Assembly (NCBI RefSeq): GCF_963921235.1
Contig: NC_086097.1
Coordinates: 10,106,001 to 10,170,000 of the forward strand
Reading direction: 5' to 3'
DNA length: 64,000 nucleotides
DNA from: Mobula hypostoma
Taxonomy: Eukaryota
Below, piece after piece: positions 1-64,000 of this stretch. The notes below the pieces were generated by a model. The model had not been told where the DNA came from. It worked only from the letters and a program-made list of their open reading frames with translations, and searched no databases. The translations under genes were made by a program, and so were the position numbers. How positions within the stretch are numbered: position 1 is the stretch's first letter; every line of letters begins with the position of its first letter.

Positions 1-260
1 GTATAAGCCACGCTATCCAGCGTTGATTCCTTCACTCGTGGAAATCTTTCCTCACCATGCCCAGCCTCGGGCAGAACTCAATTCCAACTCCCCAACACGT
101 CTTCTGCAGAAAGCAAAATAGTCTCCCCACTATCCTGCGCGTGCGTAATGACATCACCATCTCCCTTAAAGGCACAGATAACTATTCTAGCATTACCCGG
201 ATGGATGCCTAAGTACACTTTTAACGATCCTGAATAAGATCCAACTGTCAACCGGTTACA
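1..260 (-). mobile_element. Probable LTR of an LTR retrotransposon, cut by the window edge
   Basis: CpG-containing segment ending ...ccggttaca, i.e. TGTAACC start on the minus strand, then an abrupt switch to another repeat. The other end is outside the window. Confidence 0.35.
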
Positions 261-263
261 CTT

Positions 264-770
264 TGATGGCTGTCCGTTGTGTCCAATGATGAGAGAGAAC
301 CTGTGCAGAAGAACTTATAAAGTGGAAAAGCTGTTACTCTGGGGCAGTTCCTCTCTCTCATCCTCGGATGTCCAGGTCCAGTGGTGTGAACAAACGTCAC
401 AACTGAGGTCTTCCCTGGTTACAGAGGACGACCATGATTTCTCCTGTGCTTTGTCAAGCCCTTTGCTCTTCATGGAGCATTGCAAAGCCACCTTTGGATC
501 TCATTTGTCCAGCCCGCTGGAGCTATCTTTGCTTACTCGACAAGCATGTCCCTGTCCTACTGGGGTTGAGGCCCACGAGATATCTTCACCTGGTTTAAGT
601 CACATGACGCAGCTATGTACCATGGTATGGCCGTAGTCACATGCAAAAGGCTGCTTGGAGAGAGCTGAGTGTTTGGTGGGGACCAAAGGTGAGCGAGCTG
701 CCCCAGGATTAACACAACAAGCCCATTCACAAGTGGTGCTACCCTCCCTAGACAACCCATACAACCCAAG
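264..770 (-). mobile_element. RTE-related non-autonomous repeat (copy A)
   Basis: 265-430 aligns by eye to the reverse complement of 1566-1730 (aaagtgRaaaagctgtt..ctggRgcagttcc, caactgRggtcttccYtgg). RTE assignment and strand are inferred. Confidence 0.45.
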
Positions 771-829
771 GCATTCAGCTGGCATATAATTATATTATTA
801 CCTAGAATTCGGATTTTACCTGTTTTTTG

Positions 830-1730
830 TGTTAGACTCATTCTGTAGTAGATCACTTGAATGCTCTTCTAAGATCGATGCTCTTCTAAGGGCTTATTCG
901 CTCACTGGAGAACACCTGTGCATGACTTTGCTTAACATGGGGAGGAGATGTACGGACAGCCAGCCCACAGTCTTTGACCGATTGGGGTCATGGACAAGTG
1001 ACGTGGAACGCGAGATGACTGTGGACCCTTCACTGCTGCAGCCTTCCTCTGCCTTCACTCCCATTTTCATCATCTTTTGTCAGCCCAGCCGTTGAGCTTG
1101 GTTAGATAGCTCATTGTCTGGATGGTCCCTCTTGACCCTACCGTCCATGGGTGCACTACATCGAGCTAAGTTCCAGACAGCATCGCTCTCGGGATCTCAG
1201 GAACCCACAAACCTCTCCACCACAAGGTGATGATCCTTCAAGAAGAACTCAACATCCACGCCAACTCGGGTCTCCTTCAAAGTATCATGAAACTTACCAA
1301 AAAGGATATTTGGGATTTGGCTCAGTCCAGAGCAGTTGCTAACTTGTCGTACAGGAACAGCTTGCTCTCCACTAGACATTCAGCTCTCACCTGTGGCAAA
1401 TCGGCTAAACCAGGTGAGGGTAACCGGTGGCCTCATAGTCTGGTGAGATGGAGACATGCCTGTCCCAACATGTGAAGTAAGCTCCTGTAGACTGGGTGGA
1501 TGAGATGGCTGTACAATGCTTTGTGGAGAGTGAAGGGCATGATGAGGTACAGAAGACAAGCTAATTCACTGTAGCCAAGGAAGACCCCAGTTGGGGACAA
1601 CTACTCGTGCCACTAGTTCGGGACTTCCAAGATCAAGAGAGTGGAACTGCTCCAGTGCAACAGCTTTTTTCACTTTAGAAACTCTCCCACAGAGCTTTCT
1701 TGTCATCATCAGATATGACTGGCATCCAAT
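830..1730 (+). mobile_element. RTE-related non-autonomous repeat (copy B, inverted relative to copy A)
   Basis: Same family as 264-770 in the opposite orientation. May be more than one fragment. Confidence 0.45.
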
Positions 1731-3295
1731 CACACTATGGCTGTAATGGAGAATAGGGAGGTTGTCGGTGAGAGAGAGAGAGAGCACCAAAACTAACCAA
1801 GTTCTAGCTAGTGAACTGAGTGCTAAGTCTTAGGAGGGGTGATACTATGGGAGGGAAGGGGAGGGATGTTAGAGGTTCACCACATTCCCACCATTGAACG
1901 TCCCTAGAGGGGTCATCTCAAAATGTCTCAGCACAGAATGGGAAGCCATGCACAGTGTCAGAAGACATGCCATGTCATAATAGGACTAATCAAAGCTGGC
2001 TGCACATCTCTGAAGTGCCGGGTTCAAATACACTAACATCACCATTACCACAGTCTCTTACATCGTCCCCCTCCCCACCTCACCCCTTTAGTGGCATTTT
2101 TCTCCTTTGTAGAGTATTTGTATGTATTTTTGGAAATAAGTTATCTGGTCAGATGCCACAGTAACATCATCACAAGCACAGTTCCTTGTTTTAGAATAAA
2201 TACCCATGTTTAAACCTTCTTTCTCTGGTAATTATTTTGAAAGTAAAACATATCCAGGAGATGCCCTCTTCTCATTGCTACTAGCAAGATGGAGGCACAG
2301 GAGCCTGAAGACACAGGCACAATATTTATTTAATGATATAGCATGGAGTAGGCTCTTTTGCCCTTTGAGCCACTCCACCCCAGCAACCCCACAATCCTGA
2401 TTAACCCGTATCTAATCACGGGACAATTTACAATGACAAATTAAGCCAGTGATATTAAACCTGATGCGGATCTGAAGAACTCGAGCAATAACAAAAAATA
2501 CATTACGATTGACAAAATCAAAATCATGTTTTACATTGAGAATGGTAAACATCATACATTTAGGAAACAGTATTTTAATGTGTAAGACTCTGAAATCCTT
2601 GTTACTGCACAGAAAATACTGGAAATACAAACTGTCATGGTTTAATCTCTTGTTTGCAAGTCGCAGTCAGCACAGCCTCCGTGATTCAGGACAAAGAAAG
2701 ACAAAGAGAATGATTAAAGCTGTACTGACTGTTTCTTATACTAAAACTTAAAAAGGAAGATCTTTATAAAACATTGGTTGCACACTAGCTAGAGTATTCT
2801 GACAACTCCTGCAATGCCGCTGGTGCCAAACTGTATCAGTCACTGTTGCTCCTTTGGGTTCATCAGATGCGTGGAGAGGGGGAGCTTACTACATGGGCAA
2901 CAGCTTGCTCTGCTGGCTTGCATATCTGGACAGCTAGAACGCAACATCCATGGTCAACTCTGACTAACAGAGGCCCCACATGCCTTTGAAGAATAAATCA
3001 CAACAATAGTGATGTATAAATGAATGTATCAGGAAAGGCGATCAATATAAGACAAGTTACTAACTGTCATTCTGTTTCAAGTCAAGTCACTTTTTATTGT
3101 CATTTCAACAATAACTGCTGGTACAGAACATAGTAAAAATGAGACAACGTTTTCCAGGACCATGGTGCTACATGAAACAGTACAAAAACTATACTGAACT
3201 ACGTAAGAAAAAACACAAAAGCTACACTAGACTACAGTCCTATCCAGGACTGCATAAAGTGCACAAAACAGTGCAGACACTACAATAAATAATAA

Positions 3296-4454
3296 TCTGT
3301 TATAATACTAAAACTCTCATGCTCTTTCTGTCTGTTTGTGGTCTCCAATTAGCGCAAACGGTGCGTTACAGCGGCACTTTTTTTGGCTAAATCGAATTAA
3401 AATGAGCTAACTTACAGAATGCAGGCAAAGTTCAGGGTTATATATTCATATAAAATTGCTCATTTGCAAAAATCAACAGGCTCCCTTTTAACCCGAGAGC
3501 CAATCCGCCATCACAGAAATCGGGACGCCACAGCCGCATGCATGCGCACAGCCAGCCTCGGCAGTGACACCTGGAGCAAAAGGGCAGGGCAGCTCTATTT
3601 CGAGTGGTTCCATTCTGCTAATCACCATCAGCATGTGCAGGATTGGGACAGATCTAACTGCCACCCATCAATAAGAGATAATTAAATCTTATTGTAATGA
3701 CGTACTTTGAGACACCCATAAAACCCTTTGCTGCAGTCAAAGGACAGCGGTGACTATATCACATACATTTAGGAGAGCGCCAACCACATCATCAAGAATA
3801 ATCAGCATCCTTTGATGTTACTACTTCGTATTTTCTATCCAGCATTAGGGTAAAAAAAATGGTCAGCCTAATTATGCCGCGTGGAAAGGGAAGGGGGACA
3901 TTATGGTCAAGAGATGATACCGAACGTCGTCGGGAAGCGGCAAGGAGAGGAAAAGAACAAGAATCAGTTGAGGCCAGGGCTGCACGACTCCAGGATCAAA
4001 GAGTCAGGACAAAAAAGGTGAGAGAAGAAGAGACAGAGGAGGAGAGGGATGCATGTCTCCAAGATGACAAAAACTGGCACAGAAGGAGGAGAGAGGAAGA
4101 GACAAAGGAGCTGAGAAATGCACATCTCCAGGATCAGAGACAAAGAATAAACAGCAGAAGAGATGAAGAAATGGGGGATGAAAGGACTGCATGTCTCCAG
4201 AATGACAACGAGAGGCACGAGGGTGGCAGATAAAGCAGAAATGATGCCATCAAAAGTGTCCTTCGTTAAATGAGGAGGAGCTATATTTGCTTTGTTACAT
4301 GTCATTCTTCTTGAAAAACTGAGGTTTTCTACTTCAGTTTCCAAAACAAAGCGATACCAATAGCATTCAGGAAAATTTAATGTACATTCTGGTCATATCA
4401 GACTGCATTACCCTCCTCTCAAAAGGGGCCCCAATGGGTCACCCCATTGTCTAG
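3296..4454 (+). mobile_element. Non-autonomous Helitron
   Basis: Starts TC (tctgttataatactaaaa) and ends CTAG (4451-4454). GC-rich hairpin just upstream (ggggccccaatgggtcacccc, 4425-4445). Inserted between A3295 and T4455 with no TSD, and the host LINE 3' UTR resumes. Confidence 0.85.
3859..4233 (+). CDS. Helitron-derived ORF with four 23-aa STPR-like repeats (RepHel N-terminus; Rep and helicase absent)
   Basis: ESVEARAARLQDQRVRTKKVREE / ETEEERDACLQDDKNWHRRRREE / ETKELRNAHLQDQRQRINSRRDE / EMGDERTACLQNDNERH: 23-aa period with an E-T/S-x-E-x-R-x-A-x-L pattern. Expression unknown. Confidence 0.6.
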   Translation: MVSLIMPRGKGRGTLWSRDDTERRREAARRGKEQESVEARAARLQDQRVRTKKVREEETEEERDACLQDDKNWHRRRREEETKELRNAHLQDQRQRINSRRDEEMGDERTACLQNDNERHEGGR

Positions 4455-5129
4455 TAAATAATAAATAAGACAGCAGGCACAGTAGAGGGTATAGTAGGTT
4501 GGTGTCAAGCCAGGTTCTAGGTATTGAGGAATCTGATGGCTTGGGGGAAGAAACTGTTACATAGTCTGGTCGTGAGAGCCCGAATGTTTTGGTGGCTTTT
4601 TCCAGATGGCAGGAGGGAGAGGAGTTTATATGAGGGGTGCATGGGGTCTTTCATAATGCTGTTTGCTTTGCGGATGCAGTGTGTGGTGTAAATGTCTGTG
4701 ATGGTGGGAAGAGAGACCCCGATGATCTTCTCAGCTGACCTCGCTATCTGCTGCAGGGTCTTGAGATCCGAGATCCAGAATATCAAATGGTATGCACGTA
4801 TCTCTTCAGAAGGCTTTGTTGAGTTGGTTTTTCATTTATTCTTTCATGGGATGTTGGTACGTGGGTAATGTCTCTGTTAACTGTCCACTCTTAATTGGCC
4901 TTGAATTGTAGAGGTAGGAGGCAAACACAATAACGTTTGGGTTCACATGTAGTCCTGACTAAGAAAAGATGGCAAATTTCCTTTGAAGGAAGACATGAGT
5001 AAACCTATTTTTTTTGACACTCTGCTGCTTATGCAACATAGAAACAGGCCTTTCAGCCACATGAATCTTCTGTCACAGTGAATGAACAGGCTTCATCTCC
5101 ACTAAACCTGTTTTCCAGCACTTGTTTGA

Positions 5130-5690
5130 TAGCCTTCCATGCCTTGGGGATTCAAGTGCTCATATAGATACTTAGAAACAGTAGTGGATACAGCCCCCTC
5201 AATCACTGGTAGAGCCCTCCCGCCATGGAGCACAACTACACAGAGTGCTGTTGCAGGAAAGCAGCATCATCATCAAGGACCCTCTACCGCCCAGGTCATG
5301 CTCTCTTCTCGTCAGGAAGAAGGTAAAGGAGCCTCAGGACTCACACCACTGGATTATTCCCTCTCAGCCACCAGGCTCTTGAACCAAAGGGGATAACTTC
5401 ACCCACCCCATCAATGAACTGTTCCCACAAGCTACGGACTCACTTTCAAGGATTCTTCATCTCATGTTCTCAATGCTTAATGCTTATATAATTACTATTA
5501 TTTATTTTGTATTTGCATTTTGTTGTCTTTTGCCCATTGGTTTTTGGTCTGTCTTTTCGTTCACAATTTTTCATTGATTCTACTATGTTCCTTTGTAGAA
5601 ACTGTGAATGCCCACAAGAAAATGAGTCTCAGCATAGTATGCGGTGACATTTATGTACTCCGATTATAAATGTACATTGAACTTTGAATT
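5130..5690 (+). mobile_element. Rex1/Babar-type LINE 3' fragment
   Basis: Degraded VVDTAxSITGxALP..IIKDP motif, T-rich 3' UTR and (ttgaact)n tail. Confidence 0.7.
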
Positions 5691-5819
5691 TTGTGTTCTA
5701 TATCTCAACCATCGCTTAGTGAAAAAGATTCTTTCTTAGATTCCCCCTAAACCTGCGACCCCTTATGTTCACTAGTTTTAGATACCTTGCAAAGAGAGAA
5801 AAGTATTCCTGTCTATCCT

Positions 5820-5990
5820 ATAGAAGAGTATCCCTTTAGGACAGAGGTGATGAGAAATATCAAAGACAGATAGCTGTGAGTCTGTGGAATTTATTGGCAC
5901 AGACGGCTGTGGAGGCCAAGACATTGAGTATATTTAAAGCAGATATTGATAGGTTCTTGATTAGTGAGGGTGTCAAATGTTACAGGGAGA
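5820..5990 (+). mobile_element. CR1 LINE 3' fragment
   Basis: gtggaggccaag..atatttaaagcagatattgataggttcttgatt, shared with the other CR1 3' ends in the window. Confidence 0.7.
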
Positions 5991-6245
5991 AAGCGCCACT
6001 GTAGTGTAGTGGTTAGCGTGATGGTGGTTACACCTCAGGGGACTGTAGTTCAGAGTTTAGTTTCAGCACCATGTGTAAGGAGTTTCTATGTTGTCCCTGT
6101 GGAATATGTGGGTTTTCTCCTGGTGCTCCAATCTCCTCCCACAGCCCAAAGACATACTCGTTAGGCTAGGGTTAAATAGGGGGTTGCTGGGCAGCTCAGC
6201 TTGAAGGGCCAGATGAACCTATTCTGCATCTCAATAAATAAATCT
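5991..6245 (+). mobile_element. tRNA-derived V-SINE (HE1-like)
   Basis: tRNA-like head with box A (gtagtgtagtggttagc), central V-domain-like ctcctggtgctcc..ctcccacagcccaaagac, and a taaa tail. Confidence 0.7.
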
Positions 6246-6959
6246 TCACGATGGTGTGCTCTTGCCGATCGGCTGCATTTTGGTATGTCCAGGTTCGGCC
6301 TGAAGTCAGGCCCTGTAGACGCAAATTCTCGCCTGTGTCACAAACTGAAATGTAGCCGGAGCAGGAACATCAAAGGTTGCATGAGTGGCCATCAGAGAGC
6401 TCTGCACCTAGTAATCGATTGATCGATCTCTCTCTGTCTCTCTCAATGGACAGGGAGAGTTTGCTACCAATTTTTGAGATCAGGGATCTCGAAATAAAAA
6501 GCAACGCTTCAGTCTGACTAACATTGAAATTGCGACTGCAATCTCCCCTCTCGCTGTTAGTGACAGCGAGTCCTGTAGGATGTCGAAAATGTTGGAGTGA
6601 ATAGTTAGTTTTTGATGTACTGTAGATTCTGGTCTCTCCTTGGGGGCTTTGCTGTTGCTTGCATGGTGAATGGTGGGAATGCTGATGCTTCATACTAGAA
6701 TTGGGGGCGAGGGGGAGGGAAAGGGTTAATGCTTGTGCATGAGAGGGGGACAGGGGGCTTTGGGGTTCTTACTTTTCTTTCTGTCCTTCATTCTTTGGGG
6801 GTTTTCGTCTGTTTTGAAGGTGTCGACGGAGAGTAAAAACTTCAGGTTGTATATTGTATGCATTCTCTGATATTAAATGGAGCTATTCAACTTTCCTTCA
6901 CAATTTTCTGTACATCAGTCACATCCTCTTCCATTTTTCTTCACCCCAGAGATTTGCTG

Positions 6960-7315
6960 CACCACTGCAAAGTCTCTTCAAGGGATGCCTTCCTTGAAGA
7001 AGTTTAAATCTTCTCTTCGACAGGAGTTCAGTGAAATTTTCTCTCACTGCTCCCTCTCTATGATCTCTGTTGCCCTCTCACTCTTCAACCACGTACTCAC
7101 CCAGTCTCGCTACCACAGCCACGTATCCTTCCTGGGAACTTGCTCCTATGATGCACCCCTTTTCCATCAGATTCCTTCTGCTTCAGTCCTTTGTTTCCCA
7201 ACCCACCTTATCACCATCCAGCTAGCCTCCTTCCCCTCCCCTCACCTTTTTACCCTGGTGTCTTCCAGCATTTTGGTGTTGCTTTGAATTCCCAGCATCT
7301 GCAGATTTTCTCCAA
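6960..7315 (+). mobile_element. Penelope-like element remnant
   Basis: Pyrimidine-rich pLTR segment (ccagctagcctccttcccctcc..ccagcatctgcaga), also seen at 38000-38330 and reversed at 63525-63870. Confidence 0.6.
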
Positions 7316-10045
7316 TTTTTTAATAAAAGTAGTTTTATTTTAATTATAAGTGTATGTAATTTATTGGACTTAGATTCCCCAGCTACCTTAATGGATTTCA
7401 TACTTGGTTTCTTGTTCAATTCTTCAGACCCCAGAATAACTTAATCACCGTGTTCCCATACACATTAAACAAATAATGCTTAGCTTTAATACTTTTTAAT
7501 TATTTTTAAAAATTGACTTAAAAGTTAAGTTTCTCTTCTAATCAGGTCCATGCCTGATCAGATATTTCATTGATAGCATTTCCTCTTTCACTCACATGGT
7601 ACAAAATAGAAAGGATTTAGACAAAACTTCTGTAATGAGTACCTTCTGAAATGCTGGTAACAGATGGGGCAGTGATGGCTTGTGTTGAACGGTATTTAGT
7701 TATTTTACTACCTGCCAACTTTACATGTGTGGAGTATGTTCTTTTCTGGCTTCTCTGATGAGATTTTCTTTCAATTACCGAATGTTATGTGATGTTGCCA
7801 GCACATCTCTTTCCAGAAAAGCCCACCCAATTATACAACTTCCAGAAAAGTTGATGTAAAGGATTAATATCAAAACATTTCAATGAAAGAAACATCTGTT
7901 CTGCACAAAATCATATCTGCGCTGTATCATGAAAATATTTAGTTTGATCTTTCTAACTTGTTTTGCTACAAATTATTAAGTGTAAAGGATTCTGTTAGGT
8001 TGAACATTATTAGAACACAGAACATAAATCATAGAACAATACAGTACAGAAGAGAAACATTACAGAAATGTGCTGTAATGTTGGATTAGTGAGTCTCTCT
8101 CTCTCTCTCTCTCTCGAGTGACTCCCAAGGGCTGTGAGCTATTAGTGAGAATCAAATAAAAATGTACTCTCATATCTACCAGCTATGTATCTCCGGTGGC
8201 TGTGTTCATGATACAACATATCAAAGTGCAATTTTTGACCTAGTTGGAAGTGATCTTGTCTCTGGGTCACTGGATTAATGGATCAGTGGTTTCTTCAGAC
8301 TTAAACATGTAATATGGAACATCTCCACCTCAGGGTGAACCAAACTTGCAACTGAAGAGCTCCATCAGAGGCAACTTCTGAAGAAGCTCCTCTGCAGCAT
8401 CTCCAGTGCTATCACCCCCTGCCTATAGTGTGGCACATTGAACTGCACACTGTTTATAGATGGCCTTGTTTCCTGCTTTATTGCATCAATGTGTCGGGCC
8501 CAGGAGAGGTCCTCCAAAATAATGACCACCCACCCCCCAGGAACTTAAAGTTACTCACCTTTTCCATCAATCGCCCCTCGATGAGTACTGATGTGTGTTC
8601 TCCCAACTTTCCCTTCCTGAAGTCCACGATCAACACCTTGGTCTCACTGACACTGAGTGCAACACCACATGATGAGCCAATCTATCCACACCTGAGTGCC
8701 TCCTTATTGTCATCTGAGATTTTACCAACAACAATGAGATCTGTAACTATAGCTGTTACTCTTGTTTTACTAACGTCTTTTGACCTACATTGAAACATGG
8801 AAAGCCTACAGCACAATACAGGCTACACAATACACAATACCTAGACGAGGCCAGGGGCAGATGAACAATATTCCCTCAGCTGATCTCTCATGGCCCTCAT
8901 TCGAGACTTAGTGTTTAGCACTTTTGAGCACTCTCTACACCAGGCATCCATCTAATGTTATGTCCTTTTTTTTCTTTTTTTTTTGCTTATTTTATTTTAC
9001 TCATGTCTGAGCTTATATGTTCTTGTTGATTTTACTGTTCATCAAAAATATTGAAAATAAAGTATTTAAAAAAGAAATTACCTATGGTTACCCATAGCCT
9101 GCTCAGTGTTTCCAGCATTTTCTGTTTCTTACGCATAAATTGGCTTAATTAGGCTGAAAGTCCTGTTCCAATATTGTTATTTCTCTGTAATTTTATGTAA
9201 AGTTCTATTAATACAAAAGTTCTAAAATTAGCCAAGTTGGCCCCAGCATTGCAATACAACTACCTGGATATTGTCGTCTTCTGATCTATGTTTTGGTTCA
9301 TTTCCATGTCACCTTATAAATCACCATTATGTGTGATTGGCCTAAGAGATTCAATATTAAAATCTTATTCAGTTGGACTGTAACTGCAAGCTTCATGTTA
9401 AATGACTGCTTTCGCCAATCAAGCTTACTGCACCCACAACAGAAATGCTTCACAGATTTGGTCATATGTTTGCTGTTCATGTCTCATAATGTCATGTTCT
9501 ACACCATCCCTCAAAGGACAAATATTGACTTTCATCTTCTGGAACATGAAACATAGAGCATACAGTCGAACAGTACAGCAGAGAAACAGGCCCTTCAGCC
9601 CACAATGTTGTGCTGAACCAAATAAATTAGTCATCAAATGTCCAACTAAACTAATTGCTTCTGCCTACACAATGTCCACATCCTTTCCTCACATTCATGA
9701 GCCTATCAAAACATCTCCTAATATTCCCTAATGTGTCTGCCTCTACCATCACCCCAGGAAGTGCATTCCAGGTACTCACTACTTTCCATAAAACTTGCCC
9801 CTCACATCTCCTTTAAAATTACTCCTCTCATCTATTAGAGAAGTTGGGAAGATTTCTGTTTAATGTGTTTTCCAGAAAGGTGATGTCCATCATTAAGGGA
9901 CCCCATCACCCAGGACGTGCCCTCTTCTCTTTGCTCCCATCAGGTAGGAGGTACAGAAGTATTGGAAGGCACATGCTCAACAATTCAGGAACAGCTTCTT
10001 CCCCTCTGCCATCAGATCTCGTTAAACCCATAAAGGCTATCTCAC

Positions 10046-10141
10046 GCAACACACATCAAAGTTGCTGGTGAACGCAGCAGGCCAGGCAGCATCTCTAGGA
10101 AGGGGTGCAGTCGACGTTTCAGGCCGAGACCCTTTGTCAGG
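10046..10141 (-). mobile_element. Short Penelope pLTR insertion with a hammerhead-like motif
   Basis: Flanked by the direct repeat aggctatctcac (10034-10045 and 10139-10150). Minus strand reads cctgacaaagggtctcggcctgaaacgtcgac. Confidence 0.75.
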
Positions 10142-10198
10142 CTATCTCACTACTTTTTTGTTTCTATTTTTGCACTAGTTATTTAATTTAACTGTTAT

Positions 10199-10408
10199 GT
10201 GTTGTTGTTGAGCACTGTTGAGTTGCTGTCGACTCATGGCGACCCGATGGATAGTGTAGTTGTCAAGATACATAGAAGGCACAACTAGATTGCCAGGCCT
10301 TTCTTCCACGCAGATACTACTGCTGCCCAGTTCAGGCCCGGCCGGATTGAACTCAACGCCGTCCGCCTCGAAGTCCAGGGCTGTTGCAAGTACACCACCA
10401 GCCAGCCC
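10199..10408 (-). mobile_element. tRNA-headed SINE with an RTE-type tail
   Basis: Minus strand: gggctggctggtggtgta.. (box A-like), gagttcaatcc (box B), then gggtcgccatgagtcgac and a (caa)n tail typical of RTE 3' ends. Confidence 0.7.
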
Positions 10409-11524
10409 AAATATTTTATATATATAACTGTAATTCACATTTTTTTCTATCATCATGTATTGCAATGTACTGCTGGCACAAAGTCAACAAATTTCACAAC
10501 ATATGTCAGTGATATTAAAGCTGATTCTGATTTATTTGAAGGTTAGTCTAACAGCTGCATTACTATACAATAACATTTTTATAAAGCTGAACTTTATTTC
10601 ATAACAAAATTAATACAGCTTTTATTAAAATCTGAAGTCAGGGATTGAATGGAAGCTGGGTCTATTGTTTACTTCACTCTGGGCTCTGAGCTGATTTGAG
10701 ACTTGAGAAGGGCTTCAGGCTGGGCAGCAAAATTGAGGCCCAGAGCAAGTTGCTGGACGGTGAAGTCAGGGTTGGGAACAAGTCACTGGGCAGTGAAGTC
10801 TGGGCCCAGAGTCAGTTGTTCGGACGGTTTGGTTGAGACCCAAGTGTTCTGTAGCAGCAATGCCTCAGTCCCAGTGCGAGGTACATTTCACTGTTTAGAT
10901 CATTTAAACACTGATCTAAATCAGAGGTAAGAGACAATTTTACTCGTTCTCCACAATCTCTCTCCTCTCTCTAGGGTGCCAAAGCCATTTGCTGTTCTAT
11001 CGTTGGGTCAATTTAAACGACGGCCCAGATCGACTGAAAATTTGCTTGTTTTCCACGATAGTCATCTCCATGGTGCTGAGGCTATGAAGACTGCTCCAGC
11101 TGCCGTGCTCAGTGCTCGCTAATATGATGAACTGATAAGCAAGGCTTTGGGCCTACTTTCAGCTGTTCCAGGATTCAAATCTGAGAACTCAATTTTGGTT
11201 CAGAATGTTGTTGTTCACTTCAATTGTTTTCCTGATTTCTATTTTTTTTCTCTCTAGTACATCAAGAGTTGGTCTTTTATTTTTATTCTTTTTTAATTTT
11301 TTTTTTGAGTTTCTTGCTTTGTGGCTAATTGTGAGCAAGCAAACCTGAAGGTTGCAAAATTTATACATTCTTTGACAATAAATGAATCTCGAATATATGT
11401 GAAACCACTCTGCACCAAAATCACAGCTGTAAAATAAACATGTTTCAAATGAAACAAAGGAATTAGCTTAAAATGCATTGGGCCTGATTTCATTGGTGAA
11501 TGCAAAGACTAAATGGAAATGCTG

Positions 11525-11950
11525 GTTCAAGTTCAAGTTCAGTTTATTGTCACTCAACCATACACATGTACACCACCAAATGAAACAATCTTCCTCTGGA
11601 CCAAGGTGACATACACAGTGCATATAACTCAAACACAAAATACATTAAGTATATTACCACAAAAAAATTAACAAATAATAAGGTGGATTTGTAACACAAG
11701 TTAAGAAGTAAACAGTATAACACTACTGGACCTGGATGGTGGCAGGGAGTTCAGTATTCTCACAGCCTGAGGGTAGAAGCTGTCGCACATGCTAATAGTC
11801 CTTGTCCTAATGTTATGGTACTTTCTGCCTAATGGTAGAAGGGTCGATGAGGATGTTGGACGTATGGGAGGGATCATTGACAATGCTGAGGACTTGCCTA
11901 TGTAGCACTCCTGATAAATGTCTTTGATGGGTGGAAAGGAGACCCCTCTG
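11525..11950 (-). mobile_element. Rex1/Babar-type 3' fragment
   Basis: ORF 11701-11997 contains LLPLGRKYHNIRTRT..SFYPQAVRILN; (ttgaac)n tail. Confidence 0.75.
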
Positions 11951-12479
11951 GTGGTTAGTTGCTTAACTACCTGGGCAACCCCAGCCTCCCTGTGCATGCT
12001 CTGTCAAATGCAGAAGTCCTGGCTTTACAACAGATTAGGAATGTCATGGAGAGACCAGAGACAGAGCCCAGTTGTCTTCAGATTCCCAGACTTTCACATT
12101 GAGCCAGAAATTTAAACAGCTTTTCACTGCCCTGAGGAATACCCGCATGAGAATAAGGAGCTGTGTGGCCTCAAATGATAAATTATTTCTGTGGATGCTT
12201 CCTGAATTTTTGTTTTGTTTTTGATTTTTATGTTCCCTGGCTCCATGTACCAGCTCCTTCTCCGACAACTAAGCACATATACAAAGTGACCCAGCAAAGT
12301 ACCAAGATAGTAGTTGATCCTATTTCCTGTGTGGGGTACATAGCAACCCATGTCCAACCAATGAGCAGGCATCATCAGAATCTGGTGCATACTGCACAGC
12401 TAAGGTCCTATCAGGAGGATCAAATAATAGGCCTTGGCTTTATTTTAATGTTTTGCTATTTGTTATACTTTTACTCCAT

Positions 12480-13410
12480 GAAGGTCAAAGTTAAAAGTGA
12501 ATTTATTATCAAAGTATGAATATATAACCATATGGTACTTTTAGATCCATTTACATGCAGGCATCTACAGAAAAAAATAGACAATTTCATTTTATGAAAA
12601 ACTATGGATAAACAAAAATAGACTGACAAACAACCAACGTGAGAAAGAAGATGAACTATGCAAATACAACTTAATGCTGAGAATATGAGTTGTATAGTGC
12701 CTTTGACAATAAGTTTGTGGAATTAGTTCGGAGAAGCAGGGACTGAAGTTGTCCACGCTGGTTCAGGAGCCTGAAGGTTGTAGAATAAAATTTATGAAAA
12801 ACTGTCCATAAACAAATACTGACAAGCAGCCAATGTGAAAAAGAAGACAAATTGTGTAAATATTAATAACACTGAGAATGACTTGTTGAATCCTTGAAAG
12901 TGAGTCCCTCAGTTATTGAGTGGGTTCAGCATTGAGGTGTGTGAATTTATCCACACTGGTTCAGGAGCCTGATAGTTGTAGGGTGATAACTATCCCCAAA
13001 CCTAGTAGTGTGAGACCTAAGTCTCCTGAACCTCTTGCCCGAGCGTAGTAGTGAAAACAGACCGTGGCCTGGATGATGGTGTCGTTAACGATTGGCGCTG
13101 TTTTCTTGTGGCAGTGTTCCATGTGAATGTACTCACTGGTGCAGAGGGCTTTGCCAGTGATGGACTGGGCTGTATCCATCATTTTCTGTAACCTTTTCTG
13201 TTCCTGGGCTTTGATGTTTCTGTACCAGGTTATGACGCAACCAGTTAGAATATTCTCCACTGTGCATCCACAGAAGTTTATCACATGTTTTGGTGACATC
13301 CCAATCTATGCAAACTTCTAAGGAACTAGAGGCATTATTGTGCGTTCTTTGTGATGACGTTTATGTGCTGATCCTATGACAGATCTTCTGATATGTTTAT
13401 GCCGAGGAGA
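12480..13410 (-). mobile_element. Rex1/Babar-type 3' fragment with a duplicated 3' UTR segment
   Basis: ORF 12961-13299 contains CTVENILTGCVITWY..KRLQKMMDTAQSITG. Confidence 0.75.
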
Positions 13411-13644
13411 AGAACATGAATCAGTGACAAGTTTAGAATATCATAAAGGGGTAATTCAATTACTAGGCAGCAGAGCATATTAAAGACAAAGTCTGTGTAA
13501 TTGAAATCTGCCAACAGCACTGAAAATCCACCATTAATTATGACTGTTATAAAGCAAAAATAATCCCTGCTGATCAGTCATTTCGCTTGTGATTAGTGAT
13601 GTCTGGTGGTGGTTAAACACGCTCTCAATTATCTTTCATTTTAT

Positions 13645-13900
13645 TTATTGAAATGCCATGTGAAATACTGTAGATCTTTCCAGCCCTTCGAACCACTCTG
13701 CCTTCCTCAATTTAAACCGGGATAATTTACAGTGACCAATTTACTTATCATTTGGTAGGTCTTTGGACTGTGGGAGGAAACTGGAGCAGCCGGAGGAAAC
13801 CCTCGCGGTCACAGGAGAACATACTAATTCCTTCCAGGCAGCGCCAAGAACTAAACCCAAATGGCTGCTACAGTAAAACATTGTGTTAACAACTACACTA
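13645..13900 (-). mobile_element. V-SINE (HE1-like); related copies at about 2320-2450, 19845-19960, 23400-23640 and 59830-60095
   Basis: ctttggactgtgggaggaaactggagcagccggaggaaacc is the reverse complement of the V-domain; a tRNA head follows. Confidence 0.7.
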
Positions 13901-14163
13901 CCAATACCATCACCGTAGTTTTTGGAAAATGATCAGCATGGACACAAGGTAAACTTGAGCCAGAACAAGTCCTGAAATTAATTTGCCTTGGCAAAAGAAG
14001 AAATTAGATCCGTATCAACATAAGGTTTGGTAATGGGTATTCGGCTAAAATGTTAAAGAACTTCAATGAAACATGTTCCCTCCCCAAAAAAAATTCAGAT
14101 TTTCTTAGCTAAGACAAATCACAATCGAGACAAGAAAATTGAGAGAAAAATATGCAACAAGTA

Positions 14164-14201
14164 CAGTCGATGTTTCGGGCCGAGATCCGTCATCAGGACT
14201 G
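14164..14201 (-). ncRNA. Minimal type-I hammerhead ribozyme motif in a Penelope pLTR
   Basis: Minus strand CAGUC-CUGAUGA-CGGAUCUCGGCCC-GAAAC-AUC-GACUG: intact CUGANGA and GAAA core, perfect 5-bp stem I, NUH triplet AUC, weak stem II. Confidence 0.65.
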
Positions 14202-14314
14202 GAGAAGAAAGAAGTCACAGCAAGAAGGTTGGGGGAGGGGAGCAAGAAATACAGAGCGGTAGGTGTTAGTTGAAACTGGGAAAGGGTGAGAGAAGGGAAC
14301 ATTATCATTTTATA

Positions 14315-14859
14315 TAGTACTGTGCAAAAGTCTTAGGCACATGTATATAGCTAGGGTGTCTAAGATTCTTGCATGGTATTGTAATAATTTCATGATTTGC
14401 ATTGTACTGCTGTCACAAAAGAAATAACAATTTTTGAGACATATGTGAGTGATGATAAACCTAATTCTGATATGGGTATCTGTTGTGTACTGAGAGTGGG
14501 AAGGAGGCAGCAAGAGGGGAATCATGGTTGGGAAAAGGGGAAGGGAGAGGGGAGAGAATGGGAAACACCAGAGAGACATTCTGCAAATATCGATAAACCA
14601 ATTCATTGGAATCAAGTGACCTTGCCTGGTGTTTCAGGGCTGGGTGTGTCTGCACCCGTGCGAACCTCACCCCAGCATTCCTTTTCTGCTACCTGTCCCA
14701 CACACCTTCCATGGTGTTCCTCTCTTGTCCTTCCTAACACCCTTTGCTCACTCCAAATTTACAAACTCGCTCTTCACTCATGTTGACAAATACAGTACTG
14801 TGCAAAAGTCTTAGGCACCTGAGGTATTGATATGTACCTACAATTTTTGCATAGTACGG
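14315..14859. mobile_element. Composite Tc1/mariner-type non-autonomous element with a TIR hairpin at each end
   Basis: YAGTACTGTGCAAAAGTCTTAGGCAC at 14315-14340 and 14793-14818, each followed by a degenerate reverse complement (14356-14381, 14834-14859). TA dinucleotides flank the ends. Confidence 0.7.
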
Positions 14860-14949
14860 TATGTGATGAGAGACATTGCCTTTGCTCTATTGACCTATTA
14901 CATCTAATATAGGCTTAGGGCATTTTGGAGGGAATTCCACCTAACAACA

Positions 14950-15770
14950 TTAAGACCTAATAGACCATAAGATATAGGAGCAGAATTAGGCCATTCAGCC
15001 CATCATGTCTTCTCCTCTGTTCCATCATGGTTTAATTATTGTCTCTCTCAACCCCATCAAAAACCTATCAGTCTCTGTTTTAAGTATACCTATTGACTTG
15101 ACCTCCACAGCTGCTTGTGGCAATCAATTCCAAGGATTCACCACACTCTGGCTAAATGGACATCCTTCTAATTTGAGGTTGTGCCGCCTGGTTCTGGACT
15201 CCCCCTCTATATGAAACATTCACTTTATTAAGGCCTTTCAATGTTTGATAGATTTCTATGAGATTCCAACTCATTCTTCTAAACTCCAATGAGTACAGGC
15301 CCAGAGCCATCAAACACTCTTCATACTTTAACCCCTTCATTCCTGGGATCATTCTTCTGAACCTTCTCTGGACCCTTTCCAACACCGGTATATCCTTTCT
15401 TAGATAAGGGACCAAAACTGCTCACAATACTTCAAGTACAGCTTGACCAATTCTAATAAAGCCTCAGCATTACATTCTTACTGGTTAATAGATCAACTGG
15501 TCATAGCAAATTGCCTTTTGATTGTGCAAGGTTTAAATAGGTGGGTTTCTGGTGGTGTAGCTCATCGGGTCTATACCACACTATCTCTAAATTTTAAAAA
15601 AATAATACCTAGTCCTCTTGAAATGGATTCCAGTATTGCATTTGCCTTTGTTACCACCAACTGAACCTGCAAATGAATAATTCTGTGTAAGGTCTCCCAA
15701 GTCCTTTTGAATTTCTGACTTCTGAATTTTCTCAGTTTAGAAAATAGTCTACACCTTTATTCCTTCCACA
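14950..15770 (-). mobile_element. CR1 LINE 3' fragment
   Basis: ORF 15152-15415 contains PYLRKDIPVLERVQRRFRRMIPGMKGLKYEECL; cttatggtct tail. Confidence 0.85.
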
Positions 15771-16526
15771 AAAAATTAATGTTGTGAAGTGTCATTGTAC
15801 AGTGTAATTATGCCTTGTATCTGCATTTATACTGGTGCATTTTCTGAAGGTTATACAGTTACTTAATCAGCCACTAACAGTCTCAATGATAGAAACCTTG
15901 AATTCTGACGTGCACTTTAAAAATTATGTGTGTTACTCTGCTTTCAATCCTTCAACAAAAAAGTTTTCTTTTAACAGTTTGAACAGTCCTCATTACATTG
16001 ATTTACTAATTAATGATAATTCAGTAAAGAGTCAATCAGTTCCATTTTCCGTCAGTATGTACACTCCAGATACCTTCCTCCCCAATCACTTCTGACAATC
16101 TCTTCTGCAATCTTCTTTTATCTTTCATGCATCCTCTTAGTGCAACAACATTATCACACTTACAATTTACAACACAAAAGACTATTTGTTCCATCGCATC
16201 TATAGCAGAGCATTCCTTCATTCATTATGTACCATGTCGAATGACGTGGGCGATCATGGTCTTTTCATGACCATAATTGTTCTTGGCAAATTTTTCTACA
16301 AAATTGCCTTGCCATTGACTCCTTCTGGTCAGTGTCTTTACAAGACAGGTGACCCCCGCTATTATCAATACTCTTCAGAGATTGGCTGCCTGGCATCAGT
16401 GGTCTCATAATCAGGATTTGTGATATGCACCTACTGCTCATATGACCATGCACCACCTGCTCCTACAGTTTCATGTAACCCTGATCCAGGGAGCCAAGCA
16501 GATGCTATACCTTGCCTAAGTGTGAC

Positions 16527-19500
16527 ATCACACTGGTGTTCATCTCTGACCACTTCCTTCTGCGAGCCACCTGTCACTTACGGGAGGACCGGAAGGCAGG
16601 TAGGGGGATGTGGAAGCCGAACGTTAAGCTACTGACCCCAGAGAATATTAAGGAACTGGACAAGGAGTACACAGGTTGGAGAACCTTGAAAGCCTTCTTT
16701 GATTCCTCAGTTCTCTGGTGGGAAGCCAGCAAGGAGAACATCAAGAGGTTCTTCGTCCTCAAGTGTATCCAGAAAGCAAGGCAGGAGCAGAGAGAACTGT
16801 GCAAACTCCAGACAGAGTTACAGCAACTTTTTCTGCAGTCAAAGGGGGTGGATGTCAGAGAGGAATTGTGGGAGGTGAAGGGCCGGCAAGCCCAGCACTT
16901 CGCCGCCGAATACTCCAAGATCATCTACCGATCGAGGGTCCAAACCGTGGAACAGGATGAGACGTGTTCACGCTGCTTCTTCCAAAAGGTGCACAGGGGG
17001 AGCTCTGCGATCCACAACCTTACGTAAGAGGACGGCTCAGTCGCTTCCTCGCAGACAGACATACCGAGGATTTGCAGGTCCTTCTATGCCGGTCTGTACG
17101 ATGAAAAGGCCACAGACCCCACAGCCTCCCACAACTTCCTGTCGTCTATCATGCAGGTCTTAGACAACAGCAAGCGGGAGAGTCGGGATCAACCACTGAC
17201 CCTGGATGAGTTGACAGGCTCCATCCGTTCCTTTGGGTCGAATATGACTCCAGGAGGCGATGGCCTACCGGTTGAGTTGTATCAGCTCTGTGGAACTGGA
17301 TGGGCCCTGACCAGCTGGAAGTGTATAACACTATGCTTCTGGCCAGCAGCATGTCAGAATCCATGAGGAAGGGCATCATCACCCTCATCTACAAGCAGAA
17401 GGGGGAAAGGGAGGACATTTGGAATTGGAGGCCCTTCTCTCTCCTGAATGTGGACTACAAGATCCTGTCCAAGGCTAACGCCAACAGGGTCAAGTCTTCT
17501 CTGGGACAGGTTATCCACCCGGACCAAATCTGTGCTGTACTGGGCAGGAAGATCTCGGACAGCCTCGCGCTGCTGGGGGACACCATCGCCTATGTGCAGG
17601 ACAGGGGGGTGGACACCTGCTTGGTCAGCTTGGACCAGGAGAAAACCTTCGACAGGATATCGCACACGTACATGGCGGACATACTCTCCAATATTGGATT
17701 TGGGGAGGGAATCCGGAATTGGATCAGACTGCTCTACATAGACATTTGTAGTGCAGTCCAGGTCAATGGGTGGGAAACAGACAGCTTCCTCATCAGGTCT
17801 GGAGTCAGGCAGGGCTGCCCCCTCTCCCCTGTCTTGTTTGTGTGCTGCATAGAACCTTTTGCCGAAGCCACCAGGAGGGATTGAATGGAAGAATTGGATC
17901 AGCCCATGATTGAATGGTAGAGTAGACTCGATGGGCCGAATGGCCTGCTTCTGCTCCTGTATCTTATAAGAGTGGTGATGCTGCCAGGCAGTGGAGGGAT
18001 GCAAGTCAAAACCTCCCTGTACATGGACGATGTCACCGTCTTCTGCTCTGATCCGAGGTCAGTTCGCAGACTTATGGACATCTGCGTACATTTTGAGCTG
18101 ACGTCGGGGACCAAAGTCAACTGCACGAAGAGCAAAGCTATGCTCTCCGGCAACTGGCCCGACCGATCCTATGTCCCCTTCACTATCAGGTCTGACCACA
18201 TGAAGGTGTTGGGGATCTGGTTCGGAGGGGCTGAGGCGTGCAACAAGAACTAGCTGGAGGGGACTGCCAAGGTGAAACAGAAACTGGGACTGTGGGGAGA
18301 GCGCTCCCTGTCGATAACGGGAAAGAACCTGGTCATCAGGTGTGAGGTGCTCTCAGGTCTGTTGTACTTGGCGCAGGTGTGGCCCGTCCCCTGTTCCTGC
18401 AGCTTAGAAATCACCAGAGTCGTCTTCAAATTCGTCTGAGGATCGAGGATGGAGCGAGTCAGATGGACCGTCATGCACAAGTCCCTAATAATGGGGGCAA
18501 GAACGTCCCTAATGTAGCCCTCATCCAAATGGCCAGCTTTGTGTGTGGCTGCATCAGGTTGGTGTAGAACCCAGATATGTGGGCACAAAGTACCACTATG
18601 TGCCCAAGTTCTACCTGTCGCCCTGGCTACGAAGAAATGGTCTGGCCCCTTTCCCGCGCAGCACCCCTGTCAGCTGGTCGTTGCCACCATACCTGTCCTT
18701 CGTAGAAAAGTTTTTCCAGGTCAACAATTTTGACCACAGGGCTATCAGACAGTGGTCGGCAGGTAATGTCCTGCAGGCGCTGCAGGAGAAGGACAAGATG
18801 GACTTAGTGGGGTGGTTCTCTGAACAGACAGTCCAGTTCATCTGGCAAAATGCCTCATCACCAGACCTCACCAACAGGTACCAGGACCTTGCCTGGCTAG
18901 CGATGAGAGGGGCCCTCCCAGTCGATCCCTCCTGTATACCTGGAATGTCGTCTCCGCACCCTGCTGCACACGGGAGGACTGCAATGAGGTGGAGTCAGCG
19001 ACTCACCTCTTTGCACACTGTGGGTTCGCGAAGAACGTGTGGAGGAGGATGGAAGGGACGGTGTCAAGATTCATGCCCAGCAGCTGCTTAACTGAGGACT
19101 CCCTGATCTACGGGCTGTTCCCGGGGATGCACACGGAGACCAACATCCAGTGCTGCTGGCAGATCATCAACTCGGTGAAAGGTGCTCTTTGTTCTGCCCG
19201 AAACTTGGTGGTCTACCAGCACATGGAGATGTCCGTGACCGAATGTTGCCGGCTGGCACATTCTTGTCTGCAGGAATACGTGCTGAGGGACGCACTCAAA
19301 TTTGGTGCAGCCACCGCGAAGGCACAGTGGGGAAGGACCACAGTTTAAGATTCGTCACCCGTGGGAGTGGGAGGGGTCGGGTGGGGAGGAGAATAACCCT
19401 CATCAGTGGTGTGGATAGATGAATCAACATGGTGCCCCAGGAGTGGCTGGAAATGTATAGACCATAAAGGAATGAGAGTCAATGCCTGATTTTTTATTGT

Positions 19501-19720
19501 TAATTTTTTTTTATTGTAAATAAGTTTTTTAATTCTTGGCTAAAGTTTGAGAGTCAACCAATGATTTATTGTAAACATCTTCATTTTGAATATTGACTGA
19601 GAGTCAATGCATAAGTTATTGTTAATAACTTTATTTATTGAAAAGGACTCAGGGTCAATGAATGTTTTTTATGCAAATAACTTTATTTATTTCTGAATAA
19701 AGTATATTTTTGGGGAAAAA
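16527..19720 (+). mobile_element. Tx1-clade (L1 group) non-LTR retrotransposon, 5'-truncated, ORF2 pseudogene
   Basis: End of APE (SDH..WKPNVKLL), RT motifs NWRPFSLLNVDYKILSK, LDQEKTFDRISH, GVRQGCPLSP and YMDD, and a C-terminal ESATHLFAHC zinc finger, spread over frameshifted ORFs 16512-19348. AATAAA plus A-tail; 9-bp TSD aagtgtgac at 16518-16526 and 19721-19729. Confidence 0.92.
17882..17965 (+). mobile_element. 84-bp CR1 3'-tail fragment inside the Tx1 RT
   Basis: gatcagcc.atgattgaatgg..agactcgatgggccgaatggcct..ttctgctcct matches the CR1 3' ends at 23285-23366 and (reversed) 34226-34305. Confidence 0.85.
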
Positions 19721-20124
19721 AAGTGTGACCTGCAGGCCAACAGAGGGAAGGAGTGCTTTACTCCTCCTTAGGTGAAGATGTGTCTCCAACCTGCCACCCT
19801 TACATAGATCCACATGGTTTAAAAGAGCATTATCTACTTCTTTATTGATTGATTGAGATACAGCACAAAATAGGGCTTTCAGGCCCTTCGAGCCACACCA
19901 GCCAGCCAACCCACATTTAAGCCGACCTTAATTATGGGACAATTTACAATGACCAATCGTTCACAGCAAAGCAATCTACTCTTTTCACTCTATCTTTTCC
20001 TCTGCAACTTCCAGACAACAAAGTACATTTATTATCAAAGTATGTAAATCTCTGAGATTTATCGGAGTTGTATTGTGTATAGTAATCTTGGGATTACTGT
20101 CTATGCCATGTGACAGTGAGGATA

Positions 20125-23100
20125 GAAATAGAATGAGGTGGCTGAAGAATTGGAGCAGAGGGCAGGGATTCAGATTTCTGAATAATTAAGACCTCTTCCG
20201 GGGCAGGCGGGACCTGTACAAAAGGAAGGGTTTCAATTGAATTGGAGGGCGACCAATATTCTTGCGGGCATGTTTACTAGAGCTGTTGGAAGTGTTTAAA
20301 CTAACATGGCAGGGGTATGGGAACCAGTATGAAAAAGCTGTGGATGAGCCAGCTGGTTTACAAGTGGATGATGGGTGTAACATGAATGTATGGAAGGACA
20401 AGCCAATGATTGGGTACAAATGCAGACAGAACAAAGAGTTAAATTGTACCACAGAGGCAAAGTTCAGAAGGGTGAAGAATGCAGGACTGAAGGTGCAATA
20501 CTTAAATGCACATAGCATTTGGAATAAGGTGGATGAATTCCTGGCACAATTGGAGATTGGTCTGTATGACGCTGTGTGCATCATTGAATCCAGGCTGAAA
20601 GAAGGCTGTAGTTGGGAGCATAACTTCAAAGGGTATACTTGTATCAAAAGGATTGGCGAGAAAGCATAGGCAGTTGTGTAGCTCTGTTGGTAAGAGTTGG
20701 AACTAGATCTTTAGAAAGAGGTGACATAGGGTCAGAGAATGTTGAATCTTTGTGGGTGGAGTCAAAAAGCAGCAACAGTAAGAAAACCATTATGGGAATC
20801 ATAAATAGTATGATTCCATACTTGGCCTCCAAATAGTAGCCAAGATGTGGGGGCAAGATTGCAAAGGGAGCTGGAAATAAAGGCATATAATAAGTGTAAT
20901 GATACAATTTTAATATGGGACTTCAATATGCATGGGGATTGGAAAAATCAGCTTGGTGCCAGATTGCAAGTGAGTGAGTTTGTTGAATTCCTACGAGATG
21001 GCTTTATAGAGCAGCTTGTGCTTGAGCCTACTCAGGGAAAGGCTATCTTAGTTAGATTGGGTGTTGAGTAATAAGCCAGATCTTATTAGGGAACTGAACG
21101 TGAAGGAACCCTTAGGAGGCAGTGATTATAATATGATAGAATTCATAACTGCAATTTGAGAGGGAGAAGCATAAGTCACATGTTTCAGTATTGCAATGGA
21201 ATAAAGGGAATTACAGAGGCATAAGAGAGGAGCTTGCCCAGATGGATTGGAGGAGGATACTAGCAGGGATGATGGCAAAGTAGAGATGGCTGAAGTTTCC
21301 AGGAATAGTTCACAAAGAGCAGGACAGATATATCCCATAGAAGTCATCTCAAATGGCAGGAATAGGTAACAGTGGCTGACCAGGGAAGTTAAGGATTGCA
21401 TAAAAGCTAAGGAACAGATATATAAGGAGGCAAAAGTGAATGGGAAGTTGAATGATTGGGAAGCTTTCAAAGTCCAACAAAAGGCAACTAAAAAAAATAA
21501 GAAAGGAAAAGATGAAATATGAGGGCAGACCACCCAATAATATAAAGCAGTATACCAAAAGTTTTTTTCAGTTGTATAAAGAGTAAAAGGGCAGTGAGAG
21601 TTGACATGGGACCACTAGAAAATGATGCTGGTGAGGTGATAATAGGGGACAAAGAAATGACAGATGAATGTAATGGGTACTTTACATCTGCCTTCACTGA
21701 GGAAGACATTAGCAGTGTGCCAGAGGTCCGTAAGAGTCACGGAGCAGAAGTGGGGGACATTGCTATTACAAAGGAAAAAGTGCAAGGCAAACTCAAAGGT
21801 CTTAAGGTCAGTAAGTCAACTGGACCAGATGGACTACATTTCAGAGTTCTGAGAGAGATTGCCAAAGAGATAAAGGATGCAATGGTTGTGACCTTTCAAG
21901 AATCATTTGATTCTGGCTTGCTCCCGGAGAACTGGAAGTTGCAAATGTCACTCCACTCTTTAAAAAGGGATGAAGGCAAAACAAAGGAAAATATAGGCCA
22001 GTTGGCCTTTCTGCAGTGATTGAGAAATTGCTGGAGTCTATTAAGGAGGAGTTTTCGTGGTACTTGGAGACTAGTGATAAAATAAGTCAAAGTCAGCATG
22101 GTTTCTGTAAAGGGAAATCTGACAAATCTGTTAGAGTTCTTCAAGGAAATGACAAATAGGGTGAACAAAGGATAGGCAGTGGATGTCATTTACTTGGATT
22201 TTCAGAAGGCATTTGATAAAAGTGCCACACATGAAGCTACTTAACAAGATAAAATCTTATGGTGTTACGGGAAAGCTATGGGTGTGGATAGAGGAATGGC
22301 TGACAGGCAGGAGGCAGTGAGTGGGAATAAAGGGGGTCTTTTCTGGTTGGCTGCCAGTGACTAGAGGTGTTCCTCAGCAGTCAATGTTGGGACCGTTACT
22401 TTTGACGTTGTTTGTCAATGATTTGGATCATGGAAATGATGGCTTTGCAGCAAAGTTTGCATATGATACAAAGATAGGTGGGGGGGTAGGAAGTGCTGAG
22501 GAAACAATGCAATTGCAGCAGGACTTAGACAAATTGGAAGAATGGGCAGATGGAATACAGTATTGGGAAGTGCATGATAATGCATTTTGGTGAAAGGAAC
22601 AAAAGTGCAGAATATTAGCTAAATAGGGAGAAGGTTCAAACATCAGAGGTTCAGAGCGACTTAGGAGTCCTCATGCAAGACTCCCAGAAGGTTAATTTAC
22701 AGGTGGAGTCTGTGGTAAAGAAGACAAATGCAATGCTGGCATTTACTTCAAGGGGAATAGAGTATAAAAAGGAGGTAGTACTGAGGCATTATAAGACACT
22801 AGTCAAGCCACACTTGGAGTATTATCAACAGTTTTGGGCCCCATGTTTCAGAAAGGATGTACTGTATTGTCTTGGAGAGAGTCCAGAGGATGTTTACGAG
22901 GATGATTATGGGAATGAAGGGGTTTACATATGAAGAGTGTTTGCTAGCTTTAGACCTGTACTCAATTAATTTCATAGAATGTGGGAGGAACACATTGAAA
23001 CCTAACGAATGTTGAAAGGACTATTTGGGTGGATGTGGAGAGGATGTTTTCTACGGTGGGGGTATTGAGAACTAAAGGGCACAGCCTCAAAATTTAGGGG

Positions 23101-23366
23101 TGTCTTTTTCAACTGAGGTAAGGAGGAATTTTTTTAGCCAGAGAGTGGTGAATCGTGAAATGCTCTGCCACAGACTGTGATGGAGGACAAGTCCGTGTGC
23201 ATATTTAAGGTGGAAGTTGATAGTTTCCTGACTGGTCAGTACATCAAAGGATACAGCAAGAAGGGAAGTATATGGGTTGAGTGGGATCTGGGATCTGCCA
23301 TGATGGAATGGCAGAGCAGACGCAATGGGCTGAATGGCCTAATTCTGCTCCTATGTCTTATGGTCT
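20125..23366 (+). mobile_element. CR1 LINE, long degraded copy (ORF1 esterase C-terminus plus ORF2 APE-RT)
   Basis: YLNAHSIWNK (APE start), WDFN, KSTGPDGLH, YLDFQKAFDK, GVPQQSMLGP, KFAYDTK and LVKPHLEY, with many stops and frameshifts; tail cttatggtct. Confidence 0.92.
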
Positions 23367-23869
23367 TTCATGTTTTGATTATAAGCAAATACTTGGATGG
23401 CAAATTATTCCCTCTCTCACATGCTCACCAACTCCACTTTGAAAATTTGCCAATTATGTATACCAAGGACCAACTCAGAGTAGACAATTTTTTTCTCAGC
23501 ATAACTTTGGGTTGTGGAAGGAAAGTAATGAACCTGGTGGAAACCCATGTGATTACAGGGAGAATGTTCGAACTCCGTTTGGACAGGACACATAGTGAGG
23601 ATCAAACCCGTGGGCCTCACGCTGAGAGGCAGCAGTAACTGCAGGATCACTTGAACAGATATTCGGAGGAAAACTCGAATAGAACTTGTGACTATTGATT
23701 TTTTGCAGGGCTTGAAAAAGCAAATGACCATTGGAATTTTATGGTGTTATCTGTTTTCTTAAATGATATGGAATTAGATCAGCTTTAGAATCACATTTAA
23801 TATCATTGGCACATGCTGTGAAATCTGTTGGCTTTGCAGCAGCAGTAGAGTGTAATACATAATAATAGA

Positions 23870-24850
23870 ATTGAATTGACTTTATTTCTTACATCCTTCA
23901 CATACGTGAGTAAAAATCTTTACTTTACTGAAGCACCTTCAATTACTCCAAGAGACTGAGGTTTGGTAAAATACTGAAAGGCTTTTATTCGCTGTATAAT
24001 ACGACCTCCACAGTGAGTGTCTGCCCCTGGACTGAGGGGGAGGGGCAAGGCGAACACCTTTAAACAGGACTCTGTGGGAGGAGCCACAGGGGCAGTCAGC
24101 AGAGGGGTGTGTCCAGACAGGTAACCAAGTTACAACATATATACATGGTTTACCACATTTACATCTCTGTCTAAATATGTAGTTTATAGTAATTTGTAAT
24201 AAATAGTATGTACAACAGGACAGTCAATATAGCATAGAAATACAATTAAATCAGTCTAATGGCATGATGGAAGAAGCTGTTCTGGAGCCTGTTGGTCCCA
24301 GCTTTAATGCTGCGGTATCGTTTCCTGGATGGTAGCAACTGGAACAGTTTGTGGTTGGGGTGATTCGGGTCCCCAATGATCCTTCTTTTTACACACCTGT
24401 CCCTGTAACTGTCCTGAATAGAGGGAAGTTCACTTCTACAGATGCGCTGGGCTGTCCGCTCCACTCTCTGCCGAGTCCTGCAAATTGAGGGAAGTACAGC
24501 TCCAGCCAGTGATACAGCCAGTCAGGATGCTCTCAATTGTGCCCCTGTAAAAAGTCCATAGAATCTGGGGATTCATGCCAAACTTCTTCAACTGTCTGAG
24601 GTGAAAGAAGCACTGTTGTGCTTTTTTCACCACACAGCCAGTATGTACAGACCACATGAGATCCTCAGTGATGTGTATGCCAAGATACTTAAAGCTGTTC
24701 ACCCTCTGAACCCCAGATCTATTGATGTCAATAGGGGTGAGCCTGTCTCCATTCCTCCTGTAGTCCACAACCAGCTCCTTTGTTTTTGCAATTTGAGGAA
24801 GAGGTTTTTTCTTGACACCACTGTGTGAGGATGATGATGACTTCTCTGTA
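23870..24850 (-). mobile_element. Rex1/Babar LINE 3' portion
   Basis: ORFs 24436-24768 and 24246-24464: FKYLGIHITEDLMWS..KKAQQCFFHLRQLKKF..FYRGTIESILTGCIT..LLPSRKRYRS. Confidence 0.85.
23929..24157 (-). mobile_element. Solo LTR (229 bp)
   Basis: TG...CA termini and a perfect 5-bp TSD tttac (23924-23928, 24158-24162). On the minus strand a TATA-like tttaaa precedes AATAAA (23984-23989). Confidence 0.85.
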
Positions 24851-24979
24851 TGAAGAAGACTGCGCCTGTCTCTAAATGGAGTAGCAACAGTTTTTGTTCT
24901 GCTCTTAGTTTTGTTCCTTTCCCCCAGTTTAAAATTCGAATTTAAAATTTTTATTTACTGGTTTTTGAGGGGGAGCAAT

Positions 24980-25768
24980 ATGTCTATGTCTACTAGGAGT
25001 GGGAAGAACTTGTCTGAACCTACTGATAAAGGTAATGGGAAAGGAAAGATCTGATGAAATGCCACCATGGGCTGAAGATATGGTTCGGACACTGAATTCA
25101 ATTAAAGACCAACTGGAAAAGAATAGTAATGAAATGAAGTCATTTCCGGGAAAACTTAAAGACCTGGAAACTCGAGTTAGTACGCATGAAGAGGAACTGA
25201 AAATAACTAAGCAAAGATTGTTTGAAGCTACAACTTGTTTGGAAAGATATCAAAATAAGATTATAGACCTGGAAACTAGGTCTCGCTGAAGGAATATACG
25301 AATTGTTGGGCTGCAAGAAGGAGCTGAAGATGGAGATTTCACTGATTACTTTGGTAAGCTTTTTCATACCTTATTTCCTACCATATTATTACAGCTGCCT
25401 ACTATAGAAAGAGCACACGGAGCTTTTACTTCGAAATCTAAAGATCCAAATAAACCAAGGTCTGTTTCGGTTTGTTTTCATCACTTTAAAATTAAAGGTC
25501 AAATAATGCGACAGGCAAGAAAACAGAGTTTTTAGATTTAAGGAATCTGAGCTCCGTTTTTATGAGGATTATCCGAAGGAGGTAATGGAACAAGGATCAA
25601 AATTTGCTCTGGTAATGAAACAGGCATATGATAAGAAACTGTTCCCTTCCTTGCGTTACCCAACAAGAATTAAAGTTGTTCCTCCTAATTCCTCCTAATT
25701 CTCCTCGTACGTTTTTTGATCTAAAAGTTGCACTGGAGTTCGTTCAAACTATACCTGCTGCTGCATGA
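24980..25768 (+). pseudogene. L1 ORF1p remnant (coiled coil, RRM, CTD)
   Basis: Heptad-rich region, then KIIDLETRSR*RNIRIVGLQEGAE..IERAH..KPRSV..RFYEDY..SLRYP; stops and frameshifts present. Confidence 0.85.
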
Positions 25769-26660
25769 ACTGTCTGGATAACTGTTTGGTTATCTGTATA
25801 TTACTGGCATTTTGGAAAGAAGATTTATGAAGGTTACTTGGATATTTCTTTGAGAGATTATTAAAAGAAGATAAGGAGATTTGTTCATTATTACATATTT
25901 TTTTTGGAAAGAAGATCTATGGTTCAAGTATAACTGTTTAAATGGTTATTTGGACATTCGACTGAGAAAAAGAAGATAAAAGGACTTGTTCCTTTAATCC
26001 AATATCTGGTTTGATTTTTTTTTTGTTTCTTTCTTAATTAATTGGTTGTTTTTCCTACTAATGGGGCTTCTTTATATATATATATATTTAGGGGAGGGTT
26101 CAATTACTTATATTACTAGTTGGTATTTTTGAAAATTTAGTTGGGTTAAATATGCTATTAACTTTTTTTTGCACTATTATAGCATTATATAATTGAATTT
26201 AAAGCTTTTTTTAGGGATTTAATGTTAAATTTTAAAAAGGCACTGGTTTTTCTTTTTAAGAGCTAACATTATTTCGGCTTTTTCTTTAAAAAAAAATTAA
26301 ATATAAACATAGGATATTTTGTAGATGCTGGAATGTAAACACTTCCTTTTGTTGAGACTTTGTCGTTCCTCTTACAAGGTCAGTGGGGTTTTTTTAAACT
26401 AGAGGGAGGGAGAGAGAAACTTTAATTTTTTTTTGTACAGACAGAGCAGTCCCTGGCTTCGTATTCTATCATAGGGTGCCTGCTTTTTTGGGGGTTATGG
26501 GGGAGGGAGATGGGGTTAGAGTTAGGGTTTTTTTTTCCCTATTGGGTGGTTCCGGAGCATGCGTGTTTTCTATGTGGTTGTATTCTTCAGCGCTGCCATT
26601 TTTGATCATCCCGTATTAGTATGTGCTCTGCGCATGTGTAAAGTAGAATAAAATTATAGT

Positions 26661-27419
26661 ATGGTATTTAAACAAATTAATGTAATAAGTTGGAATGTAC
26701 AGGGTTCAAACCATCTTATCAAATGAAAAAACTTCTAAAATCATTAACCAATTCCAACCTGATATAATCTTTGCCCAAGAGACACATAACAGGGCAGGAG
26801 ATCAAAATAGAATTTTTGGATGGTGAAGGGGTTTGCAGTTTCACTCCACTTCTCAGAGTAAAACTAAAGGCCTGTCCATCTTTATTAAATCCAATATATT
26901 TACTCAAGAGGATATTGAGTCAGATTCTAATGGTAGATTTTTAATTATTAAATGAGTAATCTGTCACAGAAAAGTTGTTTTTGACGAAGGAGAGATTGTC
27001 TAAAATATTTCCTAATGTTGATAGTTATTGTGATAGATGTAAAACTGAGACAGCTACACAAACACATATGTTTTGGTCCTGTTCTATACTGGAACAGTTC
27101 TGGAAGTCAGTTTTGTCAACAATTTCTAAAGCACTTAAAATTAATTTACAACTTAAATTAACTGTGCTTTTTGGAATAATTCCTCAAAATATCTGCGGTA
27201 TCTTTGTCTGACAAACATGTTATTGCATTTGTTACATTGATAGTTAGGAGGGCCATTTTGTTGAAGTGGAAGGATGCATTGCCTCCTACTTTGTCACAAT
27301 GGTTCTCTCAAATGATGCTATGTCTTAGTCTGGAGAAAGTTAGAAGTAAAACCTTTGGACCTAGGTTTGATTTTGAGAAAAGGTGGGGTTCATTTGCTCG
27401 TTACTATCATTTGAGTTAA
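26661..27419 (+). pseudogene. L1 ORF2 remnant: APE N-terminus joined at about 26980 to the C-terminal zinc finger
   Basis: VISWNVQG, DIIFAQETH and DSNGRFLII, immediately followed by LTKERLSKIFPNVDSYCDRCKTETATQTHMFWSC. No RT motifs. Confidence 0.85.
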
Positions 27420-27749
27420 TTGATATATTTCCTCCACAATCTAATTGTAAATTTTTTGGTGCATTTTTTTTCTTGCTGGCGGTTTGATGTTTATCTTTAG
27501 AAGATTTTTATATGACGCATGGCTCCGGGGTTGAACACCTAATGGGTTTTTTCCCCTCACTTTTTCTTGCTTAGTAAGGTTTTTTTCCTCTTTTTTTTGT
27601 CAACAAAATTTTTTCAATCTTTAAAGTAATGTTTTTTTTCTTGAGATGTTGTAAGTGTTGCTTACTTTGATTTAGTCTTGTTAATTTTGGATAATAATAA
27701 TAATAATAATAAAAAGATTTGAAAAAGACTTCTCTATGAAAAGATGGTT

Positions 27750-28300
27750 TATTACAGTAAATATATATTAAATAGTTAAATTAAATTACTGCAAAAACAG
27801 AAATTAAAAAAGTATTGACGAAATGTTCATGAGTCCATTCAGAAATCGGATGGCTGAGAGGAAGGAGCTGTTCCTGAATCAATGAGTGTGTGTCTTCAGG
27901 CTTCTGTACCTCCTTCCTGTTAATAACAATGTTTAATCCATCATTAGTCAACCCCAGGGTAATGGGGTCCTTAATGAAGGATGCCAAATTTTTGAGACAT
28001 CTCTCCTTGAAGATGTCCGGAGTACCATGGAGGCCAGTGTCCATGATGAAGCTGACTGAGTTTACACCTCCCTGCAGCTTATTTTGATTCCGTGCAGTAG
28101 CCACCCCACCACCCCCACTTCATATCAGATGGCGATGCAGCCAGTTAGAATGCTCTCTGCATTATGTCTGTAGAAATTTGCGAGTGTTTTTGGTGACGCA
28201 ACAAACCTCCTCATAGTCCTGATGACATATAGCCACCGTTATACCTTCCGTGTAGCTGCTTTGATATGTTGGACCCTGGACAGATCCTCACAGATATTGA
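27750..28300 (-). mobile_element. Rex1/Babar-type 3' fragment
   Basis: ORF 27781-28104 contains NKLQGGVNSVSFIMDT..DIFKERCLKNLASFIKDP. Confidence 0.7.
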
Positions 28301-28352
28301 GATCTCCTGAGCAACAATGCTCCCAAATGAAGAGCATTGAGGGTGCCAATTC

Positions 28353-28857
28353 TGTTATAAGGAATTATCCCATAGTAATAATGATCAGTCAGGCACAGCG
28401 AGAATCTGTGTTTACTGACAAGTACCTTTATTGTCCCAGTTCACAAGCATGTGAATTTACACAACCAAGTGCACAGCCAAGTTTCTCTGACCCTCCATGA
28501 ACATTCAAGCAATAGAAATGGAACACCTGGGAAAAGAGTCTGTGCCGGCCAGGTGTTCCTTGTGCTCTTGATCTGATCTCCAAGTGATGACGTGAGGTCC
28601 TCTACTTCTCTTATGGTTAGTCTCCGGAGAGTTGCCACTCCTTTTCATTCAAAGCCTGTCATTTTTATATTCTTACCTCACCAGTTAAAATTCTGCACTT
28701 CAATCTCGGTGGCTTGAAGTCACCTGACCAGCTTTGGTCACCTGTTTATTGGCTCTGGTCCAGGGCTACATTCAGTATTGTTCCATGGCCTTTGCCTTCT
28801 TTTCTTTTCAACTCTAACTGGTCAGGCGACCCAGACACTGAGCCTAAAATGATTACA
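28353..28857 (-). mobile_element. Candidate old solo LTR
   Basis: Plus strand tgttat...attaca. Minus strand has CCAAT (about 28750), TATAAAAA (about 28665) and AATAAA (about 28430) in the expected order. No clear TSD. Confidence 0.35.
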
Positions 28858-29347
28858 GGTTTCTCCTCCTGCAAGCCTCCACTTTACATAATAAATTGCT
28901 ACTTGTTTGAGAAAGGTCTCAGGTTTAACAGATCATTAGCAGAAACCTCCTTGAGTTATCATCCCATTGCTCTGATTAAATTATCCCAGAGCAAGAAATC
29001 AGTTCAAACAGTTCCCAAATTGGTACCTGCAAGGACAGTCTGACAAAGTAGCCAGCTCCATTCCAGTTCACTGTTTGTCATTCTTTCTGGCCAACAGTGT
29101 CCTTGTTCATATGGCTGATGTCAATGAATGGACAGTGAACACATGCTCATTACCTCACTATATTTTTTACTTGTTTTCTCTCATTTTGACCCTCTCAGTT
29201 AATTTCATTTATATATTTCTTATTGTAATTTATAGTTTTTTTGATTATTATGTAGTGCAATGTACCACTGCTGCAAAACAAATTTCACAACATATGCCAG
29301 TGATATTAAAGCTGATTCCGATATCCCCGTATTTGCTATAATTACAT

Positions 29348-31032
29348 ATGTGTCACATATTTACTCAGGAAACTGGCATAGCGCATATGGAAGGAAGGGA
29401 AACAAGCAGTAGTGTCATGGAACATATAGAGATTAAAGAGGAGGAGGTGCTTGCTGCCTTACGGCGAATAAAGGTAGATAAATCCCCTGGGCCTGACATG
29501 ATATTTCCTTGGACCTTGAGAGAGACTAGTGTAGAAATTGCAGGGGCCCTGGCAGAGATGGTTAAAATGTCCTTGGCCACGGGTATGGTGCTGGAGGATT
29601 GGAGGGCAGCTCATGTTCTTCCGTCGTTTAAAAGAGGCTCCAAAAGTAAACCAGGTAATTACACACCAATGAGCCTGACATCAGTAGTAGATAAATTGGA
29701 AGGTGTTCTGAGAGATCAGATATACAAGTATTTGGACAGCCAAGAGCTGATTAAGGATAGTCAGCATAGCTTTGTGCGTGGTAATCATGATTAACGAATC
29801 TTGTAGGGGTTTTCGAGGACGTTACCAAGAAAGTAGACGAAGGAAAGGCTGTGGATGTTGTCTACATGGACTTTAGTAAGGCCTTTGACAAGGTCCCACA
29901 TGGGAGGTTAGTTCAGAAGGTTCAGACACTAGGTATCCATGGAGAGGTTGTAAACTGGATTTGAAATTGGCTGTGTGGGAGAAGACAGAGAGTGGTGGTG
30001 GTGGATGATTACTTATCAGACTGGAGGCCTGTGACTAGTGGTGTACCTCAAGGATCTGTGCTGGGACCATTGTTGTTTGTTATCTATATCAATGATCTAG
30101 AATAATAATGTGGTAAATTGTATCAGCAAGTTTGCTGATGACACTAAGATTGGAGGTGTTGTGGACAGCAAGAAAGGCTTTCAAAGCTTGCAGAGGGATC
30201 TGGACCAACTGGAAAAATGGGCCAAAAAATGACAGACGGAATTTAATGCGGACAAGTGTGAGGTGTTGCATTTTGGAAGGACAAATCAAGGTAGGACATA
30301 CACAGTAAATGCTGGGGCACATAGGAATATGGAGGAGCAAAGAGATCTGGGAGTTCAGATACATAATTCCCTGGAAGTGGTGTCACAGGTAGACAGATTG
30401 TAAAGGCGACTTTTGGCATCCTGGCATTCATAAATCAAAGTATTGAGTATGGGAGTTGGGATGTTATGGGGAGGTTGTACAAGACAATGGTGAGGCCAAA
30501 TTTAGAGTACTGTGTACAGTTCTGGTCACCTAATTATAGGAAGGATATCAGTAAGATTGAAAGAGTGCAGAGAAGATTTACTTGGATGTTGCTGGGTCTT
30601 CAGGAGTTGAGTTACAGGGAAAGATTGAACAGGTTAGGACTGTTCCTTGGAGCATAGAAGAATGAGGGGAGATTTGATAGAGGTTTACAAAATTATGAGG
30701 GGTATGGACAGAGTAAATGTGAATAGGCTCTTTCCACTTAGATTAGGAGAGATAAATATGAGATGGATGTAGGGTGAAAGGGGAAAGGTTTAGGGGGAAC
30801 TTCTTCACTCAGAGAGTGGTGGGAGTGTGGAACAAGCTGCCATCTGACATGGTAAATGTGGGCTCACTCTTAATTTTTAAGAATAAATTGGATAGATACA
30901 TAGATGGGAGAGGTCTGGAGGGACTGGATGCAGGTCAATGGGACTAGTGGAATGTTACGGCACAGACTAGAAGGGCCGAATGGCTTGTTTTCTGTGCTGT
31001 AGTGTTCTATGGTTCTATGTTTCTATGGTTCT
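29348..31032 (+). mobile_element. CR1 LINE, 5'-truncated (RT and 3' end)
   Basis: [59 protein letters not shown]; (ttctatgg)n tail. Confidence 0.93.
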
Positions 31033-31851
31033 AAATTCAAGATGATAATGGGGAATGAACAGAAGCAGATTCTGGCTTGGGATCTCCATAAACATTCCCA
31101 AGATTCCTGTGTCCTCTTTGCTACTTTGTGCTCTCCTTGTATGCAAGTCCTCTTTCTTCAGGGAGACAGTGGTGAATCTGTGGATTTTGCTGCCACAAGA
31201 GGGTGTAGAGGACAAGTCATTGGATATATTTAAGGCAGAGGTTGATAGATTCTTGATTACTCAGGGCATGAAGGGTTATGGACAAGATGGCGCCTTTGAA
31301 TGATTCCTTGGGTGACATCTTGCAGATAGAAAACCTTTCCAATTAATTCACTGTTTCTGCACCTTCTGCTTGTTCTTTTTGGCTTGTTTTTGTTATGGAA
31401 GCTGTTGGTGCTTATCATGAACAGTTTAAATCTCGACCAAAGAATCCAGTGCTCTTCTGTGGCCAGACAGCTGCCTGTGGAGATCAGAGACAGGGGGCTG
31501 AAAAGGACCAAGATCTCAAGCTGACTCATGGAAAAGACCAGAGACAAGGCGCCCTGTAATGTGTAATGTCCTGGTGCACATTTTTACTGCTGTGCTGCAG
31601 GTATTTCATTTTAACATTTCTGTAAGAGCAGTCTGTTCTGCTTTCAGCCTATTTAGGTATCACTGAAAATAAGGAAAATATGGAATTTCTTGCCACAGCA
31701 GACTGTCAAGGCCAAGTCATTGGGTATATTTAAGGTGGAGGTTGATAGATTCTTGATTAATCAGGGCATGGGGGGGGTACAGGGAGAAGGCAGGAGATTG
31801 GGGCTGAGATGGAAATGGATCAGCCATGATGAAATAGTAGAGCAGACTTAG

Positions 31852-34140
31852 ACTATAAGACCATAGAATATAAAAGCAGAAGTAGGCCATTCGGCCCATC
31901 GAGACTGCTCCACAATTCCAGTCATCCCCACTCCCCTTTGTTCACCCATACACATTGATGGCCTGGCTAATCAAGAACCTATCAATCTCTGCCTTAAATG
32001 CACCCAATGACTTGGCCTCCATAACCGCTCGTGGCAAAAAATTCCGTAGATTTACCACCCTCTGAATCAAGTAATTTCTCCACATCTCTGTTCTAAATGG
32101 ACATCTTTCAATCCTGAAGTCATGCTCTCTTGTCCTAGACTATCCTACCATGGGAAATAACTTTGCCATATCTAATCTGTTCAGGCCTTTTAACATTCAG
32201 AATGTTTCTATGAGATACTCCTCATTCTCCTGAAATCTGGAGAATACAGCTCGTTCCTCATACGGTAAACCTTTCATTCCTGGAATCATTCTCGTGAATC
32301 TTCTCTGAACCCTCTCCAATGTCAGTAAATCCTTTCTAAAATAAGGAGACCAAAACTGCACACATACTCCAAGTGTGGTCTCAACAGTGCCTTATAGAGC
32401 CTCCACATCACATCTCTCCTCTTATATTCTATACCTCCAGAAATGAATGCCAACATCGCATTCACCTTCGTCACCACCAACTCAACCTGGAGGTTAACCT
32501 TTGTGTTATCCTGCACAAGGACTCCCAAGTCCCTTTGCATTTCTGCATTTTAAATTCTCTCCCCATCTAAATAATAGTCTGCCCATTTATTTCTTCCACC
32601 AAAGTACATGACCATACCACTTCTTTGCCCAATCCCCTAAACTATCTAAGTCTTTCTGCAGGCTCTCTGTTTCCTCAACATGACCTGCTCCTCCACCTAT
32701 CTTTGTATCATCGGCAAATTTAGCCACAAATCCATTAATCCCATTGTCCAAATCATTGATACACATTGTAAAAAGCAGTGGTCCCAATACCAACCCCTCT
32801 GGAACTCCACTGGTAACTGGCAGCCAGCCAGAATAGGATTCCTTTATTCCCACTCTGTTTTTTGCCGATAAGTCAATGCTCCACCCATGCTAGTAACTTC
32901 GCTGTAATTCCACGGTCTTCTATCTTGCTAAGCAGCCTCATGTGCGGCACCTTGTCAAAGGTCTTCTGAAAATTCAAGTACACCACATCTACTGCATCTC
33001 CTTAAAATCCATCAGGCAGGATTTTCCTTTCAGGACACCATGCTGGCTTTGGCCTATTTTGCCCTGTGCCTCCAGGTATTCCGTAATCTCATCCTTAACA
33101 ATTGATTCCAACAACTTCTCAGCCACTGGTGTCAGGCTAATGGGTCTATTGTTTCCTTTCTGCTGCCTCCCACCCTTCTTAAATAGCGGAGTAACATTTG
33201 CAATTTTCCAGTCATCCGGTACAATGCCAGGATCTATCGATTCTTGAAAGATCATCGTTAACGCCTCCGCAATCTCTGCAGCTACTTCCTTCAGAACCCA
33301 AGGGTGCATTCCATCAGGTCCAGGAGATTTATCGACCCGCATATCATTAAGCTTCCTGAGCACCTTCTCAGTTGTAATTTTCACTGCACAAACCTTACTT
33401 CCCTGACGCTCTTGAATGTCCGGTATACTGCAGACATCTTCCACTGTGAAGACTGATGAAAAATACGCTTTTGGTTCCTCTGCCATCTCTGCACCTCTCA
33501 TTACAATATCTCCAGCGTCATTTTGTATTGGTCTTATATCTACCCTCGACTCTCTTTTACCCTTTATATACTTAAGAAAGCTTTAGTATCTTCTTTGATA
33601 TTAGTCGCCAGTTTCCTCTCATAATTCATCTTTTCCTTCTGAATGACCTTCTTGGTTTCCTTCTGCAAGTTTTTAAAAGCTCCCCAATCCTCTATCTTCC
33701 CACTAGCTCTGGCTTCCTTGTATGCCCTCTCTTTTGCTTTTACTTTGGCTCTGACTTCACTTGTCAGCCCTGGTAGTGTCCTTTTCTATTTGAAAATTTC
33801 TTGTTTGGAATATATCTGTCTTGCACTTCCCTCATTTCTTGCAGAAACTCCAGCCATTGCTTCTCTGCTGTCCTTCCTGCTAGTGTCCCTTTTCAGTCAA
33901 CCCTGGCCATTTCCCTTCTCATACTATTGTAATTTCCTTTATTCCACTGAAATACCGACACATTGGAATTTAGTTTCTCCTTTCCAAATTTCAATGTGAA
34001 CTCGACCATATTGTGATCACTGTTCCCTAAGGGTTCCTTAACCTCAAGCTCTCTTATCACCTCTGGATCATTGCACAACACTTAATCCAGCACAGCCATT
34101 CCCCTACCCTAGCGGGCTCAACAACAAACTATTCTAAAAA
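31852..34140 (-). mobile_element. CR1 LINE, 5'-truncated
   Basis: EPLGNSDH, KSPGPDGMHP, WKIANVTPLFKKG, GVPEGLVLGP, KFADDTK and LYKALLRPHLEY in ORFs from 32322 to 34081. Confidence 0.93.
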
Positions 34141-34225
34141 ATGCCACAAGTGCTGATTAAAGTGTATTTATTGAGTATTCCCACAAGAAAATAAATCTCA
34201 GAGTTTTATATAGTGACATATACTG

Positions 34226-34715
34226 TATAAGACCATAAGACATAAGAGCAGAATTAGGTTATTTGGCCCATCGAGTCTGCTCCAACATTCAATCATGGTT
34301 GATCCTTTTTTCCCTCCTCAACCACACTGCCCAGCCTTTTCCCTGTAACGTTTGATGCCACGTCCAATCAAGAACCTATGAAGTTCTGCCTTAAGTACAC
34401 GCATCGACCTAGCCTCCACAGCTGTCTGTGGTATTAAATTACACAAAGTAACCACCCTCTTGCTTAAGAAATTTCTCCGCATATCTGTTTTAAATGGACA
34501 CTCCTCTATCCTGAGGCTGTGCTCTCTTGTCATAGACACCCTCACCATGGGAAACATCCTTTCCACATCTACTCTCTCTCAACTTTTCATTATTTGAAAG
34601 GTTTCATTGTGCTCCCCCATCATCTTTCCAAATTCCAGCAAGTACAGACCCAGAGGCATCAAACATTCCTCATACGATAACCCTTTCATTCCCAAAATCA
34701 TCCTTGTGAACCTCG
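34226..34715 (-). mobile_element. CR1 3' fragment
   Basis: RFTRMILGMKGLSYEECL, MERMFP..RRNFLSKRVV; (tcttatgg)n tail. Confidence 0.85.
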
Positions 34716-35349
34716 AAGAGTGAAAAACCACATACTTTATTATCAAAATACGTACTTTGATAATAAAATTTACTTTGATAATAAAATTTCCATAGAATAA
34801 GGATTCAATTTTGACTAAATCATGTGTCAAAGACTAAAATTCATACATTTCCCCAGGTATCTTCCTTCCAAGCATTTTTTTTCAAGGATACATTTCAGAC
34901 TGCGTTTTAGTTCTGTGGTTAAATGGAAATACAATACAGATATTATCAAATCCACTAAGGTTTTGCAATCCTTGAACATAACCCAATTAAAGTGTACTTC
35001 AAAATATCTGCTCCTGGGAGTATATTTTGATACCCAGCTATTAAACTGTCATTGAAGAAATCTAGCACGATATAAGAACTCAGTCTTTAGTTCTACAAAA
35101 AGCCATGTGAGGAACTGAAAAGAAAGTATTTTAAAATTTAAAAAAAACATGCAGTTCTTGATCTTTGTGCTTTTGAAATGTGGGCACTTTAACATTATTT
35201 TTCCAAATGATCTGTTAAGCTTCCCATGATTTTTAGTCCTTAACTCAATAACTTACTCTTCCTGTGCTGATGTTGAGTGTACCCATTCAAGAGTGCTGTA
35301 TTTACAATAAGTCAAGACTTCAAGGCCCACCTGGTAGAATGACATAAAA

Positions 35350-35980
35350 AGACCTGATTGTTGACTGGAGGAGGAGGAAACCGGAGGTACTTGAGCCAGT
35401 CCTCATCAGGGGATCGGAGGTGGAGAGGGTCAGCAACTTTAAATTCTTTGGGGTTAACATTTCAGAGGATCTGTGCTGGGACCAGCACCAAGTGCTATCA
35501 GAAAGTATGTGCTATCAGCACATTTACTTTCTTTGCAGTTTGTGAAGCTTTGGCATGTCATCTAAAAATTATGAGAAATTTTTTTTTAGATGTGTGGTGG
35601 AGAGTAGATTGACTGGCTGCATCTCAGCCTGCCATGGAAACACCAATGCTCTTGAGGAGAAAAGGCCACAGAAAGTAGTGGATATGACCCAGTCTGTGAT
35701 GGGTAAAGTCCTCCCCACCATTGAGCACAGCTACAAGGAGAACTATTGCAGGAAAGCTACGTCCATCATCAGGAACCCCCACCAACTAGGTCTTTTCTAA
35801 CTGCTGCCATCAGGAAGGAGATACAGGAGGCTCAAGACCCACAACTCCAGGTCCAGGAACAGTTATTACCCCTCAACCATCAGATTCTTGAAACAGAGGG
35901 GATAAATTCACTCAACTCTACTTGCCCCAGTATTGAGCTGTTCCGACAAACTATGGGTTCACCTTCAAGGACTCTTAGAC
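35350..35980 (+). mobile_element. Rex1/Babar-type 3' fragment
   Basis: CVVESRLTGCISACHGN..QKVVDMTQSVMG in ORF 35555-35800. Confidence 0.75.
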
Positions 35981-36279
35981 CATAGAACACAGAAATCTAC
36001 AGCACATTACAGGCCCTTCACCCCACAATGTTGTGCCAGCCATGTAACCTACTCTAGAAACTGCCTAGAATTACCCTACGCATAGCCCTCTATTTTACTA
36101 AGCTCCATGTACCTGTCCAAGAGTTATTTAAAAGATCCTATTGTATCCGCCTCCACCACCATCACCAGCAGTGCATTTCACGTACCCACCACTCTGTGTG
36201 AAAAACTTACCCCTGACCTACGCCTACTTCCAAGCATCTTCTTCTCATGTTCTCAGAAATTAATAAGCAATAAATATTA

Positions 36280-37450
36280 TGTGCTTGGCCCTCTGCTCTA
36301 CTCACTTTACACCTATGACATTGTGGTTGGATACAGCTCCAAAAGCATATTCAAGTTTGCTGGTGACACCACAGTTGCGAACTGTATCAGAGATGGTGAT
36401 GAATCAACGTACGGGGGGGTGTTGGGGATTGAAGATTTGGCTGACTGGTGTCATAACAGTGGCTTCTCGCTTGGTGTCAGCAAGACCAAGGAACTGATCG
36501 TAGACATCTGGAGAGGGAAACCAGAGGGCCATAGGCCAAAACTCAGAGGATCAGAGGTGGAGAGAGTCCGTAACTTTAAATTCCTGGGTGTCACTCTATC
36601 AAAGGACTTGTCCTGGACCCATCATATAAATATTATTATGAAGAAAGCACAGGCACCTCTACTTCCTCAGGAGTCTGCAAAGATTCAGCGTGTCATCAAA
36701 AATCTTGGCAAACGTTTCTGTAGATGTGTATTGACTAACTTCATTATGACTTGGAGTGGGAACACGGGTGCCTGTGAGCGAGTTAGTGGATGTGGCCCAG
36801 TACGTCACAGGTGAAGCCCTCCCACCCGTTGAGAACATCTACATGAAACAATCTCATAGCATCCACGATCGAAGATCCTCACCACCCAGGCCATGCTCTT
36901 GTCTTGCAGCTGCCATTGGGTAAAGGGTGCGTATATCTCAGGACTCGCACCACCCGGTTCAAGAATAGTTACTACCTCTCAACCATCAGGCTCTTGAACA
37001 AAAGAGGATAGCTTTACTGATCTATTGAGATGTTCCCACAATCAATGATCTCACTTTAAGGACTCATTCTCTTATTCTTTCATGCTCCTGTTATTTATAT
37101 TTGCATGCACACAGTTTCTATGCTCCTGCATTGATCCTGTTTACAGTTACTTCTCTATAAATTTGCTGAGTATGCGCGCAGGAAAAAATCTCCGGATTGT
37201 ATGTGGTGATATTTATGCACTCTGATAATCGATTTTACTTTTATTTATTATTACTTCATTAGTTTCTTTTTCGTTTTGTATTTACACATTTTGTTTTTTG
37301 TACACTGGTTGTTTGTCTATCTTGTGTGCATTTTTATTGATTTAGTTGTGCTTCTTTGTATTTACTGTGAATGCTCGCAAGGAAATAAATCTCAGGTTAG
37401 TACATGTAGACATAGATGTGCTTAGATAACAAATTTACTTTGAACTTTGA
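36280..37450 (+). mobile_element. Rex1/Babar LINE, RT C-terminal half plus 3' UTR
   Basis: VLGPLLYSLYTYD, KFAGDTTV, SKTKELIVD and FKFLGVTLSKDLSW within ORF 36107-36814. Confidence 0.85.
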
Positions 37451-37464
37451 AGTACCCACACTTG

Positions 37465-37907
37465 AGGTCGATTTATACGTGGATCCCTACGCGCACGTCT
37501 CCCAAACTGTAACTACGCGTCGCGGCAACACAGACCGCAAAAACTGTGATTGGTCCGCTTGGTAGCATTGCATTTCCTCCTACGCTGCAATAGCTTCCTA
37601 TTGGGCGACTGAAGGGCAGGGAAGGAACTCTGGCTGCAATGCTTTTCATAAAGCTTTACTAACCTCCGAAATTATGGAGGACACATTTCACTTTTACGAA
37701 AAAAGACGCTCGCTTTAAACTTATTTACCCCGAGAAAGACTACCATGACCATGAAGCCTTGCACGGGCAGGTGTGTGCGCATGCGCGACGTGCCCGAATT
37801 GCGGAGTGACACAGACACACCAACGCACATGTATAAATGCTCACAATGCACGTAGGCTACTTGCGTAGGTTACGGCATCCATTTGACGCACAAGTATAAA
37901 TCAGCCT
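37465..37907. mobile_element. PIF/Harbinger-type MITE
   Basis: TIRs aggtcgatttatac (37465-37478) and gtataaatcagcct (37894-37907), 12/14 complementary. Flanks ttg/ttc resemble a decayed TTA TSD; interior is CpG-rich. Confidence 0.6.
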
Positions 37908-37909
37908 TT

Positions 37910-38330
37910 CCCAGTTATACACCCCAACTCTTCCTCTGCTACATCGGTGACTGGTTCATGCACCCATACCAACCTGATGGCATGAACATCGTCCAGTGAA
38001 AAAATTTTGTGCCCCCCCCCACCATATTCTTCCTCCTTCCCTTTATCCTATTGTCCACTCTCCTCTCCTATCACATCGCTTCAGCCCTTGACCTTTCCCA
38101 CTCATCTGGCTTCAACTATCACCTTCCAGCTAGCCTCTTTCCCCTCCACCCACCTTTTTATTTGGGTATCTTATCCCTTTCTTTTCAGTCCTGAGGTGGG
38201 GGGAGCGGGGGAGTTCACGGCCAGAAATGTTGGCTGTTTACTCTTTTCCTATAGATGCTGTCTGACCTGCTGAGTTCCTCCAGCATTTTGTGGGTGCTGC
38301 TCTGGGTTTCCAGCATCTGCAGAATCTCCC
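37910..38330 (+). mobile_element. Penelope-like remnant (RT fragment and pLTR with a degenerate hammerhead)
   Basis: PQLFLCYIGDW (YIDD-like) at about 37923-37955; pLTR cagtcctga..gaaatgttggctg..gacctgctgagttcctccagcatttt. Confidence 0.65.
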
Positions 38331-38939
38331 ATTTGTGATTTACTTCAAGGACTAGTTTACTTCACCAAATTTAACTTCTTCCTGAAGGGGTCTGGATGTC
38401 AATAATCATTATTTCATATGGTGGGTCCTCCTCCCAGCTAATGAAACGGATTAACTGTGATAAATCTACTTCCTTGCCTGATAACTCCACCTAATGAAGC
38501 AGATTAAACAATTTATTTTAAGTGTAGCACCTTTATTTCTGAAGAATAATTATTGACATATGTTTATAATTTAAAGGATTTCCAAACATAAGTACAGTTC
38601 TTCCAAGCTGGAAAGATGGACCATTGGGTTATAGGTTAATGAACTGTCCATTGCAGAAACCAAGGCTAATGAAAGGATTCTGACTCTCCTTTCAAACCCG
38701 ACGAACTTCTGACATTTAAGTAGTTTCCCTCCTTGTTAGCATCACATGTATGTGATGTTTCTCAAGTATATTTACCAGACCAGGTGGATGAATGTTTGAG
38801 TAGGCCATTGTGGACTGTAAATGCTTCACTTGATTAGGTCATAGTTCAATGAAGCCAATGTGGTCCCCACTGTTTTGCTTGATTTGTTCAAGATGATGAA
38901 CAAAGTGTACTGGTTAGAAGTCAAGAGGGTGAGCAAAGA

Positions 38940-41540
38940 ACCTATCAGCTCCGCTTTAAATATACCCAATGGTGTAACCTCCACAGCCGTCCATGCCTCC
39001 CTCTACCTATAAAATCCCTCCTCATCTCTGTCTAAAAGGTCTTCTATTTCTATGCTGTGCCCTCTGGTTTTAGACTCTCCCCTTATTTGAAAAATCCTCT
39101 CCATGTCCACTTTATTGAGACCCGTCAGTGTTCCGTAGGGTTCAATGAGATACCCTCTTATTTTTCTAAACTCCTGCGAGTATCAGCCTAGAATCATCAA
39201 ATCTTCCTCATACTTTAACACTTTCATTTCTTGAATCATTCTTGCAAGCTTCCTCTGGACCCCTCCAATGCCAGCACATCCTTCCATAGATGTGGGGCCC
39301 AAAACTGCTCACAAAACCCCAAGCATAGCCATACCAGTGCTTTATAAAGCCTTCCCATTACATCCTTGCTTTTATGTTTTAGTCCTCTCAAAAATGAATG
39401 CTAACATTGCATTTGACTTCTTTACCATTGACTCAACCTGCAAATTAACCTTCTGGGAATTCTGCATTTTTTTGCACCTCTGCTAAATGAATCTGCTACC
39501 TGTTTAGAAAATAGTCTATGCCTTTATTCCTTCTACCAAAGTGATTGACCATAGCTTTGCTACACTATATTCTTTTTGCCACTTCTTTGTTCCTGATCTA
39601 TTCAAGTCCTGTTTCAAACTTCCTGCTTCCTCAATATTATTTGCCCCTCCAATTATCTCTAATCATAAGATTTGGGGCAGAATTAGGTCATTTGGCCCAT
39701 CGAATCTGCTTTGCTATTTCATCATGGCTGATCCATTTCCCTCTTAGCCCTAATCTCCTGCCTCCTCCCCGTACCCCTTCATGCCCTGACTAATCAAAAA
39801 TCTATCAACCTCTTCCTTAAATATAAACTCAAAGATTCCTTTTATTGTTGAACTATGCATGTACAATACAACTGATACTTGTCTACTCCATGAAATACAG
39901 AAAGACCAGTGAAGTTGTTGAAAGACATCAACTCCTCCCATGACACAAAAAAGAGAAAGAAACAAAACTAACTCCAAAACTCCCCCACCTGCTCCCCCAC
40001 AAAATAAAAGCAGTGACAATGGTATCAAATCCCCCACTCCTCCCCGCAGGAGAAAAACAGCAACAATAGCAACAATTCCCCAGCCACTCCCCGGCAGAAA
40101 AAGCAGACACAATAACATTCCCCGTCCCCCTCACTCCCAGAAGAGGATAGGGACAGTAGCATCAAAATCCCAGCCCTCCCTTTCACTCAAAAAACTAACA
40201 GATCACCCACCTGCCAATTTAGATTTAGATTATGAAGAGACACAGTCCTCTTTTATTGTCATTTAGTAATGCATGCATTAAGAAATGATACAATATTTCC
40301 TCCGATGTGATATCACAAAACACAGGACAGACCAAGACTGAAAAAAACTCACAAAGAAGTCCATGAGCACAGTAAAGTTCAAAGTCTCTCAAATGTCCCA
40401 CATCTCACGCAGATGGAGAGAAGGAAGAAAAACTCTCCCTGCCATTCCTGACCACGGTCCGACTCTGCATCATCCGAAAACTTCGAGCTCTGATCAGCTC
40501 TCTGACACAGAGTACTGAGTGCCATCTCTGTCCGAACGATTTGACCTTCTTCTCGGTTGCCAACAGCAGGCAAAGCCGGGGATTTTGAGACCTACCCTCT
40601 GAAAGATTCGTGACCGCGCAGTAACGACAGCAGCGAACGAGCGTTTCAGAAATTTTTCCGGATGTTCCTCTGTGCTTTCATGTCCGACTTCATCAAATCA
40701 GAAATTTCCACAGCACCTATTTAAAAGATACGATATCATTTTTTAATCAGAGGGCTGCGCATGCGCAGCGCGCTGCTTCACTTCTCCTCCCACCATTGAC
40801 ATCAAGAAAGAAAATGCAAAAAACAACTGAAGTAGACAAATACCAAGTACAGTCCAATAATCACATAACTGAATACCACTGACCCAGCTACTAACCATAA
40901 TCACCCTGGTGGCCTCCTTTGCGAGCAATGGCTGATCTCCTCCACATTCACCTCAATATTTCAATCTTCCTCGCTATATCAAGATGGAGTCATCAATAAC
41001 ACTATACCCTGTCTCTAGACTTTTCCATGAGTCAGCTTATGTTCTCAGTCCTTTTTGGGTCCCAGTTTCTGATCTCCTCGAGGCAGGTCTCTAGACACAG
41101 CAGAGCACTAGATCATCCAACGGAGTTCCAAACTGCACGTCACAGGCTCCAACAGTTTCTATAACACAAAGATAACAAAAAAGAGCAAGCAGAAGGCATA
41201 GAAAATGTGAAATAATTTAAGAGGTTGGCTATCTGAAAGATGTCACCTGAGAAATCATTGTTCGCTAGTACCATTTTCACTAGAATACCAAATGTTTTGG
41301 CCTCCACAGCCACCTGTAGTAATAAATTCCACAGACTCACCACTCTCTGGTGAAATAAATTACTTCTCTTCTCTAGTCTAGATGGACATCCCTCTCATTT
41401 AAGGCTGTGCCCTCTGGTCTTAGACTCCCATCCACAGGAAACATTATCTCCACATGCACTCTGTCAAGGCCCTTCAACATTCAATCATTTTCAACAAGAT
41501 CTTCTGAATTCCGGTGAGTAGAGGCCCAGAGCCATCAGAC
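38940..41540 (-). mobile_element. Nested cluster: CR1 fragments (38940-39650, 39660-39825, 41284-41540) interrupted by two non-autonomous elements with Rex1/L2-like tails (about 39826-41283, inner about 40217-40785)
   Basis: The CR1 sequence ..ccttaaatata resumes as ..aataccaaatgttttggcctccacagcc at about 41284. The inner element begins with a (tttaga)n tail. Confidence 0.6.
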
Positions 41541-41761
41541 CCACAACTGTCTGACTCATAATGCCACCAAACAAGACCCGGCTGATGCACTCACTTAATA
41601 GAAGTCACAGTATCTGATTATCCTAACATACACAATTATCTGTCTGTCTGTCTGTCTGTACTTTGTTTTATGGCGGTTGGCATCCAGCTTAATGGTGCAT
41701 TACCGCCACCCTCTGCTCCAGAATGTGCACTAGACATACATTCTAAATCCCTTCACCCAAT

Positions 41762-41795
<34 letters not shown>

Positions 41796-41857
41796 CACAA
41801 ACCTACACTTCACCCTCCCATCTTTGACCATCCTAGTATCCTATTCCTGTTTATTCG

Positions 41858-44800
41858 TCATATTCTATAAAAAACCCCTGTACCCCTTAAAAACGCTAAA
41901 AATACCCGGACTTGTGCTCTCTCACACATGCCAAGCAACCCTTTTAATGTGAATTCCTGCATCCCCAACTCCCTTAATTTATTTCTCATCATCTCTCTCT
42001 GTCTTCCCATACTTCCTGCAACACAGAACTACATGTTCTACTGACTCCTCTTCCTGACATTCCTCACACAATCCTGTATGGTGTTTCCCTATCATTTTCA
42101 ATGTTTTGTTTAATGCACAGTGCCCCAGCCTTAACCTAGTCCACACAATTTCCTCTCTTCTGTTTCCATTACCTACCCTAGTAACTGCAACACTCTTTTG
42201 TATTTGATATAAATGCCTCCCTTTCCCCTCCCTGTCCCAACTTTCTTGTCACATTCGGTTGACTTTTTCCCAGATTACACACTTAACCTTTGCTTTACTG
42301 ATACTAATGTGCATTTCCACATATTCTTTCTTTAACGCCCTCTTTGCCAACTCATCCACCCTCTCATTCCCCTTCACCCCTACCTGTGCTGGAACCCATA
42401 GAAATTTTACCTGACCTCCCTGATTTGCAATTCTTGTAACTAACTGAAGGACTTCATAAAGTACATCTTGCCAACTGCTTGTGTGAAAAGACCTTAAACT
42501 TGCTAGAACTGAGGATGAATCTGAACATATCAATGCTTTGGCTTGTCTGGCTTTCTGCACCCATTGCAACGCAACCAACACTGCCAGCATCTCCACTGTA
42601 AACACCCCTAACTTATTAGATGTTCTTCTGCTGATTCCAATTTCTTTTGCTGGTATTACCACCCCAAACCCTGTCACTCCTGTTTCAGGTTCCTTCGCAC
42701 CATCCGTATAAATGTGAGTATAATCACTATACTTTTCCATCATATGACAGTTAAATGCATTTACCAAATCTGTTTTATATCTTTCTTTCCTTTTTACCTC
42801 TAACAAATGCCAGTCTATGCAGGCCATACAAGCTTCCATGGAGCTACAACCGGATAAACTACTGAAGGACTTACCCTCAGATCAAATACTCCACATTCTT
42901 TCGCGATATCATTCCCTACCCGACTAAAGGTATCCCTCTGAAACCCATTTTCCCAGCACTCCTGCAACACTCCTTTAGTAGGGTGAGAATCATTGTGCCC
43001 CTGCAAGTTAGCCCAGTAGTTTGCCATCAGTTGCATCCTTCTTAGTTCCAAAGGCATTATTCCCATTTCTACCTGTAGGGCTGACACCGGTGACGTTTTA
43101 AAAGCCCCACTGCACACTCTCAAGGCCTGAGCCTGAATCACATCCAGTTTCCTTAAAAGAGACCTAGCTGCTGATCCATATACTATATTTCCATAATCCA
43201 GTACAGATCTTACTAAAGCCACATACATTCTCTTCAAAGCTGAACAACTTGCTCCCCATTCCCTACCAGTCAAACATCTCATCACGTTTATTATTTTTTC
43301 ACATTCCTCCTCAACTTTCCTGATATGGTCTGCCCATGTTAATCGTGAATCAAATATAACTCCCAGAAATTTAAATGATGCAACCCTTTCTAATTCAACC
43401 CCATACATCCTTAACTTCTTCCCTACCTCAACCCTTTTCCTGGTAAAAAATACAGTTTGAGTTTTGTCTACTGAAAATCTACATCCCCAATCATAACCCC
43501 ACTCCACCACTTCATCAATTGCTTCTTGTAGTTTCCTGATTATATGGTCCATGTTCCTGCCTCTTTTCCACAAGGCCCCATCATCCGCAAACAGTGACCT
43601 ACCTATATCCACTGGTACCTTTGTGAAGACATCATTGATCATAATGATGAAAAGCAACGGGCTAATCACACTACCTTGAGGTGTGCCATTTTCCATTATG
43701 TACTGTTTTGATAATTCTGATCCAATTCGAACTTGAATTTTTCTACCAAACAAAAAATCTTTAATCCAATTAAAAACTCTCCCACCAACCCCCATCTTGT
43801 GCAGTTTAATTAATAATCCTTCCTTCCACATCATATCATAGGCTTTTTCAACGTCAAAGAACACTGCCACTACTGACTCTCTATTTGCCTGGGCCTTCCT
43901 TATTTCAGTCTCTAACATAATCACTTAGTCCATGGAATTCCTTCCCTTTCTAAAACCACTCTGATAACTTGCCAGCATTCCCGTTTTCTCAAGCTCATAT
44001 GATAACCTTTCTGTCATCATCCTTTCCATTATCTTACATATACATGATGTTAATGCAATTGGTCTGTAGCTAGTGGGTTTTGACAGATCCTTGCCAGGCT
44101 TCCTTATTGGAATTTCTACTGCTTCTTTCCATGCACTTGGTAATCTTCCCTCCTCCCACACTCTGTTATAAAAATGCAGTAACTTCAAGAGCGCTCCTTT
44201 TCCTAGATTTTTTAGCATCACAGAGCATAGCAGATCTTTCCCTGGGGAGGTTGGTCTCGATCTCGTATTTGCTCTCACCATTTCTGCTAATGTAAATGGA
44301 TCATCAATTATATCATCTGTTCCTTCCCTCCTGCTTAACACACCTGGGTGTTGGCTCATTATTCTTTCCCTTCTTCTTCTCCCTTCTTCAGACAAATTTT
44401 CTGAACTGTGTATCAGTACAAATGACTTGGCCATGACCTCAGCCTTATCCCTACTGGAAACTGCAGTTTCCTCCTCAGATATCATTACTGGATATTCCCA
44501 TTCCCTTCTATCTCCTGCCATCCTCTTAATCATTCCCCATATCTCTCCCACAGGTGTTGTTCTTCCTACCTTGTCGCAAAAACTCCTCCAACTTGCCCTT
44601 TTAGCTTGATGTATAGTTCTTCTCACCACTGCCTGTGCTTTCTTATATTGAACCAAATGCTGCATATTATGGGTTCTTTTAACTAGCCCGAATGCTCTAT
44701 TTCTGTTTTTTACAGCCTGACAACATTCCTCTGTCCACCATGGTACCAGTTTCCTATTCATCCTATTTTTACTCCTAGGTATAGATCCTTCTGCTGCCAT

Positions 44801-45610
44801 GATAATTGCTGAAGTCACCTGACTGTTTAATTCATCTACATTTCCAGAAATATCAATCTTTGTCAACCCTTCTTCACTCAACTTCTGGAACTTACCCCAA
44901 TCAGCTTTTTCAAACACCCATTTTGGGGTTCCGCCACCTGGTCTTACTTCAACTCTTTCACCCACTGAACACAAAACTGGGTGGTGATCACTGCCTACCG
45001 TTGAAGCAGTCCAAACTCCCCAGTTACTAATGCCAGCCAAGGTATTAGACACTAACGTAATATCTAACACTGACTCAATTCCTGTTGTTATATCTATCCT
45101 TGTGCCGCTACCATCATTCATACACACCAAATCCCTTTCTTCCATCAAATCTTCAATTACCTTTCCATTTGGATCTGTAATCTGATCCCCCCATATTGTG
45201 CTATGAGCATTGAAATCTGCACACCACACTACTTTATGTCTGTTTTGTCCTTGTATCTTTAATAGGCTGTCCAAATCCAACCTTTTACATGGATTGTAGT
45301 AGTTAATTATAACCACTCCCTCCCCTCTCTCCCACACTTCCACCACTATGTATTCCTGATCATCTCCTTTTTCCAGTACCCTATATTGTATACCTTGCTT
45401 GATTAACATAACACAACCCCCTCCTCCCCCTAGATTTCTATCTTTCCTTATCATTGTATACCCATATACCACAAAGTCTAAAGTTGGTTTCAACCAAGTT
45501 TCCTGAATATACACTACATCTGGTTTTACGACCATTTCTTTCATAAAGTGCTTAAATTCCTGGCTATTGGCCAGTAAGCTCCTTGCATTCCATTGTAAAA
45601 GAATAACCAT
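41858..45610 (-). pseudogene. ORF2 APE endonuclease-RT-RNase H-zinc knuckle, four lesions
   Basis: LQWNARS, IQETWL, ADFNAH, GSDH; YRPIALTS, FFDVEKAYD, QGSVISP, LFADD; YTDGAK, CSDSSS, GNERVDELAK; TRLRLGH..CEEC..EHVVLCC. Stops at 43925-43927 and 42249-42251, frameshifts at about 42820 and 42003. Confidence 0.93.
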
Positions 45611-45618
45611 AATTAATA

Positions 45619-46851
45619 TTAACCAACACATGACACTTCCTGGCTTGACTGATTACTGAGGTTCTCCCTCACTTCCTCCCATGTCAGTCCTACTAACACT
45701 AAATGGTTTACTGCTGCTTTTACCACCAGCTGAATTTTGTCACTTTTTGACTTTACCTCAGCCGTACTATTATTCACTCCTGCAATGAATGTTACTAGAG
45801 CCTTTTTGTCTACATAAATCCTGTCATTTGTTCTTTGTTGCATCTCTCGTATCCCTATTGCTCCCTGTTCATTAGGAGCATTATTCTGTTCTCTTGACAT
45901 TCGTACAGCTTCTGCATAAGTGATCTTTCTTTTCACTCTTATTTCTTGAATTTTAGTCTCCCGTCTCACAACCTCACACCCACTATATGCAACATTATGA
46001 GCTCCTCCACAATTGCAGCATTTTGGTTGAACTCCTGTTCCGCACTTTCCATATTTATGATCACCCCCACATCTAGCACATCTCCTCTGCCTTTTACAGT
46101 TTTTAGCCACGTGTCCAAACCTTTGACAATTATAGCACCTCAGTGGCTTTGGCACATACACCCTTACTGGGTAACTCATGAAACCCAGGAACAGCTTCCT
46201 TGGCACTCTTTCTTCTTCAAATTCAATCAATACTGATTCACTTTCCTTTTTCACTCCCTCCTTTGTTGTTTTCAGTCTTTGAACATTCATTACTTTCCCT
46301 CCTTTGATATTCCTCTTTATCTCCTCCATATTTATACTCATTGGTATCCCTTTGATCCCTCCTTTACAACCACTGTTTTGTGCTCCCACCCTCCCAGCGT
46401 ATTCCACCTTGCATTTTCCTATCTCTTTTAGCTTGAGTGCTTTCTCAAGTTGTTCCTCATTCGCACATCTTACCAATAAGTTGCCATCATTAAGGACTTC
46501 TGCAAATACTATTTCCCCTATCTTATTTGTCAGAGTTGTTGTTAGCACAAACAGGTTAATTTCCTTCATATGTCCCTGAGCCTTCTCATTAAACCTAATT
46601 ATGACAACACCCCCTCTCTGAGCTTGTTCATCTTCCTCACTTTCAGAGCTTTCTCCACTATCATTTCTTATTCTTTTATTCCCTTTGTCTTGGTTTTTAT
46701 TCATCCGACCCCTCACTACCTCCTTATTCCCTTTATTTCTCCCTTCACAATAATCCACCTCTCCCCAGCTGCCTACCTCTGGTCCCAAGTCTCTATCCCT
46801 CTCCTTCTCCACTTTCTTTCCCTGAACCCCACCTCTTATCTTGTCTGCCAT
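45619..46851 (-). CDS. ORF1 gag-like nucleic-acid-binding protein with three CCHC knuckles (410 aa from MADK)
   Basis: Uninterrupted frame with CYNCQRFGHVAKNC, CARCGGDHKYGKC and CCNCGGAHNVAYSGC. The track's ATG at 47007 lies in the TSD, so ATG 46851 is the likely start. Confidence 0.9.
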   Translation of the reverse strand: MADKIRGGVQGKKVEKERDRDLGPEVGSWGEVDYCEGRNKGNKEVVRGRMNKNQDKGNKRIRNDSGESSESEEDEQAQRGGVVIIRFNEKAQGHMKEINLFVLTTTLTNKIGEIVFAEVLNDGNLLVRCANEEQLEKALKLKEIGKCKVEYAGRVGAQNSGCKGGIKGIPMSINMEEIKRNIKGGKVMNVQRLKTTKEGVKKESESVLIEFEEERVPRKLFLGFMSYPVRVYVPKPLRCYNCQRFGHVAKNCKRQRRCARCGGDHKYGKCGTGVQPKCCNCGGAHNVAYSGCEVVRRETKIQEIRVKRKITYAEAVRMSREQNNAPNEQGAIGIREMQQRTNDRIYVDKKALVTFIAGVNNSTAEVKSKSDKIQLVVKAAVNHLVLVGLTWEEVRENLSNQSSQEVSCVG

Positions 46852-47809
46852 TACCGGACCCACACGACCCCCTCCCAGCAATTTCCGTTCCTTCCCCACT
46901 CTCTTTCCCTCAACAGGTTCCAAACCACAATCACGCATCAAGCAAAACACAGCCAGCTTCCAGTCGAGCCAACTCCGGCCCAGCACGGGACTCCGCTGTC
47001 CATACACAATTATGCCCTGTAACTGATACTAAACACTATTGAGCATTTATTCTCAGCCATCCAGAACCCAGCACTGATTTTTAAACATGATGGCATTTAT
47101 TGGCACTTCCATGCTAACAATAATGTCCAATTTAGTCTGATCACTGCAAACCATGTGTGACTTTCGTTTATACGTTCAGGTCACTTCCTTACCATCACAT
47201 ATCCTGTAATTATATTGCACATGTGTTCTTAGGACTGTATGGGAACACTTTTCCATATTTGTCCAGTCAAAAAGCCATAATTGCTTGCATGTTTCAGAGA
47301 GGATCACTTCCCTACTGCTCCTCCAGTTCCGGGGATTGAAACCTAAACCGTCCACCTGGCAGTGATAAGGTGCAAGGCCACCCCAGCAAATTCAGTATCC
47401 GGAACTGAAAGCTGGACTCAATTGTTTGATACATAACAAGCTGAAACACAAACAAAAATTGCTCTGCAACAATTGTAAGGAAATATAAAGCCAATTAGGC
47501 CATATTATAATGCCACATTGAATAGAAGGAAATGTTAGCATCCTTCAGGAGGCTTCATTATGAGAGGATAAATGTTATTAAAGCTCATAATTGCAATCAA
47601 TCTTTAATAAATTGGTTCCACACTTGAGATCACTATTTTCTTCATCAGCTCACTTAACACTGTTAACTCAGTTGGGCCACTGGGGTGTTTTGGCATTTTA
47701 AAGTTCCTTTCTCTAATAAAATAGGGGTGTTTGCCTATTTTATAAGGCTCTAATAATTGGCATTTTGCTGATATGTTATTCTTGCAGTTCTTTAAGGTGG
47801 TAGTGGAGA

Positions 47810-48350
47810 TAAGATCCCACCACCTACATATTAAATGCTCACAATGGCGTTCACTTCAAATAGCCTCTGACAACCAAGTCCAGGCTTCGCATGTGACTTC
47901 GCTCTGAAGCCCAGCAGAGCTGTTTCTAATGCTGGAGAAGGGGCAAAGGTGGATTACTAGTGCCTTAAAATCAGTCACTTTAGGCAGATGGTGCTTGTCA
48001 GCTGAGACTGGCAGCCCATCCAGGAGAAGAAAACTCTGATCTCAAACCTCGGCTGCCTTGCAACTGTACCCGCTCATGGGGAAGGATTCGGGGAGTAAAC
48101 CCTGAGGGAAAATCTGGAGCTTGAGTTCCTAAGGCAGTCCTATGTTGTGTTCACTGTCTGTTGGCAATTCCTGTGATGCTGCTGGTGCCAAACTGTATTG
48201 GTCTTTACTGTTCAATTGGATTTCATCAGCTGTCAGGAGAGGGGGAGCCGGCTGCATGGGCCACAGCTTGCTCTCCATATCGTACTGCCCTGGCTCGTGT
48301 ATCACTTAGACTGCTGGAACGCAACATCCATGGTCGTTACTTTTGCCCTC
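47810..48350 (+). mobile_element. RTE-related non-autonomous element (related pieces at about 2805-2980 and 55066-55680 minus)
   Basis: Shares ggtgccaaactgtat and catgggRaaggNttcgggagtaaacc with the reverse complement of 55066-55680, which ends in an (actg)n tail. Confidence 0.6.
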
Positions 48351-48659
48351 CTCGGTTTATTCACTACAACCAGAATTGTCTATTGCTCTGTTTGCTGCTT
48401 CCACCTGTCCTTTTCCCCAGAAGGGATGAAGTCAGTTTTTGTTTCATTTGCACCAAACCACAATTTGGAATGGAAAAGAAATATACTTTGATTAAAAGTA
48501 TCAAGATTCAACAGGTTATATGCTGATGACAATTAGGCAGGGATTTCTTCAAACAAGCCTGATTGAAGTCACTGACTATGATCTGAAATGCACTGAGGTG
48601 GACAGTTTCTTGTGTTCCATGACTGATGTCATTTTAACTTTATTTCATGGTGAAACACT

Positions 48660-49450
48660 GGATCTACTGTGCAGGCCTTTATAAGGACCAACATCTGTCC
48701 AGTTCCACTTGATTGCTGATAAATCTGGCTTGCTAGAATTACATGCCTATTAAAGATTTTCATGTAAGGCATTAACATTTTGGATGAGGACACTTTCTGA
48801 ATATCCCAGACTCCGGCGTTCATTGAATGCAATCAAAGTAATCTACTCCAGCTGAATAATAGGCTCTATGGAAAGTCCAATCCTCAGCAAATTCTGCTAC
48901 TCTCTCCTGCTGTTCAGTGAGTGTAACTGACTGGAGGCCTCTGCAGTGAACAGAATCAGGGTTAATATCATTTTTGTACTTTGGAGAAATGCAAGAGGTT
49001 GTTTTCTTCATAAGAAATATTAAATGAATCTTTCTTTTCAAGATAAATTGTAACTAATCAAGCTAATACAGTAAAGCATATTAAATCGTTTGAAATGTTG
49101 AGTGGACAAGATTCAACTTTGTAAGACTTCTGATTAGCTTCCTTGGGGAAATATATGGTCAGACTTGTTACATTTTCTTCCTGCTGATGCCATAGCAACT
49201 CATCAAGGTTTATAGTCCTTTCTGAAGGCCAAAATTACATTTTTCCCAAACCAAACATTATCTCCTACAGGAAAAAAATAAGTCTTTTGCCTGGAGTTTC
49301 TCCTTAATGATTTTTTCTTGGTGAAGGTCACTCCAATGGGTACTTCCATCACAGGGTATCTTTTGATTGATGTTTCTAGGTTCACACAGACAATAAAACT
49401 GATGATTTTAATCAATGTTCCTTTGTTCAAGCTTCATCCAGCAATGGATG
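48660..49450 (-). pseudogene. Possible very old BEL/Pao integrase-region remnant
   Basis: CRGLQSVTLTEQQERVAEFAEDWTFHRAYYSAGVDYF resembles the BEL/Pao pattern C....QQMADLPxxR...F...GVDYFGP. Downstream NAL..FNRH..IYQQSSGT recalls the second catalytic block. Very degraded. Confidence 0.35.
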
Positions 49451-49699
49451 CTCTGATCGTTATCTAATGTAGACATTCCCAATCTGGACATTTACTAGAA
49501 AGACCTCCAGGATCACCATCAGCTTCTCAGGGGTAAAGAGTAAAAGTCAATAAACTTCGGTCTGGCTGGCAATACATAGATCTAGAATATTAATGAATAA
49601 AAACATAGACTCAATTGTTTGCAAATTAAAGAACTACAGTGGTTCTCAAAGGACTAAAGTCCAGGTTAGAGTCTAAATTGGCTTTCACAAGAGTACATT

Positions 49700-50020
49700 A
49701 AGAAGGGAGGGAGGTAGAAGAAAGGAAATTATAGGCAAGTTAGGTTGAATTCAGTGGTTGAGAAGTTGTTGGAGTCCATTATTATGGATGAAGTTTTGGG
49801 GTACTTCGAAGCACATGATAAAATAGGCCAAAGTCAGCACTATTTCCTTAAAGGGAAATTATGGCTGGCTAATCTGTTGGATTATTGGAGGAAAGACAAA
49901 GGAGCGTCAGTGGATGTTGTTCACTTAGATTTTCAGAAGCCATTTGACATATGAGGCTGCTTAACAAGATATGAACCCATAGTATTACAGGCAAGATACT
50001 GGCATGGATAGAAGATTGGT
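49700..50020 (+). mobile_element. CR1 RT fragment
   Basis: SVVEKLLESII..IGQSQHYFLKGK..VDVVHLDFQKPFD. Confidence 0.85.
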
Positions 50021-50292
50021 CCTTTGTCATTTGGAAAATGCTTGGAGACAGAGATAGGTGAGTTACAAAGGTCCAAGGAACCATGAAGAGACTGGACCCT
50101 GTGTAAAGCAAAAAGGGTGGTGGGGGGAAGTAATGCCTGGTGGTGGGAATTCCACTGGTGCTGGGGCTGGCAGAAAAGATGAAAGATGATATGCTGCATT
50201 TGGGAGCTGATAGGTAAAGTATTTGTTCTGTTTAGTTTGGGTCACCGCACAACTGAAAAGGTGGAATAAGTTTAGAGAGAGAGCAGAGATTT

Positions 50293-50420
50293 GTGAGTCC
50301 TGATGAAGGGTCTCGGCCCAAATGTCTTCCACTTATTCCTTTCCATAGACGCAACCTAATCTGTTGTGTTCCTTCAGCATTTTGTGTGGATTTCCAGCAT
50401 CTGCAGAATTTCTTGTGTTT
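50293..50420 (+). mobile_element. Penelope pLTR fragment with a degenerate hammerhead (related copies at 54770-54896 and 63525-63870, minus)
   Basis: gtcCTGATGAagggtctcggcccAAAtGTC (core G12 missing), then cttcagcattttgtgtg..ccagcatctgcaga. Confidence 0.7.
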
Positions 50421-51384
50421 ATGGGGATGTTGCCGGGACAGGAGGTGTACAGTTCTAAAGCATTACTCTTTAGGCTGAGGCTGCTTTCACTGGATCAAAG
50501 GAAATTGAGAAATTATTAAACTAAGATGAATTAAATTATAAAACCCTTCAACAGAGTGAACAGAACATTTCTATTTCTCTGCAGGGGGATCAATCTCTAT
50601 CCAGAGATACAATCCAACCTGCTAAAGTGTTTTTATTATTGTTAAGCCATTCAATCCAGGACAGTTTCCTCATTTCATTTAGATCCAGTTGTTTTCTTTT
50701 CCTTTTTCCTCTAAATCAATCTAATTTTATCACAGCAAAATATAATGTTATCCAAAATCTGTCTGCAATGACTCCAACTGAAGCATTGAGATCATTTGTT
50801 TCTCGATAGCAAAGAACATTTCATTGGTTTATTGACGGATATCAAGGGAGTTACATGTAAGGAATAGGCCTCAAGCCATGGTATCACCTGGTGCAGCCAG
50901 CGGAGGAGGCCTTGGATTTGGGTGCTCCACTGGAATGCTAGAGGCAGTTTGACCTCCAGCGATCAGTTGGCAGAAGACAAGGTGGATTGTGTTCCACTGC
51001 AGACTGCTGCAACACTCATGGACTCAGGAACTTGGATTATATTTTGTGGTGTGACAGTATTTTACTGCTATCTTATACAGTATGTGCTTCCTAGTTTGTA
51101 TGTGTTATATGCACCTTGTGCTGTGTATGGCTGTTTGTACTGTGTTTGGCAGCTTGGCCCTGAAGTAACAATGTTTTGTTTAGCTTTATTCATGTGTATT
51201 CATTATTGGTTGAATGACAGTTAAACTTAAACTTGAACAATGTTAACATTTATCTCAATCACTAGATTTCCAGCAATTACACCTCTGTTACCATAAAAAT
51301 GCATCCAATTGTCTCACCAAAACAACATTCTCACGTCAATTGTAAAGCGTCTGATTTATGAGGCCTTTTCAATACATAAATCTT

Positions 51385-53475
51385 GAAGTTCAAAGTCCAA
51401 AGTAAAATTCATTATCAGACTACATACATGTCACCGCACACAATCCTGAGATTCTGCAGGCATACTTGGCAAATCTATAGAACAGTAACTGTAAACTATA
51501 AACAACTGTGCAAATGTAGATATAAATAAATAGCAATAAATAATGTTCATGAAATAACAATATAACATAGTCCTTAAATGATTGCAGCTATCCACTTTTG
51601 TTCAAGAGCCTGATGGTTGAGGGGTAGTAACTGTTCTTGATCCTGATGGTGTGAGTCCTGAGGCACCTGTACCTTCTACCTGATGGCAGCAGTGAAAAAA
51701 GAGTATGGCCTCAGTGACGAGATCTTTGATGATGGATGCTGCTTTTCCACAGCAACATTTCATATAGATGTGCTCAGTGGTTGGGAAGGTTTTACTGTGA
51801 TGTACTGGGCCGAATCCACTACTTTTTATTGGATTTTCCACTCAGAGGCATCGGTGTTCCCAAACCAGGCCATAATGCAGCCAGTCAGCACACCTTCCAC
51901 CACACATCCATAGAAGTTTGCCAAGGCTTGCAATGACATGCCGAACCTCAGCAGACTCATCAGGAAGTAGAGGCGCTGTCGTGCTTCCTTCGCAATAGTA
52001 TTTATATGATGGATCCAGGACAGGTCTTCTGAGATAGTGACACCCAGGATTTCAAAGTTACTGACCCTCTCCACCTCGGATCCTCCAATGATTACTAGCT
52101 CATGAACCTCTGGTTTCCCCCTCCTGAAGTCTACTGTCAGTTCTTAGTTCTTATTAACATTGTAATAAGAGGTTGTTGCTATTACACCACTGAGCCAAGT
52201 TTTCAATCTTCCTCCTGTATGCTGATTCATCACTCCCTTTGATGCTTTGATGCAGACCACAATAGTGTCATCAACTAAGCTGTGTTTGCTGTTGGAGCTG
52301 TACATAGCTAAACGGTCATAGGTGTAAAGTGAGTTGGGCATGGAGCTAAGTACACATCCTTGCATCATTCTCTGACTGATGGAGATTGTGGAGGAGATGT
52401 TTTTGCCAATCTGAACTGACTGGGGTCTACAAGTGAGGAAATCCAGGATCTAATTGCACAAGGGGGTTTTGAGGCCCAGGTCTTAGAGTTTAATGATTAG
52501 TTTTGAGGGGATGATGGTGTTAAATGCCAAGCTCTAATTGATAAAGGGCATCCTGATGTATGCAACTTTGCTCTCTAGATGTCCAGGGTTGTGCGAACAG
52601 CCAATGGAATAGCACCTGTTGCTTCAGTCAGAGAATTGGAGTGGATCCTATTCATCATTCAGACAAAAGCTGATATGCTTCAACAGCCTCACAAAACACT
52701 TCATCTGGGGATGTTTGTGCCACTGGGCAATAGTCACTTAGACAGATTACCATGCTTTTCCTGGGCACTGGTACAATTGAAGCCTGCTTGAAGCAGGTGG
52801 GTACCAGACACTGCCAGACCGAGACGTTGAAGATATCCATGAATACACCAGCGTGGATCTTCGGCCAGGTACTCTGACTGGACCGGAACTTTCCTTGGAT
52901 TCACTTTCTTCAAGGCAGTCTGCACGTCATCTTCAGATACTGAGACCAAAGGTTCATCAGGAGATATAGGGATCTGCGATGGTTCCTCCTGTTCTGGTAG
53001 TCAAAGCAAGCATAGAAGGCATTGAACTCATGTGGAAGCAAAGTTCTGGTGTCCCCTATGTTGCAAGATTTAGCTTTGTTGGAGGTTATGGCATTCAAAC
53101 CCTGCCACAGCTGTTCAGCACCCCTCAATGATTCCAGTCTAGTCTGGAATCTCCACCACCCGAAAGGTGGCTTTCTGGAGATCATACCTACACCTCTTGG
53201 AGCATTCTTGATCTCCAGACTTGAATTCCTCTGATCTGGCTCTCAGCAGGTTCCAGATCTCATTGATCATCCAGTGCTTCCAATTGGGGAAAAACCTGCA
53301 GGATTTCACTCATCCACAGCTGTTTTAATAAAGGCTGTAATGACCCTAGTGCAGTCATTCAGGTCTTCAGATGAGTTGTTGTACACAGCTCAGTCCACTG
53401 ACCCAAGGTGGTCCTGTAACCATTCCTCAGCCTCCTGCGGCCACGTCTTGGTTGTCTTGACCTCCGGAGCCTTAG
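51385..53475 (-). mobile_element. Rex1/Babar LINE, long degraded copy
   Basis: QLWQGLNAITSNK, VPTCFKQASIVPVPRK, QGCVLSSMPNSLYTYD, LVDDT, AKEARQRLYFL, CVVEGVLTGCIMAWFGN. Confidence 0.88.
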
Positions 53476-54169
53476 AGCTCCATCTACATGAATAATTTCA
53501 GTGTCAGAATCAGGTTTAATATCACTGGAAGATGTTGTGAAATCTGTTGTTTTGTGCCAGTAATGTAATACATAGTTTAAAAACTAATAAATTACAATAA
53601 TATAAATATAATTAAGTTAAATAAATAGTGCAAAAAAGAGAGAAAACTATAGTGAGGTAATGTAATAGATTCAATGTCCATTCAGAAATCTAATGCAGGG
53701 GAGGGGGGAAGAAGTTGTTCCTAAAGCATTGAGTGTATGCTCTATAAGTTCCTATCCCTCCTCCTTGATGATAGCAATGAGAAAAGGGCATGTCCTGGGC
53801 GATTGGTGTCCCTAATGATGGATTTTGAGTCATTTCCGTTTGAAGATGTCCTTGATGCTGAGGAAGGTCAAGCCTATGATGGAGCTGTGTACCATGACCA
53901 CTCCTTACCAGATGGTGATGCAGCTGTTACAATGCGGTCACGGTGTATCTGTAGAAAGTTGCTGGAGTCCTTGTGATATACCAAATCTCCTCAAATTCCT
54001 AATGAATATATAGCCACTAATTAAATATAACTTTATAAATTTCTTATCTATTCAACCACAAGTGAAACATATCCCTTTTAAATGGAACCCATGAACTGAG
54101 TCCAATCTTGGAGCACTCATTCCATCAATTTCCTTTCACCTATTTGTTTTTTAACTTATTACTGAAGAT

Positions 54170-54685
54170 TAGTAAGGTGTTGGTCAGACAGTATTTGGAA
54201 TATTGTGGGCCCACTATCTAAGGAAAGATGTACTGGTGCTGGAGATGGTTCAGAGGAGGTTCACAAGAATGACGCCAAGAAAGAAAAGCCAAACATTTCA
54301 GGAGTCTTTGATAGCTCTGGCTGTGTATTGGATGGAGTTCAGCAGGATAAATGTGGATCTCACTGAAAGGCCCGGATAGAGTGGATATGTTCATTAATAG
54401 GAGAGTCTAGGATCTGACGAAACAGCCTCAAAATAAATGGATGATACATTCAATTGAAATGAAGAGGAAGTTCTTCCGCCAGGAGGTGGTGAATTCATTA
54501 ACACAGAGGGAAGTCATTGTATGTTTTTAAGGTGGAGATTGACAAATTCTTGATTCGTAAGGGGGCTAAAGGTAACAGGGAGAGGACAGGAGAACAGACT
54601 TAAAAAAGAAACAGCCATAATTAAGTCATAGAGCAGCCCTGACATGCCAAATGGCCAAATTCTTCTCCTATATCTTATGGTCTTA
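54170..54685 (+). mobile_element. CR1 3' fragment, degraded
   Basis: ttggtcagacagtatttggaatattgtg..cagaggaggttcacaagaatg..tcttatggtctta. Confidence 0.8.
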
Positions 54686-55859
54686 AGGATGTGGATCAGG
54701 AAAATTTCAATGGAAAACACCACAATTCTTCTTTCTTACTCAGGCCCTTGGAACAATAAACATGCATTGACAACTAAGAGATGCTAGAAATCCGAGCAAC
54801 AGACACAAGATGCGGGAGGAATTCAGCAGTCCAGGCAACATCTATGGAAAAGAGTAAACAGTCAACATTTCGGGCCAAGACCCCTCATCAGTCCTGTGTA
54901 AATGTTAAGTAAATATGTTTACATAATTCATTTCTAATAATCAACACCTTACATTTAAAAAAATAATAAAGAACTTGGTGGCACTTCAGACGTTTTGCAT
55001 CAATCAATGAGCCACAGAGGATTTATTCAGATCAAGTTCAAGTTTATTGTCATCTAACTGTACAGATAAAGTAGTCAGTCAGTAGGCTGTTGTCGATCCT
55101 AGGGGATCATGGGTTTGCGCATCTGGTGGACGGTGTCCTCTCCAGGGTGCAAGCCTGGGGGGGAGGATTTGAAGAACTGGCTGTTGCCCATGCAGCGGAT
55201 TCCCCCTCTCCATGTCACTGACGTAGTCCAAGGGAAGGGCAAGCGCCGATACAGTTTGGCACCAGTGTCGTTGCAGAGGTTGCCAGAGTGAAGTTGTAAA
55301 CAACATCAAGCTGCTTTAGGGCCCCCGGCTCCGGATTTTTTCCTTGGGGTTTACTCCCGAAGCCTTTCCCATGGGTGGGTATAGCCGCAAGGCAGTGGAG
55401 GTGTAAAATCAGAGTTTTCCTTCTCCGAGGCGAGCTGCCATTCAGGGCTGCTGAGCCCCACCTGCCCAAAGCAACTGGTTTTCAGGCGCCAGTGGTCCGC
55501 CTTTGACCCTTCTCTTGTCAGTAGAAACAGTTCTACTGGGCCTAGTAGCTAAGCCACATATGAAGGCCAAGAGTTGGGCTCGGTTGTCAGAGGCTGTTAG
55601 AGACACACGCCATTTGGAGCACTTTATAGATAGTGGGAGCTCATCCCCACTACCACCCCGGCTATGACAATCTTAGGGACGTGTTCATATATACAGCCAA
55701 ATGAAACATTATTCCTCTGGAGCACTGTGCAGCCACAAAGCATATATCGCACAGAGCATATAAAACAAAATATTACACAAAAAATTAATAGAATATAAAA
55801 TATATTTAAAAATGCATGTTAATCAACTATATTGTCAGAAAGATAGGGTTTTATAAGCC

Positions 55860-57934
55860 TCTTTAAGCAAGATACTCGGTCAGTTTAAAGTAAAGTCATA
55901 GTATAAGGTTCTTCTCAACCACAAAAAGAGAGCCTTTAGATCAGGAGACAGGGAGGAATTGAAAGAAGTGGAGAGGAAGTTAAGGGAGAAGATCAAGGTG
56001 GCTAAAGAGGAACACAGGAGAGAACTGGAGAACAAGTTTGGGCAGAGTAGCACACGGGAGGTGTGGAGAGACATGAGGAACATCACTGGCTTCAATCAGC
56101 CTCGCTGTAGAGCCTCGAAATGCAGCCATGAATGGGATAGTGAGTTAAAGCAATTCTTTAATAGTTTTGACAATTGTTCTCCTGTTCGTATACCTCTCAG
56201 CACACCAGTCCTGGTGCAGAGGCACCCAAAGCTCTCTCAGCACCAATACATCCCCTCCTCCCTCCTTCCCCCTCCAATTCAACACAGGGATGAACAACAC
56301 AGTCTACCACAGTCTACATCCGCTCCTTGCCCTGCGCCTACCTTCCACACCTCTACGTACGAACTGCATTCGTCCCAATTTTTCACCTCCCTCAGTCCCT
56401 CCTTTCCATCTACTCTCCAGTCATCATGGTCTCACCTTCTCTACTGAGCAGGCGAGAGGGCTCTGGGGAAACTCAGACATGGCAAAGCATTGGGACCGGA
56501 TGTAATGAACCCCAAGGTCTTGATGGAGTGTGCTGAGCAGATGTGTGGAGTTCTCCAGCGCACTTCAATCTAAGTTTCAGCCTGGAAAGGGTCCTGACTG
56601 TGCAGAAAACATCACGTGTGGTCCCAGGACCCAAAAAGGCTCAAACAAAAATCTTGAATGACCATCATCCAGTGACGCTGACCTCACACATTATGAAGAC
56701 CCCAGAGACGCTGGACTTGGCTCACCTCCAACCTCTGATCAGATCAGCCCTTGGTCCTCTGTAGTTTGCCTACCAGGGGCACATTGGAGTCAATGATGCT
56801 GTCATCTACCTGAATAACAAAGTCTTCTCCCATTTCGATAAGCAGGGCAGCACTGTGAGGATCATGTTTTTTGATTTCTCAAGTGCCTTCAATACCATAC
56901 AGCCCTCATTGCTGGGGGAAATACTCTGCTCAAAGCAAGACTGTATCCTGGATAATGGACTACCTGACTAGTAGACCACACTTTGTGCAGCATCAGAGCT
57001 GTGTGTCAGACATGGCTATAAGCAGCACTGAGGCCCCACAGCGGACTGTACTGGCTCCCTTCCTGTTTACCCTGTATACCTTAGACTTTAGTTACAACAC
57101 GGAGTCATATCATCTGCAGAAATTCTCAGGGTGTAGAAAGGGAGGGTGGGAGGATGAATACGGGGCCCTAGTGGAGGACTTTGTCAAATAGTCCAAGTTG
57201 AATCATCTGCAGCTCAACATTAGTAAGATGAAGGAGAAAATGGTAACTTTGGGAAGACTAAGCCTGCATTGCTCCCGATTATTATTGATGGTGAGGACAT
57301 GGATGTGGTGAGCACCTACAAACACCTGGGTGGTGGGGTGCACCCAGATGACAGACTTGAGTGGAGCACCAACAGAGATGCTGTGTACAAGAAGGGGCAA
57401 AGTGGCCTCTCCTTCCTGGGGAGACTGAGGTCCTTTGGAGTATGCAGGCCTCTCATTCACATGCTCTATCAGTCTGCAATCTTCTATGCGGTGGTGTGCT
57501 CGGGCAACGGCATCAGTACGGATAAAGCCAACAGGCTCAATAAACTGATTAGAATGGCTGGCTCTGTTAAAGGAGTCAAACTGGACACACTGGAAGCTGT
57601 GGTAGAACAAAGAACCCTATAGAAAATCCTGGCAATTCTGGACAATATTTCTCACCCTCTGCCTGCCACCTTGGATGAACAGAGGAGCACTCTTATTAAT
57701 AGACTAGGACAACAGCGCTGCTCCGAAGAGCGCTATATTAGGTCATTCTTACCCTCGGCTATTAGGCTCTACAATGAGTCAACCTATAGCCAGGGAAGTG
57801 ATGACCCCCTCCTGCTTGTGGTATCTTATTTTTTTCATTTTTCTATTTCTCTTCTAAAATTTATGTCTGTGCGCTTGTAATGCTACTGTGATACTGTAAT
57901 TTCCTTTGGGATCTATAAAGTATCTATCTATCTA
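55860..57934 (+). mobile_element. Rex1/Babar LINE, 5'-truncated
   Basis: KRAFRSGDREELKEVERKLREKIK, HPVTLTSHIMKT, APQRTVLAPFLFTLYT, YKHLG, KKGQSGLSFLGRLRSF, RSFLPSAIRLYN; (ctat)n tail. Confidence 0.9.
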
Positions 57935-59093
57935 TTATCAAAGTACATACTGTATATGTCACCATATTCAACCCTGACGTTTATTTCCTTGTAGGCATAG
58001 TCAGCAATCCTATAGAATAATAACCACAACAGACAGAATCAATGAAAGACTGCCTAACTTAGATGTTCAACCAGAGGGCAGATGATAACTGTGCAAATAC
58101 AACAAGAAGAAATAATAATCATAATAAATAAATAAGGAATAAATATCGAGAGCATGGGATGAAGAGTCCCCAATCAGCAGGGTGAATCAGTAATATTCAA
58201 GCAATAGACGAGTAGGAATGGTGATGAAATTTAAAATAACAACACTTGGCCCTGGACAATGCTTCAGTAAGTCTGTTTCCTTTTAAAGAATTAGTTGTTG
58301 ATTACATTGACTTCTTTGCTAATAGTGCCAGTGGCAAGAGATTCAGCACCATTATTTGTCACCTTACACCACATAACCATTTTGTGCTAAGCTATTCTCT
58401 TTTCAGAAAGGTTTCTCTTGCACAAATAGCTTTAAATATTTAAGACGTCTTTTTAGAAAATATGCAGGAATGAGCACTTAGTATCCATTACAACTGATCC
58501 AGATTACATTTCATCCCATCAAAATACATTTTCAAATAAATAGTCTGTAATTTATATTGTTCTCTATTTCAATAAAAATTCTATACAAAGGTTCAAAGAG
58601 TGAAAAAACAATTCAATTACTCTAATGTTTCTGCCTTCGGCACAACATCTTGTAAAACATTACCTGATTACACTATCTCTGGTTTATTTGCAAATATGCT
58701 GTGGCATCTCTATCCAAGACTCATGTTTCATGAAGTAGTACTTTCTGCTAACTCCTCTTTTTGACATTTCTATAGATCATTGTGCAGATAATTCATAATT
58801 TTCACTGTTAGACTAAGGAAAAGCCACAAATCAGAACCAGGTTTAATATCATTGGCATACGTCATGAGATTTGTTGTTGTGTAGCAGCAGTACAATGCAA
58901 TATGTAATAATAAAAGTTATAATTTATAAGAAATTATTATTGTAAGAAATTAAATAATTGATGTAAAAAGTGAGCAAAAATAGTGAAGTAGTGTGCATAA
59001 GTTCATTGTTCATTCAGAAATCTGAAGGCAGAATTCTTGAAACATCGGGCTCCTATACTTCCTCCTTGAAGGTAGAAATGAGAAGAGGGTATG

Positions 59094-59288
59094 AACTCCT
59101 CTTGGGCTTCCTGCTGAGTCCAGGTGTCAATTTTAACTGACGTTTTGATGACAAACTCCACCATCTTCGTCAGAGATGATGGCAGATTTTGTCATCATAA
59201 TGTCAGTTAAAATTAACACCTGGACCCAGCTGGAGGCCCAAGAAGAGTTTATGCATCAGATATGCCAGGAAAGCACTGGATTTTTTTC
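59094..59288. mobile_element. Penelope-type fold-back insertion (inverted pLTR pair) inside a Rex1 fragment
   Basis: 75-nt arms at 59094-59168 and 59175-59249, about 11 mismatches, 6-nt loop. Near-TSD agaagagggtatg (59081-59093) / agaagaggaaatg (59289-59301). Hammerhead-like CUGACGA..AAAACGUC on the minus strand. Confidence 0.75.
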
Positions 59289-60267
59289 AGAAGAGGAAAT
59301 GTCCTGGGAGATGAGGTTCCTCAATGATGGATGCTGCCTTCTTGAGGGATTGCCTTTTGAAGCTGGAGACGCCAGTGTCCATAATGGATCTAGCCTCCCC
59401 ATTGTTAGATAGCATGAATGAAGAATTAAAATAAGTTTTTCTCTGCACAGTTACTGCCTGATCTGTTGAATAGTTCTGGCGTTTTCTATTTTTATTTCTG
59501 GCACCTGCAGGAGATCGCATTATCTGAGATGACGAGGGCTCTAAGTTTATGATTCGCAAAGGATTTGCATTCAGGTCAGTAAGTATTTAGGAAGGCTAAC
59601 AGAATTTTATTGTTTGTTGGATGAAGTAATGAATACAGAATTAGAAAGGTTCTGCTTAATTTATATCAGTCATTGGCAATATCACATCATAATTACTGTG
59701 TACAGTATTGGTCATTTACAGAGGCATATTAATATGTTTGAAGCTCTTTGGATGCTTACAGGTATTACACCTAGATTGGGTGCTTAAATAAATAAAGAAA
59801 GGTTGGATAGGTAAGGCTTATTGCACAATAGATTATTTTATTTCTTTATATAGAGTGTGTAATAGACCCTTCTGGCACAATGAGCGACACTGCTCAGAAG
59901 CCCCCCTATTCAACACAAGCCGAAACACAAGACAATCTACAATGACCAAGTAACCTACGAGCTCATACTTCTTTGAACTGAAACCCACATAGTCACAGGT
60001 GGAATGTACAGACTCCTTACAGAATTGAACGCTGAACTCTGACACTCCGAGCTGTAATAACATCGCATTAACCATTACACTACCGTGGTGCCCCTAAGAA
60101 GGCTGCGATTAAATTTGATTGAAGGAAACAAGATCCTGAGGGTCTTGACAAAGTCGAAGCAGAGATCATGTTTCCCATTGTGGAGAATTTAGAATAAGGA
60201 AGCCGTTAAAATAAAAATAAAGTGTTTCTCATTTAATGTAGAAGCAAGGAACTTTTTCCCCTTAGAG

Positions 60268-60346
60268 TAGGGATCTCCAACCTAGAGCTTATGGACCCCT
60301 GCTTACTGGAAGAGGTCCATGGCATAAAAAAGGTTGGGAACCCATG
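60268..60346. mobile_element. 79-bp hAT (Charlie-like) MITE in an old CR1
   Basis: TIRs tagggatctccaacc / ggttgggaacccatg; 8-bp near-TSD ccttagag / cagtagag (6/8). Confidence 0.7.
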
Positions 60347-60911
60347 CAGTAGAGGTTGATCAGCTTGGATTTTTTTAAAACTCTGTTCGCAGTTCAAAGG
60401 ACAAAGTAAATTTATTGTCAAAGTACACATATGTCACCATATACTAACCTGAGATACATTTTCTTGTGGGCATTAACAGTAAACACAGAGAAACACAATA
60501 GAATCAATGAAAGACCACACACAAAAAGACAGACAAATGAACAATATGCAAAAAACAACAAACTGTGCAAATACAAAAAAGAAAACAAAGCAAAATAAAA
60601 ATAATCAAAAAATAAGAAATAAATGTCAAGAATATGAGATGGTGAGTCCTTGAAAATGAGGCAGATAGATTCTCATTAGTGGATGGATTCTTTTGCCCTC
60701 TTTTGAGGACAACTGCTGAAAGATGTAACAGTGCAAACCACACATAATCTGCAGTTTCTATTCCTGGTCACACAGACATACTGGAGATAGCTTCAGGAAA
60801 CTGATTTCAAGTGTTGAAGACTGGAGAAAAGGCTTGTGGAAGCTTTATTTTAAAATAAAGTAAAATGGTGTAATTTTGAAGGAGGAAAATTTAAGTGCCC
60901 CAATTAGGAAC

Positions 60912-61125
60912 TGTAATGCATGGATCTATTTATTTTAGAGCAATGACCCCCCCCCCACAGCACTAAGTTTGATCTGTTGTCTGTGCAAGTGCTGTTATCT
61001 ACGCATGCATGTGCATTGTTCTCTCTCTCCCTCTCTCGCTGCAATGTGATTACATCAGTTAAAGGCATCTCCCACATGCATGCTTTTATTTACTTGTTAT
61101 GTAGTTGTTGTGCACAGACACAACA
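60912..61125 (+). repeat. 5' LTR of the Gypsy element
   Basis: Direct repeat of 63256-63456 (tgtaatgYatggatctat..cagttaaag..tgcttttattta..cagacacaaca). Confidence 0.9.
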
Positions 61126-63255
61126 AATTGGTGCTGACTACAAACCTGAATGCCAGAAAATATCACTAACTGCACTGACAGTTATCGGACAAAACTGTAA
61201 GAGTTAAACAACACGAGAAGACTGTCACAGACACCAAAAAATGCATAAGTACAGCGTATAGTAACAGGGAAAGACTTTCTGAATTTAAAGTTAAACTAAC
61301 TAACTGATGGCTTCAGTCGGAAAAGTTGACAAATTTCATAGTGCTAATGAAGGCTGGGAGTCATATTTCAAGAGAGTTGAACTGTATTGTAATGCCAACA
61401 ACATGGAGGAGCAAAAGAAAACCCCTACACTTCTTAGCTTAATGGGTGCAAGAACATACAGTCTCTTACACAACTTAGTATCCCCCGAAAAGACAGCAAG
61501 CAAGATGTTCAACAAAATATCAGAATCAGAATCAGGTTTATTACCATCGGCATGGGACGTGAAATTTGTTAACTTAGCAGCAGCAAGACAAAAAACACAA
61601 CTGAGTGAAAAGTCTCAAGCACAAAACAAGCAAATAAGTACAGTTTCCAAATGTAAAGCAGAATCAGACAACATGGAGTCTGACAAAGGTGAACTGTCAT
61701 GCCTAGAACTGCGTAGTATAACTGAAGCAGATCACAAAATCATCTAATCACAATAGATGTGCCTGGTGTAAAACTGAAAATGGAGCTGGATACAGGGTCA
61801 ACTTTGCCCATAATTCCAGAGGCTCACTACAACAGCCTGCTTTCTGAGATACCATTAGAGAAGACCTCAGTGATGTTAAAGACCTACACAGGCAAAAAAG
61901 TCCCTCCCAAAGCCAAACTGAAGGTGAGTATGATATATGGAGGCCAAAGACAGCGGTCAGAAATTGGTTGAATGGTTGAGAAAAATCCAGCTATACTGGC
62001 ACTCAATCAAAGCTCTCAGTGTGGCATCATAGGCAACTGAAGCCCAACTGGTGGCACTAACCAGAGACTAGCATGGCTGCTTAATACTAATCAAAAGGTG
62101 CTTGAGAAGGCAATGGATAAATAGATAGAAGACTTGGCCAAAACCCGCTTGGGATATCGGAAAGTTCAAAATATACCCTAACAGGTACCATTACACCCAT
62201 GGGACTGGCCCTCTTCACCATGGCAAAGAGTACTTATTGACTTTTCTGGGACATTCATGGACTCCATGTTTTTGATTGCTGTAGATGTTCTTTTGAAGTA
62301 GCCGGAGGTTATATCAATGAAGTCAAACAAGTCAGCAAAGACTTTCTGTGCTCTGAGGATTAGCTTCATCAGAGTGGCTTACCAGGATAAATTGTGAGTG
62401 ACAATGGACCACAATACAAGTCAGAAGATTTCCAACTGTTCATGACGAAAAATGGCATTAGACATTTCAAGTCAGCTCCTCAAGACCCAGCAATGAGTGG
62501 GTTAGCTGAAACATTTATCTAAATCTTCGAGAAGTCCATTAAAGCTATAGACAAGGAGGACATTTCTCTACAGCACAAGGTGGACAACTTCCTTTCTGTG
62601 TGTCAGAACTCTGTTTATACAATGATAAATCAAGCACCTGCAATGCTGTTCATGAACAGGAATCAGAGGTCTCGCATAGGCCTCCTGAAACCAGATCTAC
62701 GAAGAGAAGTGCAGAATAATCAGTTCAGCCAATTGTCAAGTGAAGCAGCAAGGAGCATCGAGATTGGACAGGAAGTACTCATGTGTGATTACTGAGAAGA
62801 CAAGTGGACATCCAGTAGGATAGCTACAAGAACTGGACCACTGAAGTACATGGTGGATGTTGGAGATCAGACATGGAGTCATCATGTGGACCACATATTG
62901 GATGCTCAACCAAAGAACACACCTGAGTCTATTGCATCCAATAAGACAGACACATTACAGTTACCAGACTTAACTCTCAGTGATGATCATATCGCTGACA
63001 ACAACGTGATACCAGAAACTGAGAACATTATCGTTGACAAGAGACCCGTCATTCCTAGACCCACTCCACAAGCCCAGAGGCACTATTCTGAAAGAAACAG
63101 AGTGCCACCCAAAAGACTGAACCTTGAGAACTGTGAAGCTGTTATGGACTGTTATTGTGAAAGCATGTTTATTTGGAATATGGATTTATGCAAGAGAAAT
63201 TGGATGTTTTGTACATATACAGTTTTATGGTTCATTATTCTAAAGGGGGGGGAAG

Positions 63256-63456
63256 TGTAATGTATGGATCTATATCTTTTACAGCACCCCTCCCCTTAGT
63301 GCAATGTATTGATCTGTTGCCAGTGTATGCGCTGCGATCTACCCATGGACATTGTTCTCTCTCTCACTCACATTGCAATGTGAATACACCAGTTAAAGCC
63401 ACCTCCTCCATGTGTGCTTTTATTTAGTTGATATGTAGTTGTGTACAGACACAACA
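63256..63456 (+). repeat. 3' LTR of the Gypsy element
   Basis: Follows the polypurine tract at 63242-63255; TG..CA ends; clearly diverged from the 5' LTR. Confidence 0.9.
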
Positions 63457-64000
63457 GAATATGGTACATCCATAGTGTGAGAGTATATGGAAATTCTGAA
63501 GTATGATGAGTGTGGGAGAAAAGAAACATACACAAAATGCTGGAGGAACTCAGCAGGTCAGGAAGCATCTCTCAAGAGGAATAAGCAGTGAACGTTTCAG
63601 GCCAAGACCCTTCCCTTCACTGGGAAGGAAGGGGGAAGAAGCCAGAATAAGAAGGTGGGGAGGGGAGAGGAGTACCAGCTGGTAGGTGATAGGTGAGAGC
63701 AAGTTGGAGGTAGGTGATTGGGTGGGGGAGGGAGCATGATGTGAGAAACTGGGAGGTGATAGGTGGAAGGGGTAGGCTGAAGAAGAAAGAATCTTATAGG
63801 AGAGGACAGTGGACCATGAAATAAAGGGAAGGAGGGTGGGAACCAGAAGGAGGTGATAGGTAGGTCACAGTGGAGAAGAGCGCAAGGCTTGGTCTAAAAA
63901 ATAATAAAAAGATTATTTAAAGGGAGATTCTTTATTATTGATGAGTAAGCTTCGAACGATCAGGCAATAACACAATAATTATTTCAGCAGAAATAGCTTG

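Follow-up and report, generated by a model that had tools for sequence, protein, structure and literature searches.

In Helitron transposition, the RepHel transposase acts in trans, nicking an element at its 5' TC, displacing one strand, stopping at the hairpin and CTAG of the 3' end and pasting the strand between an A and a T. Because the ends alone are needed in cis, whatever lies inside an element is a passenger. Why, then, does a short Helitron in the window (the whole 64,000-nucleotide stretch of ray DNA analysed here) carry a stop-free frame of 124 codons with four repeats resembling the STPR DNA-binding domain? The first-pass annotation saw in this frame a small DNA-binding peptide, possibly a dominant-negative regulator of transposition or raw material for domestication. 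We consider it probable that the element is one of many copies of a non-autonomous Helitron1 whose frame is a decaying RepHel start, and that the same STPR-like segment was domesticated in advanced snakes after a probable transfer.

Ends, copies and short form of the element

The element occupies positions 3296..4454 of the forward strand (1,159 bp) as a non-autonomous Helitron1 (HLE1) copy. Its 5' terminus is TC (3296..3297) and its 3' terminus CTAG (4451..4454), in agreement with the CTRR pattern, and it lies between A(3295) and T(4455) without target duplication, as established at the 3295/4455 site alone. A loose scan for the 3' signal gave one match per strand in 64 kb, and the ends by themselves are not unique. 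The family was surveyed through contigs of public sequencing runs, and four of the 24 listed runs (X1, X11, X15 and X20; at most three samples) were compared with positions 3000-4750. Three contigs of run X1 join 3295 to 4455 as an empty site, skipping 1,159 letters with the ends TC..AG, the letters between not being known. Additional joints terminate at 4455, and in three of the four runs (X1, X11 and X20) loose ends at 3295 go on in right-flank-like sequence. The empty-site joints and the depth steps at both ends settle the element boundaries, and the termini and duplication-free A|T insertion reported by the first-pass annotation hold at their exact coordinates.

The insertion lies in the tail of a LINE-like repeat, presumably Rex1-like and on the reverse strand, that is far more abundant than the element and is cleanly interrupted by it. 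The left part of the target (3077..3295) is the 3' tail of this very high-copy repeat, as recognized from depth and from loose ends at 3077 and 3092. The right part (4455..4831) continues the same repeat and contains a 104-codon frame remnant at 4517-4831 with no significant Pfam match. Within the 64-kb window no second copy of the element was found; a search against Rfam gave 0 matches, and AATAAA is absent between the stop of the frame and the element end. An antisense frame of 142 aa (3964-4392) had no Pfam match and was taken as a shadow of the purine-rich strand.

The annotation had also noted a subterminal hairpin, and one is present about 10 nt from the end, although the 7-pair hairpin at 4432..4449 (-6.3 kcal/mol) into which the window copy folds is an alternative and probably not the family's own. 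At 4424 and 4427, other copies have G and T, respectively, in about 95-97% of the depth of X1 and X11. With these majority letters, positions 4424..4444 form a palindrome whose 9-pair stem pairs at 8/9 positions and encloses a loop of 3 nt; it lies 10 nt from the end. Since the same stem drops to 6/9 pairs in the window copy, its terminator is eroded. In Helraiser, the corresponding palindrome is described as 19 bp long, located 11 nt from the end and acting as terminator (PMC4778049).

In these respects, the element resembles HelibatN1-3, which are mobilized by Helraiser (PMC4778049), and Heli1Xen1 and Heli1Xen2 of Xenopus (PMC12001565), which are reported to have the same TC/CTAG termini and A|T insertion, no RepHel, many copies, and a palindrome of about 20 nt with a 3-nt loop 10-11 nt from the end. 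Unlike them, the present element keeps an in-frame STPR-like transposase start, and its host is a ray. The whole words shark, snake and STPR are absent from the main text of the Xenopus Helitron paper (PMC12001565).

Parts of the element are present in 20/24 listed runs, covering seven organisms and nine studies; none holds half of it, the best run containing 43% of its 31-mers. Each of the 19 element bins is covered in 4/4 compared runs, with none of the listed pieces reaching from one end of the element to the other. The median summed depth divided by the median depth of the listed single contigs is about 3,600 in X1 and about 480 in X11, values that give an order of magnitude and no copy number. 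Very roughly, the family comprises hundreds to thousands of copies in several organisms. Element depth relative to the flanking LINE-like repeat is 0.22 in X1, 0.006 in X11 (DNA) and 0.007 in X20 (RNA, a guess); X15 is flagged as probably DNA, no RNA run is listed among those containing the element, and such contig depth ratios speak neither for nor against expression. Letters at 4291, 3533 and 3535 that are close to fixation in one of the two organisms do not occur in the other (X1 versus X11). Together with the depth ratios of 0.22 and 0.006, these organism-specific letters suggest lineage-specific bursts of the family. The window copy itself differs from its kin by 3-7%.

The short form is the common form and is shared between organisms, because contigs of X11 and X20 (records 15, 16 and 27) cross the end of the frame into the 3' part and almost none run on into unlike sequence (shares of 0, 0, 0.06 and 0.01 in the four runs). 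The claim of a non-autonomous family is thereby substantiated as a multi-copy Helitron1 held by several organisms, with RepHel absent from the short form. An autonomous RepHel partner with the same ends was not found in the protein or contig collections, and a search for homologs of nearly the same length confirmed 0/100 candidates. The 3'-end pattern gave 0 matches in metagenomes and 0 in viral contigs, and one match in a bacterial MAG (L001) was rejected as a 19-bp chance match. Scans for related loci likewise confirmed 0/60 and 0/227 viral stretches, 0/121 prokaryote genomes and 0/403 metagenomes.

A separate observation concerns positions 3472-3589, where depth drops steeply inside the element in 4/4 runs. 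This part is rich in GC and CpG and contains organism-specific letters; it is perhaps the most variable part of the element or a subfamily marker.

The repeat-bearing frame and its probable RepHel origin

The 5' non-coding part of the element (3298..3858), covered in 4/4 runs, consists of the left terminal sequence and a presumed transposase promoter with 5' UTR. It is followed by the stop-free frame at 3859..4233 (ATG to TAA, 124 aa), in which repeats start at aa 35, 58, 81 and 104. The four 23-aa repeats noted at first were thus recovered, with the correction that the fourth has 21 aa. Repeat 1 (3961..4029, aa 35-57) has an intact arginine at its position 9 (Arg9, CGA). In repeat 2 (4030..4098, aa 58-80), Arg9 is replaced by Cys (TGT) and Arg16 by Trp (TGG), and in repeat 3 (4099..4167, aa 81-103) Arg9 is replaced by His (CAT), where other copies mostly have CGT at 4123-4125. 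Repeat 4 (4168..4230, aa 104-124) has Met for Thr2 and Cys (TGT) for Arg9. The ETxEERxxRL motif is thus not intact in these STPR-like repeats, since position 9 reads R, C, H, C.

The AlphaFold2 model of the frame consists of four helices interrupted at the repeat starts (pLDDT 78), and together with the sequence register it agrees with the tandem 23-residue helical repeats that define STPR. The proposed profile search of the frame for STPR gave no match to Pfam PF21107 (gathering score 27) even at E<=1, and the snake protein from Notechis had none at E<=0.1. Relatives from snakes and from Logan score 14-22 bits against PF21107, and the distant proteins P0006 (28.6) and P0007 (32.8) pass the threshold. 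A phmmer search of the frame against PDB returned noise alone (E>=0.69), and Foldseek with its model gave 0 matches. A profile built from the frame and four relatives had FMBP-1 (5d23) as its sole PDB match (E 0.0045). One ESM Atlas cluster at 0.82 is a lead at best. The frame has no Pfam family of any kind at E<=1, in line with the reported absence of HUH-Rep and helicase motifs.

The STPR domain of Bombyx mori FMBP-1 (5D23/5D2Q/5D2S; PF21107) is described as four 23-residue helical repeats of the same kind, with family residues Glu1, Thr2, Arg6, Arg9 and Leu10 (PMC4856987); the window copy differs in lacking Arg9 in repeats 2-4 and any Pfam match. At the base-reading positions 13, 14, 16, 17 and 21, the ray frame has D/Q, R/K, R, T/Q/H and R, as compared to M, S, Y, A and L in FMBP-1. 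Because these positions are charged or polar here, any DNA target would differ from that of FMBP-1.

The origin of the frame is best seen from its relatives. A search of 1.84 billion protein representatives returned six proteins. In the unspliced relative P0003, the repeats run on to a GAM..CPHC segment, the counterpart in alignment of the zinc motif in P0006 and P0008. Over this motif, P0006 matches Helraiser (7lcc, E 1.9e-5), and UniRef gives the P0008 cluster the name Helitron helicase-like. The tie between STPR-like repeats and a RepHel N-terminus, which the annotation had named, is thus borne out, and the window frame is likely the first part of a RepHel transposase frame that was truncated after repeat 4. 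HELIANO reports STPR as nearly confined to HLE1, in keeping with the ray element (PMC11417382). It also places STPR among 17 domains found in ORFs separate from RepHel, whereas P0003, P0006 and P0008 are each one frame into the zinc motif.

The parent element would accordingly have encoded, in a single frame, four STPR repeats, a linker, a GxMxxxCxxC zinc motif and the Rep and helicase parts. Deletion of the stretch between the end of repeat 4 and the vicinity of the 3' terminus would have produced a 1.16-kb master. This deletion is deduced via relatives because the autonomous parent was not found, and its junction is placed at the end of repeat 4 because likeness to the snake proteins and other relatives stops near residue 120. 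The same geometry explains a frame that 'keeps only' STPR. Downstream of the TAA, 11 codons and a stop continue in frame (4234..4269), which we take to be possibly the final codons of the lost helicase; the frame read through its stop with X had 0 matches in PDB, this segment included. At the other end, the homologous start is the second ATG at 3874 (MPRGK). Likeness to a snake-type copy begins still further 5', with 6/12 codon-equivalents preceding MPRGK identical in translation. The first ATG, at 3859, stands opposite a Thr and possibly arose by a CpG change.

A side observation concerns P0007 (Eumeta, GBP33268), in which a Helitron N-terminus carries numerous STPR repeats under the annotation 'Zinc finger protein 821'. 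The label is a hint that databases mix up host factors of STPR type with the starts of Helitrons, and that the two may have a common origin.

Snake gene models with four repeats

The closest relatives of the window frame are gene models of Thamnophis sirtalis, Ahaetulla prasina (two isoforms), Notechis scutatus, Crotalus tigris and C. adamanteus (P0001, P0004/P0009, P0027, P0012 and P0005; XP_013920868, XP_058029734, XP_026543133, XP_039192464 and KAK9405686), five species that include viperids, an elapid and colubrids. Each model has four complete repeats, with 53-60/90 residues identical to the window frame, then the Helitron linker and then host sequence. In 4/5 models, the junction lies at WCN.SA[EQ], the point at which P0003 instead enters the zinc motif, and the same junction occurs in viperid, elapid and two colubrid lineages. 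These predicted gene models thus place a transposase segment in frame with host exons. The host part also begins exon-less paralogs (P0014-P0020 and P0028), among them one in Liasis, a relative of pythons. A weak C2H2 match (E 0.037) lies at the end of one paralog, and no KRAB or SCAN match was found by Pfam in the host part, which we presume to resemble squamate SCAN/KRAB zinc-finger linkers. In the structure model of P0004, confidence is high for the repeat helices and low for the tail. The fusion models are misnamed in databases as RNA-binding protein 25-like, glutamic acid-rich and similar.

The repeats of these proteins vary less than the rest (26/92 versus 113/254, p 0.0065). In a comparison of four lineages, each represented by a single protein (C. 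adamanteus was omitted because a congener was already included), positions defined in FMBP-1 and named beforehand are invariant in 41/44 columns, compared with 25/48 of the others (Fisher p 1.6e-5, the species not being independent). Arg9 is kept in 20/20 repeats of the five species. Further, on the assumption that snakes started from the codons of the ray element, CpG-type arginine codons changed in 7/15 cases before the repeats (one change probably shared by descent) and in 0/20 inside them. Seen at the protein level and from gene models, this pattern is strong and would fit purifying selection on the transposase part.

We therefore regard the STPR-like segment as likely domesticated in advanced snakes as a host-fusion exon. 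A longer copy would have landed in a degenerate zinc-finger-type gene cluster before the viper/elapid/colubrid split, and its exon is predicted to splice just upstream of the zinc motif onto a host exon. The product would combine a Helitron DNA-binding arm with a mostly disordered host tail. The suggestion that the frame is raw material for domestication appears true of the family, in snakes, and does not apply to the window locus.

One alternative leaves the ray element as just described and explains the snake fusion as neutral exonization, or as a gene-prediction product, of an old intronic Helitron fragment. The fusion is predicted from gene models, and 5/10 advanced-snake species returned lack an intact four-repeat model when the best 8,000 candidates are scored. 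Among these candidates, the Pseudonaja models begin after repeat 4, Pantherophis has one in-frame model with one repeat and one exon-less model, and Naja, Ophiophagus and C. horridus have exon-less paralogs alone. The forms in Pseudonaja and Pantherophis, which look broken or reduced, speak for this alternative. It is nevertheless unlikely in view of the junction common to the snake lineages, the invariant columns and the absence of CpG-arginine loss inside the repeats, and of neutral simulations in which a 124-codon frame stays open in only 0.4-2% of cases at 10-15% divergence. A further Pantherophis model (P0002, XP_034269039) equals the fusion minus exactly 69 residues, or three repeats, in frame, with a more divergent host part; it could represent a duplicated copy, an allele produced by slippage or a collapse in the assembly.

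Domestication of the snake segment, as preferred here, has parallels in the tetrapod fusions of Cosby et al. (10.1101/2020.05.07.082677), in which the DNA-binding part of a transposase is reported to be spliced to host regulatory exons, often of zinc-finger genes. The snake case differs in that the donor is a rolling-circle element and the domain STPR-like. The terms Helitron, snake, squamate and STPR each have 0 occurrences in the main text of that paper. In our literature search, STPR appeared with Helitron in the two versions of HELIANO alone and no snake fusion was found; most subscription papers lie outside its scope, and it is no proof of novelty. A review of snake repeats (PMC8303610) has Helitron in the reference list alone.

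Decay of the window copy and probable transfer between lineages

In the window copy, unlike in the snake proteins, Glu1 and Arg9 are not conserved in each repeat. Single CpG changes account for five of its differences from the snake majority, and 5/5 fall at positions named in the FMBP-1 structure. As a point against the snake reading, the window copy, too, shows a weak excess at the named positions (34/44 versus 26/46, p 0.046). After insertion, methyl-CpG decay would have removed the DNA-contacting arginines from this copy. Codon 89 is CGT in other copies at 89% of depth in X1, 59% in X11 and 74% in X20. An ancestral arginine is also inferred at codons 66 and 112, which, like the stop, are not among the 40 selected rows of about 300 in which letter differences were compared. 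These rows contain seven differences in the frame, of which six change a residue and four restore the snake residue, H89->R included.

In FMBP-1, Arg6 and Arg9 of repeats 2-4 are described as touching phosphates (PMC4856987), and R9A in repeat 2, 3 or 4, not in repeat 1, is reported to abolish stable binding in cells (PMC4821344). By analogy, the window peptide, even if made, would not be expected to bind DNA stably, because Arg9 is lost from the very repeats in which FMBP-1 needs it. Nor does the open frame require selection, since 31%, 15% and 7% of neutral copies stay free of stops and frameshifts at 3, 5 and 7% divergence in a simulation with assumed rates. The window frame is thus likely a decaying leftover of the DNA-binding start of a transposase. 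Given the lost arginines, the missing Pfam STPR match and the mostly residue-changing differences, the idea of a working DNA-binding peptide or dominant-negative regulator is left unsupported.

That idea could be moved from the copy to the family, in that the mini-elements of rays would serve to produce STPR as a free peptide, which would bind the ends of Helitrons and either dampen or promote transposition, with the window copy as a dead member. The break appears to coincide almost exactly with the end of the four-repeat domain, something not predicted of a neutral deletion, and the upstream 560 bp are kept. Majority letters at codons 37 and 89 are of STPR type, and the stop, not being listed among the near-fixed differences (40 of about 300), may be family-wide. 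Against this, it is established logic that a peptide acting in trans gives the copy that encodes it no advantage in cis. The frame is also damaged in other copies, with a frameshifting +A at 4010 in 40 X1 contigs and deletions through the ORF in single contigs (3600->4179, 3811->4176 and 3917->4188), and arginine at codon 89 reaches just 59% in X11. With Arg9 gone from repeats 2-4 of the window copy as well, we consider a regulator family quite improbable and read the frame as a decaying RepHel start.

The likeness between ray and snakes bears on how the segment reached both lineages. The window frame is 60-65% identical to the snake proteins and 32-41% to other STPR proteins, and the likeness extends 5' of the start codon into non-coding sequence. 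Because such identity would hardly persist by descent over the time since sharks and tetrapods split, a Helitron transfer between cartilaginous-fish and snake lineages, perhaps via a third host, is likely. Helitron transfer has been reported among reptiles, amphibians and ray-finned fishes (PMC12001565), and transfer among vertebrates and Heligloria fragments in snakes are noted elsewhere (PMC2997563). Vertical descent of one Helitron lineage in cartilaginous fishes and squamates, its N-terminus held by selection for transposition, is very improbable despite the fact that transposase domains are selected while elements are active and that the repeat-domain tree (7/10 inner branches open, window-plus-snake clade unsupported) favours neither side, since the excess identity reaches into the 5' non-coding part, no other vertebrate match occurs among 1.8 billion protein representatives and vertebrate Helitron transfer is documented (PMC12001565, PMC2997563).

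On its own, the window copy is an ordinary dead mini-Helitron. Its value is that of a neutral control and a source marker for the snake gene, as over the same 92 residues CpG arginines decay in the ray copy and are kept in snakes. A more far-reaching picture, which we put forward tentatively and hold at somewhat less than even chances, is that a Helitron crossed between cartilaginous fishes and snakes, gave rise to thousands of mini-elements in rays, and had its STPR arm spliced to a finger-less gene of a zinc-finger cluster in the ancestor of vipers, cobras and colubrids, yielding a snake-specific DNA-binding regulator possibly aimed at Helitron ends. If true, the snake fusion would be a living model for the emergence of FMBP-1 and other STPR factors from Helitrons. 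If confirmed, it would be a gene formed by capture of a rolling-circle transposase, a class not found among published fusions, and would add a cartilaginous fish-snake link to the record of Helitron transfer. As the code of the STPR module is solved (one helix per 4 bp), the snake domain is directly testable.

The surroundings of the element are a mosaic of old LINE fragments, of types in keeping with a ray host, and no host gene is evident among the 41 frames of at least 120 codons in 1-64000. On the forward strand, a fragmented ORF2, presumably L1/Tx1-like, lies at 16485-19348, and degraded remnants of an LTR retrotransposon with gag-like and integrase-end-like frames, which we take to be gypsy-type, lie at 61304-63260. 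On the reverse strand, 42249-47028 is a nearly whole non-LTR retrotransposon, assumed here to be I/Nimb-like, with a gag-like zinc-knuckle ORF1 and an ORF2 for endonuclease, RT and RNase H that is interrupted by a few stops and one frameshift; the element looks younger than its neighbours.
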